This document shows positions 1 through 64,000 of a stretch of 64,000 bases of DNA, piece by piece. Numbering within the stretch: position 1 is the first letter of the stretch; the number at the start of each line of letters is the position of its first letter. Source of the stretch: Spizellomyces punctatus DAOM BR117 (lineage: Eukaryota); the NCBI GenBank assembly GCA_000182565.2, contig KQ257453.1; one strand, given 5' to 3'. A program made the position numbers and the translations under genes. Under the pieces are notes generated by a model. It searched no databases. It was given only the letters and a program-made list of their open reading frames with translations, and was not told the DNA's origin.

Positions 1-1468
1 CGTTCCCTGTCGCGGTACTAGTCCAAGCGCCTTTTCATGATTCTCAAATGCCCGTCGCGTCAGTTCCAAAGAACGCCGTCTGTCGCCAGCAACAAAGGGC
101 GGGTATAATGTAACAAGTGCAATGACGAGCAACAGGTAAACAAATCGCGCAGCAGAGAGAGGTGACATTTGTTTTTTTTCGATTTTCGTTCAATCCAAAG
201 CAGGGGGGAATATATAAACTTGTGTGCCTGTCAAACAGCAGACGCATGAATTCACGGCAAGTATGCACAAAAACAAACAAAAAAAACTGGCAGCGGACAA
301 GGAAAATCAACGACGACGACGACGACGAGCGCAGGGCCAAAAGAAAGACATTTGAAACCCATCGCACTTTTGCCAATGACATCATTAATGTTCTATACCT
401 TTTGAAACAAGTCTTTTACAAACAGAACGAGCGAAAAAGAATACGCAATGTGGTGTAGAATCGATAATGAAAAGCCTTTTGAGCAGCAGGAACTGTTTGC
501 TAAAAGCCGTTTTTCCAGTTTCCGTTTCTTCGTTTGTATTCGATGACCTTTCCAATGCCCCGCTTAAGAACACCCCCAACAGTCTGAAATCGACACAAAA
601 AAAAAGAGCTTTACATCCAACTCACAACCCACCAGCCAAAAACGCTACGAAAAAAAAAAAGCCTTTCGTCGTCGTCTAGCCGCCGTCAATCTCCTTTTCT
701 CCTTGAAATGCCTTGAAGGAGGGGGGAAGATGGCCGTTGGGGGGAGTTACCATGGTGATTCTGTCAGGCACAATCACTGTGCCACTGCTACTTCATTTCG
801 GGATTCGCTTCATTTCCAACACGCGCGGGTGGAAACCCAAGGCAGCCCAAAGCAGCCAAAAAAGCTGAGCAAAAAGCCCAAAGCAACAAAACTTTGGATA
901 CATGACCACATCCACGTTGGATGCTCCAAAAGTAACGATACAAATCAAACAATCTGCAGAAAGAGAAAGGTCTTCCGTGTGTGCTTTTCATCGCTTGGCA
1001 TCTTGCTGTCCAGAATGGAGCGTATCAACTCGTGTTTGCACATGCGTTCTATTCAAAGCACAAGCGCAATACGATGGGGGCGTCATGCACACGTAGACCG
1101 TGGAAATGAACACTTCCAGCCGTCATTCAACTGGTTCCGCTTGTGTGCCTTCCAGATGTTAAAAAGCCTAAATGTTCTAAATAAACCCTCTTGAGTACTT
1201 TTACAATTTATCCATAAATAGAGTTACGGTGACTGTGACACCCTATTTATGCTATTTATAGAAATAAAGTTACAAGCGCGGCAGGTCTCGCGGACCCTTT
1301 CCAATGATGGTTTTTAGCTTTTGGGATGTGACAAAAGAGCTAGAAAAAAAAGAACACTTACTCATGCTGGGGATGGAAGGATAAAAAGGGCGGTCCTAAG
1401 TTTCCCTCCCAGACTGAAATAACGACTTTTTAGTTTTCCATTCGATACACAGCTCAAAAACAAAGAAC

Positions 1469-2439
1469 ATGCTCAAAGTCTCTTTGGCCACGTTTGCTCT
1501 CCTCTTGGGTGCGTCCTCTGCTCGTGCCCAGTCGTGCTCTGTCCTCGTTGACGACTTTACTGCCATCCGTACGGGGAGTTTACCTGGCGAGACCGTCGTG
1601 CGGGACTTTAATCTTCTCGGCGGTGACTATGGCAAGAGTGATGGTGCTTCCCTCACCTACACCATCGACACCACCGCCAAGCATGTTGAGCTGACTGCCG
1701 GCGCTACTGAAAACTTTTGGTTTGCAAAGTTTGTGAGTATTGGTGGGGGGAAGCGCGTTTTCTTTTGCTTTTTACATGGGTTTTGATTCATATCGGGCTA
1801 TTTGTTTATAATCAGGATCGTGATTCGTGCTTTGACCTCGTTACTCCCAAATACCAAGCAATTGTCTTTGATTTAGTCGCCCCCGCTGGATCTGACTTTA
1901 CCATGACCCTCACGCAAAAGACCCCCGACTGTGTAGACCGCGCGGGAGCCAACTCGGACTCGGTCTACGTTCCCCTCACAAAGTACATCACTCCCAACGG
2001 CCAAAAACAAACCGTTACCGTCCCCTTTAGCGATTTCGCAACCAACTTGGCTGGTCAGCCTTTTGACATGGTACATTTGAAGGATTGGACTATTGTCGGT
2101 GTCAAGCCCGTTGGTACAAAGATGCAGTTGAGCAATTTACTCTTGACCCGCGCGTGCAATGGCACATTACCATCCTCGACGGCATCCACAGTGTCCGCCA
2201 CTGGAACTGCCACATCGTCCCTTCCTTCAACCGCCACCGGCACCGCCACTGGCTCCGTTCCTGTGTCCACTGGTATCCCATCCTCCTCTGCCGGTGCATC
2301 CTCCTCCAGCACCAAAACTGCCACCGCAACCGAAACTCCCAAAACACCAGGATCCAACGTGACGAGCGGTGCGAGCGGATTGGGAGCTAACGGCGTATTG
2401 ATTGCTGCCGCTGCCCTTGGCGTGGCCGTTGCGTTGTGA
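1469..2439 (+). CDS. Secreted, probably GPI-anchored protein with carbohydrate-binding-like (CBM11/CIA30-like) domain and Ser/Thr stalk
   Basis: Signal peptide MLKVSLATFALLLGASSARA; intron 1733-1815 (GTGAGT..ATCAG) joins two ORFs in frame; Ser/Thr-rich tail and hydrophobic C-terminus (SGASGLGANGVLIAAAALGVAVAL). Domain call is tentative. Confidence 0.8.
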
Positions 2440-2736
2440 AAACCTGGAATAAACAGTTTATGATCTGAATGTGTGATGAATAGAATCGTTTTGTTAGATG
2501 GTTGGTTTCTATGATATGATAATCTCTTGGAAAAAAATAACAAAAAATAGATGAATGTCGCAGTAGGCTGTTGAGTTTTATAATGTTGGCTTTCCAGACT
2601 TGAAGAGTATGCATAAATGAGGAAAAGCGATATACACTTGGTAACACTGCAACTTTTTTCCAGCATTTTACAGATTCTAGCAAAAAAAAACAAGAACGTA
2701 CACCATGCCCTTCCCTAGCACTACTCTCCATCTCCT

Positions 2737-3390
2737 TTACAAAAGCTTCCCTTCCATGCTCTTGAGTTTTTTCATCACCTCCGCCAACTCGGGATACTTT
2801 TTTTGCATTTTCTGGGTCTGTGCTTTTTGGGCAACCCTCGTCCCACCGAGTTTTGGCATACGGTTCATGATATATCTGGCCACTTTGGCGTGGATGTGCT
2901 TTGGATCATTTTGATATTCGAGATACCCATCGCATAGCCAGCGCTCCATTTCGGGTGTCCAATGTGTAGGATCGCTCGGTTGTTTTACGGGTTGTTTTGC
3001 AGAACTTGCAGTACCTTGTTTCTCTGACAGCTTTTCTTTTTTGAGAGGTGCATCTTTGTGTTTTCTGTCTTTGGCGTCGAGATCGTCGGACGTGTACAGT
3101 GATCCGTCTTCATCATCCGAAGAGGTATCCAGTGCTATGGGATGGCGATTAGTTGGTGGCGATTTTGATTTGGTCAGAGGCAGATTCTGACGGCGACCTT
3201 TTTGCGGCTGGATAACTTGTGGAAGAGCCTTTCTTTTCCGAACTAGAGTCGCCGTACTGGGTCCGGACAAGTCAATGATATCTTGGCTCACTTTGTTGGT
3301 TGCACTGTCACCTTCTTGAACGCAAATGACAGCATCTTCGTCGAGTGCTTGGACCGTGGACTGCGGCTCTGCAAAAGGAGGACCTGTCAT
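2737..3390 (-). CDS. Hypothetical protein with C-terminal Myb/SANT-like motif
   Basis: Open frame from ATG 3390; low-complexity charged N-terminus, then HWTPEMERWLCDGYLEY resembling Myb helix 1. Confidence 0.5.
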   Translation of the reverse strand: MTGPPFAEPQSTVQALDEDAVICVQEGDSATNKVSQDIIDLSGPSTATLVRKRKALPQVIQPQKGRRQNLPLTKSKSPPTNRHPIALDTSSDDEDGSLYTSDDLDAKDRKHKDAPLKKEKLSEKQGTASSAKQPVKQPSDPTHWTPEMERWLCDGYLEYQNDPKHIHAKVARYIMNRMPKLGGTRVAQKAQTQKMQKKYPELAEVMKKLKSMEGKLL

Positions 3391-3732
3391 TTGGATAAAA
3401 CCGTCCTTGTGTTGTGTGATTGCGATGAAGAGAGGCGGAGAGTAAACGGGACTTAACGTATTTCCAAAAACTTTTGAAGCTCTGGACATGTCAGCTAAAG
3501 CCACCCAGGCGAATGAGATCGCTAGAGCATAATAAAAGCCTATTCTAACTCGCCATTTGCAAACGGGGGCTTGACACCAAGCTTCCGGACGAGGGCATAG
3601 CGGAGAGCAATGTGCGTAAAACAAGAGTGTGAAAGTCCCCCATGCTCGCCTATTAAATAGCACCTACAACAAGAATTCTCACACCGATAAAATACACACA
3701 AGCACTACCTCCCACCCTCCTTCTCCCATCCA

Positions 3733-5887
3733 TTATTTCTAACCCCTCTTACGGGCGTCTGGCTCCTTCCTACGACAACAAAATCCTTTACTGGCGGGGA
3801 TTTTGCGGATCGAGAGTCCTTTTCACGTTCCTTTTCTGGTATGGAGCGAGGTGTGTGAGTGCGCGACGATGCGGTTACTGCGGATATTGGAGTGGTGGTA
3901 GTGGTTGTGTAATTGTACAGAGGTTTTGTTTGGGAGACGTGCGTTGGAGAAGTACGTCGTTGGTTCTCTGTTTGCTATTGATCATGACGTGAAAAAGTAA
4001 GACAAAGCCTGAGCTAATGCATCAACGGCAAAAGTCAGATAAAAACCTTTAATGCCAATTCCCTCGCTGCTTGAACTTGAGATCGCACTTCCTTCTCCCT
4101 GTCCTTCTCATCTTCCCTTCCAATATGCTTTCTCGGCTGCAATGGAATGGCCATTTCCTCCAACTTCTCGCCTGCTGTTCCACGCATCCTGCCAGCTTCT
4201 CTTAAGGCCTTTTCAATCTCTCCTCGTTCTTCATCCAGTCTTACAGCCTCTGTTTCGAGTTCCTCTTGAACGTCGTCCTCCACTTGATCTGTAACTGTAT
4301 TAGATGGAGGCTCGATCGATGGCTTTGGCCACCGTCGGAGGGAAGGATATGTCGGGGGTTTGAGGAGGGAGATTTGTGGAGGAAGTGTTCCGGATGGATG
4401 GAGCTTCCAGAGTTTGGCTTGCATGCTGTGTTGATTGAGAAAATTGTTTATTACCAATGCATCCCGCAAGCAAAATAAAAAGGAATTTCAATCCTACCTC
4501 TGTAAGTAATTCTGCTGCGGCCCAACAACACTCCCTGGTCTCACAATCCTCAGGAACGAGATCACTTCCGACGCCGTGAATTTGTAGTGCTTCATCAAAT
4601 ACGCTGCAATGAGAGTCCCTGTTCGCCCAAGACCGGCTTTGCAATGTACTGCTATCGATCCTGTTAAATACATGAAATATATTAGGCGCACGAAAACAGC
4701 CAGCAGTGTGGACAGAGTCGATAAAATACCAGGTCGATTCTCGCAAATCTCCAAAAATCTCATCAAAACACCATCTGGCGGTGTTGTCCCATCCGGAAAA
4801 TACAGCTCAACATGCTCGATCCCTGCCTGCACAAACTTGGTACGATCATACGTCCGATTATTCAACCGAATAATTGTCGTCACTCCCCGCTCTTTCAAGT
4901 ATTTTATCAAATCATCGATTCGATAGGCTGGATGGAATTTACTGGGTTTTGCTGCTCGCTGCGGAGCAACTGCATTATTCCTCGCCAACAGCCCCGCAAA
5001 CCCGCTAGCCCACCCAGTTCCAGTCCGAAGTGCTGCATGATGTTGCTGGAATCCACTGGACGTACGTGGAGCTGGATCATCCTTGGGCGAAGCAAGTGCG
5101 ATAAACTTGTTGGTAATCCAATTAAAATCACCATTCTCCACTTTTTCGTAAAACTCATATTCCTCTACATCTACCGAATCCAAATCTAGGAGACCAAGGG
5201 TGAGGCCCTTGTGAAGACCACGGAGACAGTCGGGGATTGTGATATGATATGTCGCCGCACCGTACCCAGCGTCACGGTACGGCAGAAAGGGCGGTTGGAT
5301 GCCGAGAAGAGGACGAAAGGCTTCTTCAGGGGTTTGGCGATGGACGATTAACTGGGTTTGCAAGTATTATGGTTGTGATCCGCCATTACACTTTTGAACA
5401 CGCCGTTCCATACCATGTATGCACAGATCAAGAAGGCTGCATTCGCCCTCTTATCACTATCATGGGAGGAATAGAGCACCAGCTTCTTGTCGGCAGTTCT
5501 CGGATTCTACCCAGACAAAAGGCCAACTCAGCATTTTCAACTCCCATAAACAAAAAAAAGGTACCGCTTACAAACCTTCATCTTTTCAACAATCAAGTCA
5601 CAGAACCTTACGACATGAGCCAAATTTGATGGTCCAAAGTCCGAGTAAAAGTTGATGTAAACAAGTACATGATCGATTGTGAAGAAATGAACGGACGGGT
5701 ATTGTGCGGGATGCTGAGAGAGCCAAGTAAAGTATAGCTTATCTACATAGACGCAATGGTTAATACGCTGGCCAACGTTTAAAGAACGATAAACGAGACC
5801 TTTTATAAACTCTCGAGCGTTGGCCAATAGGTCCGCGGGAGAAGTGCTGCTCGCGTGATGAATCAATCCAGTTGTCGAGTAGGGCAT
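3733..5887 (-). CDS. CDC14: Dual-specificity protein phosphatase Cdc14 (multi-exon)
   Basis: YINFYSDFGPSNLA, FLPYRDAGYG, VENGDFNWIT, LYFPDGTTP, catalytic VHCKAGLGRTG, VRPGSVVGPQQNYL. 3' end approximate. Confidence 0.95.
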
Positions 5888-7411
5888 TTTTTGGAGATGG
5901 TAGTAAAGGGATTGAAGAAGGAAGCACAGATATTTGACTTGAAAAAAAAAGGGAGGAAAGAAGCAGCCCTAAAAACCTCACTTTATCAGGATAAAGTATT
6001 GCTATAAAACCCAATCGTCCCCCCCCCCTCCATGGCAATTTGACAGCCCATTGAACAACACACCCTCAAAACAAACACACTCAAGACAAAACGAAAACTG
6101 CCAGACTAACCTGTCAAAGCACACACACAAGAGAACCAATCCGTACCCCAAAAACAGCTGAAAAGCCCCAACCCCAAAAAGCTTCAGAAAAAAACCTCAC
6201 ACTGGGCCCGCCAGTGTCTTACGAAAGTCAGACCCTCAAAAATGGGATAACTATAGATCTCAACAGCCCAAAAAGAAATCCCCGACCTTACAAGTGATTT
6301 TTCCTTGGATGTTTCCCTTGTGCGCAATTTGATTATGGTTTTTTTGAGTTTTTTGTTTTTGAATGATAATCAAAACGTCTTTCCAATTGGGATTGTTGTT
6401 GGAGGTACCTTAAGTTGTTGGTGGATATTTCTGTTGGTCGGCTACTTACTATAGATGGTGACGCTGCCGACACTTTGAGAGATCTATTAATAGATCCGTG
6501 GATAATGTTCCAGCCACTGAGCCAAGTTTGAGCGGGGAGCCATAGAGATTCAGACATGAAGGGCGAGTGTTCGCCAACTAGATAGACATCCGATTCGCCG
6601 AGTCAAGGATCTGACTATAGTGGACAGATGGTTCCAAGTACTTTTGCATATGCCATGCATTATTCATCTGATAAATCAAAGGTGGTGCATCAGGACACAA
6701 GGTCCAGTACAAGCTGTAGGGAAGTGATATGTTCCTCATCCTCGGGGAGATACACAAGGATTCATTCGTTCTTGTTGGTGTTTGCCTGAACGATCCACCC
6801 AATATTGATTCAATAATGAAGGCTCGAACTTGGCCCTTTGGCCCCTAGCATACCGGGAATACGCAAGAGAGGATTTTAATTTGGCGACATGCGCTCAGCG
6901 TTGTAGCAGACTCGATAATGTCTCAGATGCGTTCTGCGGAATGTGATATGTCACATTGGGGCCGCACATACTTTACAAGGAATCTACATTAGCCGAACCA
7001 AGGCGGTTTTTGGAGGGCATCTGTTGGACATGAACCATGTTCTAGAATAAAAATGGGACCCGAAAGTGCTAGTGTGTTGACAAGATCAAAAACCATTCAA
7101 CTTCCAGCAAGAGTCGGCTAGTTGATGGTCCATACAAGACTCCACATACGCCAATAGCATGTCTCAAAGTGTCGCCAATTCTTGACTATATCTGGGCAAG
7201 GTGTGTTTTTTCAATTGCAGCGCTTTATGTTGTGTCAAAAAGGAATATCCCAATCCATAGAATCAGTCCAACTGGCAAATGCTTGAATCCTTGAGGCCTC
7301 GTCAGTCCTTGGAGACGCGCATCTCCAGAAAACAATTTCCGTCCCAAAACCTCTCAAAAGTCTGCTTTTCCATCCCATGTTTTTAAAGCCTTTGAAGGGA
7401 CCAGAGTTTAC

Positions 7412-9213
7412 ATGTCCCACCCCTTCCTCCCATTCCCCTTCATCTGTCCCAATAGTTACATTGAAACCTTGCACACCTTTATCCAGACCCACAAGTGGTT
7501 ATCCGAGTTTTATGCCATCGCCTTCATAACCACCGACTACTGGAACACGGGACCAATACCTCCGCAATGGAAGATATTGGAATGGGAGAACGATGATACA
7601 TTATGCCGGGTTGCTAGTGAAGGTTTTATCAAGGTGAAGTGAGTATTATCGGGTCGGTGGTTTGGATCGTAATTGACGTATTGAATGTGTACAGGATGAG
7701 TGGCCAGAGAGCTTGAAACAGTTTGTGCTGGAGGCCAGTAGATTGGGAATGAAGCGGGATGCAAGGAATTTTGAAGATGTTGAATGTAAGTTGATGGCTG
7801 CTCATTGTTTCCGGTCCGGTTTAAATGACAGTTTCCAGTTGCAGACATATCTCCAAGGGTGAGGGCTCATATGCGATATAGATCAGCGGAGCAAAGTCGA
7901 ATTCCTTTGCTCACGTATCTGAGACTTTTCAGATTGCAGTTGGAATGAACACAAAGAAAGTTAAAGAGGTATGCCTGCCTATTACCAGCCCAGATTATGG
8001 TACTCAAGCACCCCCACCTGCTAGACAGGTCCGCTAGCCTCCATCATCAGAACGCTGTCGCAAACTCAGCATATATCGCATATTCTCGACCTTGGTGCTG
8101 GGCAAGGCTATCTCTCATCCGTCCTCGCCTACCAATACAACCTAAATGTGCTCGCCATTGATGGGTCGTCGTCACAAATAGCAGGAGGACGCCGTCGTGC
8201 AGAAAATATCAAAAAGAGGATTGGAGATGGTCAAGGCCGTTTGGTGTTCCTGGAGAGGAGTGTACAGGAAGAAGAGGATTTGGAGAGGTTCATGGGAGTG
8301 GGCACCAATTGCTTTGGGGAAGGACGGTGGGGCATATGTGGGTTGCGTAAGTTTGAACTCTATTGAAACACAATTGCTCAAGTTGGCTGGTCGTTGACTC
8401 TTGGTGGTCGGCCCCTAGATACATGCGGAGATCTCGCCTCAACAACAATACGAGGGTTCCTCACCAGCCGTGCGAGTGTCCTGGTAAGCACTTATCACTG
8501 CGTCCCTTTCTGTGCATAGGCACTAGATCTTACTGTGCTATCAAGGTGAATGTCGGATGCTGTTATAACAAACTTACGGAAAAAGGTCACAGTCAGTTTT
8601 TGTTCCCAACGTTCTTGTTCTGTACCTGATATTTCTTGCATCACTAGGGTTTCCAATGAGCCAACACTACAAGTCCCGTAACTGGACCCTCTCGGCCAAT
8701 CTTTTGATGGTGGCTTGGTACGTCTACTTCTAGCTTCTGCGTATCAATATTATATATTAAAGACACCCTAGCCAAGCACCCAGCCGGTGGACAACAACAA
8801 GTACTACCAAGATGTCTTTTAACAACCTCTACTATCGCGCTCTCCTCCAAGACATCCTCGTATCCAACAACTACCCTACGATAACATCTCTCAGATCTCT
8901 CCCGCAATCCGCATTTACGGATTTTGAAACGTACATCCGAACGGCACTCAACCGCCTCCAGCTTCCTATGCCTTCAACGCCCCTCCAAGTATACCTGGCA
9001 AAACATCAAAATGCCAGACGCCAAATTGCTGCACTGTGGACGTTGCGTGCTCTCATCGCGGATGTGGTGGAGTCCTTTATATTGATGGACAGATGGAGTT
9101 TTGGGAGGGAATTGGATGGTGTGAAGGTTTTTTTGGAGCCAGTTGTGGATCCTGTTGTAAGCCCAAGGAATATGGCGATCGTTTTTATCAATGAAAGAAA
9201 ACAGCAAGAGTGA
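7412..9213 (+). CDS. METTL25/RRNAD1-like SAM-dependent methyltransferase (multi-exon)
   Basis: LDLGAGQGYLS motif I (~8085), VLAIDGS, TCGDL, NVGCCYNKL and C-terminal VESFILMDRW..DPVVSPRNMAI, typical of this family. Confidence 0.8.
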
Positions 9214-11433
9214 ATAGAAACTAAAGCAGAATGGCGAGGCGTCATTCGCGTAAGATCTCGCTCCCGCATCTGATCTGGTCAATGTTTATGCTAGGTGTCT
9301 TTTTGATGCCGGAAAGTAACAGTTTATGAAGACCATGTGTAATTTAACTTGTCAAAACTCTTTGGCGTACTGCCTTTGACTTGCAAGACTGGCAGACCGA
9401 CATGGCCACCTGTATGCGCATGGTCCAGTCATGCTTAACCTGGCCAATCAACGTCATTTTGCGGAAGATTCCAAAGTCATGTCCGCCATGAACAATGGTG
9501 AGACCCAGAGGTCAACCCTGTGCAGTGATGGAAAATCCAACAAGATTCCGAAACCTATGATGATCGGTATGAAATTAATGTTGGTCGCTGCATGTCTACA
9601 TGGTGAGAGGAGTCTTGAGATAATAGCTTGGACTGCGAAGATATTCGGACTATGACCGACACTAATGATCGGCAAGGTGGAAACAAAGGCTGAAGCTGCA
9701 ACTTCAGAGAGGGGTTCCTGCTTGCAAGTTGGTAAAGATCATGATCCTCGTTCTTTTACTTCCGCTCCTGACTGTCTTTCGCCAGATCCTTACGCGAGGA
9801 CTGTTGTGGAGAGTGCAGTGGTGTGTATGTCTACCATTATATGGAGCCCTTGAATACCTTGCCTGGGGAAAAAAAGATATCCATCTATTTGTAGAAGGTA
9901 GTTGGGCTCATCATGTGCGCATTTGCTTTCAGAAACGTATTTCCAACTACACCGAAGCCTAGTACCATGCGTTTCTTTCCTCTATTTACAACTCGTATCG
10001 AAGTGTTTAGCGATCAGACAGAGCAGACACATAACATTTGAATTTGATGTACAACTAGTATCGACTATTGCATCAGACCGATAACGGGAACACAGCAGAA
10101 ACACTTGTCCGATGATAAACTCGATACTAGTTTTATTTAAATGACGAATATATGGTAGTCCACCCAGTTGCTGCGTGCCCCTGACAAAATCCGGGCAGTT
10201 TCTTCTATTAGGAGTTGTTGTGGTTGCTTTCTTTTACTCGCCATTTTATAGCTGTTGCTTTGGCGGGATTAAACCTGGTTAACGCCAATCCTTCTGTGGT
10301 TTTGCTATGTTTCTGGACCGTCTGATCGGTAAACACTTCGACTCGACTTGTAGTCCTTGGCATGTTTTGATATCTGCCTCATGTTTGCTGCCAGTCGGAC
10401 CAACCCATCTTAATGCATATCGCACGGATATCCCCGGTAATTTCACCAGGCATTGGGCAGTGACCAAGACTTGCAAATCATCATGCTTGCATTGGCTGCT
10501 TGTAGAAAACCGTTCAACCGTTATTTGCAGTATGAGTATTCATCTAGTAGGCGCTGCGTTATTTCATTGCTCTAAACTCTGCCCGTTTTCATCGTTAGTG
10601 TATTGGCAATAACAAATGTCACAACACAATACACCAGGGAATAAACCAGCGATAACTGGTTCGGAAAAGCCAATTCCCTCCTTACAACCAACCAACTACG
10701 ACTAGGCCCAATTACACTAGCAATACATTACGGTTGTTCTAACCGGGTAACTGAGCCCATCACCACAAGAGAAATCCTACTAGCCCTATGATTCCGAAAT
10801 TCTCAGTCAGAGGATGTTTCAGATACTAAGGTAAACCAGAATAATTAGACTGGGAATACGCGTGGGAAAATACAAAGATAATGCATACCTGCGATTGTAG
10901 CAATATAGTAGTAGCAGCATTTGCAAGGGGTTATGTTGTCTTTGTAGTCGGGAGGGCGAGGTCCTCGGCACCACCACATATGCACTCTCATGATGGACTT
11001 GAGACTTGAGCGTTGGGCAAATGCTTTGAGTCGAGGGATAAAGAAACAAGAGGGAAGAAAGAAGAGGGGGGGTTTATATAGAAAAAAGAGGGGATAGATT
11101 GAGTCATGGAGCGTCATGCAGGTGGCAATTCGAATATTCCTCTCATAGATGGCCGCAAGGGATAGTAATTGCAATGCGTTCATGTTTTGTATTGGACCCG
11201 TCTTTTTGTTTATCTTCGTGATGTTCACAATAAATGTGGTTAATTCAACTGGCTGCAATGCTCCGTGGCAATTTTCCCACACACTATGTCACTTGAGTCG
11301 TTCGATCAGGGACAAAGCGCGCAACCTTAATGACACGGGCTGTGTCATTTCGCAGGGTTGGAGCACTTTCGCGCCCGTCATTTCGCATCTTGCGCAACCT
11401 TTTCACCTTACTTGCAGCATTCAATCTCAAACA

Positions 11434-13197
11434 ATGGGCCTTGCGAGCAAACTCGCTGGTGGTGCTCGACCACTCGGCGGCGCTCCTCATGGCGGACAAC
11501 CTTATGGTGCTCCTCCACCGACGCAAGCACCTTACGGAAGTCAACCACCCTACGGCGCTCCTCCTAATCAACCGTACGGTGCACCTCCGCCGAATCAAGC
11601 TCCTTATGGGGGTCAACCACCATACGGCGCTCCTCCGAATCAACCGTACGGCGCACCTCCGCCGAGTCAAGCTCCTTATGGTCCTCCTCCGAATCAGTCG
11701 TCTGGTGCTCCACCGTCGAACAAACCGCCATATGGAGCGTCACCAACTGGCCAGGCACCGCCATTCCAACAACCACCGTACGGAGCTCCTCCTGGCGGTC
11801 CCGCTCCACCTTTTGGTGGTGTCGGGATGAACCAAGCCGGCCCGTATGGTGGTCCTCCAGGTCCTTATGGAGGCCCTCCACAAAACGGGCCATACGGACC
11901 ACCACAAGGATCGTTTCCAGGGGGCTTTGGACAAAGTGGTCCGCCCGGAAATGCACCGTGGGGAGCACAGGTATGCTGCAATGCCGAAAATATTCTTAAA
12001 TTACCTCTTGAAAATTGAACCGGTCACAAGTCTGCTCCACCTTCAGGATATCCTGGAGCTGCTTATGGTGCTCCACCCCCAGGTGCGCCGTACGGTCAGG
12101 CTCAGCAAGGTCCACCAGGCCAATCCGGAGTGGTAGGATTGCAAGTGGAATAACATGTACAAACCGAAATATAACATTTGTATATCACAGGGGGGAATAT
12201 CTCACGCCCAACCGCATCCGGCAGCAGCACAACGCTCCTTTCCTGTCATTGCGGCCAAACTAGACTACATTGTCAATACAAACCAGCTTCAAAACTTTTA
12301 CCCTCCCCAGACTATTCAGCAGATCGCGGACCGAATCTCGAAAACAGTGGATTTTGATAGTTTGACTGCACACTGGAAATTACAAACGTCGGAACTGGCT
12401 TATGATTTGGCGAGTTTAGCGCTATATGACATTGTGATTTATTCGTGAGTTCCGTGATTTGCCTTTTTGTTATGTTTTTGGAGATACCAAACTTTCTCCT
12501 TGATCGTAGGGACGATTCTGGATCAATGAGCGCAGCCGAGAATGGAGAACGAATCGATGATCTCAATCTCATCGTCTCCAAAGTTGCAGAAATTGCATCG
12601 CTATTTGACCAGGACGGCATTGTGAGTAATATCTCGGTGACCTCTCGCTAGTATCTATTAATAAAAGTTTTATTGCAGACGGTCCGATTCATGAACTCTG
12701 AGCAACAAGGCAACAACCTTCGTTCTGAAGCTGAAGCCACCGCCCTCATCCGCTCCATACGCTATATGGGGGTGACACCTCTCGGCTCACAGCTCGATGC
12801 CAAAGTTATCCAGCCGTTGGTGATTGGGCCTGCCCGATCGAACAGTCTTCAAAAGCCCGTATTGGTGATTACCATTACCGATGGTGAACCGGTTGGTGAA
12901 CCAAGAGATAAAGTCCAAACCGTAATTGCCGGGGCGAAGCAGGCCCTCACGTCTACTCGTTACGGAGGTGGTGCCGCTGCATTTCAATTCGCACAAGTGG
13001 GTAAAGATCAGGGGGCTCAAAGGTTTTTGGCCACTCTTGACAATGACCCCAACATTGGACGCATGGTGGATTGCACATCTTATTTTGAGCTGGAGCAGAT
13101 GGAGATGGCGAAGAAAGGCGTGAATCTAACACCAGAGATGTGGTTAGTGAAGTTGATGGTTGGATCGATTGATCGTACGTATGATGAGCAGGATTAG
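11434..13197 (+). CDS. Pro/Gly/Gln-rich (PPYGAPP repeat) protein with C-terminal von Willebrand A domain
   Basis: MGLASKL start; many PYG repeats; MIDAS DDSGSM immediately after an intron; TPLG; VLVITITDGEP; FQFAQVGKD. Confidence 0.85.
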
Positions 13198-14107
13198 TCG
13201 ATTGGTAGGATGCGCCTATATTCAGATAAGGTAGGGGGGGAGGGGGGTATGAGGGATAATTTTTACTTCACTACTGGTGCTGTTTAGTGCGAATCCTTAG
13301 TTAACGGGAGGCCAGTGATATTTCCCGCACAGGGCTTATGTTTAGTTCTTCCCATTATGTATTTTGACAAGAGTTATAATCCAAACCATGCTGGTTGCAG
13401 TATGTCCGGTAGGATGCTGTGGCAACGATGTTTGTAATGCTTCATGTTTTCCAGCAGAAGTACAGCCGGGTAAGTGAGGTTGTCGATTAGAATTGGAATC
13501 TGCAACTACGTTTGTCCCGTAGCCAACTATGCGGTGCTGTTCGCGTTCCTCAATAGGTTCACTGATCCGCCAGAAACAGTAGATCGACCATTTCTTCCAG
13601 CATACGAAGATTTACCACTTTGCAGATACTAATTATAGTATTGAGTGTGCGTTTAGAATGAATGCGGCGCTCATGGTTAGCTTCCTCGAGTCCTTAATGA
13701 GAATTATCCTAACGTGTAATTCGTAGATACAAATGTCATGACGGGCAAGGTGTTTTACAGCACCACTCTTCGGTTTAAGACTACTGGAAACAGTCGGTTA
13801 TCACAGGCAATTCCTGCTAAATGCAGCAAAAGTGTTGATCTCTCAAAAGTATCAAACAACACAACAAGTTTAGAATGGGCTGTGATATCTTGAGTGCACG
13901 ATCGGCTTACCTAACGGATGAGTAATCAAGTTCACAATTTTTTTGGATTACGTCGCGTTCAACTGGCAGCTACCAACTCCGATATCTCCAAAGAATTGCT
14001 CACATTGGTTGGAACTGACTCTAGACGGCAGCACCAGAAGGTCCCAGTTGACGACAACATAATTACGAAGCGGCCCCTCCCGTCTACTGCTCTGCCAGAC
14101 AGTAATA

Positions 14108-17100
14108 ATGGGCAAACAGCGCCCACGTTACAATGAGAGGGCACGAGCTTCGTCTCACTTGGCAAAGACAGCCAAACCACATCCCCATGCTCGAGACGGA
14201 GGCTTGAAAAAGAAGCGAAAGAGTGCTACTGAACCCGCGGCGATATCTGAAGCGTCTAGCGTCACTCTCATAACAGAAACCTCTACTAGCAGTATCACAA
14301 ACGAAGACAATGTCGAGTATTCTGCCTCCAAGACGGACGTTCCTATTGTGCTCGTTCCAGGAGAGAAGGGGCCATCGGGAGAGGAAGACAAGAAAACACT
14401 AGACCTGAGCTTGCTAGAAGAGGAGCCAACCGGAAAATTAACGTCCAAAAAGCGAAAAAGATTGGAAAAGTTTATCGAGAAGCAATTGAAGAAGGAGGAG
14501 AGAGTAAAGCTACTGCAAAAGTTGAGCGAGCAAAGCTTTTCGTCGGAGCTTTTACGGTCGAGTAAGGCTCTAGGACAGAATGTAAGCTTGAAGCTCTTGG
14601 ATTGGTGTCTGAGGTTCAATGACGCAGTGACCAATATCTGACGTATTTACATGTTCATAACAGAAATTGACTGCTCGTGAAAAACTGCGGCAAGCGCTCC
14701 TAGAAGAGCGTGCTGGAATCTCTCGTTCGGATTTAGGGGTGCGCCTTCTCGTAGAAAAGGACTTTGACGATGAGGCGGATGCGGCATTGGACGGAGTAGC
14801 AGCAGATGTAGTAGATAGCAAGAAGGACACAGTCCTGGCTGTAAACGATAAAGCTAGCCACGGCCAGACAAGCGCGGTAGATGTCCCACTTGCCAGAGAA
14901 CAACCGGAACCGCTTGGAATAGTGTCGCGAGCGTTTGGAAAAGTCCCACCGGCACCAGCGTCCGTGGAAGTTTTTGAGGAATATGGAGGTGCTACGAAAA
15001 AAGATGAAGAAAATCCCTCCGCTGGATTTGGAGCTGCGCTGAAAAGTTCTCAAAGCACTGCCGTACTAAGCTTTGGAGCCGCATTGAAGAGAAAAGCTCC
15101 GGAAGATGGTGTAGAAGGTGAGCAACCTGAGCTGACGATACCCAAGCGGAAAAAGAAAAAGCAAAAGAAAAAAGCCGTGCCGGTCAATAAAGAGCCACAT
15201 GGTAGCGATTCGGAAGGCGAAGAAGTAAACCACACAGAGGAGGAAGGCGCTGGTGGTGCGAAAAAGGATATCTGGGCGGCAGACGTGGTGGTGGGCGAAC
15301 ATTTGAACTCTACAAAGTTGAATGGCTCAACACAAAAGCAGCCTATTAGTGCAACTACTTCCAACACCCCTAAAACAACCTCTAAGCAGCAAGAAGCACC
15401 AAACACTTCGTCCAAGCCAATATTTCATGTCCCGGTCGATCGCCCCGAGTCTGTACAGCTTACCCGTATCTCGCTTCCTGTTGTGATGGAGGAACAGCCT
15501 ATTATGGAAGCTATCCTTAACCATGACGTGACAATCCTCTGTGGTGAAACCGGTTCCGGAAAGACAACGCAAGTACCGCAATTTCTCTATGAAGCCGGGT
15601 TCGGTGACCCAACGCATCCACAATTCCCTGGCATGGTCGGTGTGACACAACCTCGGCGAGTAGCAGCTGTTTCAATGGCCCGGCGTGTTGCCGATGAGAT
15701 GGCCTTGAAGAATGGAGAAGTGGCTTATCAGATTCGATATGATAAAGGATCTACGGGTCGTAATACACGGATCAAGTTTATGACAGATGGTATCCTGCTA
15801 AGAGAGCTTAGTGTCGCTGCTGGAGGGGAAACACAATCTAAGAAGAAAGCGGCAGATGGACCAGCGGATCTCCTTCTATCAAAGTACTCGTGTATCATTA
15901 TTGATGAGGCCCACGAGCGAACAGTTGGGACGGATGTGCTGATAGGGTGGTTGACACGCATCGCTGCTCTACGAAATTCGGGGAAGGTGGCAGGTGTCAA
16001 GCCATTGAAACTAGTCATTATGTCTGCAACCCTTCGAGTCGAGGATTTTACCATGAATCAGACGTTGTTTGCAGCAAATGACAAACCACCCGTGGTAAAA
16101 GTGGATGGACGACAACACAAGGTATTGTCCTATTACATATTGACCCGCAAACCATTTTTTGCATGGGGCTGACGATTACCCCTACACCCCAGGTGGTGAT
16201 TCACTATAATAAACGTACCCCCGAACTCGATTATGTTACTGAAGCATTCAAAAAAGTTTCCAAAATCCATAATCAACTCCCACAAGGCGGCATTCTTGTC
16301 TTTTTAACCGGTCAACAAGAAATCCAAGTACTTGTCCGTAAATTACGAAAAGCATTTCCTCTCCATAAGCCAAAGGAGGTTGAACGAAATAGACTGGAGG
16401 AGACGTTCGCAGAGAAGGGTACCAAGGGAAATGCAAACATGTTTGATGAAGCGGATGGAGATGTAGACATGGAAACGGGGCCGGATGATTACAACGAAGG
16501 CGAGAGTGATGTCGAAAATATGGACGAGGATGACGAAGAAGAGGAGGTTGAAATTCTTGGGGGACTGAGTGATGACGAGAATGAACCTGAACCGCTCATT
16601 ACTCCAAGAAAGTTTGGGGAGCAAGCTGCACCATTGCATGTGTTACCCCTGTATTCACTGCTGCCAACGGCGGCTCAGATGAGAGTGTTTGAGGCACCCC
16701 CGGCTGGGTCGCGGCTTGTTGTTATTGCTACCAACGTCGCGGAAACGTCCTTAACCATTCCCGGAATCAAGTATGTAGTAGATTGTGGGAAAGTGAAAGA
16801 GGTAGGGCACACCCTCGGTTTGTAGTATGTGGGTTCACTTCTAATCTAATGGTGACTTTCAGCGCCGGTACGATGCAAATTCTGGAGTGCAAACATACCA
16901 AATATGTTGGACATCTCGTGCCTCAGCTGACCAAAGAGCTGGGCGAGCAGGACGTGTTGGCCCAGGCCATTGCTACCGTCTCTTCAGCTCGGCAGTCTTC
17001 AACGATTACTTTGAACAATTCTCTCAACCTGAAATCCTTCGGGTCCCAATTGAAGGCGTGGTCCTGCAAATGAAGAGCATGGGAATAAACAACGTCGTCG

Positions 17101-18828
17101 GTTTTCCTTTCCCGACCCCACCAGGCAAAGAGAATCTCAAGGCTGCTGAGAAGCTATTGTTGCATCTAGGAGCAGTTGACACTGACTCGAATATTTTAAA
17201 GATAACTGAACTTGGCAAATTGATGGCAAAGTTCCCAGTTTCGCCACGGTTCGCAAAGATGATCATTGTCGCTGCTTCTCAAACCGAGAATATCTTACCC
17301 TATGTCATCGCGATTGTGTCTGGGCTCTCCGTAGGTGACCCGTTCATCAGGGACGAGGATATTGTTGGGAAAGAGCAAGAAGAAAGCGATGAAGATGATG
17401 ACGATGCAGAGGAGGAGAAGGAACGCCGCTCAAAGAAACGATCTGCATTTTGGAAGACAATGGCAACATTTTCCGGGAACCCACCGACGTCTGACGCGCT
17501 TCGACTTCTCACTGCCATTGGTGCTCACACAGCCGAATATTCCCGATCCACCTCCCTCGCCGAAAAGTTTTGTGAAAAGCACTTTCTTCGTCCAAAGGCA
17601 ATGGACGAAATGCGTAAATTGCGCGGCCAATTGACCAATCTCGTCAAGATGGCTTTGGGGGATAATGGTCGTTACCCATCTGTGCGGGATTTATGTGTGG
17701 ATCCACGATTGCCGCCTCCTAATCCTCGACAGGCGGCTGCAATCCGACAGGTGTTATTGTCAGGATTTGCGGACAGGGTTGCTAGGCTTGACGATGAGGC
17801 CAGCAAGGGCTGGGGCGGCAAAAAGTGTGTTCCTGTGTACCGCACAATGTGGGGAGGAAAAAATGAGGTGTGCCAGATTCACCCATCAAGCTGTCTCCAT
17901 CGGGAACGGCCAGCGCCACGGTACGTGATTTACGACGAGCTTATTGGGAAGGAAGAGAAGATCTCTGCCGACAACGCCGGAGTGATTTCAATGCGTGCAA
18001 ATGCGAACGTGACAGCTCCGGACGGTACCTCAATCAAAAAGCATTGGTTGAAAGGCGTTTCCTCGATTGAAGATATATGGATATCCGTGGTGGCTCCTCG
18101 CCATCTTTGTCGAATGGGCAAGGTGATGGAGCAACCTGAGCCACGGTATGACGGTGCCATGGACAAAATTGTAGGATACTGTATTCCAAACTTTGGGCCA
18201 AAAATGTGGGATTTACCTCCTCGGGAAATGGAATTACCAAGGTTGGAGGACAGATGCAAGTGGTTTGCACGCAGCTTGATGGAGGGGAAGGTCGTCCTCA
18301 TGGAGCAAAAGGGGAAGAGTAAACGGAAGGGCAAGCGAATGAATGGGGGACAAGAAACAAGAGAAGTTTTTGCAAAACTGGCTCCATTTGTTACGACAAA
18401 GACTGTCACAATAACAAAGAGCTGGGGAAAGAGCCAAACGAAGGTTGGGAACTTGGTTGATACGATGGTGACGGCCGGTATTGATTCCAAAGCAAAGTTG
18501 ATTTCCCAATGGTACGTCCTTCACCTACTGTAGTTTCATGCATATTGTTTAGTTCTAACCCACCTCTACCCACAGGCGCCAAAACCGCACCTTTTTGCTG
18601 ACCCAATACCTTGCTTTCATCCCCGACGACTTTCATGCATGCCTTTCCCAAAATTGGCCACCTGCTGTCTTATACAACCGAGATGAGGACGACGCAGCTA
18701 GTGATGCCATTAGAATAGGCGAGTTGCTACGTGGGGTTGAAGAGATTTGTGCGGTTGCTAGAGGACGTAGGGATGAGAGAGATTTTGGGAGAGCCGAGAG
18801 TGAGAGTGAAGGAGATAGCGATTTTTAG
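14108..18828 (+). CDS. DHR1: DEAH-box RNA helicase DHX37/Dhr1 (Ecm16), 18S rRNA biogenesis
   Basis: GETGSGKT, TQPRRVAA, IIDEAHER, MSAT, ATNVAETSLTIPGI, QRAGRAGR; N-terminal MGKQRPRYN and KKRKRLEKFIE typical of Dhr1. Confidence 0.93.
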
Positions 18829-20238
18829 AATGGAAGTATTTATATGTGTATAGGTTGTATTTAGCATATAGCTTTTTCCTTAATTCTGATACATGATTGT
18901 CTGACAAACATCTCAGAAATTTCTGGCTAGGGATAATTCTTTTGTTTTTCTGGGGGGCTGTTTCTGCTGGCATAGAAGCCGTCAGGCAACTTTCTAGTTC
19001 AAATTCTCAAGCACTGTATTTTTGATTGAAAACGCTGCACAGCTGGCACCGACAGTTGCCGATAGGCGCCTGATCATATTGGCTTTTAGCTTCAAATGAA
19101 GGGTTAAAGGTTTGTGCATCAACTTAATGTTCAGAAAACATATTGTTTCATGTGTGGACAGAGAACCGTTTCTACGAAACACCCGAGAGCAAATGTTTTG
19201 CGTCCGTTACCGCTCAAAAATGTGAGGCCTGCCAACCCTTTGATCCAAATCCCATTACGTGTAAATAACGCTCCTGCTTCTCTTGCACGGGATATAAAGG
19301 GTTGTAGCAAGACCCGTTGTGTGGACAAGAAAGAGAGAATCACAAAACAGTTCCTTGACAAATGATCGTTTGTAGATATATTCCAAAAAGGAAGAACCCA
19401 AAAAGGCCTGCGAGGAACAGCTAGCGTAACATAGCATCTCCTTGTCAGACAAACGTAATCGCAGACTCTTTCCATGAACTTTGACATGCCTAGTACGTTA
19501 CAAGCATTCGCTTTACCAGTAAGACTTCAGGACGGATTTCACACCCTTGACCAAATTCTATGCAACTTATCAGGACGATGTGATACTCCTACGCAGGTGA
19601 TGCCGATCGCATGCTTTCTTTATCCTCAGAGAAAGTGCTTCGCTCTCTGTTGGGAGGCGGTTGCTCGAGACCATTGACAATAGGGCACATGGCCCACAGA
19701 GTGGAAAGCAGAAGACGTACTTGAGACTCTCAGGGTATCAGCTGAGGACAACAGGAATCAACGATATCAATCCATTGTTTGCTCAGAGGGTTTCCTCATT
19801 ACCTGATATGTTTTGATCGCTGCGAGGAGTTTGGATGTCAAGAGGGTAAGGCACCGTGGCCAAATGGATTTCTTGGTTGAAAACGTCCCAATTCGAAACA
19901 AAATGCGGGAAACAAAAGGCCATTGACTATCCATTTCAAAGAAGTATTTAAAGAACAAGCGCCGTCTGCATTAAGTACAAATTTATTGAAAATGCCAAGG
20001 ATGGAATTCTCGCGCTTCAAAAATACACATTCTCGGACCAACACGTATCCTCACCACACTTAAAGGTGCCCTCTGCATTCCCATTTCGTAAAGAAACGAG
20101 CCCCCGGCTTGGGACGGGTTCAGCTGCATTACACCTCCACCGTTGAGAGAAAACTCACAACGGCCAAAGTGCTCCCGAGAGTCGTTTTTGAACGCCCAAA
20201 AACGACTACCAATTCGATCGCCCAAACGTACAATGCAT

Positions 20239-20791
20239 GGCGCCACAGATTCGCCCAGCCGCTAGGCCACTGCGCTGTGAACTTGCTACCATATTGCACG
20301 ATTGAGTACCGAAGCCCCTCAGCGTGGCCCCACAGATTCGCCCAGCCGCTAGGCCACCGCGCTGTGTAGTTTCTACCACGTCCTCTTCGGGCGGGAATAC
20401 GGCGCCACAGATTCGCCCAGCCGCTAGGCCACTGCGCTGTGAACTTGCTACCATATTGCACGATTGAGTACCGAAGCCCCTCAGCGTGGCCCCACAGATT
20501 CGCCCAGCCGCTAGGCCACCGCGCTGTGTAGTTTCTACCACGTCCTCTTCGGGCGGGAATACGGCGCCACAGATTCGCCCAGCCGCTAGGCCACTGCGCT
20601 GTGAACTTGCTACCGTATCGCGCGAATGGGTGTCGATCCCCTCAGTGTGGCCCCACAGATTCGCCCAGCCGCTAGGCCAACGCGCTGTGTGGTTGCTACC
20701 ACCTTCGGGAATGACACCGGAATACGGCGCCACAGATTCGCCCAGCCGCTAGGCCACCGCGCTGTGTAGTTTCTACCACGTCCTCTTCGGG
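20239..20791. repeat. Array of 7 conserved ~37-50 bp cores separated by alternating linkers (162-bp higher-order unit)
   Basis: CCACAGATTCGCCCAGCCGCTAGGCCA(C/A)(T/C)GCGCTGTG starts at 20243, 20330, 20405, 20492, 20567, 20653, 20730; spacings 87/75/87/75/86/77. Confidence 0.97.
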
Positions 20792-20840
20792 AAGGAGACC
20801 ATACTTACCTGGAGGATGGAAAGTCGGGGGACTCCAACGA

Positions 20841-22394
20841 TCACGGCCCGAAGGGGTCCTCCGCTCCACGAGCAGCGCCTGGGCTTTCCGGTTGGCTAAC
20901 CTGAGAAAGCCAACCTTGAACCTTGGCGGTGGTATCGAGGACCGGATCTTTCCCTCCGGCGCCATGAAGCCGAGCCCTCTTGTGTCGGCGCTTGGATGAC
21001 CGCGCCGACCGCCCCGACCGCGACGACCTCTTGGACGATCTGTCGTCGTCCTCGCTCTCGTCATCCTCCCCTCCCTCCTCGGGATCAGGGCCGGGCATGT
21101 CGTCGCCATCAACATCGAGACCTTGCAGGTCTTGCCACTTGATGGGCGCCAGAAGGTCGAAGAGTCGTAACCCTTCCTCCCTCACGGCTACCATCAGAGA
21201 CATGAGACACAGCACGTCTCGACCATTAAGGATCGAGTAGTCTCCGACGTGATAGGCTATGTACTGCAGAAGAAGGCATTGGACGTTAATGCCGCACCGA
21301 ATCGAGTGGGGAAAGAGCACAGAACTTACCATGCCTGTGCCCCGAACCTTTTTGTACCCCATCACGTACAGGCTGAGGTGATACCCCACGAGGGTGGTAC
21401 CCACAACGGCAATATTCTGCCGCTCGAGCACCAATTCCCAAGCGTGCATGACAGCCCTAAGACCAGCAAGCAGCTGGTTCACGCACCCGAACTGCGCCGC
21501 TCTGTCCGATTTACGTTCTTGAACATAAAAGGGGAAGGGGACGCAGTCGGGATCGCCACATCGGGCTCGAAGCGGCAAAAGACTGTCGGCCAACAGCGTG
21601 TATGGGTTTTCTGGCTCCACAGGGGGGTCATCAGTACAATACCCAACGATGACGTCAGGTTTCGGCCTTGTAAGGCCAGCGATGCCCTCCGGCAAGGCCA
21701 GGATGTGGGTGTCCCTGTAGCAAGTTCAATGCGTGAATAACGGAAGCGACTCAATGCTAGAGTCAAAAGTTACTCACGACACATAAGCGAACACCTCGCC
21801 GTGATTCATCACGGACAAAAGGGCCGTCTTCAACGGCGCCCACTCGGCCTCGTGATTTCCTACAGCCGCCTGGATGAGCATCCTTATCACTCGTGCTCCA
21901 GTGAGGCTATTGACGTACCTTCGAGGCTGTCAGCTTTCCCGACCACCTGAAAAAGGTTGGCGCTAAGATGGTCTGAGACAACCGGGTTGTCTCCAAAATA
22001 CTCCGGCGCTTTCCTTTCCAGCTAAATGAATCAATCCCAAAGTGGTCAGGCGCAAGTCCATGAGAGCGCCAGATTGTAAGTGCTCGTTGTACTTACGTTA
22101 GGTCGGGAGCCAGCTCTCAACACTTGGCGTGGTGCCAAGAGCCGATTCACGAGAGCCTCCACAACGGGAGACGGGGCGAAAACCTTCTGATGAGCCGGCA
22201 AGTCGGCGGTGTCATTAAAAAACCCTCGGCACAGCCGCATGCCGTTGGTGTTGATCTGCCGCCGATACTTGCGGCTATTCTTGCTATCAAAACAAGACAT
22301 CATGCTTTAATGAACCAATTCAAAAGACGGCAACATTTTGCGGGAAATCTTACAAGGAGGCATTGGATTTGCTGGATTTCACAGAGTCAGACAT
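20841..22394 (-). CDS. PD-(D/E)XK (restriction-endonuclease fold)-like protein, six exons, ~400 aa
   Basis: ATG 22394; GT-AG introns at 22353-22284, 22096-22022, ~21918-21860, ~21777-21717 and 21329-21264 keep the frame. Motifs HEAEW, PKPDVIVGY, FPFYVQERKS, VNQL; acidic then Arg/Lys-rich tail; TATA-like TATAAAA near 22490. Confidence 0.7.
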
Positions 22395-23589
22395 CGCGAA
22401 TAAAAAACAATAAGATGCAAATGCTCTAAAGTTCTATGGGAAAATTCAGAGCAACGAACCGGGGGGGAGGCAGGAGGGGGCGTCTTTTATATTCGTGTAT
22501 ATTGATTAGATAATCTACTCCTTTCCAATACGCTGATTGGCTGCCACACAGCGGTGTCTCTGCGTGTCTCTGATTATGTGATCACTCATGGGGATTTGGA
22601 TTCCGCTCTAATAGCAGTTTATCATTCTGGATGCGAATCATCGGTAAATCATTGTTAAGTCTTAAAATGATAGATTTGGTATTGTGCTAAACGCCGTGGT
22701 AAAAGACCTTGTCGTCTTTAGGATGGACTTCCACTGTTGAACTTTTCATAGCTCTTGATGCGAATTATTTTTGGCATCTCTGATTATCCACTGCAACCAT
22801 GCGATGCACCCTGACCATGTCAGTCAACTCGACCACCAACAGCCCTCTCACGTTCGAGTCTTCCACGCCCAAACAGCGGGCGCCCACGAACAAAAGGTCT
22901 GTCCGATTCGCTTCACTCAGGACTGGATGATGCAATAGGCCTACAAGGAGATACTGCATCGTTCTCTATCGAGATGGTTAGAAAGGCTTCAAGGACTGGT
23001 AAAAAGCTTTCTTCGCTGTTGCTTCATGATGTGACACCACTATTCATACCACCGACTACTTCAAAGTGCTGCCAAGGTGAGGAGGAAGCCGATTTACTGC
23101 CAAGTTCCCTTTCTCCTTCTTGGGTAGCAAGGTACCCACCACGGACATCTAACATACTACTCCCATATCTCATTGCCAGATTTGTCGGACCCTTTCGGAT
23201 GTATTTGTGTACAGTGGGCACTCAACACTGGCTAAAGGGAGGGATGGAACAGAAGTACTTTTTGGAGAACCCGCTATGTGGACCTTCCAGTATGTACATA
23301 AGCAGTACCTTTTCAGCCTCGCCATGAGTCTTAGAGCCGCAGCGAGTTACTGTAAGAGTCATTTCAAACACAATTTTTTAACTTGCGCACCACGATAGTT
23401 TCTTCTACGACAATTCGCAGATTCAGAGGACCCATCATAACGAATATGCGGCAGGACCACTGTTCTGCCCCTTCGCGCTAAGCAACTCCCTATAAAGGTG
23501 CGCAACTTTCCGCCGAATGAACGTTCCTCTCAATACTTTTGCTCGTGCCCAGATCTGGCAAAGTAGCTGGACCGCAACTCGAACACAAT

Positions 23590-24230
23590 GGGAATATCGC
23601 CTTTGCCAGATCGGTACATCCCACGTAGCAATGGCTTCCAAAACGATGGTAGGCTTCTTCTCCTCCCCTTTGATCTGCCCGTCGCTAGCAGTGGGAATCT
23701 TCATTCCCATGTTAAACCAGCGAGCCCAACATATCGGGGAAACTTATTTGCAGATTCACCACCAAAACGTCGGCGACAGCTTGATTAGGTGGGATATGTT
23801 CATGATGGGAGCGCAATAGATTTGCAAGCATTCTAGTGACGTGGACTCTCCCACCCGCGAATACACTCCCACGTCTGCAGCTATCCCGCACGGGGAGGAC
23901 GGAAGGCAACAGGAAGATTGCTGAAGCCAGGCCTTTCGTCGCACTAAATGACAATGTGCCTCTTCTCCAGACCGCTAAGCAAAGGCTCGACTATCAAAAG
24001 TCCGTGTCCGCCTGCAGGCCATACTCTGCCCAAAACTCTGGAATCAATTGTCTACGAAGACTCCAAGAAGGCGACGGAGAGCGGGACAGAGTTGCTCACA
24101 TCTGTATAGAGACCGCATGACTGTGCAGGTCAGGACGGTCACAGACATCTCTCCTATACATCAGATATTCTGGTTGCTCTAGCAACGTTTGGAAAAAATA
24201 TGCAATTTTTCCATTCGCAATGCAAACAGG
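23590..24230 (-). pseudogene. Degenerate PIF/Harbinger-type DDE transposase remnant
   Basis: Frameshifted fragments GIAADVGVYSRVGESTSLECL..YC, SFPDMLGSL, KGEEKKPTIVLEAIATWDVPIW, plus CLHCEWKNC at 24202-24228, matching PIF/Harbinger consensus blocks. Confidence 0.8.
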
Positions 24231-24383
24231 AATATGCGGAGAGTCTCAAAGGCGTGGCCGTTCTTCGTGCATGACCAGTGGGGTTGCCCGGCCATTGGTA
24301 TGCTACAGCACCCCAGACTTCAAACTTAACATTAATGATGTTCATATACAATGAGAATCTAACTGGTGAATGCTTTCACATCA

Positions 24384-24454
24384 GCATTGGTGGTTTAGTG
24401 GCATAATTACCGCCTGCCACGCGGTAGACCCGAGTTCGATTCTCGGCCAATGCA
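24384..24454 (+). tRNA. tRNA-Gly (GCC), intronless
   Basis: GCATTGG/CCAATGC acceptor stem, ACCGC/GCGGT anticodon stem with CTGCCAC loop, CCGAG-TTCGATT-CTCGG T arm, oligo-T terminator ~24475. Confidence 0.97.
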
Positions 24455-24681
24455 TTCTGTTGTCGGCCGGTTAATTTTTTCCTCCGCCAAGAATGGCGAT
24501 CAACTTTAAAAGTTTGGTTCGAGGCAGATAAAAGGCGTTGGCTGCGCGATAGGTATCCCGGTCCAATATTACTGATATAATGCAAAAATATGTAAAACCA
24601 GTAGAAACTTTACAGATATCACCATGATCCCCTCCCATCAAAGCATAATATGAATACCACCCAAGTCGGTAACAAGCATAC

Positions 24682-27600
24682 TCAACCCCCACTCTCCACT
24701 CTGTGTGTAAGGGCATCAAAGCGTGCCATCCAAGCCCTCATATCCTCATCGGTTTCAGCCCTCAGTAAAAGTGTTCTTCGTGCTCCAGGGTATAACCGTA
24801 AGACGTGCTTTCTCTTGGTGTAATCCGTCGCGGGTATTGCCAGTCCTGACGATCTTGTCAAGGGAATAGTTTGAAAATGCGGGCGCATAGTTGGAGACTG
24901 ATAAAAAGTAAATATTAGCAGCTGTGGAGTTAGAAGAACATATTTAAATTCTAGGTACCTGACTATCTCCATTGCCGCTGATACTCGAGCGGCCAAGAAT
25001 CCTGCTGGTGCGCGCCAATCTTGAGGCGGTGGATCCGCTTCGACTCCTATTTCCTCCACCAAATAATGATGTGGAGGATACGGATGAACCCCCCATACTC
25101 CGCCATATACTTTTCTTCCTTGTTTCTTTCGCGTCGGGAGGACCGGGAGGAATGGTTGGGCTCATTGGGCTTACTGTCTCCGCGGCTTTGGGAGAGTCTT
25201 CTCCTGGTGTCATGGGCGGTGTCGTGCGAGGTGCAGGACCCACCACACTCTCACGAGCGCTATCGTCATCTCCCCCACTGCTACTAAATGCGCTTGCTTG
25301 ACTAGCCCTTCCTGCACGACTAGATCGTGAGAAACGACCCAATGTTATTGATTCTCGCTTTGTGCCGGCGGGTTCATTCGGATCATCAGAACCCCGCTCC
25401 CTTTCAAGGCCTTTTTCACATCGATAGAGTTCCAGTCGGGGCGGTTCAGCATAAAGGGCCGCCCAGACTTGCACCCACTTTCGAACAGGTGCTCGCAGAC
25501 CTGTCTCGAGGAGTTCATCTTTCTTGTAGAGCTGACCCTCGTAGACAGGAAGGGCGCCAGCGGCGTGGTCTTGAGAAACTTGTTCTAAAATTGTGGTGCC
25601 TGTCTCGTGCCCAATAGATGGACTGTCCTTGCTTCCCGGACTGTCAGTTTTCTCAAAGTTGGTAGGCGTTCGTGCATCAACGTGTATTGGGGAAGCCGGC
25701 GTTATCATGAATGCTGGTGGGGATGGGGAATGTGGGTAGGAAGCTGAGATGGCAGTGATAGTATCAATGTCAACCGAGAGCCGGTCGTCTGCAGCGTCAA
25801 CATTGTCGACATCGTCCATTAAAGAAGGCAACACGGTCACATAGGCTCCTTGGCTATCGGCATCGACACTGTCTGGCGAATTCATGTCAATGCTGCTCTC
25901 TGGTTTCTCCAGCACGGATCCCTGTTTCCACCTCTCTCTGTCATCAGATGTACCGGTAGATTGTTCATCAATACTTTGACGGTTCCATCGATCGATCCTG
26001 CTTGGTGTAGATTTTGAGCTACGGCCGCTCAGTGACCCGTCGGAATTTACCAATGCCCTTCCGGTCAGGCTTTCAATGACTGCATCACTACTAAACACCA
26101 CATCATCACTTCCTGCCACTCGCCTGCTCGCGCATTCCGAACTACCGGTATCGTTCCCATGTTCATCACGACCCTCTTCTTCGTTGAGCTCATCCCAATC
26201 TCGCGATACCAGAAAGTCTGATATTGATCCCGTCGAAACCCTCGATGGTAAAGAATTTTGATCTGGCTCAACGGCGTCCTCGTGCCTCCCGTAGAGCATG
26301 ACGGCCGATCCACTCTTTGTTCGACGATGACCTCTTGTGCCCGAAAGGGCACTTCGGGACGCCGGCATACCTGTGGTTCGCTCCCGACGAAGTCGGCGTG
26401 ACCCTAGGCTGGATGGTTTTGGGGCAAATTCACGTCGATTAAGCTGGACATCGGACGAGTTTGACAATGGGTTTGCGCTGGCGGTGCTGACTGATAGATT
26501 ATGTCTGTCCAGACCACTTGCGGTGCTTCCGCTCACCATTCGCTCGGTTTCAGCACCAATGTCGATGCTGAAGGCCCGTCGCCCGATCTTTTTGGACAGC
26601 GCTCCGCTGCCGTTTATTGCTGCCGTTGAGCCACCTATTTTGCCGGACCCGGCCAAGATGTCACCACTATTCGAGACCGATCCTTTACTCGTGTCCATGT
26701 CAAGCAAGCTCTGGGCAACAGGTGCAAACTTTCCAGATACACTGTGACCTCTGATCCTGCTCCGAATTCCCTGTTTCCCACCGGTAGGTCCCGTATTTGA
26801 TCCTTGCGGACTGGTGGCCACCGCCCCTCGTTTCTCCACCAGACAGCTCCGACGATAATGGTCCTCCTCTATCCAACTTCGGTAGTCGGGATGGAACTTG
26901 ACAGAGAGCACCGCCTCTTGAACGGCAGGAATAGGTTCGAAATTGTACACGCTTCCCTGCTGATAGCGAGCGATTTCGTCGAGAAGGGCATCAATCTGTA
27001 TGTACACATAAAATGGGTACACTTGCAAGAATAAACCGAGTTTCAGACCTAAATGTAACCTCTCACCTGCATCTGCCGATCTGCTGCCTGATTAGCGCGA
27101 CTAGGATCATTCTTTTCCTTCTTTAGACACTCGGACAGGAACGTTAGATCGCTCAACCATGTCCCTAAAGTATGGATGAGCATTGTAATGTCTCTCCATA
27201 AGCAACCTCAATCGTACCCAAATAAGGGACACAGGGCGGCTTGCACTCCGCTAATCGTCTCCTGTATGCTTCGCTGTTACTGAGAGGTGACATTAGATCA
27301 CACATTTTATCAAATGTGGACCTCTGCCGGCGCCCTACAATCTGATTCCAGTATCTTAATCGGATATAGAGTAATGGCGGCGGTCGTTCTTTCCAGGCTT
27401 ACCCCCCATGTTCTCGTCAATCGGTGCACCGGAGCCGATTGCAATCCCGCCGTAATACTTCGTAGTCCGTTGAAGTTGTTGATCTCCATCGAACACTGTA
27501 TAACGGTAAATAACACATGTTTTCTCCTTTCTTGAAACATCAAAGGGAGCGTCTCACCTTGGCCACGCTAATAAAGTGAATCAGCAGGTTATATCGTCGT

Positions 27601-29046
27601 TGAATCTCTTCTGAGGCAACAATCTCTTCCGCAACCCATAATGCGACCTAATAATTGCGTTTTTTTGCGAGACATTCAACTTTCCTGAACATGCTGCGGC
27701 GATAGGGTCGCGAACGATACCTGATTGAAATGCTGCGTCGTTGCGGCAATAGCAGGTGCTCGAGTGTACTTTTCCGAACCTGTCCACGCTACAGAAGCCA
27801 GCTCCTCTCGAGGAATTGATCGGAAGTAATTGCTGTCCATGAGCGCCAACTGGCGCTGCTCAGAAAATCACATTATTTGCGGTGAGATTCTTGACATCCA
27901 AAGATTGCTCGAATATGGTCATACATACAGCAAGTTCTTTTGGCGCCACATCTAGAATGTCAAATACTGGCCCGTCGTACTTGCTAACCCCGGATGGCTA
28001 CGGAATATGCTAGCCATCAGCCCTCGGAGCACAAGTCTCACCAAAATTCGAAATTTCCAAACTTTTAATCCTACCGTTCTAATATGCCGTATCGCTTTAT
28101 CTTTTATCAATGAGCTTGTTGATGCGATTGTGGCAGGAATCTTTGCAGCTTTTGCACTAGATATACTGGCCAAACTTTGCAAAGACATTCGAACCCCCTC
28201 CCCTGGTAATCGACGTTTCGGCTGCGCTGTCCATGCACTAAGGTTTCCTGCGCTTGGACTCGCGTACATTGATGATCTTTGCCGTTTTCCAACGTCTGGA
28301 GGTGACATATCTTCTACGCTACGCCCAAAGGAGCTATCTACAGATGCCCGGCGAGGGATGAGATCCTCATCGTCATCAAACTCGTCATTGCCATTTGCCA
28401 TTGCGGTTATGGAAGGACTAGATGCTCGCCGTGAGTTAGACATACACAATGTTGGGGTTGACGGTGATAGATGCTTTTGGTTCTCCCATTCCCTGGATTG
28501 CTGTGGGACGATAGGCTTATGTGGGGTTCCACTTCGTTGACTTTTCCCAGAATTTATAGAAGGCATGCTTTCATCCCTACATTTTCCCCCGCTGAACGCA
28601 AGGTTCCCGTCCGAAAAGTAGTCCCCAAGTCCATCTAGTGATTGCGCGACATTGTCAACGGACTCTGCAGTGATCGATTGACTTAGTGAGCGCGGCAGCT
28701 CGGTCGCCAGCCGCGCAACTCGAAATGGAGGCAAGGAAGGGCCCGTCCATGCACGCGGACGCGCGGATAAGGGAGCAGAGGTTGGTGATCTGACAGGGGC
28801 GTCATCGTACGAACCTCGTGGGGACCGGTATGAATGGAGAAGTCGTTGAGTTCCCGTTGGCAAGGGAGCTAATGGAGGGCGTGCGGTGGTGAGCTCGGTA
28901 CTTTCAGATGCGGTGGGGGATGTGGTAAGGTTACTCTCGTCAGTCGCCTGGCGCGATCCACTGCGAGATCCAATTGAAAGGGTGCGGCGTTTGATGGATA
29001 AAGGAGGAGGAAGCGGCGGTGCCTTACTGTCCATTAAAATTGTCAT
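24682..29046 (-). CDS. RasGEF (CDC25) domain protein with C-terminal PH domain (RalGPS-like architecture)
   Basis: INNFNGLRSITAGLQSAPVHRLTRTW, PCVPYL and WLSDLTFL in the GEF domain; PH elements YEGQLYKK..RKWVQVWAAL and YTKRKHVLRL..LLRAETDEDMRAWM. Confidence 0.85.
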
Positions 29047-29975
29047 ATTCTATGAATCATCAGGATACATGTAAGGCAATATGAGACGGCATATCTCTTC
29101 TTTACTGACCTAGTCATGTCGCGCCAGACAGTGTCCCAGCGAATCGTAACGCGGAAGCCCGCAGCAGCGAAGAAAGAAAGAGCTTCAGCCAATATGAGAG
29201 AGAGTATCTGCTGTTTGCGCCGGCTTCTCATCCAAGATTTCATTCAGCAAATTCAGGTGCTCTCCTGCGGTGTGCTGCATCAAGCCGTCGACAACGCTAC
29301 TCAACCCCGCCTTGGGATGCTCTCCAAGTCGGGAGGATTACATAATCAAACCGACCCAGGAATTCGGTTGAGTAAACCAGAATTAACAAGGCGCTTTTGC
29401 AGGCAGTTGCCATTTATCTCCGTCGATGACTTCTGGCATATTAAAGTGTCGTTTCCGCTGGAGGTTGGATTTTGCAAATGTATGGATGTTAGAAGCATAT
29501 TTAGATGGATGCGAAACTGGAGAAGCTGCGATGTTGGCAACGACAGTCAAAAGATCCATTGGCAAGCACATAGCTTCAAAGGACAGACTTGCAATAACAT
29601 GTTTCTCAAAAAGGCTGCGGTAAAACTCTTCATATTGCCATCCTTCATCGTCGGGATAAGCTGTCAAAAAGCCTTGATGATGGAGCGTGACGTGACGGGG
29701 AAAAAATCCGCAGGTGGAAAAACAGGCGTCACGATCTTATCCCACCCCTCGACGTTCGTTTAATAAATGATGCGATTGCTACGTTTTAGTTTATTGCAAA
29801 ATGATGTATTCTTGTAGTCAGCGCTTTCGCTGTCACTTTACAGCTATGGGCCAGTCTCCCCTGACTTTACCTCCAGGTCTATATAAAGGGTGAGAATCAC
29901 TTCTCCCCTCCTCGCAGTATTCAAGCTTCAAACTTTCGACTTTTTGCTTTACAATCTAACTCATTCTCACGAATC

Positions 29976-30345
29976 ATGTCGTAAGTCTCATGTAAAGTTT
30001 TCACCAGAGAGTGCATGGAGCTGATCCGCGATAATTGATAAAGTTCTGGCCAATCTTACCACCCTACCGAACACGGCGGCGTCAAGAAGGACGGTAACCC
30101 CGACCGCCGTGTAAAAGGCGAGCACGTCTCCAGTGAGACTGAACCTGCGGATCGGACTCACTCTGCTGGGCAACAGCATAGCGACATTTATAAACCAACG
30201 TGCGTACATTATTAGGAGGTGGACTTGCATGATACTTTACTCATCTAGTGTATTGCGACAATTTAGTGAGCATGGGGGAGTCAAGAAAGATGGTACGCGC
30301 GACAGGCGTGTGAAGGACGAAAATGTCACCGAAGAGGATGCATAG
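29976..30345 (+). CDS. Small hydrophilic 79-aa protein with two YxPTEHGGVKKDGxxDRRVK repeats (three exons)
   Basis: ATGTC|GTAAGT; introns 29981-30043 and 30200-30266; spliced frame open to TAG 30345; TATA box TATATAAA at ~29880. Confidence 0.8.
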
Positions 30346-31089
30346 TTACAAAATTAAAGAAAAAGCTTTGAAAATGTGTAAAACACCGCTGTGAAAATAA
30401 ACACTATTCAACAGAGTAGCTTTTTTTGGAACACTTCTGTCCCTGTATACAGTCACCTTTGAATGGTAGAACCAGGTGCACAGCGCGAGCACATCCTCTT
30501 TATCGCGCCCCATCTCTCAGGAGAAGGCTTCGTTGGCAAGCCGCGTTCAAATATGACGAGGCCAGATGAATGATAGTCAATCTAGTCAACTTGCACCTTG
30601 AGTAAGCGCCCTGCAAGATGCATGTCTTCAAAGTTCGCTCCGTAGAATGATCGGCATTACTCTTATTTAGGGATTTGCTGTAAAACCTGCCCTCACCCGT
30701 CAAGCTTCAATCTTCAGCCTCAATGAAACTTGTCGTGAGTCCAAATTGACGTGGCTGTCAGGGCTGGTTTTAGGAATGTCCGAGTTGCTCACCTTCGCAA
30801 GACCGAAGAACTACGAAGTTTTTGAAATACATGTGTGATACGGTCATGAAAGTGACATGTTGCTCTATTATGCAGTTTTGACCTGATATCCCAGATTCCC
30901 GTAGCTACTACTACTGGTGTGCACCTCTTGACACAAGATTTGCCACCCGACATATAACGTCCTAGATAATGAGAGGCCGACGCTGGCGCACGTATCGCAT
31001 GCCATTTGTCAGTATCTAGGTAGTGTCTGAATATACTACATAGCTCGGCAATAGGACATCCGAAGGAACTCCTTTCCTTCCCGAGACCC

Positions 31090-31533
31090 TCACCACAAAG
31101 CCTTCCGCCTAATTCTATCGATTCTCGTCTTTTTCTTCCCTAGTGGCAAATTCTCAAACTCTGTCTCCGCCTGCTTTTTGAGCATGTCCTTTCGGTCTTT
31201 GGGACATGGGGCGATTCGCATGATGAAGCCAGGATAAGAATTGTACTTTCTGGCAAGTTCCTGTACTGTCCACGTATCCGGATCCTCCTGTCGCAGTGTT
31301 CTAGCTTCCTCTATTTGTTGTTGAGTGAGCCATGATCGCTTGGGATATGTTCGAAGTCTTGGAGGAAGGTCCTTTTCACTGGATGGTTTGACGGGTGCGG
31401 CGTGTCTGTGGATTAAGGTACTTCCGTCGTCGAGAACCACACGCGGAGTATCCGTAGGGATATTCCATGTGTAGAAGGAGCGACACAGGAGGCTGTTATG
31501 CGACCGCACTATGGCCCGAGCAGCAGTCAACAT
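31090..31533 (-). CDS. MRPL20: Mitochondrial ribosomal protein mL58 (MrpL20)-like
   Basis: Basic mitochondrial-type presequence; DGSTLIHR..P, LPPRLR, LTQQQIEEARTLRQEDPDTWTVQELARKY. Confidence 0.8.
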   Translation of the reverse strand: MLTAARAIVRSHNSLLCRSFYTWNIPTDTPRVVLDDGSTLIHRHAAPVKPSSEKDLPPRLRTYPKRSWLTQQQIEEARTLRQEDPDTWTVQELARKYNSYPGFIMRIAPCPKDRKDMLKKQAETEFENLPLGKKKTRIDRIRRKALW

Positions 31534-31839
31534 TTTGAGCAAGAGGTTCACCAGCTCTTGCTTCCTTCGACATTTTTTGGTCACGGAGGAATGTCACATG
31601 TTGTGTAGCACGTGACTACGGGATATCGTCAACTTAATATTACAATGCGAACTCGTCCGGTATGGCATGTATGCATACGGAATAGAAGGATTCTTGCTTG
31701 CGATATAAACATCTCACACATAGAATGAAAGTAACTATGCCAGAAGACAGCAAACCGCACCTGGGGACGATCGTTGCCAAACTCTAGACCTCCGAGGTAA
31801 ACTCACGTGCCTGATCAGGTAATCCGGGCAGTGATCATC

Positions 31840-34800
31840 ATGGGCAGGACCGCCAAGCGACCTTCCTTCCGCATTGCCCTCGGGAAGACCGAATAACCAA
31901 CGTTGGGAAGCAGACATTATTGTTACGAATGGACAGGGACGAGGTATGTCTTGAAGAATGGGGACGCTTCTACAACTGCCCTTAGAATACACATAACCTA
32001 AGTTGCGCCTTCAAGGCCCTCCTCCTCGAATCCCTCGCACTTCTCTTCTCGCTTGCAGATGAGCTCCGCAAGCTCGACATTACAAACGGTAAGAATGGAA
32101 ATTGGATCTTATTGGCACGGGCATTCTGCGATCAATGATTGAATTTGGAACATTCTTGTCACAGTTCGGGCCAGCGAGTTACACTATGACCAGAGTGATA
32201 TGGCCTTGGAGGCGCTCAATTTGGTGCGAGATCGTTGCAACCAACTCGAGGATGCCATCAGATCGGGCCAATCAAAAGGAAAAGGACGAAGCGCGGCACA
32301 TGCGCACGGCGGTGTTATCTCGTTCTCATCAACGGCAACCCTAGCAGAACCTATTCCATGGGAGAGTGAATTGCCAGGACCGAACGGCACTGGAGACTGG
32401 GAGATACATCCGCCACCGATTGGTGGCTCCCATACCCCTGGAAGTCTTGGAAGGCCGCGTACTGCGTTTGTGAAAGCTGGTTTTGGCGATCGGCATGAAG
32501 AGTATTCTCACACCGTCACTGGCCACTTGGCGAGATCCCCGGAGCGAACCGTGGATGCCGCAGATTATATGGAATCAAGTTCACGATCGTCAACCCAGCC
32601 GCAACCGGTCGCATATACCGCCTTATCAACAAGCTCACCAGCAAAATCGTTTCCATCTGGAACCTCTTGGCCTCCAGAAGATATATACGAAGCGCACCCG
32701 GTTAACCCAATCCCACCTTTCGTGACGCGTTCAATGACTAACGGCGTACCGCCTGCATTGTCAAGTACTTCGTCCCAGGTATGACATGCCTTGCGTTGAG
32801 CTCATGTGTTAAATGCCGGCACTAACACTAATGTAGCCAACACCCAGCGCTTCATCATTGACTGCTGCATCAGCCAGCCGTGATACGCAGCTCGAAACTT
32901 CACATTCCAAAAAGTGTATCGAAATCACGCCCAGTGATGTCGACACGGAAACGGTCTACGTCGCTTGTAAGGAATATAAAAAGCCGGAACCAAATTCGAT
33001 GGACATTAGCCTAAAGCCCGGGGACCGCGTGAAGATAACCTGCGTAATGGACGATAACGTCACCGCCTTGGGATCGAATCTGGTAACAGGGGCAGAAGGA
33101 ACTTTTCCACTTTCCTGCCTCACATTCAAGTTTGCGTGGGATGAACTTCAAGCTGATACCGGTAAAGTACCAGCTGGCACCGCCCAGTCAGCGCCAACAT
33201 CACTAGTTACTCCGGTCAGAAGGAACGAGCCGCCCGTAGCTGCACCACCGCCTCTAATGCATACCCCTATACCATCTGCGTCCACGGGCCCGTTCCCGCC
33301 ATCTGTAGCAACGTCTGGGGGGCCGTCTGGGGGATCATCGGGAGAGTCCTCTTCGTCACGAGTAAACAGCATGATGCCAGGACGATATCTTGCCATAAAG
33401 AGCTATCCCGCAAAAAGCGAACTGGAGATATCATTGAAGCTTGGTGACGAGGTCGAGGTCATATGTTTTGCTGAGGATGGGAACACTGCTTTCGGGCTGC
33501 ACATGCCAACAAAGAACCAAGGCGCTTTCCCTTCATCCTATTTGCGCCGGCTGCCTGACGACGTAAAGGACAAAAAGGACGTCATCCCGGAGTTCATGAC
33601 AAGTGCTTTGGCTGGCATGATGAGTAACGGCTCTAGTAGTAGTGCGGCCATTCCTATCCCTTACGAGGCTGAGCTGGCCAATCCAATTGGTGGATCCTCA
33701 TATGAGCTTCCATCAAGGAGTTCGTCCCTTGCCTCCAATAGCCGAGCAAGTATTGCGTCCAGCGCGTCCGCCAATGTTTCGCGAGAAAACTCCTTTAGCC
33801 GTCACTCAAACCCCGAGCCTTCAGGTCTTTCCTCCAATGTGCAAATACCACCTAGACAACTCCCTGCGTCTAGCGTACCGTCTTCGGAAGCATCCCCTAT
33901 TTCTGCCGTGTCATCGCAGCTGCGACCAGCCGACTCTCTGTCGAAAGAAACCAGGCATAATCGGGATCGTGATTCCGTCATGGCTGCTATAGCGGCTTTG
34001 GAAGAGGAAAATGCAACTGCTTACAAAGTGTACTCTGATACTATCGGGCGATTTAGAGCTGATGGACGCCCTGTACCATTAGCTATGGTAATGTCAACTT
34101 GTGGGATCGTTTAGTCTCACGTACATGATTACCACGGGATGCATGAACTGATCAGTTACATATGCTTATATTAGAATCTGGAACTCATGAAAGCTTTGAC
34201 AAACAATATGGCGCAATATAACTGGAATCGTGAAGAGCAAGAAGAGATGCTTAGGTATGCACTTTCGGTCGAATACTTGAGTCTTCATGTCCAGTATAGC
34301 AATCTAACCCTCTTACCAACAGGGAACGAGCGGAAAGTACCGAAGACGTGGATCACCAACAACCTCCCCAGCACCCGCCAGCCCCGATACGTTCGGAATC
34401 GTATGTGGGTACGCACGAGGTTTTAGGCCAGTTCCAGCAACGCGTCAGCATTTTCCGAGAAAAGGGATACCATCCAGCGGCTCCACAGGTGTTGGGCTCG
34501 GTAAGCCGGCTGGTGCTGGTCATTAGAAACTAGCTGTATAAGAAGTGGACTGAACCGTCATGCAATTTTCTTCGTTTGACAGGCGGCTCGAGGAGGTCAA
34601 GAGGAGCACGTCGTCCCTCCGCGCCAACAGATATCATCCGAAGAAGCTCAGAAACAGCGAGCAACCCTCATATCGATTGTACTGGAACTGGAATACACGG
34701 AGACCAATTATAGAAATGACTTGCATGCGTTGATAGACGTACGTTTCTTACAATTGGTAGCGACCTTGATTCTTATTAACCTGCATCGCGCCACAGCATA

Positions 34801-36382
34801 TCATGAAGCCTATGATCGCCGAAAACATTGTCCGAAAAGCCGACATCGATCACATCTTTAAGATCATTCCTCAGTTATGCAGCCTTAGTGATATCCTCGC
34901 TGTTCAACTCTCGGAGGCAGCGCAGAACTTTGATAGAGATCCCTTTGCTGTTGGCACCGTATTTCTGAATCACGTTAGTAGCCGCGTTTGCACCTGTAGT
35001 CTTTGTCGACTTCTTCTGATTGATTCATCGCTGTTATCTCATAGGTGGAGGAGTGGAATATCTACATTAAATACGTGGAGAACTATGCAATGGCCAAGAA
35101 GACCATACGGCGACTCGAAGACTCTAAAACATGTGGTGAAGCTTTCAAACAATTCTTAGAGGTAATTACATGGATTCGCCATTCTTACGAATCCGTTACT
35201 GAATTCAGGAGGGTTTATCTCAGAAATGTCGCCGAAAACCCGAATGCCACAGAACCGATATTCACGGATTCTTAATATTACCCATTCAGAGAATCAGTCG
35301 TTACTGGCTTTTGCTTCAGCGTACGTGCAATTGTGCGGTGATTGCTTCTTTGTTTAGTTGTTGATGGAAGAATTGCTGCAGGTTTGAGGAAACATAGTGA
35401 CCACACTAACCCGGCGTGTGAAACGTGAGTTAACCCAGTCTGTATTGCATGAACTGTGAGCCAGGATTAACCTTTCGGTCTGCAGTCTCGAGGTGGCTGG
35501 GCAGTACATGTTCCAGATAGGTAGTATGTTAGACTATGTCAAGCGAAGGGACGATGAAATGCATCGCATGTTTGAAATTGCGGGCGAAGTCAAAGGGTTT
35601 CCGGTGCGTTTCTCAATCTCGTTGGGCTTTGAAAGACCAGATAATTGAATAATCTCCCGTGCCTAGGCGAATATCATCTCCTTCACTCAACGACGCTTTA
35701 TTGCCCAATACGAAGCGGATGAAGTGACTGGGGCGAAAAGGCTTATTCTCTTCCTATTCTCGGACTGCATCCTGGTATGCACATATCGCAAACCGCGGGA
35801 CATTGCAGCAGACGGTAAGAAATACGAACTGGCCTTAAAAGTGGAATCCAAAGGCATGGTTATCGAAGACGATCATGGTAGGCATCTGTATTCCTTCTTT
35901 GCAGTACCCTGGTATACCTTTTAATTGGGATTACCATCATAGACGATCCGTCCATGATCCGGCTTCGTTTTACGGAACACAACCCACCAACGTCACAATC
36001 AAGCGCCAACTCCCGAGACAGTTCCACATCGGGTGGTTTCCGCATTTCGTGGGAAAGATCTCGGTCCTCTGTAAGCCTATCCGATCATCACGGACACGGC
36101 GGTCGTCGCCTGTCGTCGGACTTGGACGAACCAGTCCATTTACTACTGGTCTTGCGATTTGCCGATAGCCGAACGAGAGATGAGTTCATTTCAGATGTGA
36201 AGAAAGCGGAAGAATGGGGATTGAGAAGATTGAGGGAAAAGGAAAAGGGTGGTGGTGTCCCTGCGGAGGTCCCTCCTGTACGAGAGAAGAGAGGAAGCTT
36301 GGCAGAGAGGGCGTCGGTGTTTGAGTTGACAAATGGGGAGGACCTGTTGAATGAGTTGTATTATCAGGGGAAAGTTGGATGA
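31840..36382 (+). CDS. Protein with two SH3 domains and a RhoGEF (DH-PH) module (multi-exon; start uncertain)
   Basis: SH3s YVACKEY..ISLKPGDRV..GTFPLSCL and YLAIKSY..EISLKLGDEV..GAFPSSYL; DH ELEYTETNY..L, YIKYVENY, LILPIQRISRYWLLL; PH RLILFLFSDCILVC. Confidence 0.8.
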
Positions 36383-36649
36383 GACGTGATAGATGTCGAA
36401 TGTTCGGTGCATATAACTTTCTCATGGGACACTTGGCGGCTATCTGTTGTACATAGGTTGTTGTGTGGGAGATATTCTAAATAGTTGGGATTCGAGGTCT
36501 GTGATCCGCCGCCAATTGGACGGTGAATTCAGGCGACAACCAAGTTTGAAGCTGAGGGCACATGTGACAATTAGAGACATGGAAACGATTTTACTATTCA
36601 TCTGTACTATTATTTACATATCAATTACAAAATTTCATGAACCTTTTGG

Positions 36650-39600
36650 CTACGTAAATACTCTGCGAGGCGCCAACTGATGCAACCCTTTAAACAAACG
36701 AGACAGCTCTTCCTCTTCCAAAAAGTGGACAGGAAAACGGACAGCATGCCCCCTCACCCTCTTCTCCAAAATCTCTTTTGCCAAAAGGTCACCGTCACTT
36801 TCATTGAGAAGAACATCACCGGTTTCGGTAGTGTCTCGAGCAAGTTCCTGGTCATCCATTAAATCTTTTACGCGGAGGGTAAGAGGTACTCCTTGCTCTT
36901 TAGCCATGTCGTTCATATGCTTTTCCATGTTTTCTTCCACTTCTCCACCGCGTGTTCGAAGGAAATCTTTGTAGTCTTTCCAATTTTTTACAGTGTCATC
37001 TGGGACGACGTGAAAGACGTGGCGCAACGTTCTGGTATTGATGTCCAATGTTGTGGTCCAAAACTCCCAGCAGGCATCAGAGACAGGGTCAAGGAGGGCG
37101 GGTTCAGTGCTGTACTCTTCTGGCTTGTGCGTTTCGTCCGCGGAATACACATCGGTCATTGCTGGAGGGAAGGGAACTCCGAGATGTTCATGAAACAGGC
37201 GGAGACGAAGTGAGTAGACAAAGTTGGAGGCGTTCGGGTAGGGATTGGATGCCATGGTCGTCGTGATACCCTTTGTGTCCGTCAAAAGAATGGCGAGTTC
37301 AGAGTCGCGGGAACCCATTTGTGAGCGATCATTGATGTTGGCGCTTCCAATGAGTGCGTAGCGGTCATCAACAAGTAGGATCTTTATTATGGTAAGTATT
37401 CTTGATTTCAGTGCGCATCAATGTGCAAGAACCTACCTTTGCATGCACATAGACCTGTTCAGTTACCAACCGATTACCCAAGACATCCCATTTTCGAAGT
37501 CCCACAAAACAGATATATTTGCCAAGTTGATCCTTGCTAATGCCTCCCTTCTCCAGCTCGTCCAATAGCCCTCGGATGCATTCCGTTTGGGCACTGAGAA
37601 CATACGGCAATGCGGGATCTGAATCGCCTTTAGTCACATCCCCGTGAAACGCAGGAAAAAGAGGTATGATAATGTAGGCCCTATATTGCTCGCCCTTCGC
37701 GTGCGCTACCAGAATACGGTGAGCCAGGGTGGATGCGATCGGGTTATGGACTCGAACACGGGAGATAGGAAGCTTTTGACCGCGGCGATTGAAATGGGGG
37801 GGCTCCTTTCCTTGTGGTGACTGGTGCTGTACATGCGGAGAAGGAGAAGAAAATTTCGTGATAAAAAACTGGTTTTCGATATAGACATAATGTTTAGAGT
37901 TGCGGATAAGGTCAATGTACGCGTTGTTGATGGATTTCTCCCGAGGAGTTCCCGCCGACCATTGCGACGCAGATCTGCATTAAGATATAAGCGACCACGT
38001 CCAGTTTGTAACCGGCAATAATAGCATGCATTTGAAAACAAAGCTATACCTCAGGATTTGTATCTGAAGAGATCCAGTTGCCTCCTCCGGCGTCTGTTGA
38101 ATTAAGCACTGACTGGGGTAAAGCCACGGAATGACATGGTCTGCTTTTTTCTTCTCCCACTACGGTAGTAACGTCCAATATAAGTACAACGTGCACGATT
38201 CGCTGTCCGATGGACATTTTCAATTCGTCTTTTGTACCTTTGCGAAATTCCATCGCTGAATAAAGTGCCAGACCAAGTCATCCACAGGGCCTTCAATGTT
38301 TTCCTCTCCAGGACGTTTACGGAATGTACATGCGATGTCGTGCCAAGGCATTCTGTAACCATAACGGTCACACACATGCAAAGTGTAATGTCATGACCAT
38401 CAGTTTCTCACCTGGCCGTATGGTCTCGTGGAATGATATCCTCAAAAGGTTTCTCGCCAAGTTTTAAGAAGTCCTTAATTCGCGGATTGCTGTAATCCTG
38501 CAGCCCAAAATGTTAAAGGGTTTACAAAAACAACTACGCTCGCAAATCATATCTCAATATCAACCAACCTGCCCAGGAAAAATGTTTGCCAGCGGCTTGG
38601 ACGGCAAATGATCTAATGCACGTTTAGGTGCATCTGCATTTTCATCCTGCCTTTCAGTCATTTTGCCCTCGGTGGGCATGAAGAGAGAGGTCGGTGGAGT
38701 GCCTGCTTGAATGTTAGTTGTGCTGATGACACCATTTCTTTCGGTTTCTGGTTTCTTGCTGTCATCTACGTTCTCAGCTGACGGGGCGATAGAGTCTTTT
38801 GCGTGCTCGCCATTGACCAAATGCAAAGCATCGTGCACAAGCGGGGAACATTCAATTGTGCCGTGTTTGTGAGATTGATGTTCATTGAGAAGATTAGAGT
38901 CCTTCTCGGATGCTTCAATCTTGTTTGATATCTCATTGCCATCTGTTCGAGGTTCAAGGTGGCCTTGACTATTGTAGACCAGATCGTCCCGCAAAGTGTG
39001 TTCTGCAGTGTCGTAGCGACCAACGCACAGGTCAATTCCGCCGATGAACGCAATTTTCCTGCCGATTGCCGTACAGCTTGATCAGGATGCTGTGTGCTAA
39101 AAGACAGTAAATGTATAATTACTTACCGATCAATGATAGCCGCCTTCTCATGGTGTGCCCACATGACCGTATCGAGAACTGGGCCGATAAACCCTCTCCC
39201 TTGATCCGGATGTCTCAATACTACGATATTACTCCTCTCCTTCAGCTCCAATTCGCCATTAGGGTCTTCCACAGCGGGATCAAGAAGATAATACGGCATT
39301 TTTCTAGCCATGAACGCCTCCTTGGCGTGTAAGGACGCGTTAGGAAGGTTCATCTCTTTGTACAAGAGAATGTAGATGCGAACGCCTTCGTTTGCTTTCT
39401 TGAAGAGAAGGCGATCAAGTCGGGTGGGCAAGTGCTCGTTATGTATGCCATCAGCACCTCGACGCAGAAAGATTTCGGGAGTTATAAACCAATCTGCTAG
39501 AAGGATCAGTACCTGCCATCCGTGACAAACCACATTCGACGATATACCTGCAATCAAGATTTCCTTTTCCGCGGACACAATTGCATCATAGACTTGCTCA

Positions 39601-41923
39601 AAGTGCGCACTTGCATCCACCATCCATTTGACGCAGTCTGCATGAGTTCCTAGGCGAACCGGCGCGAAGGAGTCATAGCGGCCAACGTCTGCCTGCACCT
39701 GCCTGAACCACGTCGTTCGCTCTCGCCGCAGTTCAAGCTGTGCTACCCATTCTCTCGCTACACGAGCCCGTCCACGTCCGCCTATTTCATAGTGGAAATC
39801 GATGAGGAGATCACGAAAGCCATTGAGGACGGCCAGTCGGTGCTTGTCCTAAGAGACGTTATGTTATTTTCGTGGTTGAAGCTGTGCATCCTGCGGCTTT
39901 AATTCTTACCTTGACCCATATTTCATTGGTGCGCTTATTGAAAGGCCTCAATACCAACGCGTTTCGTAGAGCATGATGCTGTCTGCCTCCAGGGCGCACT
40001 GATACACGATCTTCGAGATTGCCGGTGGGATCCTCATCACGTGGGTGAAAGTCCATCTGTTTACGTTGAGTATCTTTATGCAGGACCTGAAAGTACCCAT
40101 CAATTAACAACACTTCTTGGGGGGTGATATCCATTGGGGAGTAAAAGTACAATAGGTAGTTTGAACGCAGAGCCAGCCATCGCTGTTGGGACGTCCGCGG
40201 TACAAGAAAATCCGGGAAACAAAAGACCTGGACAATGAAGGTCAACAATGAGCTCAACCCTGTTGCTATATGCACGGACTCTTACATCGTTCTTTCTCCC
40301 TCCCCGCCGCTTTTTAACCCATCCCTCTTTGCCCTTCACACCGTCGTGCCACGTTCCAATCAAACTCGTCCGAGATAGCTCAATTAGCCCGCATACAATC
40401 ATTCCCCTTCTTCTCTCTTCTACAGCAGCCCAGGTTTCTCCTAGGATATTCCATGGTTCTTTAACCTCCTTCAAAACGCGTCGCAAGAACTCGACAAGCT
40501 CTTCCCCTCTTCGTTCGCCTTTTAGCAATGGCTTCGGGACTGGCCTCTTTTCTGTTGGAGTCCAATATTGTCCATTATCTTCTTCATGAACATGTTTGAC
40601 TTCATCCTCATCGCCATTGCGTGTCTTCTCAGACAATTCATCCCTTTTAATTGGGGAGATGCCGGCTCTTCTCACAAGGCGTTTTTGTATTCTTTTGAAT
40701 CGAGGGTCGTTGTTATCGGGATCTGACAGGAGCACAGAGAATCGATGAAAGTCTTTGGGGCGTATGCTGAGAGTCCAGTGCGTTCCGGTGGGCTTGTGAG
40801 TGAACTCAATTTCGTGGGCATCTTTATAATGGGGCCCCTGATGTGTTCGGAAGGAGCCATGCTTGATGTTATCCCAATCGTACCAGCGCTGTTTTAGGAA
40901 AGGTATTGTTCTAACGAGCTTGATCTGTTACAATCATGAGAAACTAATTGGAAGGCACGAAAATACACTGCAAATGGTACCTCCAAGTCCTCGAACCTCG
41001 GCTCAGGATAACCAGTATCACTAGCCGATACAAACATTCCCTCCGGGCTCTCACCCACCCTCTCCGCCTCATCGTCTGAATTTCTCCTTTCCTCCGACTT
41101 TTGAAGGCGGTGCCTTTCCCGCCATTGTTTTATCCTTTCTGCAGTTGCAGTGCGACTGAGGAAACGGAAAGGGGACCCGTCCGTGTCCATTTAATTTCAT
41201 AAAATAGGTCTCTTGGTTTTTTTGTTTTTGCACGTACGTCAGGAGTCTCAAGAATGTAATGGGGATTTTGGTGGGAGGATTTCGCATGTCGAAAGAACAC
41301 TTTTAAACTGGATCTGCTGTGGAGGCTTAGTCGAATGGGCACGTTCTCCAAAGAACTCAAGCATGACATCATTCATTTCCTTTTCGTGGCGGGAAATAAA
41401 ATGAAATGTATATGCATTGCAGTCGATTCGCTCCATTGCAGCCAGTTTATCCTGGATTAACCTTCGTGTCATCACAAATCCACAGATGCAACTGGCCCAA
41501 TTGATGATGCCCGCAATCCATATCCTCCACACCGACATCCGTCAACCATTTATCGACAAATTCTTTTCGCTTGATGACGCTCTTCCCAAAAAACATTATC
41601 CGAGCCTCCTCCTCGCTCAACTCTACAATCTTTGTTTCCATTTCAACTTGTTTCCGAACTTCCCACATCGCGCAGCGAACCAGATTGGTGACTGGCTTTT
41701 CTGCAGTTGAAATAAAAAAGGGCGTGTAGACCTGGATTATCTGCTTGGTGTCCATCGTATGTTCGATAAACCACCAGCGCACTTCTTCTTCGCTTTGCTC
41801 TTTGGTGTCAGGGGGTACTGTCCAGTGCAAAGTCCTAGTGAAATGGTTCTGGTCGGTTCCAATGACTTGGTGAATGGAAGGCATCTGCAGCGAAGCGTCT
41901 GTTTTCAGGTCCGTGGCAGGCAT
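36650..41923 (-). CDS. Phospholipase D (PLD1/Spo14 family), multi-exon
   Basis: Two HKD motifs: WAHHEKAAIID..AFIGGIDLCVGRYDT and VYVHAK|ILLVDDRYALIGSANINDRSQMGSRDSE; also RYDSFAPVR and PH-like KEGWVKKR. Start approximate. Confidence 0.92.
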
Positions 41924-44148
41924 AGCTTGCGAATCCGGGCAACAGTGCAGGGTTGTGCTGGAATTTTGTCTGGGAAGTAAATGTGAGCTGACGTGTGCTG
42001 TCACGTGAACGCACGTGTGATTATAAACAAACGGTCAAATACACATCTGGAATCCAAATCATCTACGTTCCTTCTTTGGTATACAGCCAAAACCCAATGC
42101 TTCAACCCTCTTACTAGGGCCTGTTTTCCAGCACCTTTGTTGAACACCTAACAGCAGACACCAAAACCATCGCATCCACGGTATCCAGACTTGGCAAGAA
42201 CGTTTTTGTGGATCTCTCATCAGCGCTCTCCCACCTATTGCAGCTATCGCATCGCAACCAGGACATCCGTCACATCCGTCACAGTCACATCTGCTTACAG
42301 TATCTCCAGCATCTGCAAAGTCTGCACTTGTGAAACCGCACAACTCTGCACCATAAAATACACCTCATCGTTCGATTTGCACTAGGTGCCTCCTTGCCAA
42401 CTTGCGCATCATCACCTCTCATCCTCCAGTCTCAAAGTGATGCCAAGTCTCTAACATAGCGGCACTGATTCGCGACACTATCTCATAGCTCTCTTGGTTC
42501 TTTTGGTCCTAGCAATGGCTAGGCAAAGCGTACATTCAGGGATACTCTTTTTGATCATAGTACGCATGGCGCCCTGTGACCCGAGTAACTTTCAAAATCG
42601 TATTGGTAGCAGACGCCCGATGCACCCTGTCGATGGTAGTGTGGTAATTGGTATCAATGGCTATAAGAAACGCCAGGCACTGGAGGAAGCCACGATTCTA
42701 GGCCGGATGACCAACAGCATGGTTCCTTTATCTGCTCTACAGCGCGGCTTTTCCACTGGCATTACTGGTCATCATTTGTTCTTGACACGACGGTTGATTC
42801 CATTCATGTCTGCTGCTTTCAAAGAATGCGGGCTATTAAACAGCGAATGTGCATGATAAAAAGTTAGATCAAGAGCAGAGTCGGCTACTGCTTGTCCCAA
42901 AACGAATAATCGTTACGTGACGAGGAGAATCCAATAGCCATTGTCACATAGCAAATTGCGCACTTCATGATGCCATCACTGTGCTGACAGACATTGCACG
43001 TCCGAATCTTTTTGCTTGTTGTCTTGTGGCAGGGAGATAAAGGGACATTACCGCATCTTTGGCAGTAGCATGGCATCCTCTGCTGGCACATCAAAAGTGC
43101 GTACAAGGAGAGCATCATCTTCCAGTAATATCGGCGGCCATGGTTGCATCGTGGCCATGACAGATTGATGTACGCTTTTAAATATCCACTGAGCGATTAG
43201 ATCAGTTATATTTTTCAACATTTTTTCGCTTGTTCCCTTGCCATAAAGTAATCAAAATATCATATGTCCCACATTGTTGTCACCTGATGCCATGGAAAGG
43301 ACACAAAACTCCTACCAGCCGTCCCTTATAGAAAACTAATCTCTACCAACTGTCGAACACGCCTAGCCCCACTCTGATGACAGAAAGTGACTCGCTCCGC
43401 TTTCAAGCAAAAGCCAATAACCTGTAAATGAAGTGAATGGCGAAAAGCGCAGTTCGAGAATTGAGTTGGAGCTGCAATGTCTGAACAGATAATTGCATTG
43501 CTGGGGACACAAAGCGGCTTCCGTTTAACAATTTCAATTTTTTACCATATGCAAAAGTGCATATCTTGTTAAACATGTACCACAACGAATGCCGCTATGC
43601 AAAATTCCGCTTTTCATCGCTTGCAAGGAAAATTATGGGAGAAAATAACAGCAATGGTACGAATTGCCATTCCCCACTTCAACAGTGGAAAGGTCGAGGC
43701 CTTGTGGAGAGTTGTATCTCTAACACGTGGCCGCATTTCTGTGTGACGTCCCCGTACGGCAAACGCGTTTGTTTCATGTTTCAGATGTTATATCCACAAC
43801 CACTCTCTATGTTAATATGAATTATGTAATAGAGATCATGTCACACGTTTGTTTTACACGTTTGAAGAATGGAGTTATGGCTTGAAAAGAAGATTGGGGT
43901 TGGAAACAACGGCAGCCGGGGATTTTTGTCTCAAGCGATCCTCCGTAGCGTCCTTTTTCCTTTAGCTTCTTTGTTCTTTTCCTACTTTCCAACTTGCTTG
44001 CCTCAAGGCATTTGTTGAGTTCGTCCTTAAAGTCCTTTTTTTTACTTTGGATTCTCCTTCTCGCACTTGTTGTCCGATTGCATCTTTCTTTACTTTGACG
44101 TCGGCCCCTCTTTTGTCGATTGGAGCTGCGTAGACGACAAGGAAAGAA

Positions 44149-44985
44149 ATGAGGGTTAGCTTGATCCTCAGTACGGCATTGGCACTGGTGGCCTCGCTGG
44201 CAACTGTGGATGCCCAGGTCAATCTTCCGCCGGCCGGATATCCTGGCCCCGATAGTGCTTCCTCTGTCACTGTCGCTTCCACGGATGCCACACGTACTCC
44301 TCCACCCGCTCCCCCTACGACCTCGGTCGTTATCAAATCCGCAGAAACGCTTGCCGTGGGAGGAATAGAAACCATCTCAATCAATCAAGGAACGCAGCCT
44401 CCACCGCCCCCACCGCAACAGACTCCTCCTCCTCCTCCACCACCTCCCCCTCAACAGACGAGTCCATCGCCCACAACCCCACCAGTCACTATTGCGACGA
44501 CAGCACAGGAAACGAGGACGAATGGAGGAAATCAAGTTACAGTCACCTTCCTGCCCCATGATCCAAGGACAAGAGGTGGCGAGTCAGGCGGGAACGGTGG
44601 AAACGTCCAAACAGTTACGGTTACCAGAACTGTGACGATTCAGGTCACAAATGCTGCCGTCTGCACTCAGAACACAAAGACAAAGGGCAAACACGGCCAT
44701 GGCAAAAAGTCTGGCAACGGTGGAAATGGCAAAAAGAATGGTGGAAATGACAACAAGACTGGTGGAAATGGCAATACCAATACTGGAAATGGCAGTGGAG
44801 GCATGACGCTTGTGGATGCTATTCGAGAAATATTTCAGCTAGAACCTTTGCCGAACGCAGGCCAAGGGCGAGGGAACACAAACTTTGCCAGTCCCACCCA
44901 AACCGCTCGGAAACCCCGTTCCCCAGCTGGTAAGAATCTGTCTGGATTGAATTTAACAATGTCTCCTCAGAGGGCTTACTTGTGA
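44149..44985 (+). CDS. Secreted Pro/Thr/Gly-Asn-rich low-complexity protein
   Basis: Signal peptide MRVSLILSTALALVASLATVDA; poly-Pro, TVTVTRTVT and GGN repeats; possible terminal intron at 44930. Confidence 0.7.
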   Translation: MRVSLILSTALALVASLATVDAQVNLPPAGYPGPDSASSVTVASTDATRTPPPAPPTTSVVIKSAETLAVGGIETISINQGTQPPPPPPQQTPPPPPPPPPQQTSPSPTTPPVTIATTAQETRTNGGNQVTVTFLPHDPRTRGGESGGNGGNVQTVTVTRTVTIQVTNAAVCTQNTKTKGKHGHGKKSGNGGNGKKNGGNDNKTGGNGNTNTGNGSGGMTLVDAIREIFQLEPLPNAGQGRGNTNFASPTQTARKPRSPAGKNLSGLNLTMSPQRAYL

Positions 44986-45632
44986 TTCACTCGCAATAGT
45001 TTTGTGATTCGCAAGAGGCAGCTGAATGCGCCCCAAAGTTTTGGTCATGACGCGCTATCCCCCGGAACGTATATCTATTGCAAAGAAGCAACGTGTCATA
45101 CCTTTCAAAGGACAGCGGACGTTAGAGCTTCTTTTTTGGTTCTGGATTGCGAATGAGAAAAAGTGTTTCCATTGCAATCGCATTGGATATTCAACTTGTC
45201 TGATGGGCTTTGAGGCAAAGGATCTGACACTGTAAGATATACAAGCAGGTGTAGATAAGTGGACTGGGCAGAAACGTTTCTTTTGTATTTTCGTTGTTTT
45301 TTTACTAGACCGCAGTTGTTATTTCTTTGTATAAAAAAATTGAAAGTAAACAAGATATTTTCGATAACGCCCTTTTGCAGTATGGCCTTTTGAACTGATT
45401 GCTGTGTGTGTGTTGGTGAATTGCGCAGTCACAATGACAATGGCACAGCACTTTGCCATGGCAACATGAGATCTTCGATTGGAGAAAAGGCTTGATGGAT
45501 GCGCGTTCTAACTTTCAAACGAGCTCGCTCCTTTGGTAAAAGGTGGTGTTCATCCCCACAGTGTTGCGCGTGTTTGGTTCCGCGTGGTAGTGTCGGTTTC
45601 CTTCCCTTTCATCCCGGCAGCCAATTCTCCAT

Positions 45633-48004
45633 ATGAACGGCACAATGTCAGCAGATCTTGTTGGTTCCCTCCTGTCGTCATTGTCGCTGCAAGGGGATGC
45701 CGATGGCCTCATCCCGCACTGTCCTTACGACTTTATAATTGCCGTTGACTTGGAAGCAACTTGCGACGAGAACCATGCTGACCCTAGTGCGGTGCAAGTT
45801 CCAAGGGATAAAGGGGAAATTATTGAACTATCGTATGCCGTCGTGTCGGTACCTGAGCGGAGAATAGTGCACCAAAGGCAAAACTTTGTGAGGCCAGTTG
45901 AGACGACCGTGACGGCCTATTGCACCCAACTAACAGGGATCACGCCTGAGCTGGTTGAAAACGCTGGTATACACTTTGAATTCTTAGTTGTCGCGTGTAC
46001 AAGAAATTAAGAAATTCACATTGATCATGTAGGAACCTTACGCGAGGCCGTCGAAGATCTTCTCTCCTTCATTCAAACAAACCCTCAAAGCACCTTCTGC
46101 TTCATGGCCCATGGCGAATGGGATTTCCGATTTCAACTTCCGCGGGAATGTCAGGAAAAGGCCATACCTCTTCCGCCACTCTTTAGCGTCTTTTTTGACA
46201 TCACCAAAGAGGTTCATCGTATGATCACTCTCTCTGCCGGCGTTCCACGACCAGCAAGTACTGCATCTCTCCTGAGCCTCTGCAAAGCGATGGGCCTACA
46301 ACATGAAGGACGGTTGCATAGTGGGCTGGATGATGCGGTGACGGTGGCGAGGTTGGCGATTATATTATTGCAAAGGGTACACACGTGGTTTGCTGAAAAA
46401 GGGGATGGGGCATTACCGCCTGGATTGGAGTTACCCTTGTCGATACCCATTGATCTCGGGCAGGAGATTGAGGACTTTGCGGTGGCACGATCTAGGGTTG
46501 TGCGGCTGGGTGGAGTGCCTTTCAAGGCGACACAAACGTGAGTACCTGTGGCGGCAGCACTTTCAGAGTCGTTGAAGTAGGCTGCTAACTTTTTCGCATC
46601 ATTGGACATCAAGCCAGGTATTGACATTCATTGGAGAAAGTGGTGTGGCCCCAGAATCTATGTGGATGATCAAGAATGCCGAGGGTCGATCCGACGGACG
46701 AGGATTGGTTGTGCTACATACCCATGAAGACGCAATGGCGGCATTGAGCTTGAATGGACGTGTTATGGGGGATCGCGTTGTTCAAGTCACGCCTGGTAGT
46801 GAGGTAGATCTGGAAGAGACTGCAGCGGTTCGCGGCCCCTTCTTGGTGAGTATTGTTATCATGTGAGATGCGCAGGGTGCTTTGTAATTAACTGCCTCTT
46901 GCCAGACTGATCTGGAAGCCCAGCAAGCCACACCATCTCAAGAAGTGAAGCCGGGAGACTGGTTATGTCCTACTTGCCAGTTCCACAATTTTGCGAGGTA
47001 AGTGAAGAAGAGACTGTGCGTGGTCACATTTGGATTGTTGACTGAGCGGATACCCCAACAGTCGCCGAAGCTGTTCCAAATGCCATGCAGTCAATCCATC
47101 TCCAACCCCATACGTGTCCAACCAGCCATTAAAGCCAGGTGACTGGATATGCCAAGACCCGACCTGCACATTCCAAAACTTTGCATCTAGAATGCTCTGC
47201 ATGCGGTGCCGCGGTCCTCGACCAGCGGGCATGGAATTGGCGCGTCCGAATGGGATGAACGGAACACTGGGCATTTCCTTCTTGACACCAGACGGAACAC
47301 CAGTCCAACAAAGGCCACAAGAAGTGCGACCCGGAGACTGGTTCTGTCCCAACTGCCAGTTTCACAATTTTGCCAGTCGACGCAACTGCGTCAAGTGCAG
47401 CTTGACTGTCACGCTTCCTGCACCTCCAAGATCGTTTGCTCCCAACAAGCCCGGCGATTGGGCATGCCCTAACCCCGCTTGTGGATTCCACAACTTTCAA
47501 TATCGAAATGAATGCAAAGTATGCCAAACAGTCAAACCAGCTGGAATGGAGTACCACCCTGCGATGCATATGCAGGGAGCCCGCCAGCAGCTTTCACGAC
47601 CAATGGAATTGCGCCCAGGCGACTGGCTCTGTCCCCACTGCCAAACACACAATTTCGCAAGTCGCCGTGCGTGCATGAAGTGTAATGCCTCTATGCATGT
47701 AAACGGCGGTATGGTCCGGCCGCACCACCACAAACCTAGCTCCAAAAACAACCTCCGACCCGGCGACTGGCTCTGTCCTGACCCTACCTGTGCATTCTGG
47801 AACTTTAAATCCAAAACAGCTTGCACCAGATGCGGACGGGCTAGTATTGGGGCACAGATTGTACCTGAAGGTTACAATGGCGGGACATTTGGTGCCAGGA
47901 GAGATGGGGATTGGGATTGTCCGATTCAAGAGTGTGCGTTTCACAATTTTCGGTCGAGGACCGAGTGCCACCGATGTGGGGCGATGAAGCCTGTAGAGGA
48001 GTGA
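45633..48004 (+). CDS. Nrp1/Dri1-like RNA-binding protein: DEDDh exonuclease + RRM + seven RanBP2-type zinc fingers
   Basis: VDLEATC, HGEWD, HSGLDDA (ERI1-like); RRM RLGGVPF..GRGLVVL..LNGRVMGDRVVQV; seven GDWxC..C..NF..R..C..C fingers. Confidence 0.88.
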
Positions 48005-48202
48005 TTGGTTGCGGTAGATGATACTTATACATATGCACGCATGGACCTTGTTTTTCTTTTATTCTTATATTATTGGAATGCATCCGGCAAGGGTATTTTC
48101 CACCATGAACCATACCTTGATCCAGCGAATTACGTAATGACTAGAAATGTCTCTCCCTTTGATGCACGCTTGTCATTTTTTCGAGCTAGTAAATGTATAC
48201 AA

Positions 48203-48762
48203 ATGGGGGCCAAATCCAGTAAATCCAAAAGGCAACCCACATCTGACGTACCCAAAGAAGGATCCAAGCCAGCTACCGACGCTCCAAACTTTGTGCAAAC
48301 CCCTCCCGAAAAACATCTCTCGGCGGATCCCGACACACCGCTCAAAAAATCCCTTAAAATATGGTGCAAAACGTCTGAGCAAGCTCGCACGCATCGGTTG
48401 GGGGATTTGGTGGATCTATACGATGAAATCATCAAACGGGGGGTGGTGTATAGAGCTTCATTACGGTAAACCTCTTACAATTATCTGGTTGCATTGAACA
48501 CGATCACTTTAATGATGACGATGACAGATGCGATGATGATCCAACCACAGCCGTTGACCGTCTCGAATCATCCGGACAGAGTATCATTGAGAAGTTTCTG
48601 ACGCCGGGAGGATCGAGGGATTTGACGCCCCTGCTGGGTGCCGATGGTCAATCTACTGTCACTCTATCGAGTGTGGATGGGTTTGATGAGGTGTTAAACA
48701 GAGTTGTTTGGGCGTTTGTAGAGGGCGTCAGAGGGTGTGATGTAGCGAGTAATGGACAATGA
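48203..48762 (+). CDS. Small N-myristoylation-motif protein with divergent RGS-like domain (two exons)
   Basis: MGAKSSK start; intron ~48466-48527 gives an open exon 2 ending TGA 48762; IIEKFLTPGGSRDL and FDEVLNRV resemble RGS helices. Confidence 0.6.
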
Positions 48763-48992
48763 ACAAGGAAAAACTGATTCACGAACCAGATATAAACAAT
48801 TTTTGGGAATCTATCATACAAGACTATCTATCGTACACTGAAAAACTTCTAGGAACAAAGTTGTTTGTAGTAGGAAACAATCGACCAGGGGAGGGGGGGC
48901 GGCATTTTCTAGAGTATAAAGTCCACCAAAGCAAAATCTACAAAATCTACAAATCTGATTTGTATATATGCACTATATGAAGCCAAAGGCTC

Positions 48993-50279
48993 TTATTTTT
49001 TGAGTTTTGACGTCATTCCCCTCCACACAGAGAATGAAGAAGCTCGTGTCCGTTTCCGGTCTCCTGAATCATCCGCGGTCCGGGACAACGAGACGCTTTT
49101 ACGCTCTGTAACAATGTGAGCAGCCAGTTTGACAAATACGGGGTCATCAAAATCAACTTGGAGGATGGTCCGGCAGTACTCGTGAATCATGTGGCGGATG
49201 AGCAAATGTCGGTAAAGATTGGCTTGGTTGGCGGCGGGATTGGATGATGAGAGGAGAGGGCCGGCTTGCCTGTCCAAGTAGGACATGAGGAGTAGGACTG
49301 CTGGTTGGCGACTTTCAGTGAGGTTACATTGCAATGTTCCTATATAAAATGTGTTGGTTCATATCCAAAGAAAAAAGGAAAATAAAAGGACTTGCAAAAG
49401 GAAGACTCACCAATCTCCTTCTTCATTCGTGCAAAAATGTCACTCCTTGCAAATTTCTGCCACGATCCTTCCATTAAATGGAGGGCGGCTCGCTTGGCAC
49501 TGTCAAAGCAGTCGGGGAGTGTCTCGTCCGACGACATGGCGACGACGACTTCCTTTCGAACGCGCTCATCGAGGTTGACTTCAAAGTGTGAGTTGAGATT
49601 GAGGTATGTATTATATATATGTTGTGCAGCCGACCGCTGTTGTTCCACCGTGGGAAAGACAGAGGTTGTGTAGTGTTCGACTTCAAGGAAGAAAAACTAG
49701 GGGCGCAGAGAGATCAGTCAAACATTTGTCTAGCAAACTCTTGCCTAGCTGGCAATCAGCACCTAAGGCAAGGTACGAACGCGCTTTGGAATAACTTACC
49801 AAATTTTCACAAGAGTAATCTTCTAGGAGCGAGTAAAGAAAGTAGGCGCGAGGAACTTTTGACATCAAGAGTGCCTTGAGGCCTTGCTGCTCGACTTCGG
49901 AAACGGAAATATCCAGAGGCGGCTCTGAACCAAAAAACTTTGACAGTTTCCCAAACCGAGCGGTTGTTTTCTGCCTGTATCTCCTGTGCAAGGTCTCTGC
50001 TCCAACGATAGAGCCAAACTTTCCTGGAAGAGAGGAGCGCCTGGCATCGAGGGTAGTAGGAGATGGCACATCCTGTTCGTCTAGAATCTCCATTTCTGGT
50101 TGATCAATTTGAACGACGGTGGTAGCCGAGGACAGTGAGGACATTGAGTTACGGGAACTTCGGGGAGAAGTGGGAGTCTCGCGGGCTGAACGAGGTGAGT
50201 CTTGCTGTAAAGAGAAACGCCGCTGCGTGCGATCAGTTGGGAGTGTGCATATCTTGAGCGGGAGAACAGTTGCCGCCAT
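48993..50279 (-). CDS. Regulator of G-protein signalling (RGS) domain protein
   Basis: YFLYSLLEDYSCENL|VFFLEV, AQHIYNTYLNLNSHFEVNLD, FDSAKRAALHLMEGSWQKFARS. Confidence 0.9.
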
Positions 50280-50540
50280 GTTGTTTGCAAATGCAATGTA
50301 AAGTGTTTAAGCGAGGACGACGACGACGACGACGACGATGGACCATCCAACAAATGACGCGTTCGTCAAATGGGCCTCAAAGCTCTAGAGTCTGCAAAGG
50401 GGGGGTGAGGCAAAAAGGGGGAAAAGTAGAAGATTAAATAAAAGACCGTTCGAAGGAGAAAGACAAGTTGAAATGGGGAGAGTCTTTGCAAAAAGGTGTA
50501 TCTTTTAACTTTTTTTTGTTGTTGTTTTTGTAAATGATCT

Positions 50541-50570
50541 TTCTTCTTCTTCTTCTTCTTCTTCTTCTTC
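50541..50570. repeat. (CTT)n microsatellite; (GAC)n tracts also at ~50316-50340 and ~309-327
   Basis: Read directly from the sequence. Confidence 0.9.
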
Positions 50571-51182
50571 GTTCAACGACGAGTTACGGCTGGGCATCGC
50601 CATCCCCCTGCATCGGGATCTCGTCTTGTCATTTGCCATATGTCAAACACACATACACACACACACATTTGGCATGGCATTATTGGAACACTTCTACTGC
50701 GCACTTGCATCGCCCTTTCAAAGATCCGCTACTTGCATGGAATGAGTGGCACAGTCATGGGGCGCTGTTTCACGGTGGGCAGTGCAAAATCCACAAACAT
50801 GACGCAACCTGCATGCCACGTGGAAATGTTGATCATGTCATGTGAGTAGCATAGGCTATCAGATGATATGAGTGGCTGTGTACTCTCTTAAATCTAAAAA
50901 GTGTGAAAACCGAGTTCTTGGAATGGAACAACTTGACCGTTTTTTTATGCCGCCCTTCAGTCGAATTTATCTAAAAACTTTCCTGTTTTGGATGTCAAAG
51001 TTATGACTCTTCTCCGGACATTTGGTCAAACTTTTTGTCGTTTTTGCCTTGAGGTGTGACTTTCTTGCTAGGGCTATCTTTGCGGGGTCATTTCGCTTTT
51101 GCCCAATTTTCATCTCGCTTGCTGAACTCGATAAAGAGCAACAGGAGCGAGCGAGAGAGCTTGCAAACAACGCCTAGAAACA

Positions 51183-53468
51183 ATGACCACAGAACCTGTC
51201 ACAAGACAAAAGAGGCCGTCCATTGTCCGGCGATTGTTGACTCGGCGCTCGTCGTCGCGGTTGCAGAGAGAACACAACACAACGGCGCCAGTAACACCTC
51301 TTCTTCCTTCCGCAATCACGGTTCCAACATCTCCTTTACCAACACCGCCACCACCAGAACACTTGGAGCACTTTAACCTCGCATCCTCCTTTTCCTCGTC
51401 GTCTTCTTCCTTGTCCTCTTCCTCCTCGTCGTCCGCGTCACCATATACTTGTTCAAATATAGCAACTCCACCGCCGCCACCACCTCCTTGCACACCGCAA
51501 GACACGCCTCCTTCGTCACCTCCATTGCCCTCTCATATTGCAACCGTCTTGTTTCGTCGTCTGTCGTCCATTGCACGTCGCCGGCGGTCCGAGGAACACG
51601 ATGAAGAATGTATGGCCAAAACCCTGGGTCTTGCTGAATCCTTCTTGTTTGGCAAAGATGGGGAAGATGTGGATGAAAAGAGAGCTGTAAAGTTGCTCAA
51701 GAGCATCCTAGATAGCAAATCAGCCTCCACTTGCCGCGGAAAGTCCTATGTCGAGGCTCAAGCCATTTTGGCCTTTTGCTATGAATTTGGACTAGGCATA
51801 CCGCAAGACTTTGTGTTGTGCGAGCAACTGTACATGGCTGCAGCCAATAGTGCAAATGGTCTTGCTGGAGCTCGGCTTGCGTTTCTTCGTCGTTACGGAC
51901 GGCCGTCTGTGAAAATTGATCGCGTTGAAGCAGAGGAGTGGGTTCAGAGAGTCACTGAATTGGGTCCCGATGCTATATCTTGGCTAGTCCGAGCCGCTGC
52001 CGTTTATGGTCATCCCGCCGCTAATTATGCATTAGGTGTGTGTTATCATGACGGCGTTGGCGTGCAGAAAAGTGCCGAACAAGCAGTGTATTACTACAAA
52101 AGAGCGGCTGCTGCAGGACAGCCTCGTGGAGAAGGCATCCTCGGATACTGCTACGGCGAAGGATTTGGAGTGGAAAAGGATGACAAAATGGCCTTTGCAT
52201 TATACCTGCGTGCCGCACGGCAGGGTGAATCTGTTTCCATGTACAATGTTGCTCATTCCTATGAAGAAGGTGTTGGTGTGGCCAAGAATCTCCAAGAAGC
52301 CGTGAAATGGTACACCCGATCGGCTGAACTCGGTAATTGCTATGCGCAAAACAGCTTGGGCTACATGTACGAAGAGGGTCTTGGCGTTGAACGGGACGAA
52401 GTGGCTGCTGTCCGATGGTATACTCTATCCGCAGAACAAGGGTATCCTTGGGCGCAATGCAATCTTGGCTATTGTCTTCAAAATGGCATCGGTATACGCA
52501 AGGATGAGGCGAAAGGTGCCTTTTGGTATCACGCCGCTGCCCGTCAAGGCCATTCCCGTGCACAACACAATCTTGGACATGCGTACCAATACGGTATCGG
52601 TGTTGAAAAGGACGAAAAAGAGGCGGTTGAATGGTACCGCCGCTCAGCACGGGCTGGTAATGCATTTGCACTCCATTCCCTGGGTTACTGTTGTCAATAT
52701 GGTATCGGAACGCCGGTGGACGAATCCCGCGCTCTCGATCTCTACAAGCAAAGTTCAAAGCTGGGACATGCTCCGGCACAGTTGAGCTTGGGCCGATGTT
52801 ATCTTAATGGTGTTGGTTTGCCTTCACCAGATGAGAGGAGAGCTTTCAAATGGATCAGGAGGAGCGCGATCCGTGGAAACGATTTAGCGCAAAATACACT
52901 AGGGCACTTGTATGAAGAGGGTGTAGGAGTCCGGCCCAGTGTCAAAGACGCTGTGCGGTGGTATGTCGCCAGCGCAAGGCAAGGCAACGTCTGTGCGCTG
53001 ACAAACCTCTCCTTTCTCTATTTGGATGGCCTATCATCAACACCCTCATCTCTATCTTCCTCCCTTTCGCCATCTTCGTCGGCTACCCGTGCTGAAGCTT
53101 TGCGGCTTCTTCGGCTGGCAGCCACTGAAGGGCAACCGCGCGCACAGACGCGTTTGGCTCACATTCTCCTCAAAGGCGATCTTCTCCCCTTGAATCCCTC
53201 CGAAGCCGTCATGTGGTACGAACTGGCCGCATTGAATGGTTGGATACCCGCCATGACTCATCTCGCTCACTGCCTGGAGATGGGCATGGGTTGCTCGGTG
53301 GATGTGCCGGGAGCTGTAGAATGGTATGCAAAGGCGGCTGGATATGGGGATGCATGGGCGGCACAACGATTGGTTGTGCTTTTAGTTCATGGCTCACGTG
53401 GGGTGGGTGGAGAGGAGATGGAAGAGCGAGCGTCACTGGGCTACGGCGTGGTGGCGCCAGCTGCATAA
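51183..53468 (+). CDS. Sel1-like repeat (SLR) protein, single exon
   Basis: Many A.x.LG.xY..G.GV.KD...A..WY..AA..G repeats in a 761-aa ORF. Confidence 0.92.
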   Translation: MTTEPVTRQKRPSIVRRLLTRRSSSRLQREHNTTAPVTPLLPSAITVPTSPLPTPPPPEHLEHFNLASSFSSSSSSLSSSSSSSASPYTCSNIATPPPPPPPCTPQDTPPSSPPLPSHIATVLFRRLSSIARRRRSEEHDEECMAKTLGLAESFLFGKDGEDVDEKRAVKLLKSILDSKSASTCRGKSYVEAQAILAFCYEFGLGIPQDFVLCEQLYMAAANSANGLAGARLAFLRRYGRPSVKIDRVEAEEWVQRVTELGPDAISWLVRAAAVYGHPAANYALGVCYHDGVGVQKSAEQAVYYYKRAAAAGQPRGEGILGYCYGEGFGVEKDDKMAFALYLRAARQGESVSMYNVAHSYEEGVGVAKNLQEAVKWYTRSAELGNCYAQNSLGYMYEEGLGVERDEVAAVRWYTLSAEQGYPWAQCNLGYCLQNGIGIRKDEAKGAFWYHAAARQGHSRAQHNLGHAYQYGIGVEKDEKEAVEWYRRSARAGNAFALHSLGYCCQYGIGTPVDESRALDLYKQSSKLGHAPAQLSLGRCYLNGVGLPSPDERRAFKWIRRSAIRGNDLAQNTLGHLYEEGVGVRPSVKDAVRWYVASARQGNVCALTNLSFLYLDGLSSTPSSLSSSLSPSSSATRAEALRLLRLAATEGQPRAQTRLAHILLKGDLLPLNPSEAVMWYELAALNGWIPAMTHLAHCLEMGMGCSVDVPGAVEWYAKAAGYGDAWAAQRLVVLLVHGSRGVGGEEMEERASLGYGVVAPAA

Positions 53469-53793
53469 AGCACCCGATACAACGCAAGACCAACACCCAG
53501 AGCCCCTTGTGGCATTGTACATTGATGCATTTTTTCTAGCCTAGCGCATAGATATTAGTCGAATACTAGAGTTGAAAATAGAACATTTATATTGTATAAG
53601 ATAATCTACGGATATTATATGCTCATTTATACTGCATAGATTTGCATCCCTCTCCAAGTGGGCATACGATGTGTCTGTAAGCAGGCAATTTCCGGGACCA
53701 CAAAGATCGCTGTGCCTCCACGTGAGTCATCGCTCCGGTTATGACAAAGATCTGTCTTCCAGCCAACTATTCCACTGTTGGCAACTCACAACA

Positions 53794-54200
53794 ATGTCCA
53801 GCACACTACAACCATCCCTCCAACTCTACCGATCTATCCGAAGACTGCACAAAAAGCTTCCTCCAGGTAACCATACAGATTAAGGTACAGCCTTCAAACC
53901 AAAGCTGATGCTGACATCCCTCCAGCCTTGAGAGCAATTGGAAACGGTTACGTAAAGGATGAATTCCGACGACACTCCAATGCCGACCCCGCTTTCGTGC
54001 CTGGATTCATGCAAGAATGGACACGGTATAGAGATATGCTCCAGCATCAAGTTTCTGCGTCTCCCTTTGAACCCAATACGCCTCGAGGATTGGGACGCAA
54101 GTTGGAGGAACACGAGTTGAATGCTTTGAATGATCAGCAATTGGGGCAGTTGCATGCGCTGCGGGAGGCCACCAGAGGGGAGTTGACGGATTCTCGGTGA
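53794..54200 (+). CDS. SDHAF3: Succinate dehydrogenase assembly factor 3 (Sdh7/ACN9, LYR family)
   Basis: LQLYRSIRRLHKKLPP|ALRAIGNGYVKDEFRRH..FMQEWTRY..LNDQQLGQLHAL; one intron. Confidence 0.9.
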
Positions 54201-54416
54201 CGGGCTGCGCCATATGCGAGGAGAGTGTTTCTGTCGGGATAGGTCATCTTTGCCCGTGACGTTTGGGGAACCATACTTTTCTTCTTTTCTGTGCATTGAC
54301 AGAATTCAGGGCTATTTAATATATATTTATTGCGAACATACGGTTATTATTTACATAAATTGACTCTTGAGACTGTGGAGGTTTGTGACTGGACCGGCCG
54401 TATGCTGCTACTTTCA

Positions 54417-55487
54417 TTAGTCACTTGCAGACATGTGGATGGAGCAAGCAGGGGACGGGAATTGTTCCGGCTTGGCGTCTGTATCGGGCTTTATGGCAGA
54501 CAGGCACACACCTCGTTTTTTCCCTGGTGTGACCTTCACAATGACCACATCATCAACATCTCCAGTTTCTTTGATCGCCAACCATTTCCTCGGCCGAGCT
54601 GCCGCCTTCCCGCGGGACACTCTGACAAATATCCCATTCTCATCCTTTCCCTGCTTCGCCTCCTCTGATGGAAGTTGCATGTCCTTTTTGCCTGGTGATA
54701 GTCGAACTTTTTCAAGCCTCGACGCCTCGCTCTCCAATGTCTTATGAGGGGTAGTCAAAAGATCAAGATCAGCGTTCAGATCCAGATCCGCCAGGACACT
54801 TGCCACCCTTGATCTCACAGGCGTCGCTAAAGCGTTGATGGCAAGGGAGGGTGTGCCACGTCTTGGCACTCTCGATGCTGTCTTGTGCCCTTTGAGTAGT
54901 CTTCCCGTAGGTTTCAAGGTACGAAAAGGTGTGCACGGTGCGGTGCTCGGGTGTTGGGGAAGAAGATTATCAAACGCCTCGTCGTCATACAGGAGCTTCT
55001 GCGCGGCTTTATCATCTGCAGGGAGCGTGTAAATCCGCGCAACTATGGGTCCACATTTTGTCTTTTTGACCGAGGTCATTGCACAGTCGTCTAATATGGT
55101 CTTCCTTTTGCGCGACATATGCCTTGCAGCAACCTGGACCCGCGCCGGAGTCTCGAACGCACGGTCGGTGTCCAAGCCTGTATCGTCTGAACGCAGCTCT
55201 GCGTCCTCACTTTGATAGAATACTTTCCCAAAAACGTGGACCCCATGGTTTCGTACCCAACCTTTATCCACCACAATTTCCTCTTTTTCCAAGTCAATTT
55301 CGTCGGCATCGTGGAACTCCTGTCCGTACTTCTCGTATATGCTTTCCCAAGCCATCTTCAAACGCAGCTGAGATTGCAAGCGCTGATGAGCCACATCGCC
55401 ATATTGGACTGGGGTCGAAGGACATATTGACTGAATAGAAGCCAGAGAAAAGAAACCTGAGAAAGTCGGTGTCGGTTCGCTTGCCAT
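54417..55487 (-). CDS. Scm3/HJURP-domain protein (CENP-A chaperone-like)
   Basis: RLQSQLRLKMAWESIYEKYGQEFHDADEIDLEKEEIVVDKGWVR matches the Scm3 CENP-A-binding domain consensus. Confidence 0.8.
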   Translation of the reverse strand: MASEPTPTFSGFFSLASIQSICPSTPVQYGDVAHQRLQSQLRLKMAWESIYEKYGQEFHDADEIDLEKEEIVVDKGWVRNHGVHVFGKVFYQSEDAELRSDDTGLDTDRAFETPARVQVAARHMSRKRKTILDDCAMTSVKKTKCGPIVARIYTLPADDKAAQKLLYDDEAFDNLLPQHPSTAPCTPFRTLKPTGRLLKGHKTASRVPRRGTPSLAINALATPVRSRVASVLADLDLNADLDLLTTPHKTLESEASRLEKVRLSPGKKDMQLPSEEAKQGKDENGIFVRVSRGKAAARPRKWLAIKETGDVDDVVIVKVTPGKKRGVCLSAIKPDTDAKPEQFPSPACSIHMSASD

Positions 55488-55978
55488 CTCCAACTGGCCA
55501 ATTCCAAATTGCTGACGCGGAAGGCAATTTGAGATGCAGTCACGTGTCTACATGCGTTTGTACGACATGCGCTTCAGCAGTCTACAACTAGTATCGAATA
55601 TATGATGGGACAGATAACGGGTAGACAGCAGAAACACAGCAGCGCATGCGTTAAACCAGGTTTGATGTCATGGCCACACCGCCGTAGCAATTGCTATGAA
55701 ATAGTGCATTGAATGAATGCAACCACAACGAACCCACAATGGAAGTAATTACAACTAAATTAAATTCAAACGGCTGTGTTAACCGCTGTGTGGTGTCCCA
55801 TCACATACTCGATAGGAGTTGTATGACAACCCTGAGCTTCAAACCTTGATACATGCAACGATGCGCTGCAGAATTCCAAAAGAATAATAGGGTAGTTCGT
55901 TTGCAAGGAGGAGGGTGTGATGTCGTGTATATTTAACAGTTGCCAGGGGAAAATGAATAAGCACGCTCAGGTTCTACT

Positions 55979-58633
55979 CTAACGGTAACGGTCCATGAAC
56001 TCCTGATGAAATTCCGAAATTCTTTGAATGAAATTTTCCATTTGATTTTCCGGAGGGAGGAAGGTGGATCGAAAGTGCCATGTACCCTCTTTTTGATGAA
56101 AACCAGATCCCGGTACGACGCACTAAGATGAATCAGTCATGAGCATGTGGCCCTCCTCTCATGGCACGGGTACCCGTAGTACATACCACTCCAGTTGCAT
56201 TAAGTAACTCCATGCAGTACATTACGTCTGGCTCTTGGCCTGCTGTCCTTGCGGCTTCAATTGCCTTTGTCGGTAATAGGATTTGTGGAAAAAGATACAT
56301 CGCGCCCTGGAGTTTGAAGAGTGTTATGGGATGGATGAATTAATCTTGCCAGAATACTCCACATACCTGTGCGGGCTGGCAACTCACTCCTTCCAGTCGA
56401 TTGAATGCATCAGCGAGACGGGATGCCCTACTTCTCAATGACTCTGCCCAAAATATTAGACATTGATCTTGATCATCGGTGCGTTAGCCTCCCCAGGACG
56501 CTTACCGTAAATGGAATCTGTTTCTTGTTTATACAAGTCGTAGGATGCATCGCCCTGGCGGGGAGGATTGACCATCAAATCCACCTGAGACGGCACCGAC
56601 GTTAGACGCCACAGTCATGCCGCGGAACCGGCCACATTCCTCACCATAAGCTGTCCTTGCGTAGGGGGGCACAGTGAAATGCTGGCAATCTTATAGAAGA
56701 GCTCTTTCACCTGAGGGTCAATCGAGGTGCATTCGAAGTAACCCCCTCGCCGACCGCATTCTCCTACCACGCCTTTTGACACGCTGTGGAAGGATATCAA
56801 CTCCACGCTTCCGTACGCAGGACCCATGCTACAGCAGTATTCGATAGTTATTGACGGACCGTCACCACTCGCTCCAACACGCCCACAATTCGCCACGTTT
56901 TTCCTTACCTTTTCAGTACTTTCTTAAAGGAGTGAAACGGAAAGTCCTGAGGGAGATAAATATTTTTCTGGTACACTTCGTCGGCAAGAAGTACAAGCTT
57001 TTCTCGATGACAGAAGTCAATAACCTACGAAAATTTTGTTTAGCATCTCCCAGCAAACGTCAATCCTGATAAGGAACTTACATCCCGCATGTTATCCACC
57101 GTCAGACATCCACCAGTTGGGTTTCCGGGATTAATCACACAAAGAGCCCGGACGTCAAGTCCTTCTTCTCGGGCAGCAGCAATCGATCTCCCAAGCTCTT
57201 CCACCTGATGCAGCATGAGGACCGATAAGTGGCGGACTTCCAGAGAATCGCACTGACATGTCCTTACCGACAAACCCCACGTATTTTCTTCATTCAGGTA
57301 ATATGGTACCGCATTACCCTTAAAAAGGGCAATCGATGCAGTGTATAATGGATATTGGGGTACTGGTATCATGATCTTTCGAAGATGATAATCTTTAAAG
57401 CAACCCAGGATACAGACATTTCAACAAGAGAACATACCCCAACTTGATTGTTCGCAATAAGGGTTTGCAAAACAGTTTGCACCCCAGGACTTGCCCTTTA
57501 AAGACAGTTATAAAATATTAACAGATTTTCGGATGGATGAGTGAGCAGGTGTGTGACAGGTACCCTGCAGTTAAAAATATATCGTTGGGGTCCGACGGGT
57601 ACCCATCACGCTCTGGTCATGAAACTTAGGTTAAGCAGGTATTTCGACCTGAAGTGAGGCGGCCACATAGCTGTCAACCTTCGATAAATTTTGCAACATT
57701 CTCTCTAACAAGAGGAATTCCTACGCAATATGCGTCAATATTACAAGCAGGTCAAGGAAGGAAGACTGCACCGTATTACCTTGAGAGTGACTGTAAGCAC
57801 CAACACTTCCGCCCATGGCTTGCAGGAGAGATTTGGCGCGTTCAATTGCATCCGTGGCAAACAATTGACGGGTAAGAGATATGTTCTTGTCATCCAGTAA
57901 CTCAGGGTACTCCACCAGAGAAGTAACCTACGTCACTGTCACTAAAGACGCTCTCCCGAATGTCAACGTTCATGAACCACACCTGCCGAAAAAAAGTGAT
58001 TGGTCGCTGCTCCAATTGTTGTGGATTACCAATGTTGCAGGATATGATACGCTCAAACGGTAAAGATCTTGGTTGTGCGGTCGCAAGTTGCTTATAGGAA
58101 TGACAGCAATGTTTTAGCAAACGTGACTTGAGAGAAGCAACCCGCTTCTCACTACCAACCTGACGTAGTACTTCGGCGCGAATGGCCAGTTCGCCACGGA
58201 CTGCATATTCACAATCGACAACCGCTTGATTGACTGTCGAGAGGTTCAAGACCTTTGCTCCTGTTGGGCCAAACCAATATATGCTCGGTTAGAATATAAA
58301 TTGCTGGGGACCAGTTGGACGTAAGTAGTGGAGGTTCCATTACGAACCAGCGATGCCACACCGTATCTATCGTTGCCGGAATTTCAGCCTACCTTTGTCC
58401 GCCCCAATCTTTGTAGAGGCCTGTCTGCTCTGAGTTCTAGGAACCGGATGCTGCAACATTTTGGCTTTCTTTCGAAGATGCAGGCTTAAAGAGACAGTCG
58501 ACAGGAGCGAACGTGGCATGAAAACACACCCTGGACAGAGGTGCTGCTGCGGATAACGGGAAACAAATGAGGAAGCCGATACAGATGGTGGACGGCAGAA
58601 AGTGTACAATTGCTGCTTTGGCAGTTGTTGCAT
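55979..58633 (-). CDS. ALT1: Alanine aminotransferase (PLP-dependent), multi-exon, with N-terminal extension
   Basis: [71 protein letters not shown]. Start approximate. Confidence 0.93.
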
Positions 58634-60601
58634 TGTATGGTTAAGAGACGGTTGTGGAGAAGTTTAGGTGATCTTGCAAATTGGTGTATTGTTGGCTATC
58701 GCTAGCGAATTGTGGCTTAGTAGAATTTGACGATCACGGAGTGGAAGGAAGGGAGACATATCAAGAAGTTAGACTGTTATGATATAATTGTGTATGTTGA
58801 CAACCGAGGCTAAAATGCACCTGCACACACAAACATCATGACACAGTTCCCATGGGTTACTTTACATGGGACATTTAAATGGACATTTGATTCATATTAT
58901 TCCATAGATCTGGAATTAATTTCAACCATGTTGGGTTAAGTGCACCTGTTAGGATTGGGTCACCCTTTGGGTGGATTACTCTATTAAGAGTTATTTGTTC
59001 TACTGTTCCTGTATCAGAGAGATGTTCCTCCATCAGCTTATATTGAGCAAATAGTAAGCATAGTATTATAGAATAAAAAATATAGGTTATTGAATACAGT
59101 ATATACCTCTAAGAAGCCATTAAAGAGGCTTGTAGCTATTATCCAGGGGCATTCAGACTCCTCTGATCTGCCTGATAAGTTACAAAGTTATTAAGTTATT
59201 CAGGTTACTATCCTGTTATATTTTGAATAAAATTGCAGCAACAGCCATCATATTGCTTAACACTTCACACAGCTAAGTAGGCTCACTCAGATATCTTTAG
59301 TTACATCAAGCCCCACTGCAAAGGCACCAGACCCCTGTAAAGAGGTACTATATAATAGAGGCAGGGACTTTGAGAACCTAGAGGTACAACTTAGCTTAGC
59401 TGATAATGGGCTTAGTGTAGTGACATGAGATGCCTAGGGATGTCATGGACTAGTCAGATGGGGGCACATGGATGTTTATTTTGGTTTTTGAGATGGGAAA
59501 TGTGGCTACCACAACCAAGAAAAGGGGTGCAGTGCCCACAATTATTGCAACTTAGACCTTTTTTAGCATATTTCATACAACCCATGCAGGAACTTGGCTG
59601 TCACCTAATTGGAAAGTATCAGTATTGCCACCAACAAATCAGTTGCAGTGATGCTGTAGTTTTAACATAGGAATTTATCCAAGAATTATATATATAAGAG
59701 TATATTCAACAGAGCAAAGTTGTGAGGTAGAAGCCATAGCAACACTAAATCCCCATAACCAGCTTCCCAACCCTAATCTTAGGTTCACAGGAACCCAACA
59801 GAGCACTTCAATGGCCTGATCACCTGCATCAAAGCCTCTAAATCCTGCTCAGCTCACAATTAACTGAACCCCTTGCCTCTTGCCCCTCAACTCACTACCA
59901 AAAGCCAAAAAAAAAGGATTTGGAGACCATGGTTCCTAGTATGGCCACCCACATCACCTGCTAGGAGATCCAAGTCATCATCACCATAGTCATCCACTTA
60001 AAATCTGTTACATTAGTGCAGTTATAATAAGCTATACAATACCTTGAGTATAGTCCTTGTTATTAGAGGTTGTAGGGACCAGCATCTATGGTAGTCCTCC
60101 AGACTCATGTGCATCCATCCATTGCTGTAATTTGTAGCCTTGTATTAATTCCTCTATAATTGTATAATAACCTGTATATATTATATACTATATTTAATAT
60201 TTTATTTTGCTATATAGCAAAGCCAGTATATGAACTGTATCCTTGTATATGTTACAGTATCAGAATTTACATAAATGACATATGTGCCCTGCAAATCCTG
60301 GTTCACTCCCAACTAATATTTTCTACTAGTTTCCCCCACAACTTCTGTGGTTAAAAATATGACCAGCTTCCCCCACCTCTGGCACCCTCCTTTAGTAACC
60401 CTGCCTGGGACCTATTCTTAATCTGTTAAATCAGGTGCCTAAGAGAGGCTTCTCTTGATTGCATGAAGCTTCAACTGATACTTTAAGTTCCCTCCATTAC
60501 TATACCATCCAGTGCTTTGGAGCTGACTTCTGATTAATATTGAACAAGTCTCAAAGCAGAAGTCCCTTGGCATAATCATCAATGCTGGTTGGAAGACTTC
60601 A

Positions 60602-61044
60602 TGTAACAGATTCTTCTGTTAGTTACTTTGTCTTTAGTTAGTCAGTCAGTAGTATCAGTAGTGTAGTAGTTTGGACTTAGAGATTTTCAGTGCAAGTCCA
60701 TTAGTCTTAAAATGGCAGGCACATGTCTCTGAAACAAATGTTAGTAAGGAGGCAGGTCTAAAGGTTGATTTACCTAAATTAGGCAAGTCATACTCCTGAA
60801 AGGAAAATGTGAGTCAGAGACACATGTCTGAAACAAATTCCCCTTACTGAGCTGCAGAAAATAATTTTTGCTGCAAAGATAAGGATGATACATTGTGACT
60901 CAGCAGTTTAGAAGTCTTTTCATTGGTTAGAGATAAAACTGAAGCCTTGGCATTTTTGTCTATAAAAAGGGAGTGTTCCCACACCCCCCCTCTAATAGAA
61001 TAACCAAGTTTTCCCCAAGTCTTCCTAGTCTTCTTGTCCCTGCT
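60602..61044 (+). mobile_element. LTR (solo or 5' LTR) of a related Gypsy family, cut about 11 bp before its end by the next element
   Basis: Begins TGTAACAGATTCTTCTGTTAGT (cf. TGTGACAGAATTCTTCTGTCAGT of the neighbouring LTR); shares TTTGTCTATAAAAAG TATA region and GTCTTCTTGTCCCTGCT U5 end; no PPT upstream. Confidence 0.75.
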
Positions 61045-61534
61045 TGTAACAGGCTAGCAGGGACAAGAAGACAACAGAAAACTAGGGAAGACTTGGTTAC
61101 TACTTGTTATTTTCCTTTGAGGGGCCTCAGAGAGGTCCTCTTTTTATAGACAAAGGGGCTGACAAATGCTATATCCTAACTACCCAATCAGATCTCACCC
61201 ACATCATCCTAAACTATTTGTCAGCCTATTGCACCATTTGCAACCAATCAGATCTTGTACATGTCATCCTAAACTATTTGTCAGCCTATTGCACCATTTA
61301 TAGCCAATCACAAGTGAGACAAGTCATCCTAAATACACTGTGCCACTTGATTGAAAGGGGCAGATGCTAGTGTGTCAGGATACTCATCTAATTTAGCCAG
61401 AAATGGCTAAATCTGCTTATTTATCTAATTCTGGTCAAATGAATGCTGACACCATCAGCAAAGTCATGTGACCACTAGTTTGGAACCACATCTAACCAGT
61501 ATAACCATAGCACTGACAGAAGAATTCTGTCACA
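61045..61534 (-). mobile_element. 3' LTR (490 bp) of the Ty3/Gypsy element
   Basis: On the minus strand TGTGACAG...CTGTTACA termini, preceded by PPT AAAGTGGGGGAG (61535-61546); contains TATA and 60-bp repeats. Confidence 0.88.
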
Positions 61535-61550
61535 CTCCCCCACTTTAAGA

Positions 61551-64000
61551 TTAAGCTCCCTTCTGGGCTAGGAACTCCTTCAAGATTTCTCTGCCATGGG
61601 GTAGGAGGTTTTCTTCTGGTTCCCAGGTGTTCTGAGAGGAGGGATAGCCTTTCCACTTGATGAGGTAGAGATTCTTCTTCCTTCTGGTCTTGTGGTCAAG
61701 AATCTTCTCAACTTCCCAAAACTCTTATCCTTGCTGGATAATTGGCTCAGGCTCAGGGGGTACTGGTCTGGTAGGGAAGTCCTCTGTGGGGTCCAAGTAA
61801 GGCTTGAGGAGTCTCACATGGAACACTGGATGAATCTTCATGGTGCTGGGGAGCTCCAGGGTGTAATTCTGAAATTCATCCTTGGCCTTGATTCTGTAAG
61901 GTCCAAGCCAGGGGTGAAGAAGTTTCTGGGCTGGCCTCTGGGCTTCTTCTTCTGGGGTGATACCTTCTCTAGATAGCCAAACTTTGGAGCCTAAGGGGTA
62001 GCTTGGGGCCTTGCTGAGAGACTTGTTGGCTTGCTGAACTTGTCTTTCTTGGGCCAGTATCATGTTATCCTTGGCTACTTGAAGCAGTTGCTGAATATAC
62101 TGGTGGAAGTCTGTTGCTTCAGGATCATTGCTTTCTCCTGGTGGTGTTGCTGGGGTCCTGGGATGCTGGCCATTCTCCAAGTAGAATGGGGTAAAGCCTG
62201 TGGTTTCTGAGATACTGTTGTTGTAGGCAAACTCAGCAAAGGGTACAAGATCTTCCCAATTCTTCATGTTGTACTGCAGGAAAGCTCTCAGGTAGATCTT
62301 CAAAGTCTTGATGGTTCTCTCTGCCTGTCCATTGGTCTGCTGGTGCCTTGCAGTGGCTAGGAGGGTGTTGCAGCCTAAGAGTTGCATCAAGTTGGACCAG
62401 AATGAACTGGTGAACTTGGTGTCTCTATCAGATACAATCACTTCTGGGAGGCCATGGTGCTTGAAGATGTGCTTCAAGAAGAGCAGGGCCAGGTCCTTGG
62501 CTGAGGCTCTGGTGGTGGTAGGGATGAAGTGGCCTCTCTTTGACAATCTGTCAACAATGACAAAGATGGCATTGTGATCAGAGGAAGTCACAGGTAGGTC
62601 AGGGATCAGGTCAATGGAAATCTGGCTCCATCTGGTCTTAGGTACTGGGAGGGGCTGCAGCAAGCCTGCTGGTGGTTGCTGACTAGGTTTGCTTCTCTGG
62701 CAGGAATCACAAGACTTGACATACTTCTTAATGTCCTTGTACATCCTTGGCCAGTAGTAATGCCTTGCTAGGGCATCATGGGTCTTGGTGATGCCAAAGT
62801 GTCCAGCATACTGAGTGTCATGGGTTTCTTGGAGTAGGCTCAACCTTAGGTCTGGGTCACTAGGAACAAAAATCCTGTCCTGGAAATAGAGTAACCCATC
62901 TTGATGGCTGAGGTATTTGAGCCTTTGTTGCTGGTCTTCTGGTCTCCTGGGGTCATCCAAAGTTTGGATGAGCTCTTGAAGTTCTGGGTCTTCTGTGGTA
63001 CTGGTCTTCAATCTCTCTTGAAGGGTGCTGGTGGTGTGGGTCACAGCATTCAACTCTGCTGTCACCAAGGCCTTGCACTTGATGCATCTTGGGGCCAGGT
63101 CTGGTCTTCTAGACAGGATGTCTGCCACTGTGTGGAGTCTTCCTGGGCCATAGCCAATCTCAAAGTCAAAAGATTGGAAATTCATGACCCATCTGGCTTG
63201 TCTTCTGGTCAAGAAGGGCTGGTTCTGTAGCCACTTGAGGGACTGGTGGTCTGAGATAACTTTGAAGGGGGTTCCTTCCAGGTAGGGCCTCCAAACTCTG
63301 AGGGCATCATGGATGGCTAACAGCTCTTGTTCTCTGGTGTCATATCTGGTCTCTGCTGGAGCCATCTTCCTGGAGTGGTAGGCAACTGGTCTCATGCCTT
63401 TCCCATCATCCTGTCCAAGCCATGCTCCAACTGCATAGCCTGAGGCATCAGGGAAGACAGTGGTAGGCAAGGCTGGGTCAAAGGGTCTGAGTACAGGGGC
63501 TTTGGTGACCATATCCTTCAGCTGCTGAAAAGCTTTCTCCTGAGGTTCAGACCAGGTCCAGGGCTTGTCATTTCTCAACAGGTCTGTCAATGGTGCAGCT
63601 TGCTCTGCCAGGTCCTTCAGAAAGCTATGGAAGTAGTTCACCAGGCCCATGAACTGTCTGACTTCAGTGATGCTCTGAGGGGTGGGCCATTCTTGAACAG
63701 TCTGCACTTTCTTGGGGTCAAGCCTGACTCCTTCATGTGAGACTACATGGCCAAGAAACTCTACTTCTTGCTTGAAGAACTGGCACTTGCTGGGGTTGGC
63801 ATACAGCTTGTTCTGCCTGAGGGCTTGCAGAACCTGCTTGAGGTGGTCCAGGTGATCTTCTGGGGTCTTGGAGTAGATGAGGATGTCATCTAGGTAGACA
63901 ATAACAAAGATGTCCAAGAAGGGTCTAAGGACATCATTCATCAAAGTCATGAAAGTGGCTGGGGCATTGGTCATTCCAAAGGACCTGACCAGGAACTCAA
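61551..64000 (-). CDS. pol: Gypsy pol (RT, RNase H, integrase, chromodomain) with one in-frame TAA at 61725-61727
   Basis: [55 protein letters not shown] triad; WLGPYRI; after the stop [28 protein letters not shown]. Confidence 0.93.

Follow-up and report, generated by a model that had tools for sequence, protein, structure and literature searches.

The nuclease-plus-RNA-array modules that we know of are almost all prokaryotic, and the locus described here raises the question of whether the soil chytrid fungus Spizellomyces punctatus carries one of its own and, if so, what it does. The locus was analysed within a contiguous stretch of 64,000 nucleotides, hereafter called the window. The original prediction, made from the letters of this DNA, had proposed a nuclease-like gene directly followed by an array of self-complementary repeats, and had suggested, by comparison with RNA-guided and toxin-antitoxin loci, a possibly undescribed selfish or antidote system, with a plain minisatellite as a caveat. 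Along the strand of the gene, the stop codon (20841) is followed in this order by a U1-type splice donor, the array, two strong hairpins, a candidate twister ribozyme and AATAAA. The features are as follows:

22485..22545, minus strand: CCAAT-like and TATA-like elements 5' of the start codon, a candidate Pol II promoter read from the sequence
20841..22394, minus strand: six-exon gene SPPG_02614, coding for 406 amino acids; the exon model agrees letter for letter with P0002
20801..20811, minus strand: perfect 11-nt U1-type 5′ splice-donor site, 30 nt past the stop codon, found by sequence match
20227..20790, minus strand: array of seven irregular hairpins, defined by folding and unit alignment, with no Rfam family
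20777-20726, 20700-20649, 20614-20563, 20539-20488, 20452-20401, 20377-20326 and 20290-20239, minus strand: invariant cores of the seven units
20615..20725, minus strand: unit 2 plus its linkers B′ and A′, whose mutual pairing lengthens the hairpin to ~95 nt
20207-20180 and 20163-20140, minus strand: two strong hairpins between the array and the ribozyme, found by folding
20065..20135, minus strand: candidate type-P1 twister ribozyme with a P5 hairpin and without P3, matched to Rfam RF03160
19982..19987, minus strand: AATAAA poly(A)-signal-like hexamer, 78 nt beyond the ribozyme and the sole minus-strand AATAAA between 19700 and 20900

The gene is intact, as had been proposed. Its exons (22394-22354, 22283-22097, 22021-21919, 21859-21778, 21714-21330 and 21263-20841) give a translation identical to P0002, which is SPPG_02614 of S. 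punctatus. Splicing was seen for introns 1 and 2 in a contig from RNA run X1 and for intron 5 in four reads of run X6; no splice joints are listed in the RNA runs for introns 3 and 4. A 12-nt antisense match to intron 4 is mentioned in passing only, since the RNA data show no retention of this intron.

The nuclease-like motifs are all there in the protein, namely PKPD (with D158) and QERK (with E204 and K206). A predicted restriction-endonuclease (PD-(D/E)XK)-type fold, covering residues 1-315 approximately, is followed by an acidic stretch, an Arg/Ser-rich basic stretch that resembles a nuclear localisation signal and a conserved C-terminal segment. No Pfam family was assigned to SPPG_02614 by hmmscan; the best score of a family member was to DUF7924 (E 0.065, two of seven members). 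ESM Atlas features, in contrast, group the protein (0.93-0.95) with fungal clusters, PDDEXK_12 and DUF7924 among them, and comparison of its Atlas model (pTM 0.62) gave TM-scores of 0.54 by query and 0.70 by target with DUF7924 and of 0.55/0.57 with PDDEXK_12, the structures being predicted models on both sides. These features and models back the proposed fold and indicate that SPPG_02614 is a restriction-endonuclease-fold protein. The active site is putative, as judged from the motif and the remote fold. D158 and E204 are invariant in all five aligned proteins and K206 is retained in two of the five, the catalytic Lys position being occupied by Arg in P0004 and P0005 and by Asn in P0007. AlphaFold2 models built from alignments of 7 and 5 sequences reached pLDDT values of 32 and 31 only, and the sequence search for a relative of solved structure returned none (best E 1.2). 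The fungal PD-(D/E)XK-like families DUF7924 (PF25545) and PDDEXK_12 (PF20516) share with SPPG_02614 the predicted fold and the PKPD...FPF..ExK..Q layout, but SPPG_02614 lies below Pfam detection and its close relatives were found in Spizellomycetales only. We know of no RNA associated with either family.

Relatives of SPPG_02614 are few, with four proteins among 1453 candidates and five among 1.84 billion representatives, and a search seeded with P0007 yielded no additional ones. S. punctatus and S. 'palustris' each have two full copies, and the family further includes the truncated SPPG_01199 (117 amino acids, tail only); three copies in all were found in S. punctatus. More distant are a Phlyctochytrium protein with 31% identity and P0008 (E 4.9e-4), the latter a weak lead.

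The array consists of seven copies with linkers in the order A,B,A,B,A′,B′,B, exactly as predicted, the last B being partial. The copies start at 20239, 20326, 20401, 20488, 20563, 20649 and 20726, with spacings of 87, 75, 87, 75, 86 and 77 nucleotides, and were summarised by TRF as a period of 162 with 3.3 copies; the units 3′ of A′ are exact 162-nt duplicates. The GC content is 0.62 in the array, 0.56 in the gene and 0.48 in the window. No eighth core was found in the 64 kb, where the closest further ungapped match differs at 22 of 48 positions, and a covariance model recovered the seven units at 85-94 bits and four other matches at 12 bits or less. The units matched no Rfam family, and the array and the twister matched none of 50,697 phage records. 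The longest linker match elsewhere in the window is 10 nt, a length reached by 60-88 of 100 shuffles. The tetranucleotide CUGA occurs in A-type linkers only.

In the RNA, each unit folds into a UAGC apical loop on short stems, a 3-nt AAU bulge, a CACAG/CUGUG stem, a 5-nt AG(C/A)AA bulge and a closing stem, the variable closing stems being formed by the linkers. Of the self-complementarity first ascribed to the core, the CACAG/CUGUG stem thus holds, whereas the GCC-GCTA-GGC hairpin is the antisense of the RNA, the transcribed strand being minus. Similarly, the core does form a hairpin, but the true folding unit is at least ~58 nt long and takes in the ends of the linkers. That each hairpin stands on linkers as its feet accounts for the alternation of A and B and rules out that the linkers are free spacers. 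The plus strand folds less well than the minus strand (−186 versus −237 kcal/mol).

RNAalifold predicted 21 pairs from the units, four of them with changes on both sides, and pair 22-62 is compensatory in six of the seven units. The covariation control on the six distinct units was not significant (30 of 500 shuffles and 504 of 5040 permutations), and the single units are no more stable than their shuffles (z +0.5 to −1.0). A structure constrained to all seven hairpins lies 31 kcal/mol above the free fold. The strongest pairing is that of B′ with A′, which flank unit 2; their duplex reaches −27.2 kcal/mol versus −9.9 kcal/mol for B with A′, and none of 1000 shuffles was as good. Shuffles were also beaten by A′/B (5 of 1000) and by A with the unique 3′ flank after the last unit (3 of 1000), but not by B/A (138 of 1000) and A/B (54 of 1000), two of the five cognate pairs. 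An invariant bulged apex presented seven times on variable stems fits a multivalent protein-binding RNA. Among known RNA classes, a pre-microRNA was dismissed on account of z-scores no better than −1.0 and large bulges; no fit to the HDV-like, hairpin, pistol or twister-sister ribozymes was seen by eye, using their consensus sequences, or through an Rfam match.

That the gene and the array belong together was tested through the homologues. P0005 of S. 'palustris', a paralogue 55.7% identical to SPPG_02614, is the only one of six homologues that could be assessed, because its gene model reads on into the 3' region, and it has the array. Its tail is a translation of the same array, with four cores and linkers of the A′ and B′ kinds. 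Residues 394-499 match translations of the S. punctatus array in exact runs of up to 24 amino acids, and exact peptide matches of 5 or more cover 92 of the 131 tail residues versus 78 of 375 in the coding part. Two reading frames of P0005 fix 33 of the 35 invariant core bases, as expected from the constraint on the core that had been proposed, and the array is far better conserved between the two species than the protein. The proposed coupling is therefore upheld by the same array behind a 56%-identical paralogue in a second species, which suggests that array and gene family have kept together across species. Conservation of the core between species and co-varying linkers also make the plain minisatellite of the original caveat unlikely. 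Exact core patterns had no match in metagenome, viral and prokaryote contigs, and protein-led locus scans gave 284, 105 and 52 pattern matches, none of which was confirmed.

The U1-type donor is the sole occurrence of its 11-mer on both strands of the 64 kb. It scores 11/11, compared to 6-8/11 for the five real donors of the gene, against a general U1 consensus that may differ from that of the S. punctatus U1. No joint or loose end at 20808 was seen in the RNA reads, the depth on the exon side being under 1. Beyond the array, the region 20136-20240 with the two strong hairpins folds with z = −3.32, and none of 200 shuffles was as good. The adjacent twister candidate scores 37.2 bits against RF03160, short of the 67.2 bits set as gathering score, with E-values of 1.4e-5 for a search of 5 kb and of 1.8e-4 for the 64 kb. 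The alignment is full-length (model positions 1-68) with its pairs intact; P3 is missing, and a 20-nt insertion forms P5. Positions could be assigned to P1, the U-A site, P2, P4 and the L4 loop, to the conserved L1 and L4 nucleotides, to the two pseudoknot strands and to the strand GAGGG, which holds the catalytic G; stems P1, P2 and P4 and the U-A site are described as the essentials of a type-P1 twister (PMC5408937). By its sequence, 20065-20135 is thus likely a self-cutting twister ribozyme, with a predicted cut site between U20131 and A20130. Fungal twister candidates have been reported as inactive in vitro (PMC11662667).

To examine transcription, RNA reads from four of eight runs (X1, X3, X4 and X6) were mapped to 20563-22600, i.e. 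the gene and three of the seven units, with the twister outside this interval. Runs X3 and X4 are one sample that resembles unspliced DNA and is uninformative on expression. In run X6, 98 records of 26.4 million aligned; the four array bins showed a depth of 3.2-11.7 on the minus strand and 0 on the plus strand, which is also the orientation of reads spliced across intron 5, and the array RNA is therefore minus-strand. Thus, for the three units tested, the array is transcribed on the strand of the gene. The depth at the cores is inflated, as array reads may derive from other units and loci. Positions specific for linker A′ were covered by 1-4 reads, like the gene body (0.07-3.7), so that no accumulation above the mRNA level was seen, and towards the 3′ side of exon 6 the depth falls to 0.15-0.66. 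Discrete RNAs of 75 or 87 nt were not apparent as pile-ups of read ends across the three units, at low depth and in a library that may not be of small RNAs. Small-RNA data of S. punctatus are public under BioProject PRJNA982412 (PMC10432273).

Taken together, these data describe a real, conserved and previously undescribed nuclease-RNA cassette, whose mechanism we infer. The explanation we favour, with confidence evenly balanced for and against, is that of a nuclease gene with a self-cleaving 3′ RNA cassette that restrains it, in which the array acts as a multivalent, antidote-like protein-binding RNA. A single Pol II transcript would cover the gene, the array and the ribozyme, a continuity that short reads do not by themselves establish. 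The twister would cut at 20131/20130, so that the poly(A) end is lost, and U1 bound to the last exon would suppress polyadenylation or export. Cleavage by the twister and the block by U1 would leave little translatable mRNA by default. Since spliced mRNA reads exist (depth 0.07-3.7), any such brake must be leaky. The two strong hairpins might shield the cut end and thereby leave an RNA bearing seven protein-binding hairpins. Its likeliest ligand would be the nuclease itself, perhaps through the Arg-rich tail, in which case the RNA would be an antidote or a feedback brake. A ribozyme and a U1 site behind a restriction-fold gene would fit, by analogy, a product that needs to be held down. In Toxoplasma, genes are silenced by a U1 site that adjoins the stop codon, and such a site serves there as a knock-down tool (PMC4474610), and the REase domains of Crinkler-type proteins are thought to be their toxic part (PMC5289972). 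As a tentative and less probable extension, the array might be released by the twister acting together with U1, or with the first step of splicing at 20808, and its hairpins might bind, neutralise or direct the enzyme as a eukaryotic antidote ribonucleoprotein, with truncated copies serving as RNA-only donors.

Other explanations were weighed against this restraining cassette. The array might be an independent non-coding RNA, processed from a 3′-terminal intron with its donor at 20808 or transcribed by Pol III from A and B boxes, with the gene as a mere host, as for snoRNA clusters, and a host protein as the ligand. The donor, stronger than the real donors of the gene, the first T5 run directly after the array and the existence of the truncated paralogue P0006 would agree with this. 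So would the stretch of unit 2 and A′, with an A box at 20679 and a B box at 20638, 41 nt apart, which is one of only two A and B box pairs at tRNA spacing in the 64 kb, the other being a real tRNA-Gly. CUGA facing GAAG in the B-type stems could moreover give tandem G·A pairs or a kink-turn. The A box is present in all seven cores and the B box in one of six linkers. Against a hosted RNA, the B box also pairs with B′, which would explain it, and a cloverleaf of unit 2 is 4 kcal/mol worse than the hairpin. ARAGORN was silent at its default and 90% thresholds, its call at 80% being one of 40 such calls in the window, and there was no Rfam tRNA match, so that a tRNA gene was rejected. A box C/D snoRNA cluster was rejected as well, for the box D-like CUGA and a stem are present but box C reaches 5/7 at best against the consensus RUGAUGA and the Rfam match is at chance level (E 2.5). 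As no convincing branch site or acceptor was seen by eye and the reads, at low depth, show no joint or loose end at 20808, we consider a hosted RNA doubtful. The GC-rich block and the exact 162-nt duplicates could also point to selfish DNA, the cassette then being the end of a mobile element or a minisatellite homogenised by gene conversion, the nuclease its endonuclease and the ribozyme a relic of RNA-based copying. The five introns kept by the gene argue against retro-copying, the scan of 27 ORFs brought up no family of reverse transcriptases or transposases, and 19-24 kb contain no convincing terminal inverted repeats. With only three protein copies in S. punctatus, an array much better conserved than the protein across species and linkers that co-vary, an origin of this kind is unlikely.

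It is even harder to credit, and we regard as quite improbable, that each unit or each A/B pair belongs to an undescribed class of self-cleaving ribozymes and thereby splits the array into monomers, even though catalytic or ligand-binding RNAs are typically recognised by an invariant bulged core within variable closing stems. The array adjoins the twister, and new ribozyme classes have turned up near known ones. No pseudoknot was seen by eye in the unit, no pile-up of read ends at the available low depth and no Rfam match. Small ribozyme classes are described as having one or two pseudoknots (PMC10226581). An RNA-guided nuclease, whether CRISPR-, TIGR- or OMEGA-like, with processed units and linkers as guides, likewise has little in its favour and is very improbable. 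The nuclease and the array do share a strand, and the A-type linkers vary over ~11-14 nt in their middle when A, A′ and a variant contig are compared. S. punctatus also has an RNA-guided nuclease, Fanzor, for which ghost RNA loci have been described (PMC10432273). However, the linkers recur within the array, are shared across species and are mostly paired as stems, they match the window at chance level and none of the 50,697 phage records, and no Nop, Cas or TnpB family was found on the protein by Pfam or the Atlas.

If the antidote reading is true, the cassette would represent a protein-RNA toxin-antidote ribonucleoprotein that evolved independently in fungi, and it would assign a job to a natural twister. 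The biological role of twister ribozymes has been called largely unknown with reference to those of rice (PMC10226581). If the cassette is only a cis-acting 3′ UTR brake, it would be a variant of ribozyme-containing 3′ UTRs. In either case, an RNA family absent from Rfam, a candidate twister and a U1 site are found in one compact cassette behind the nuclease gene of a culturable fungus. Both the existence of structured RNA antidotes in eukaryotes and the function of a natural twister in an mRNA thus become testable at this locus.

The cassette can be compared with known systems on several sides. Among ribozymes in mRNAs, a self-cleaving hammerhead is found in the 3′ UTR of rodent Clec2 genes. 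There, as here, the ribozyme lies past the stop codon and before the poly(A) signal and would remove the tail; it belongs to another ribozyme class, however, and in the chytrid the candidate ribozyme is joined by a perfect U1 site and by an array of seven conserved units downstream of the nuclease gene. As a member of type P1 (RF03160), the twister is a candidate known from its sequence and is distinguished by its position downstream of an array, at the 3′ end of a fungal nuclease gene that is spliced. No account of a twister in Spizellomyces or of this cassette was found in the literature searched, most subscription journals being outside the search.

As in CRISPR-Cas and TIGR-Tas, an effector gene lies beside a repeat array, but the chytrid locus has neither a Nop or Cas domain nor unique spacers, and its linkers are stems. 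CRISPR-Cas was rejected, as the linkers recur, are common to a second species and are paired, and no Cas family was detected by Pfam or the Atlas. The hallmarks of TIGR-Tas are described as a Nop-domain protein and units of 36 nt that hold two variable spacers together with box C/D motifs (PMC12045711); it was rejected because neither Pfam nor the Atlas detected a Nop domain and the units of 75-87 nt have recurring linkers. In fungi, the poison gene rfk-1 of the Neurospora Spore killer-2 likewise carries tandem repeats, about seven of them, in its transcript, and these influence how it is expressed (bioRxiv 2020.12.30.424869). These repeats of 46-48 nt lie in intron 1, one copy suffices and the antidote is a protein, and the description names neither a ribozyme nor a nuclease fold (bioRxiv 2020.12.30.424869). 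On that description, rfk-1 is the nearest fungal analogue of the cassette. The type III toxin-antitoxin systems share with it a nuclease gene and tandem, near-identical structured RNA repeats, rather than spacers, on one strand. In the type III systems ToxIN, AbiQ, CptIN and TenpIN the array is described as lying upstream of the toxin gene, with a terminator between them (PMC5086642). The chytrid gene is eukaryotic and contains introns, its array lies downstream of the stop codon without a terminator in between and forms hairpins instead of pseudoknots, and a ribozyme and a U1 site are added. Its protein has only restriction-fold neighbours and is no ToxN-type endoribonuclease, so that membership in type III had to be abandoned. 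If its RNA is an antidote, the cassette would nevertheless act in the manner of a type III toxin-antitoxin pair, with parts that are eukaryotic and unrelated. In its architecture it departs from the defining features of CRISPR, TIGR-Tas and type III toxin-antitoxin systems, and it may work like the last of these.

SPPG_02614 is expressed in an environmental sample, since in run X1, which is RNA from a root metagenome, a contig of 284 nt was found that is nearly identical to exons 1-3 of the gene and is spliced at introns 1 and 2. The truncated paralogue P0006 (SPPG_01199) keeps the acidic, Arg-rich and C-terminal segments alone, and its frame is open. At the 3' end of intron 4 of SPPG_02614 (21717-21733), 15 of 17 nt are complementary to the bulge region of A-type units in the array RNA, with an exact match over 12 nt. 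A match of 12 nt was reached by none of 292 overlapping control windows, the match itself having been picked post hoc. Intron 4 is not retained in the RNA reads of run X6. Other genes and long open frames of the window include the following.

about 14000-18830, plus strand, DHX37-like DEAH helicase gene, convergent with the cassette of array, two hairpins and predicted twister ribozyme
24384-24454, plus strand, tRNA-Gly(GCC) gene
24944-27091, minus strand, long open frame of 715 aa without Pfam match
27952-29049, minus strand, long open frame of 365 aa without Pfam match
47042-48004, plus strand, RanBP zinc-finger array
51135-53468, plus strand, Sel1-repeat protein
54417-55547, minus strand, Scm3 centromere protein

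Within the array, unit 1 (20777-20726) is B-type in its 5' half and A-type in its 3' half, and the compensatory pair 22-62 is broken in it. Together, these two features of its sequence suggest recombination inside the core. A further A-type linker variant was present in a contig of run X4 mapped at 20574-20679, and loose ends were detected in run X6 at 20625 and 20776; they show a low agreement (0.6) and may be technical. The linker variant and the loose ends point to array loci elsewhere in the S. punctatus genome.

In the predicted fold, CUGA faces GAAG in the B-type closing stems at 20700-20640, 20545-20480 and 20383-20318 (minus strand), and tandem G·A pairs could form from these two motifs. 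Compared to the kink-turn consensus, the predicted fold of units 4 and 6 could accommodate a kink-turn whose bulge is 3 nt long.

Follow-up and report, generated by a model that had tools for sequence, protein, structure and literature searches.

The window, a 64,000-nt stretch of the chytrid Spizellomyces punctatus DAOM BR117 (contig KQ257453.1), raises the question of how a retrotransposon with conserved proteins came to lie in a domain without any CpG, directly beside genes in which CpG is normal. The last CpG of the window is at 58805. Dinucleotide counting found 0 CpG in the 5194 nt from 58807 to 64000 (GC 44.3%), where about 254 are predicted from composition and 226 at the host o/e; the upper bound (95%) of CpG o/e was 0.012. 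GpC occurred 236 times in the same domain (o/e 0.93). The host side, positions 1-58806, had 3056 CpG (o/e 0.89). The CpG-free gap at the domain measured 5195 nt; elsewhere in the window none exceeded 164 nt. The original prediction had seen by eye that CpG disappears after 58805, and had proposed computing o/e as a test of its being near zero; the counts agreed with it on both points. TpG (o/e 1.25) and CpA (1.36) were in excess in the domain when compared with the host (1.17 and 1.13), and reached 1.27 and 1.47 in its pol part. This excess fits the missing CpG, as methylation-driven decay would have it.

The CpG-free stretch is a transposon nest (Table 1). A single Ty3/gypsy chromovirus lies in it together with older remains of repeats; 2.2 kb is non-coding, made up of such remains and of unique DNA. 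Four sequencing runs were compared with it: X3, an independent run available as contigs, and X9, X10 and X11, three further runs of a later year, as short raw reads. The read comparison took in copies at least 85% alike, and 40 of its 548 variant rows were examined.

Table 1. Features at the right-hand end of the window.
Feature	Position	Strand	Evidence
Aminotransferase (ALT-like) gene, 5′ end and short promoter	58001..58806	-	Pfam Aminotran_1_2 on exon ORF 57040-57420
Unique AT-rich CpG-free stretch, GC 34-41%	58807..59415	.	0 CpG; no recognisable coding or repeat
Low-copy repeat relic, CpG-free	59416..59729	.	X3 record 4
Degraded piece of another, high-copy repeat that retains CpG in its other copies	59730..59975	.	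Read depth and variants
Unique CpG-free DNA within the nest	59976..60609	.	X3 record 5; 0 CpG
Low-copy repeat relic	60610..61044	.	X3 record 6 (34 other letters, 9 gaps)
3′ LTR, 490 nt	61045..61534	-	Read loose ends, doubled depth, inverted termini; 0 CpG
Putative polypurine tract and spacer, pol stop codon to LTR	61535..61550	-	Purine-rich run directly before the LTR start
Chromodomain, integrase C-terminus	61551..61724	-	Pfam Chromo, E 4.1e-21, 75.1 bits; shares the pol frame, after a single stop
In-frame TAA severing the chromodomain, private to the window copy	61725..61727	-	Reads show GAA
pol of Ty3/gypsy chromovirus: C-terminal RT, RNase H, integrase zinc finger and core, SH3_Tf2-1	61728..64000	-	Pfam; runs off the window end

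Along the single minus-strand frame of pol (61725-63998), Pfam matches followed in the order RVT_1 (81.5 bits, to the C-terminal part of that domain), RT_RNaseH (111.7), Integrase_H2C2 (87.9) and SH3_Tf2-1 (46.1); the rve core scored 24.2 bits, under the cut-off of 32.6. We found 5409 relatives of pol, the best of them 66% identical, and the closest named ones were from a charophyte alga, not from fungi. Where the window has A at 61727, the reads have C, so that the minus-strand codon becomes GAA (Glu); this was seen in 53 of 53 reads of X9, 255 of 260 of X10 and 130 of 134 of X11. Altogether 438 of 447 reads and an X3 contig have GAA where the window copy has its stop, and there the chromodomain is continuous with pol; the in-frame TAA is not a CpG product. 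The LTR, with ends TGTAACAG...CTGTCACA on the plus strand, is of the TG...CA type with inverted termini and includes a 60-nt tandem repeat (61184-61333). Many reads of X3, X10 and X11 had loose ends at 61045 (before the LTR) and 61534 (behind it), and read depth over the LTR was about twice that over the internal part of the element. On the minus strand, the LTR start TGTGACAG is immediately preceded by AAAGTGGGGGAG, a purine-rich run that is probably the polypurine tract. Judged from its sequence, that is, from pol domain order, chromodomain, LTR and polypurine tract, the element is classified as a Ty3/gypsy (Metaviridae) chromovirus LTR retrotransposon. Its gag, protease, 5′ LTR, primer-binding site and target-site duplication would lie past the window end at 64000.

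The non-coding parts of the nest differ in copy number. The stretch next to the gene (58807-59415) had no ORF of more than 84 amino acids and no similarity to the remainder of the window; its depth in X9-X11 was low yet non-zero, and it was without an X3 contig. X3 record 4 (522 nt, depth 2.6) matched 59416-59828 except for 40 differing letters and 1 gap, which means that a copy about 90% alike is present elsewhere in the genome. The fragment 59730-59975 had a depth of 70-104 in X3, where unique DNA has 1-3, and in X10 its depth per orientation rose to as much as about 400. X3 record 5 (841 nt, depth 2.8) matched 59799-60639 with 0 other letters. The relic next to the LTR ends in 44 nt (61001-61044) that repeat LTR positions 61056-61099 in inverted orientation (inverted repeat I1, 80% complementary), and the resulting palindrome spans the LTR end. 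Rfam gave only sub-threshold matches to miRNA-like hairpins in this relic.

The edge of the domain is sharp. It lies about 150 nt upstream of the aminotransferase gene, and CpG counts per 200 nt were 9-13 up to 58600, then 4-5 by 58800. X9 and X11, which are ChIP runs with unspecified antibody, had promoter-type peaks in the bins of 58001-58800, and their signal dropped about ten-fold in the bin 58801-59200. The interval 58001-58806 is the last CpG-bearing DNA, on the euchromatic side of the boundary. The original prediction also raised a possibly pericentromeric position for the domain, of which 5.2 kb lies within the window.

Coding in pol is adapted throughout to the absence of CpG. As the original prediction had read it, the frame is open over a long distance (757 codons) and spells arginine with AGA or AGG, in 44 of 44 cases (AGR); in four host ORFs, 62-82% of arginine codons were CGN. 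Deamination damage of the CGA>TGA kind is inapplicable to pol, as no CGN codon remains. None of the 178 four-fold codons for Ser, Pro, Thr and Ala was NCG. Ahead of codons that do not start with G, the third base was C in 135 of 232 four-fold codons and in 110 of 137 NNY codons; ahead of G-starting codons it was C in none of 82 and none of 43, respectively. Codon-boundary CpGs accordingly numbered 0 versus about 70 expected. The third base used instead before G codons was A (46), T (26) or G (10), with no T bias (Fisher p 0.28), so that pol is at an old equilibrium and bears no mark of recent C-to-T change. The protein composition was normal. In 16 of 18 conserved arginine columns the residue was still arginine, and none had changed to C, W, H or Q.

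This state is not peculiar to the window copy. Word depth in X3 was 18-31 for pol and 50 for the LTR, with 1.2-3.1 for unique DNA, and the family was estimated from the independent reads to have roughly 8-14 copies. Alignment of family copies, which had been proposed as a test for a CpG-free consensus, bore this out: the two collapsed family contigs of X3 showed 11 differences from the window over 1517 positions and 3 over 671 (<1%; 2188 nt in all), both were CpG-free, and none of the 14 differences created a CpG. Nor did any of the 20 best-supported variants in the LTR and pol, among the variants listed. Since the family contigs are CpG-free and the protein is conserved with AGR arginine codons, the chromovirus lineage itself appears to be CpG-free, although CpG-bearing minor or older copies may exist. 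The idea of a CpG-free lineage in the original prediction is thus supported by the contigs, by the AGR codons, by the missing C/G codon boundaries and by the near-identity of multiple copies. Its further suggestion, that the lineage evolved in this way to evade methylation silencing, did not gain in the same manner, because mutation pressure combined with purifying selection explains the lineage equally well.

Differences between copies suggested how CpG is lost. In the relic 59730-59975, other copies had CpG at 4 of 15 tabulated differences among the variants listed: at 59831, 59851, 59930 and 59942 most reads had CpG against CpA or TpG in the window. The loose-end consensus sequences from other copies of this repeat contained several CpGs, and their alignment by eye gave 4 further sites of CpG to TpG or CpA. 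Because other copies in the genome carry CpG, those of this relic were lost after insertion, at the DNA level. The lost CpGs, in part read by eye, followed A, C and T. Two TG<->CA doublets, at 61256/7 and 63671/2, separated copies of the chromovirus; at the latter, AGC|ATC in the window versus AGT|GTC elsewhere implies an ancestral C|G. Tandem units of the LTR differed by 2 more such doublets among 9 differences. The doublets show that new CpGs form and are lost again, on one strand or the other. The claim of CpG-targeted mutation acting on the domain was borne out in part, at the 4 tabulated and 4 eye-read sites and at the doublets. The repeat of 59730-59975 has more copies than the chromovirus and retains CpG in most of them; repeats of this genome therefore do not all lose their CpG. 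The unique 58807-59415 is also CpG-free, although this high-copy repeat mostly keeps its CpGs. No DNMT was found among the 55 window ORFs scanned.

Several known systems resemble the domain in part. The domain did not carry the signature of Neurospora-type RIP: (CpA+TpG)/(ApC+GpT) was 1.34, 1.46 and 1.69 in three parts of the domain (host, 1.27), TpA/ApT was 1.02, 0.88 and 0.64, and the ORF was intact. The signature of RIP is a (CpA+TpG)/(ApC+GpT) of at most about 1.03 together with a high TpA/ApT. Transitions in fungal transposon DNA and compositionally distinct blocks with sharp edges are common to both, but RIP lowers CpA and raises TpA, whereas the CpA/TpG index of the domain is above that of the host. 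The vertebrate RNA CpG sensor ZAP suppresses CpG in retroviruses and RNA viruses. As under ZAP suppression, a reverse-transcribing element here keeps its proteins and avoids CpG by synonymous choices; the effect of ZAP, however, is partial and on RNA, while non-coding relics here have also lost CpG as DNA. We know of no CpG-sensing RNA factor in fungi. In genomes that methylate CpG, young active elements are usually CpG-rich and decay after insertion, and the residual CpG o/e under such decay is about 0.2 in mammals. In contrast, o/e here is <0.012 and the presumed active lineage is itself CpG-free. As this o/e is far under 0.2, a process more efficient than spontaneous deamination, or selection against CpG, is suggested.

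According to one source, methylated CpG decays in transposons of CpG-methylating genomes (vertebrates, plants and many fungi), and 5mC in Spizellomyces is confined to transposons (PMC12695648). The domain matches these accounts in that CpG was lost as TpG or CpA, and only in transposon DNA beside CpG-normal genes; transposon-restricted 5mC, moreover, is on record for a chytrid. Spizellomyces transposons carry H3K9me3 and H3K27me3, according to another report (10.1101/2025.03.17.643675). For Basidiomycota, a further paper describes a CpG-biased, RIP-like repeat mutation, with a TpCpG bias in Pucciniomycotina (PMC4014442). Our case is like that process in that C-to-T change at CpG distinguishes repeat copies, with transposons as the main target and without the CpA bias of Neurospora. 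The differences are a chytrid host, total instead of partial depletion, and one family that has been recoded with its function kept and not inactivated. The TpCpG context did not apply: lost CpGs follow A, C or T, and none is left in any context. Our search of a literature collection found no description of CpG-free transposons in chytrids. The CpG-free state is specific to the host or the lineage and not a property of the clade, because 85 of 86 related loci from public contigs had a CpG o/e of 0.20-1.30. A complete chromovirus with 39% identity to the window element (L036) had 1 CpG in 6870 nt.

The explanation we prefer, to which we give about an even chance, is that C-to-T mutation directed at CpG and coupled to methylation has acted on transposon DNA over a long time, and that a lineage devoid of CpG survived it. 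The host would put C-to-T pressure on CpG in transposon DNA, most likely through CpG methylation of transposons and subsequent deamination. Where relics lie in the nest, their CpGs would decay in situ, to TpG or CpA depending on the strand. A chromovirus lineage long under this pressure may have lost all its CpGs, with its proteins maintained by purifying selection; AGR-only arginine, absent NCG codons and the avoidance of C-ending codons before G-starting ones would be the outcome of this loss. CpG-less DNA cannot display CpG methylation. Neither CpG methylation nor CpG decay would find a target in such an element, whose family still appears to be mobile. The edge at 58806 would then be where the nest, probably heterochromatic, meets the active promoter of an expressed aminotransferase gene. 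Weighing against this explanation are the very low o/e, the CpGs that most copies of the high-copy repeat retain, and the missing T bias at recoded third positions.

Another possibility, rather less probable, is a dedicated, repeat-triggered and CpG-specific hypermutation resembling RIP. An enzyme akin to cytosine methyltransferases, for example, might deaminate the cytosines it targets and so clear duplicated DNA of CpG in bursts, with the chromovirus family as a survivor without targets. The completeness of the purge, in the domain and in L036, suits an efficient enzyme better than slow decay, and the copy differences at CpG, on both strands and in all 5′ contexts, are as expected of it, with the CpG-biased process described in PMC4014442 as a precedent. 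Yet the higher-copy repeat of 59730-59975 mostly keeps CpG, unless it is too short or too young, and the CpG-free unique stretch 58807-59415 would require leakage from repeats. The AGR-only code with conserved arginines argues further against it: changing CGN to AGR needs transversions filtered by selection, and hence long adaptation instead of survival of a burst. Recoded third positions also lack a T bias.

CpG avoidance might instead be a property of the element, imposed by a restriction factor that senses CpG while the element is RNA or cDNA, or brought by horizontal transfer from a former host poor in CpG; what else the domain contains would then be CpG-free only as relics of CpG-avoiding elements. 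We regard this as unlikely. The CpG-free family contigs, the old equilibrium of the coding sequence, the near CpG-free state of the distant L036, the algal affinity of pol and the analogy to ZAP are in its favor. However, the relic 59730-59975 comes from a family with CpG in the same genome and lost it after insertion, the TG<->CA doublets between near-identical copies point to decay continuing in the host, and the factor itself would have no fungal counterpart known to us. Least probable by far is an artefact, either an assembly chimera where gene and domain join or miscalling of methylated CpG in a long-read assembly. None of the X3 contigs listed bridged 58806, X3 depth was 0 over 57601-59200, and X9-X11 depth was low over 58801-59600. 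Against this, raw reads of X9, X10 and X11 covered the junction and every bin across it, and no break or loose-end pile was seen at 58806 among the loose ends listed (212 further rows lie beyond these), so the check for a chimera was passed, if weakly in view of the missing contig. A base-calling or consensus artefact is not the source of the absence of CpG in the element, because X3 contigs and X9-X11 reads cover the domain, agree with the window in the element and show fixed differences that create no CpG. Miscalls could not produce AGR-only arginine with intact conserved residues, and the family was present at multi-copy depth in reads of the same organism.

CpG depletion of methylated transposons is normally partial and normally marks dead copies. 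A retrotransposon family with intact conserved proteins, near-identical copies and zero CpG, beside CpG-normal genes, is therefore unusual, and to our knowledge transposon control in the chytrid phylum has barely been studied. We suggest, tentatively, that chromovirus lineages have become completely CpG-less while mobile and thus invisible to CpG methylation, an end-point of an arms race apparently reached independently by at least two families (the window element and L036). If the family is active, it would be a natural transposon that has shed the substrate of CpG methylation, and would provide a means to gauge the strength of CpG-directed mutation in chytrids. In that case, CpG-free blocks would be a cheap marker, read from sequence alone, of the silenced compartment in such genomes.

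CpG was absent from 58807-64000 of the window (5194 nt, GC 44.3%). From its composition this domain would be expected to hold 254 CpGs, and the 95% upper bound on its observed/expected ratio (o/e) was 0.012. The same stretch held 236 GpC (o/e 0.93), and the o/e values of TpG and CpA were 1.25 and 1.36. The host side (58806 nt) carried 3056 CpGs (o/e 0.89), with the final one at 58805, and no CpG-free gap outside the domain was longer than 164 nt. The loss of CpG after 58805, which the original prediction had seen by eye, was therefore borne out by the computed count.

The transition was abrupt. The number of CpGs per 200 nt fell from 9-13 to 4-5 across 58500-58800 and was zero thereafter. Raw reads crossed every bin at the junction at 58806, with no break among those listed; among the contigs listed, none bridged it. 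An artefact of base calling or of a chimeric assembly is an unlikely source of the CpG-free domain. In two of three ChIP runs of short reads (X9 and X11; antibodies not given, no input control), promoter-type peaks were found over the 5′ end of an aminotransferase gene on the minus strand (58001-58800), and the signal was about ten-fold lower in the following bin. The third run (X10; antibody not given, no input control) had a gene-body-type pattern and was low on the unique parts of the domain. All three runs, again without input control, were low across these unique parts; in multi-copy parts, their depth mixes copy number with enrichment. We read these data as a transposon nest that adjoins an active promoter at 58806.

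The 55 other ORFs of the window were scanned against Pfam, and neither a further transposon nor a DNA methyltransferase was detected among them. Where a family could be assigned, the gene was an ordinary one: a DEAH helicase, a Cdc14-type phosphatase, phospholipase D, Scm3, a RanBP zinc-finger protein, MRP-L20 and an aminotransferase. The remaining ORFs had no family, and three window proteins had no exact match in the protein collection searched. A 777-aa Sel1-repeat ORF had its best relatives in Phlyctochytrium planicorne (62%), Fimicolochytrium jonesii (62%), Cladochytrium (54%) and Podochytrium (53%); after chytrids, its next relatives were in other early-diverging fungi. These relatives assign the host to Chytridiomycota, at the level of the phylum. 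The ORF with the domain of Scm3, a CENP-A chaperone, lies at 54417-55547 on the minus strand, 3 kb from the nest; its closeness is a coincidence as regards the pericentromeric location raised in the original prediction, and it is uninformative on centromere position. Within the promoter region upstream of this gene, the reads showed near-fixed differences from the window at 55677 (C>T), 55746 (T>A) and 55772 (G>C); some reads lacked 2 nt at 55642, and there were loose ends at 55583 and 55719. This cluster (55583-55772) may stem from faulty local assembly or from polymorphism between strains. On the host side, CpG o/e was at its minimum (0.60) in 6001-8000, where three of the four longest CpG-free gaps beyond the domain also lie (164, 144 and 118 nt).

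The features of the domain are listed in the table. From the order of its protein domains, among which the integrase core (rve) scored under the Pfam cut-off, together with its chromodomain and LTR, the minus-strand element can be classed as a chromovirus of the Ty3/gypsy type. The portion with gag, protease and the 5′ LTR is located past the end of the window. The LTR follows immediately on a purine-rich run and had about twice the read depth of the internal part; before 61045 and behind 61534, many reads from other copies enter unrelated sequence. The domain showed no similarity to the remaining window and no tRNA was found in it. The 2.2 kb at 58807-61044 had no ORF of more than 94 aa and no Rfam match above threshold. 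The best sub-threshold match, a miRNA-like one, reached 42.8 bits, where the gathering score is 117, and lay on a palindrome (61001-61099, 80%); with all Rfam matches below threshold, structured RNA was rejected for the domain. In the palindrome, the end of the LTR is paired with a 44-nt inverted copy of itself in the flank; the arrangement may be left over from LTRs placed head to head.

Features of the CpG-free domain
Feature	Coordinates	Strand	Basis or position
Unique DNA	58807-59415		Contig layout of independent run X3
Low-copy relic, copies of roughly 90% elsewhere	59416-59828		X3 contig match
High-copy repeat fragment	about 59730-59975		X3 depth
Unique DNA	about 59976-60609		X3 contig layout
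Low-copy relic, copies of roughly 90% elsewhere	60610-61044		X3 contig match
LTR, 490 nt, inverted termini	61045-61534	-	Read limits and depth
60-nt tandem repeat, about 2.2 units	61184-61363		Within LTR
Chromodomain	downstream of the TAA	-	E 4.1e-21
In-frame TAA	61725-61727	-	Between pol and chromodomain
pol: C-terminal RT part, RNase H, integrase zinc finger and core, Tf2-type SH3	61728-63998	-	Pfam

The CpG-free state belongs to the family, beyond the copy in the window. In X3, an independent run supplied as contigs, word depth was 1.2-3.1 for unique DNA, 18-31 for pol and 50 for the LTR, which suggests roughly 8-14 copies of the chromovirus in the genome. Two collapsed contigs of this run, compared with the window, showed 3 differences in 671 positions (61522-62192) and 11 in 1517 (62290-63806), and none of these 14 differences created a CpG. 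The same was true of the 20 best-supported LTR and pol variants in the three short-read runs, in counts that cover 40 of 548 variant rows and copies of at least 85% likeness. A CpG-free element lineage, as in one of the two causes offered in the original prediction, is supported by the two family contigs. The TAA that interrupts the frame is private to the window copy: at 61727, the reads gave GAA in 53/53, 255/260 and 130/134 cases, so that elsewhere in the genome the frame continues into the chromodomain.

The frame of pol is open for 757 codons (about 750 had been estimated by eye), and all of its 44 arginine codons are AGR, in keeping with the exclusive use of AGA/AGG noted earlier; in four host ORFs, 62-82% of arginine codons were CGN. 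TCG, CCG, ACG and GCG did not occur in pol at all. At codon boundaries there was no CpG, compared with about 70 expected from a third-base C of 35% and a first-base G of 27%. Ahead of codons not starting with G, C was the preferred third base (135 of 232 four-fold sites; 110 of 137 NNY codons); ahead of G it was never used (0 of 82 and 0 of 43). The bases replacing C ahead of G had no bias towards T (A 46, T 26, G 10; p 0.28), and a C-to-T footprint was not found at the recoded third positions of pol. The amino-acid composition was ordinary. Among 18 conserved arginine columns in an alignment with 11 relatives, 16 were still arginine and none had become Cys, Trp, His or Gln. A change from CGN to AGR takes a transversion, and deamination of CGN is non-synonymous. 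The AGR recoding therefore implies that CpG was lost over a long time under purifying selection, rather than that one mutational burst was survived, and the replacement of third bases without T bias agrees with this.

CpG formation and destruction is still going on in the family. The window copy had double differences from the others at 61256/7 and 63671/2, with TG in the window and CA elsewhere. The second pair reads AGC|ATC in the window and AGT|GTC in the remaining copies, the outcome expected from decay of an ancestral C|G on opposite strands. Units 1 and 2 of the tandem repeat differed at nine sites, four of which make two CA/TG doublets. CpG also decays in situ in the high-copy repeat fragment, a relic distinct from the chromovirus. 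For 4 of its 15 best-supported differences from the read majority, the other copies had CpG; the window had CpA at 59831 and 59851, and TpG at 59930 and 59942. The consensus of loose ends from other copies contained several CpGs, four of which, in an alignment by eye, appear to lie opposite TpG or CpA in the relic. The lost CpGs were preceded by A, C or T, so the decay was not restricted to TCG. This repeat had an X3 word depth of 70-104, above that of the chromovirus, and kept its CpGs in most copies; not every repeat of the genome is therefore stripped.

The closest relative of pol was 66% identical. A metagenome scan matched at least 591 stretches, at least 586 of which encode a relative of pol. 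In the best 80 of these, the median CpG o/e was 0.78, with 79 in the range 0.20-1.30; six loci with pol relatives in a viral collection had 0.70-1.23. The one locus outside that range was the public metagenome contig L036 (6870 nt, GC 47.9%), which had a single CpG. The chromovirus on it is complete: besides gag it has an open PR-RT-RH-INT-chromo frame of 1391 aa, in which 48 of 48 arginine codons were AGR and boundary CpGs numbered 0 against about 111 expected. An exact 126-nt repeat at each end of the contig may reflect an LTR collapsed in assembly or a circular contig. Its pol was only 39% identical to that of the window, and CpG was normal in relatives at 47-51%. Absence of CpG thus appears in at least two families and is not a clade trait.

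CpG-directed C-to-T pressure on transposon DNA is the most economical reading of these results. Under such pressure, relics would lose CpG in place, and a lineage long exposed to it and filtered by selection would have no CpG left and would then present no target. Spontaneous decay of methylated CpG is generally less complete than in this domain, with its o/e under 0.012. Since the purge exceeds it, a RIP-like process that is driven by an enzyme and directed at CpG stays a serious rival; classical RIP was ruled out by the dinucleotide indices of the domain. A CpG-aimed counterpart is described for Basidiomycota (PMC4014442). A simple burst triggered by duplication is at odds with the high-copy repeat that keeps its CpG and with the AGR recoding. 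The chromovirus alone could be accounted for by selection at the RNA level or by descent from an element of another host, but neither would explain the in-place loss in the relic.

As for CpG-directed pressure itself, in one chytrid 5mC is reported only on transposons (PMC12695648), and a second study places H3K9me3 and H3K27me3 on the transposons of that chytrid (10.1101/2025.03.17.643675). In the literature searched, chytrid transposons free of CpG were not described; the sections consulted of two reviews of fungal methylation do not mention them (PMC13297926, PMC7862722). What would be novel is decay of transposon CpG carried to completion while the lineage stays coding-competent.
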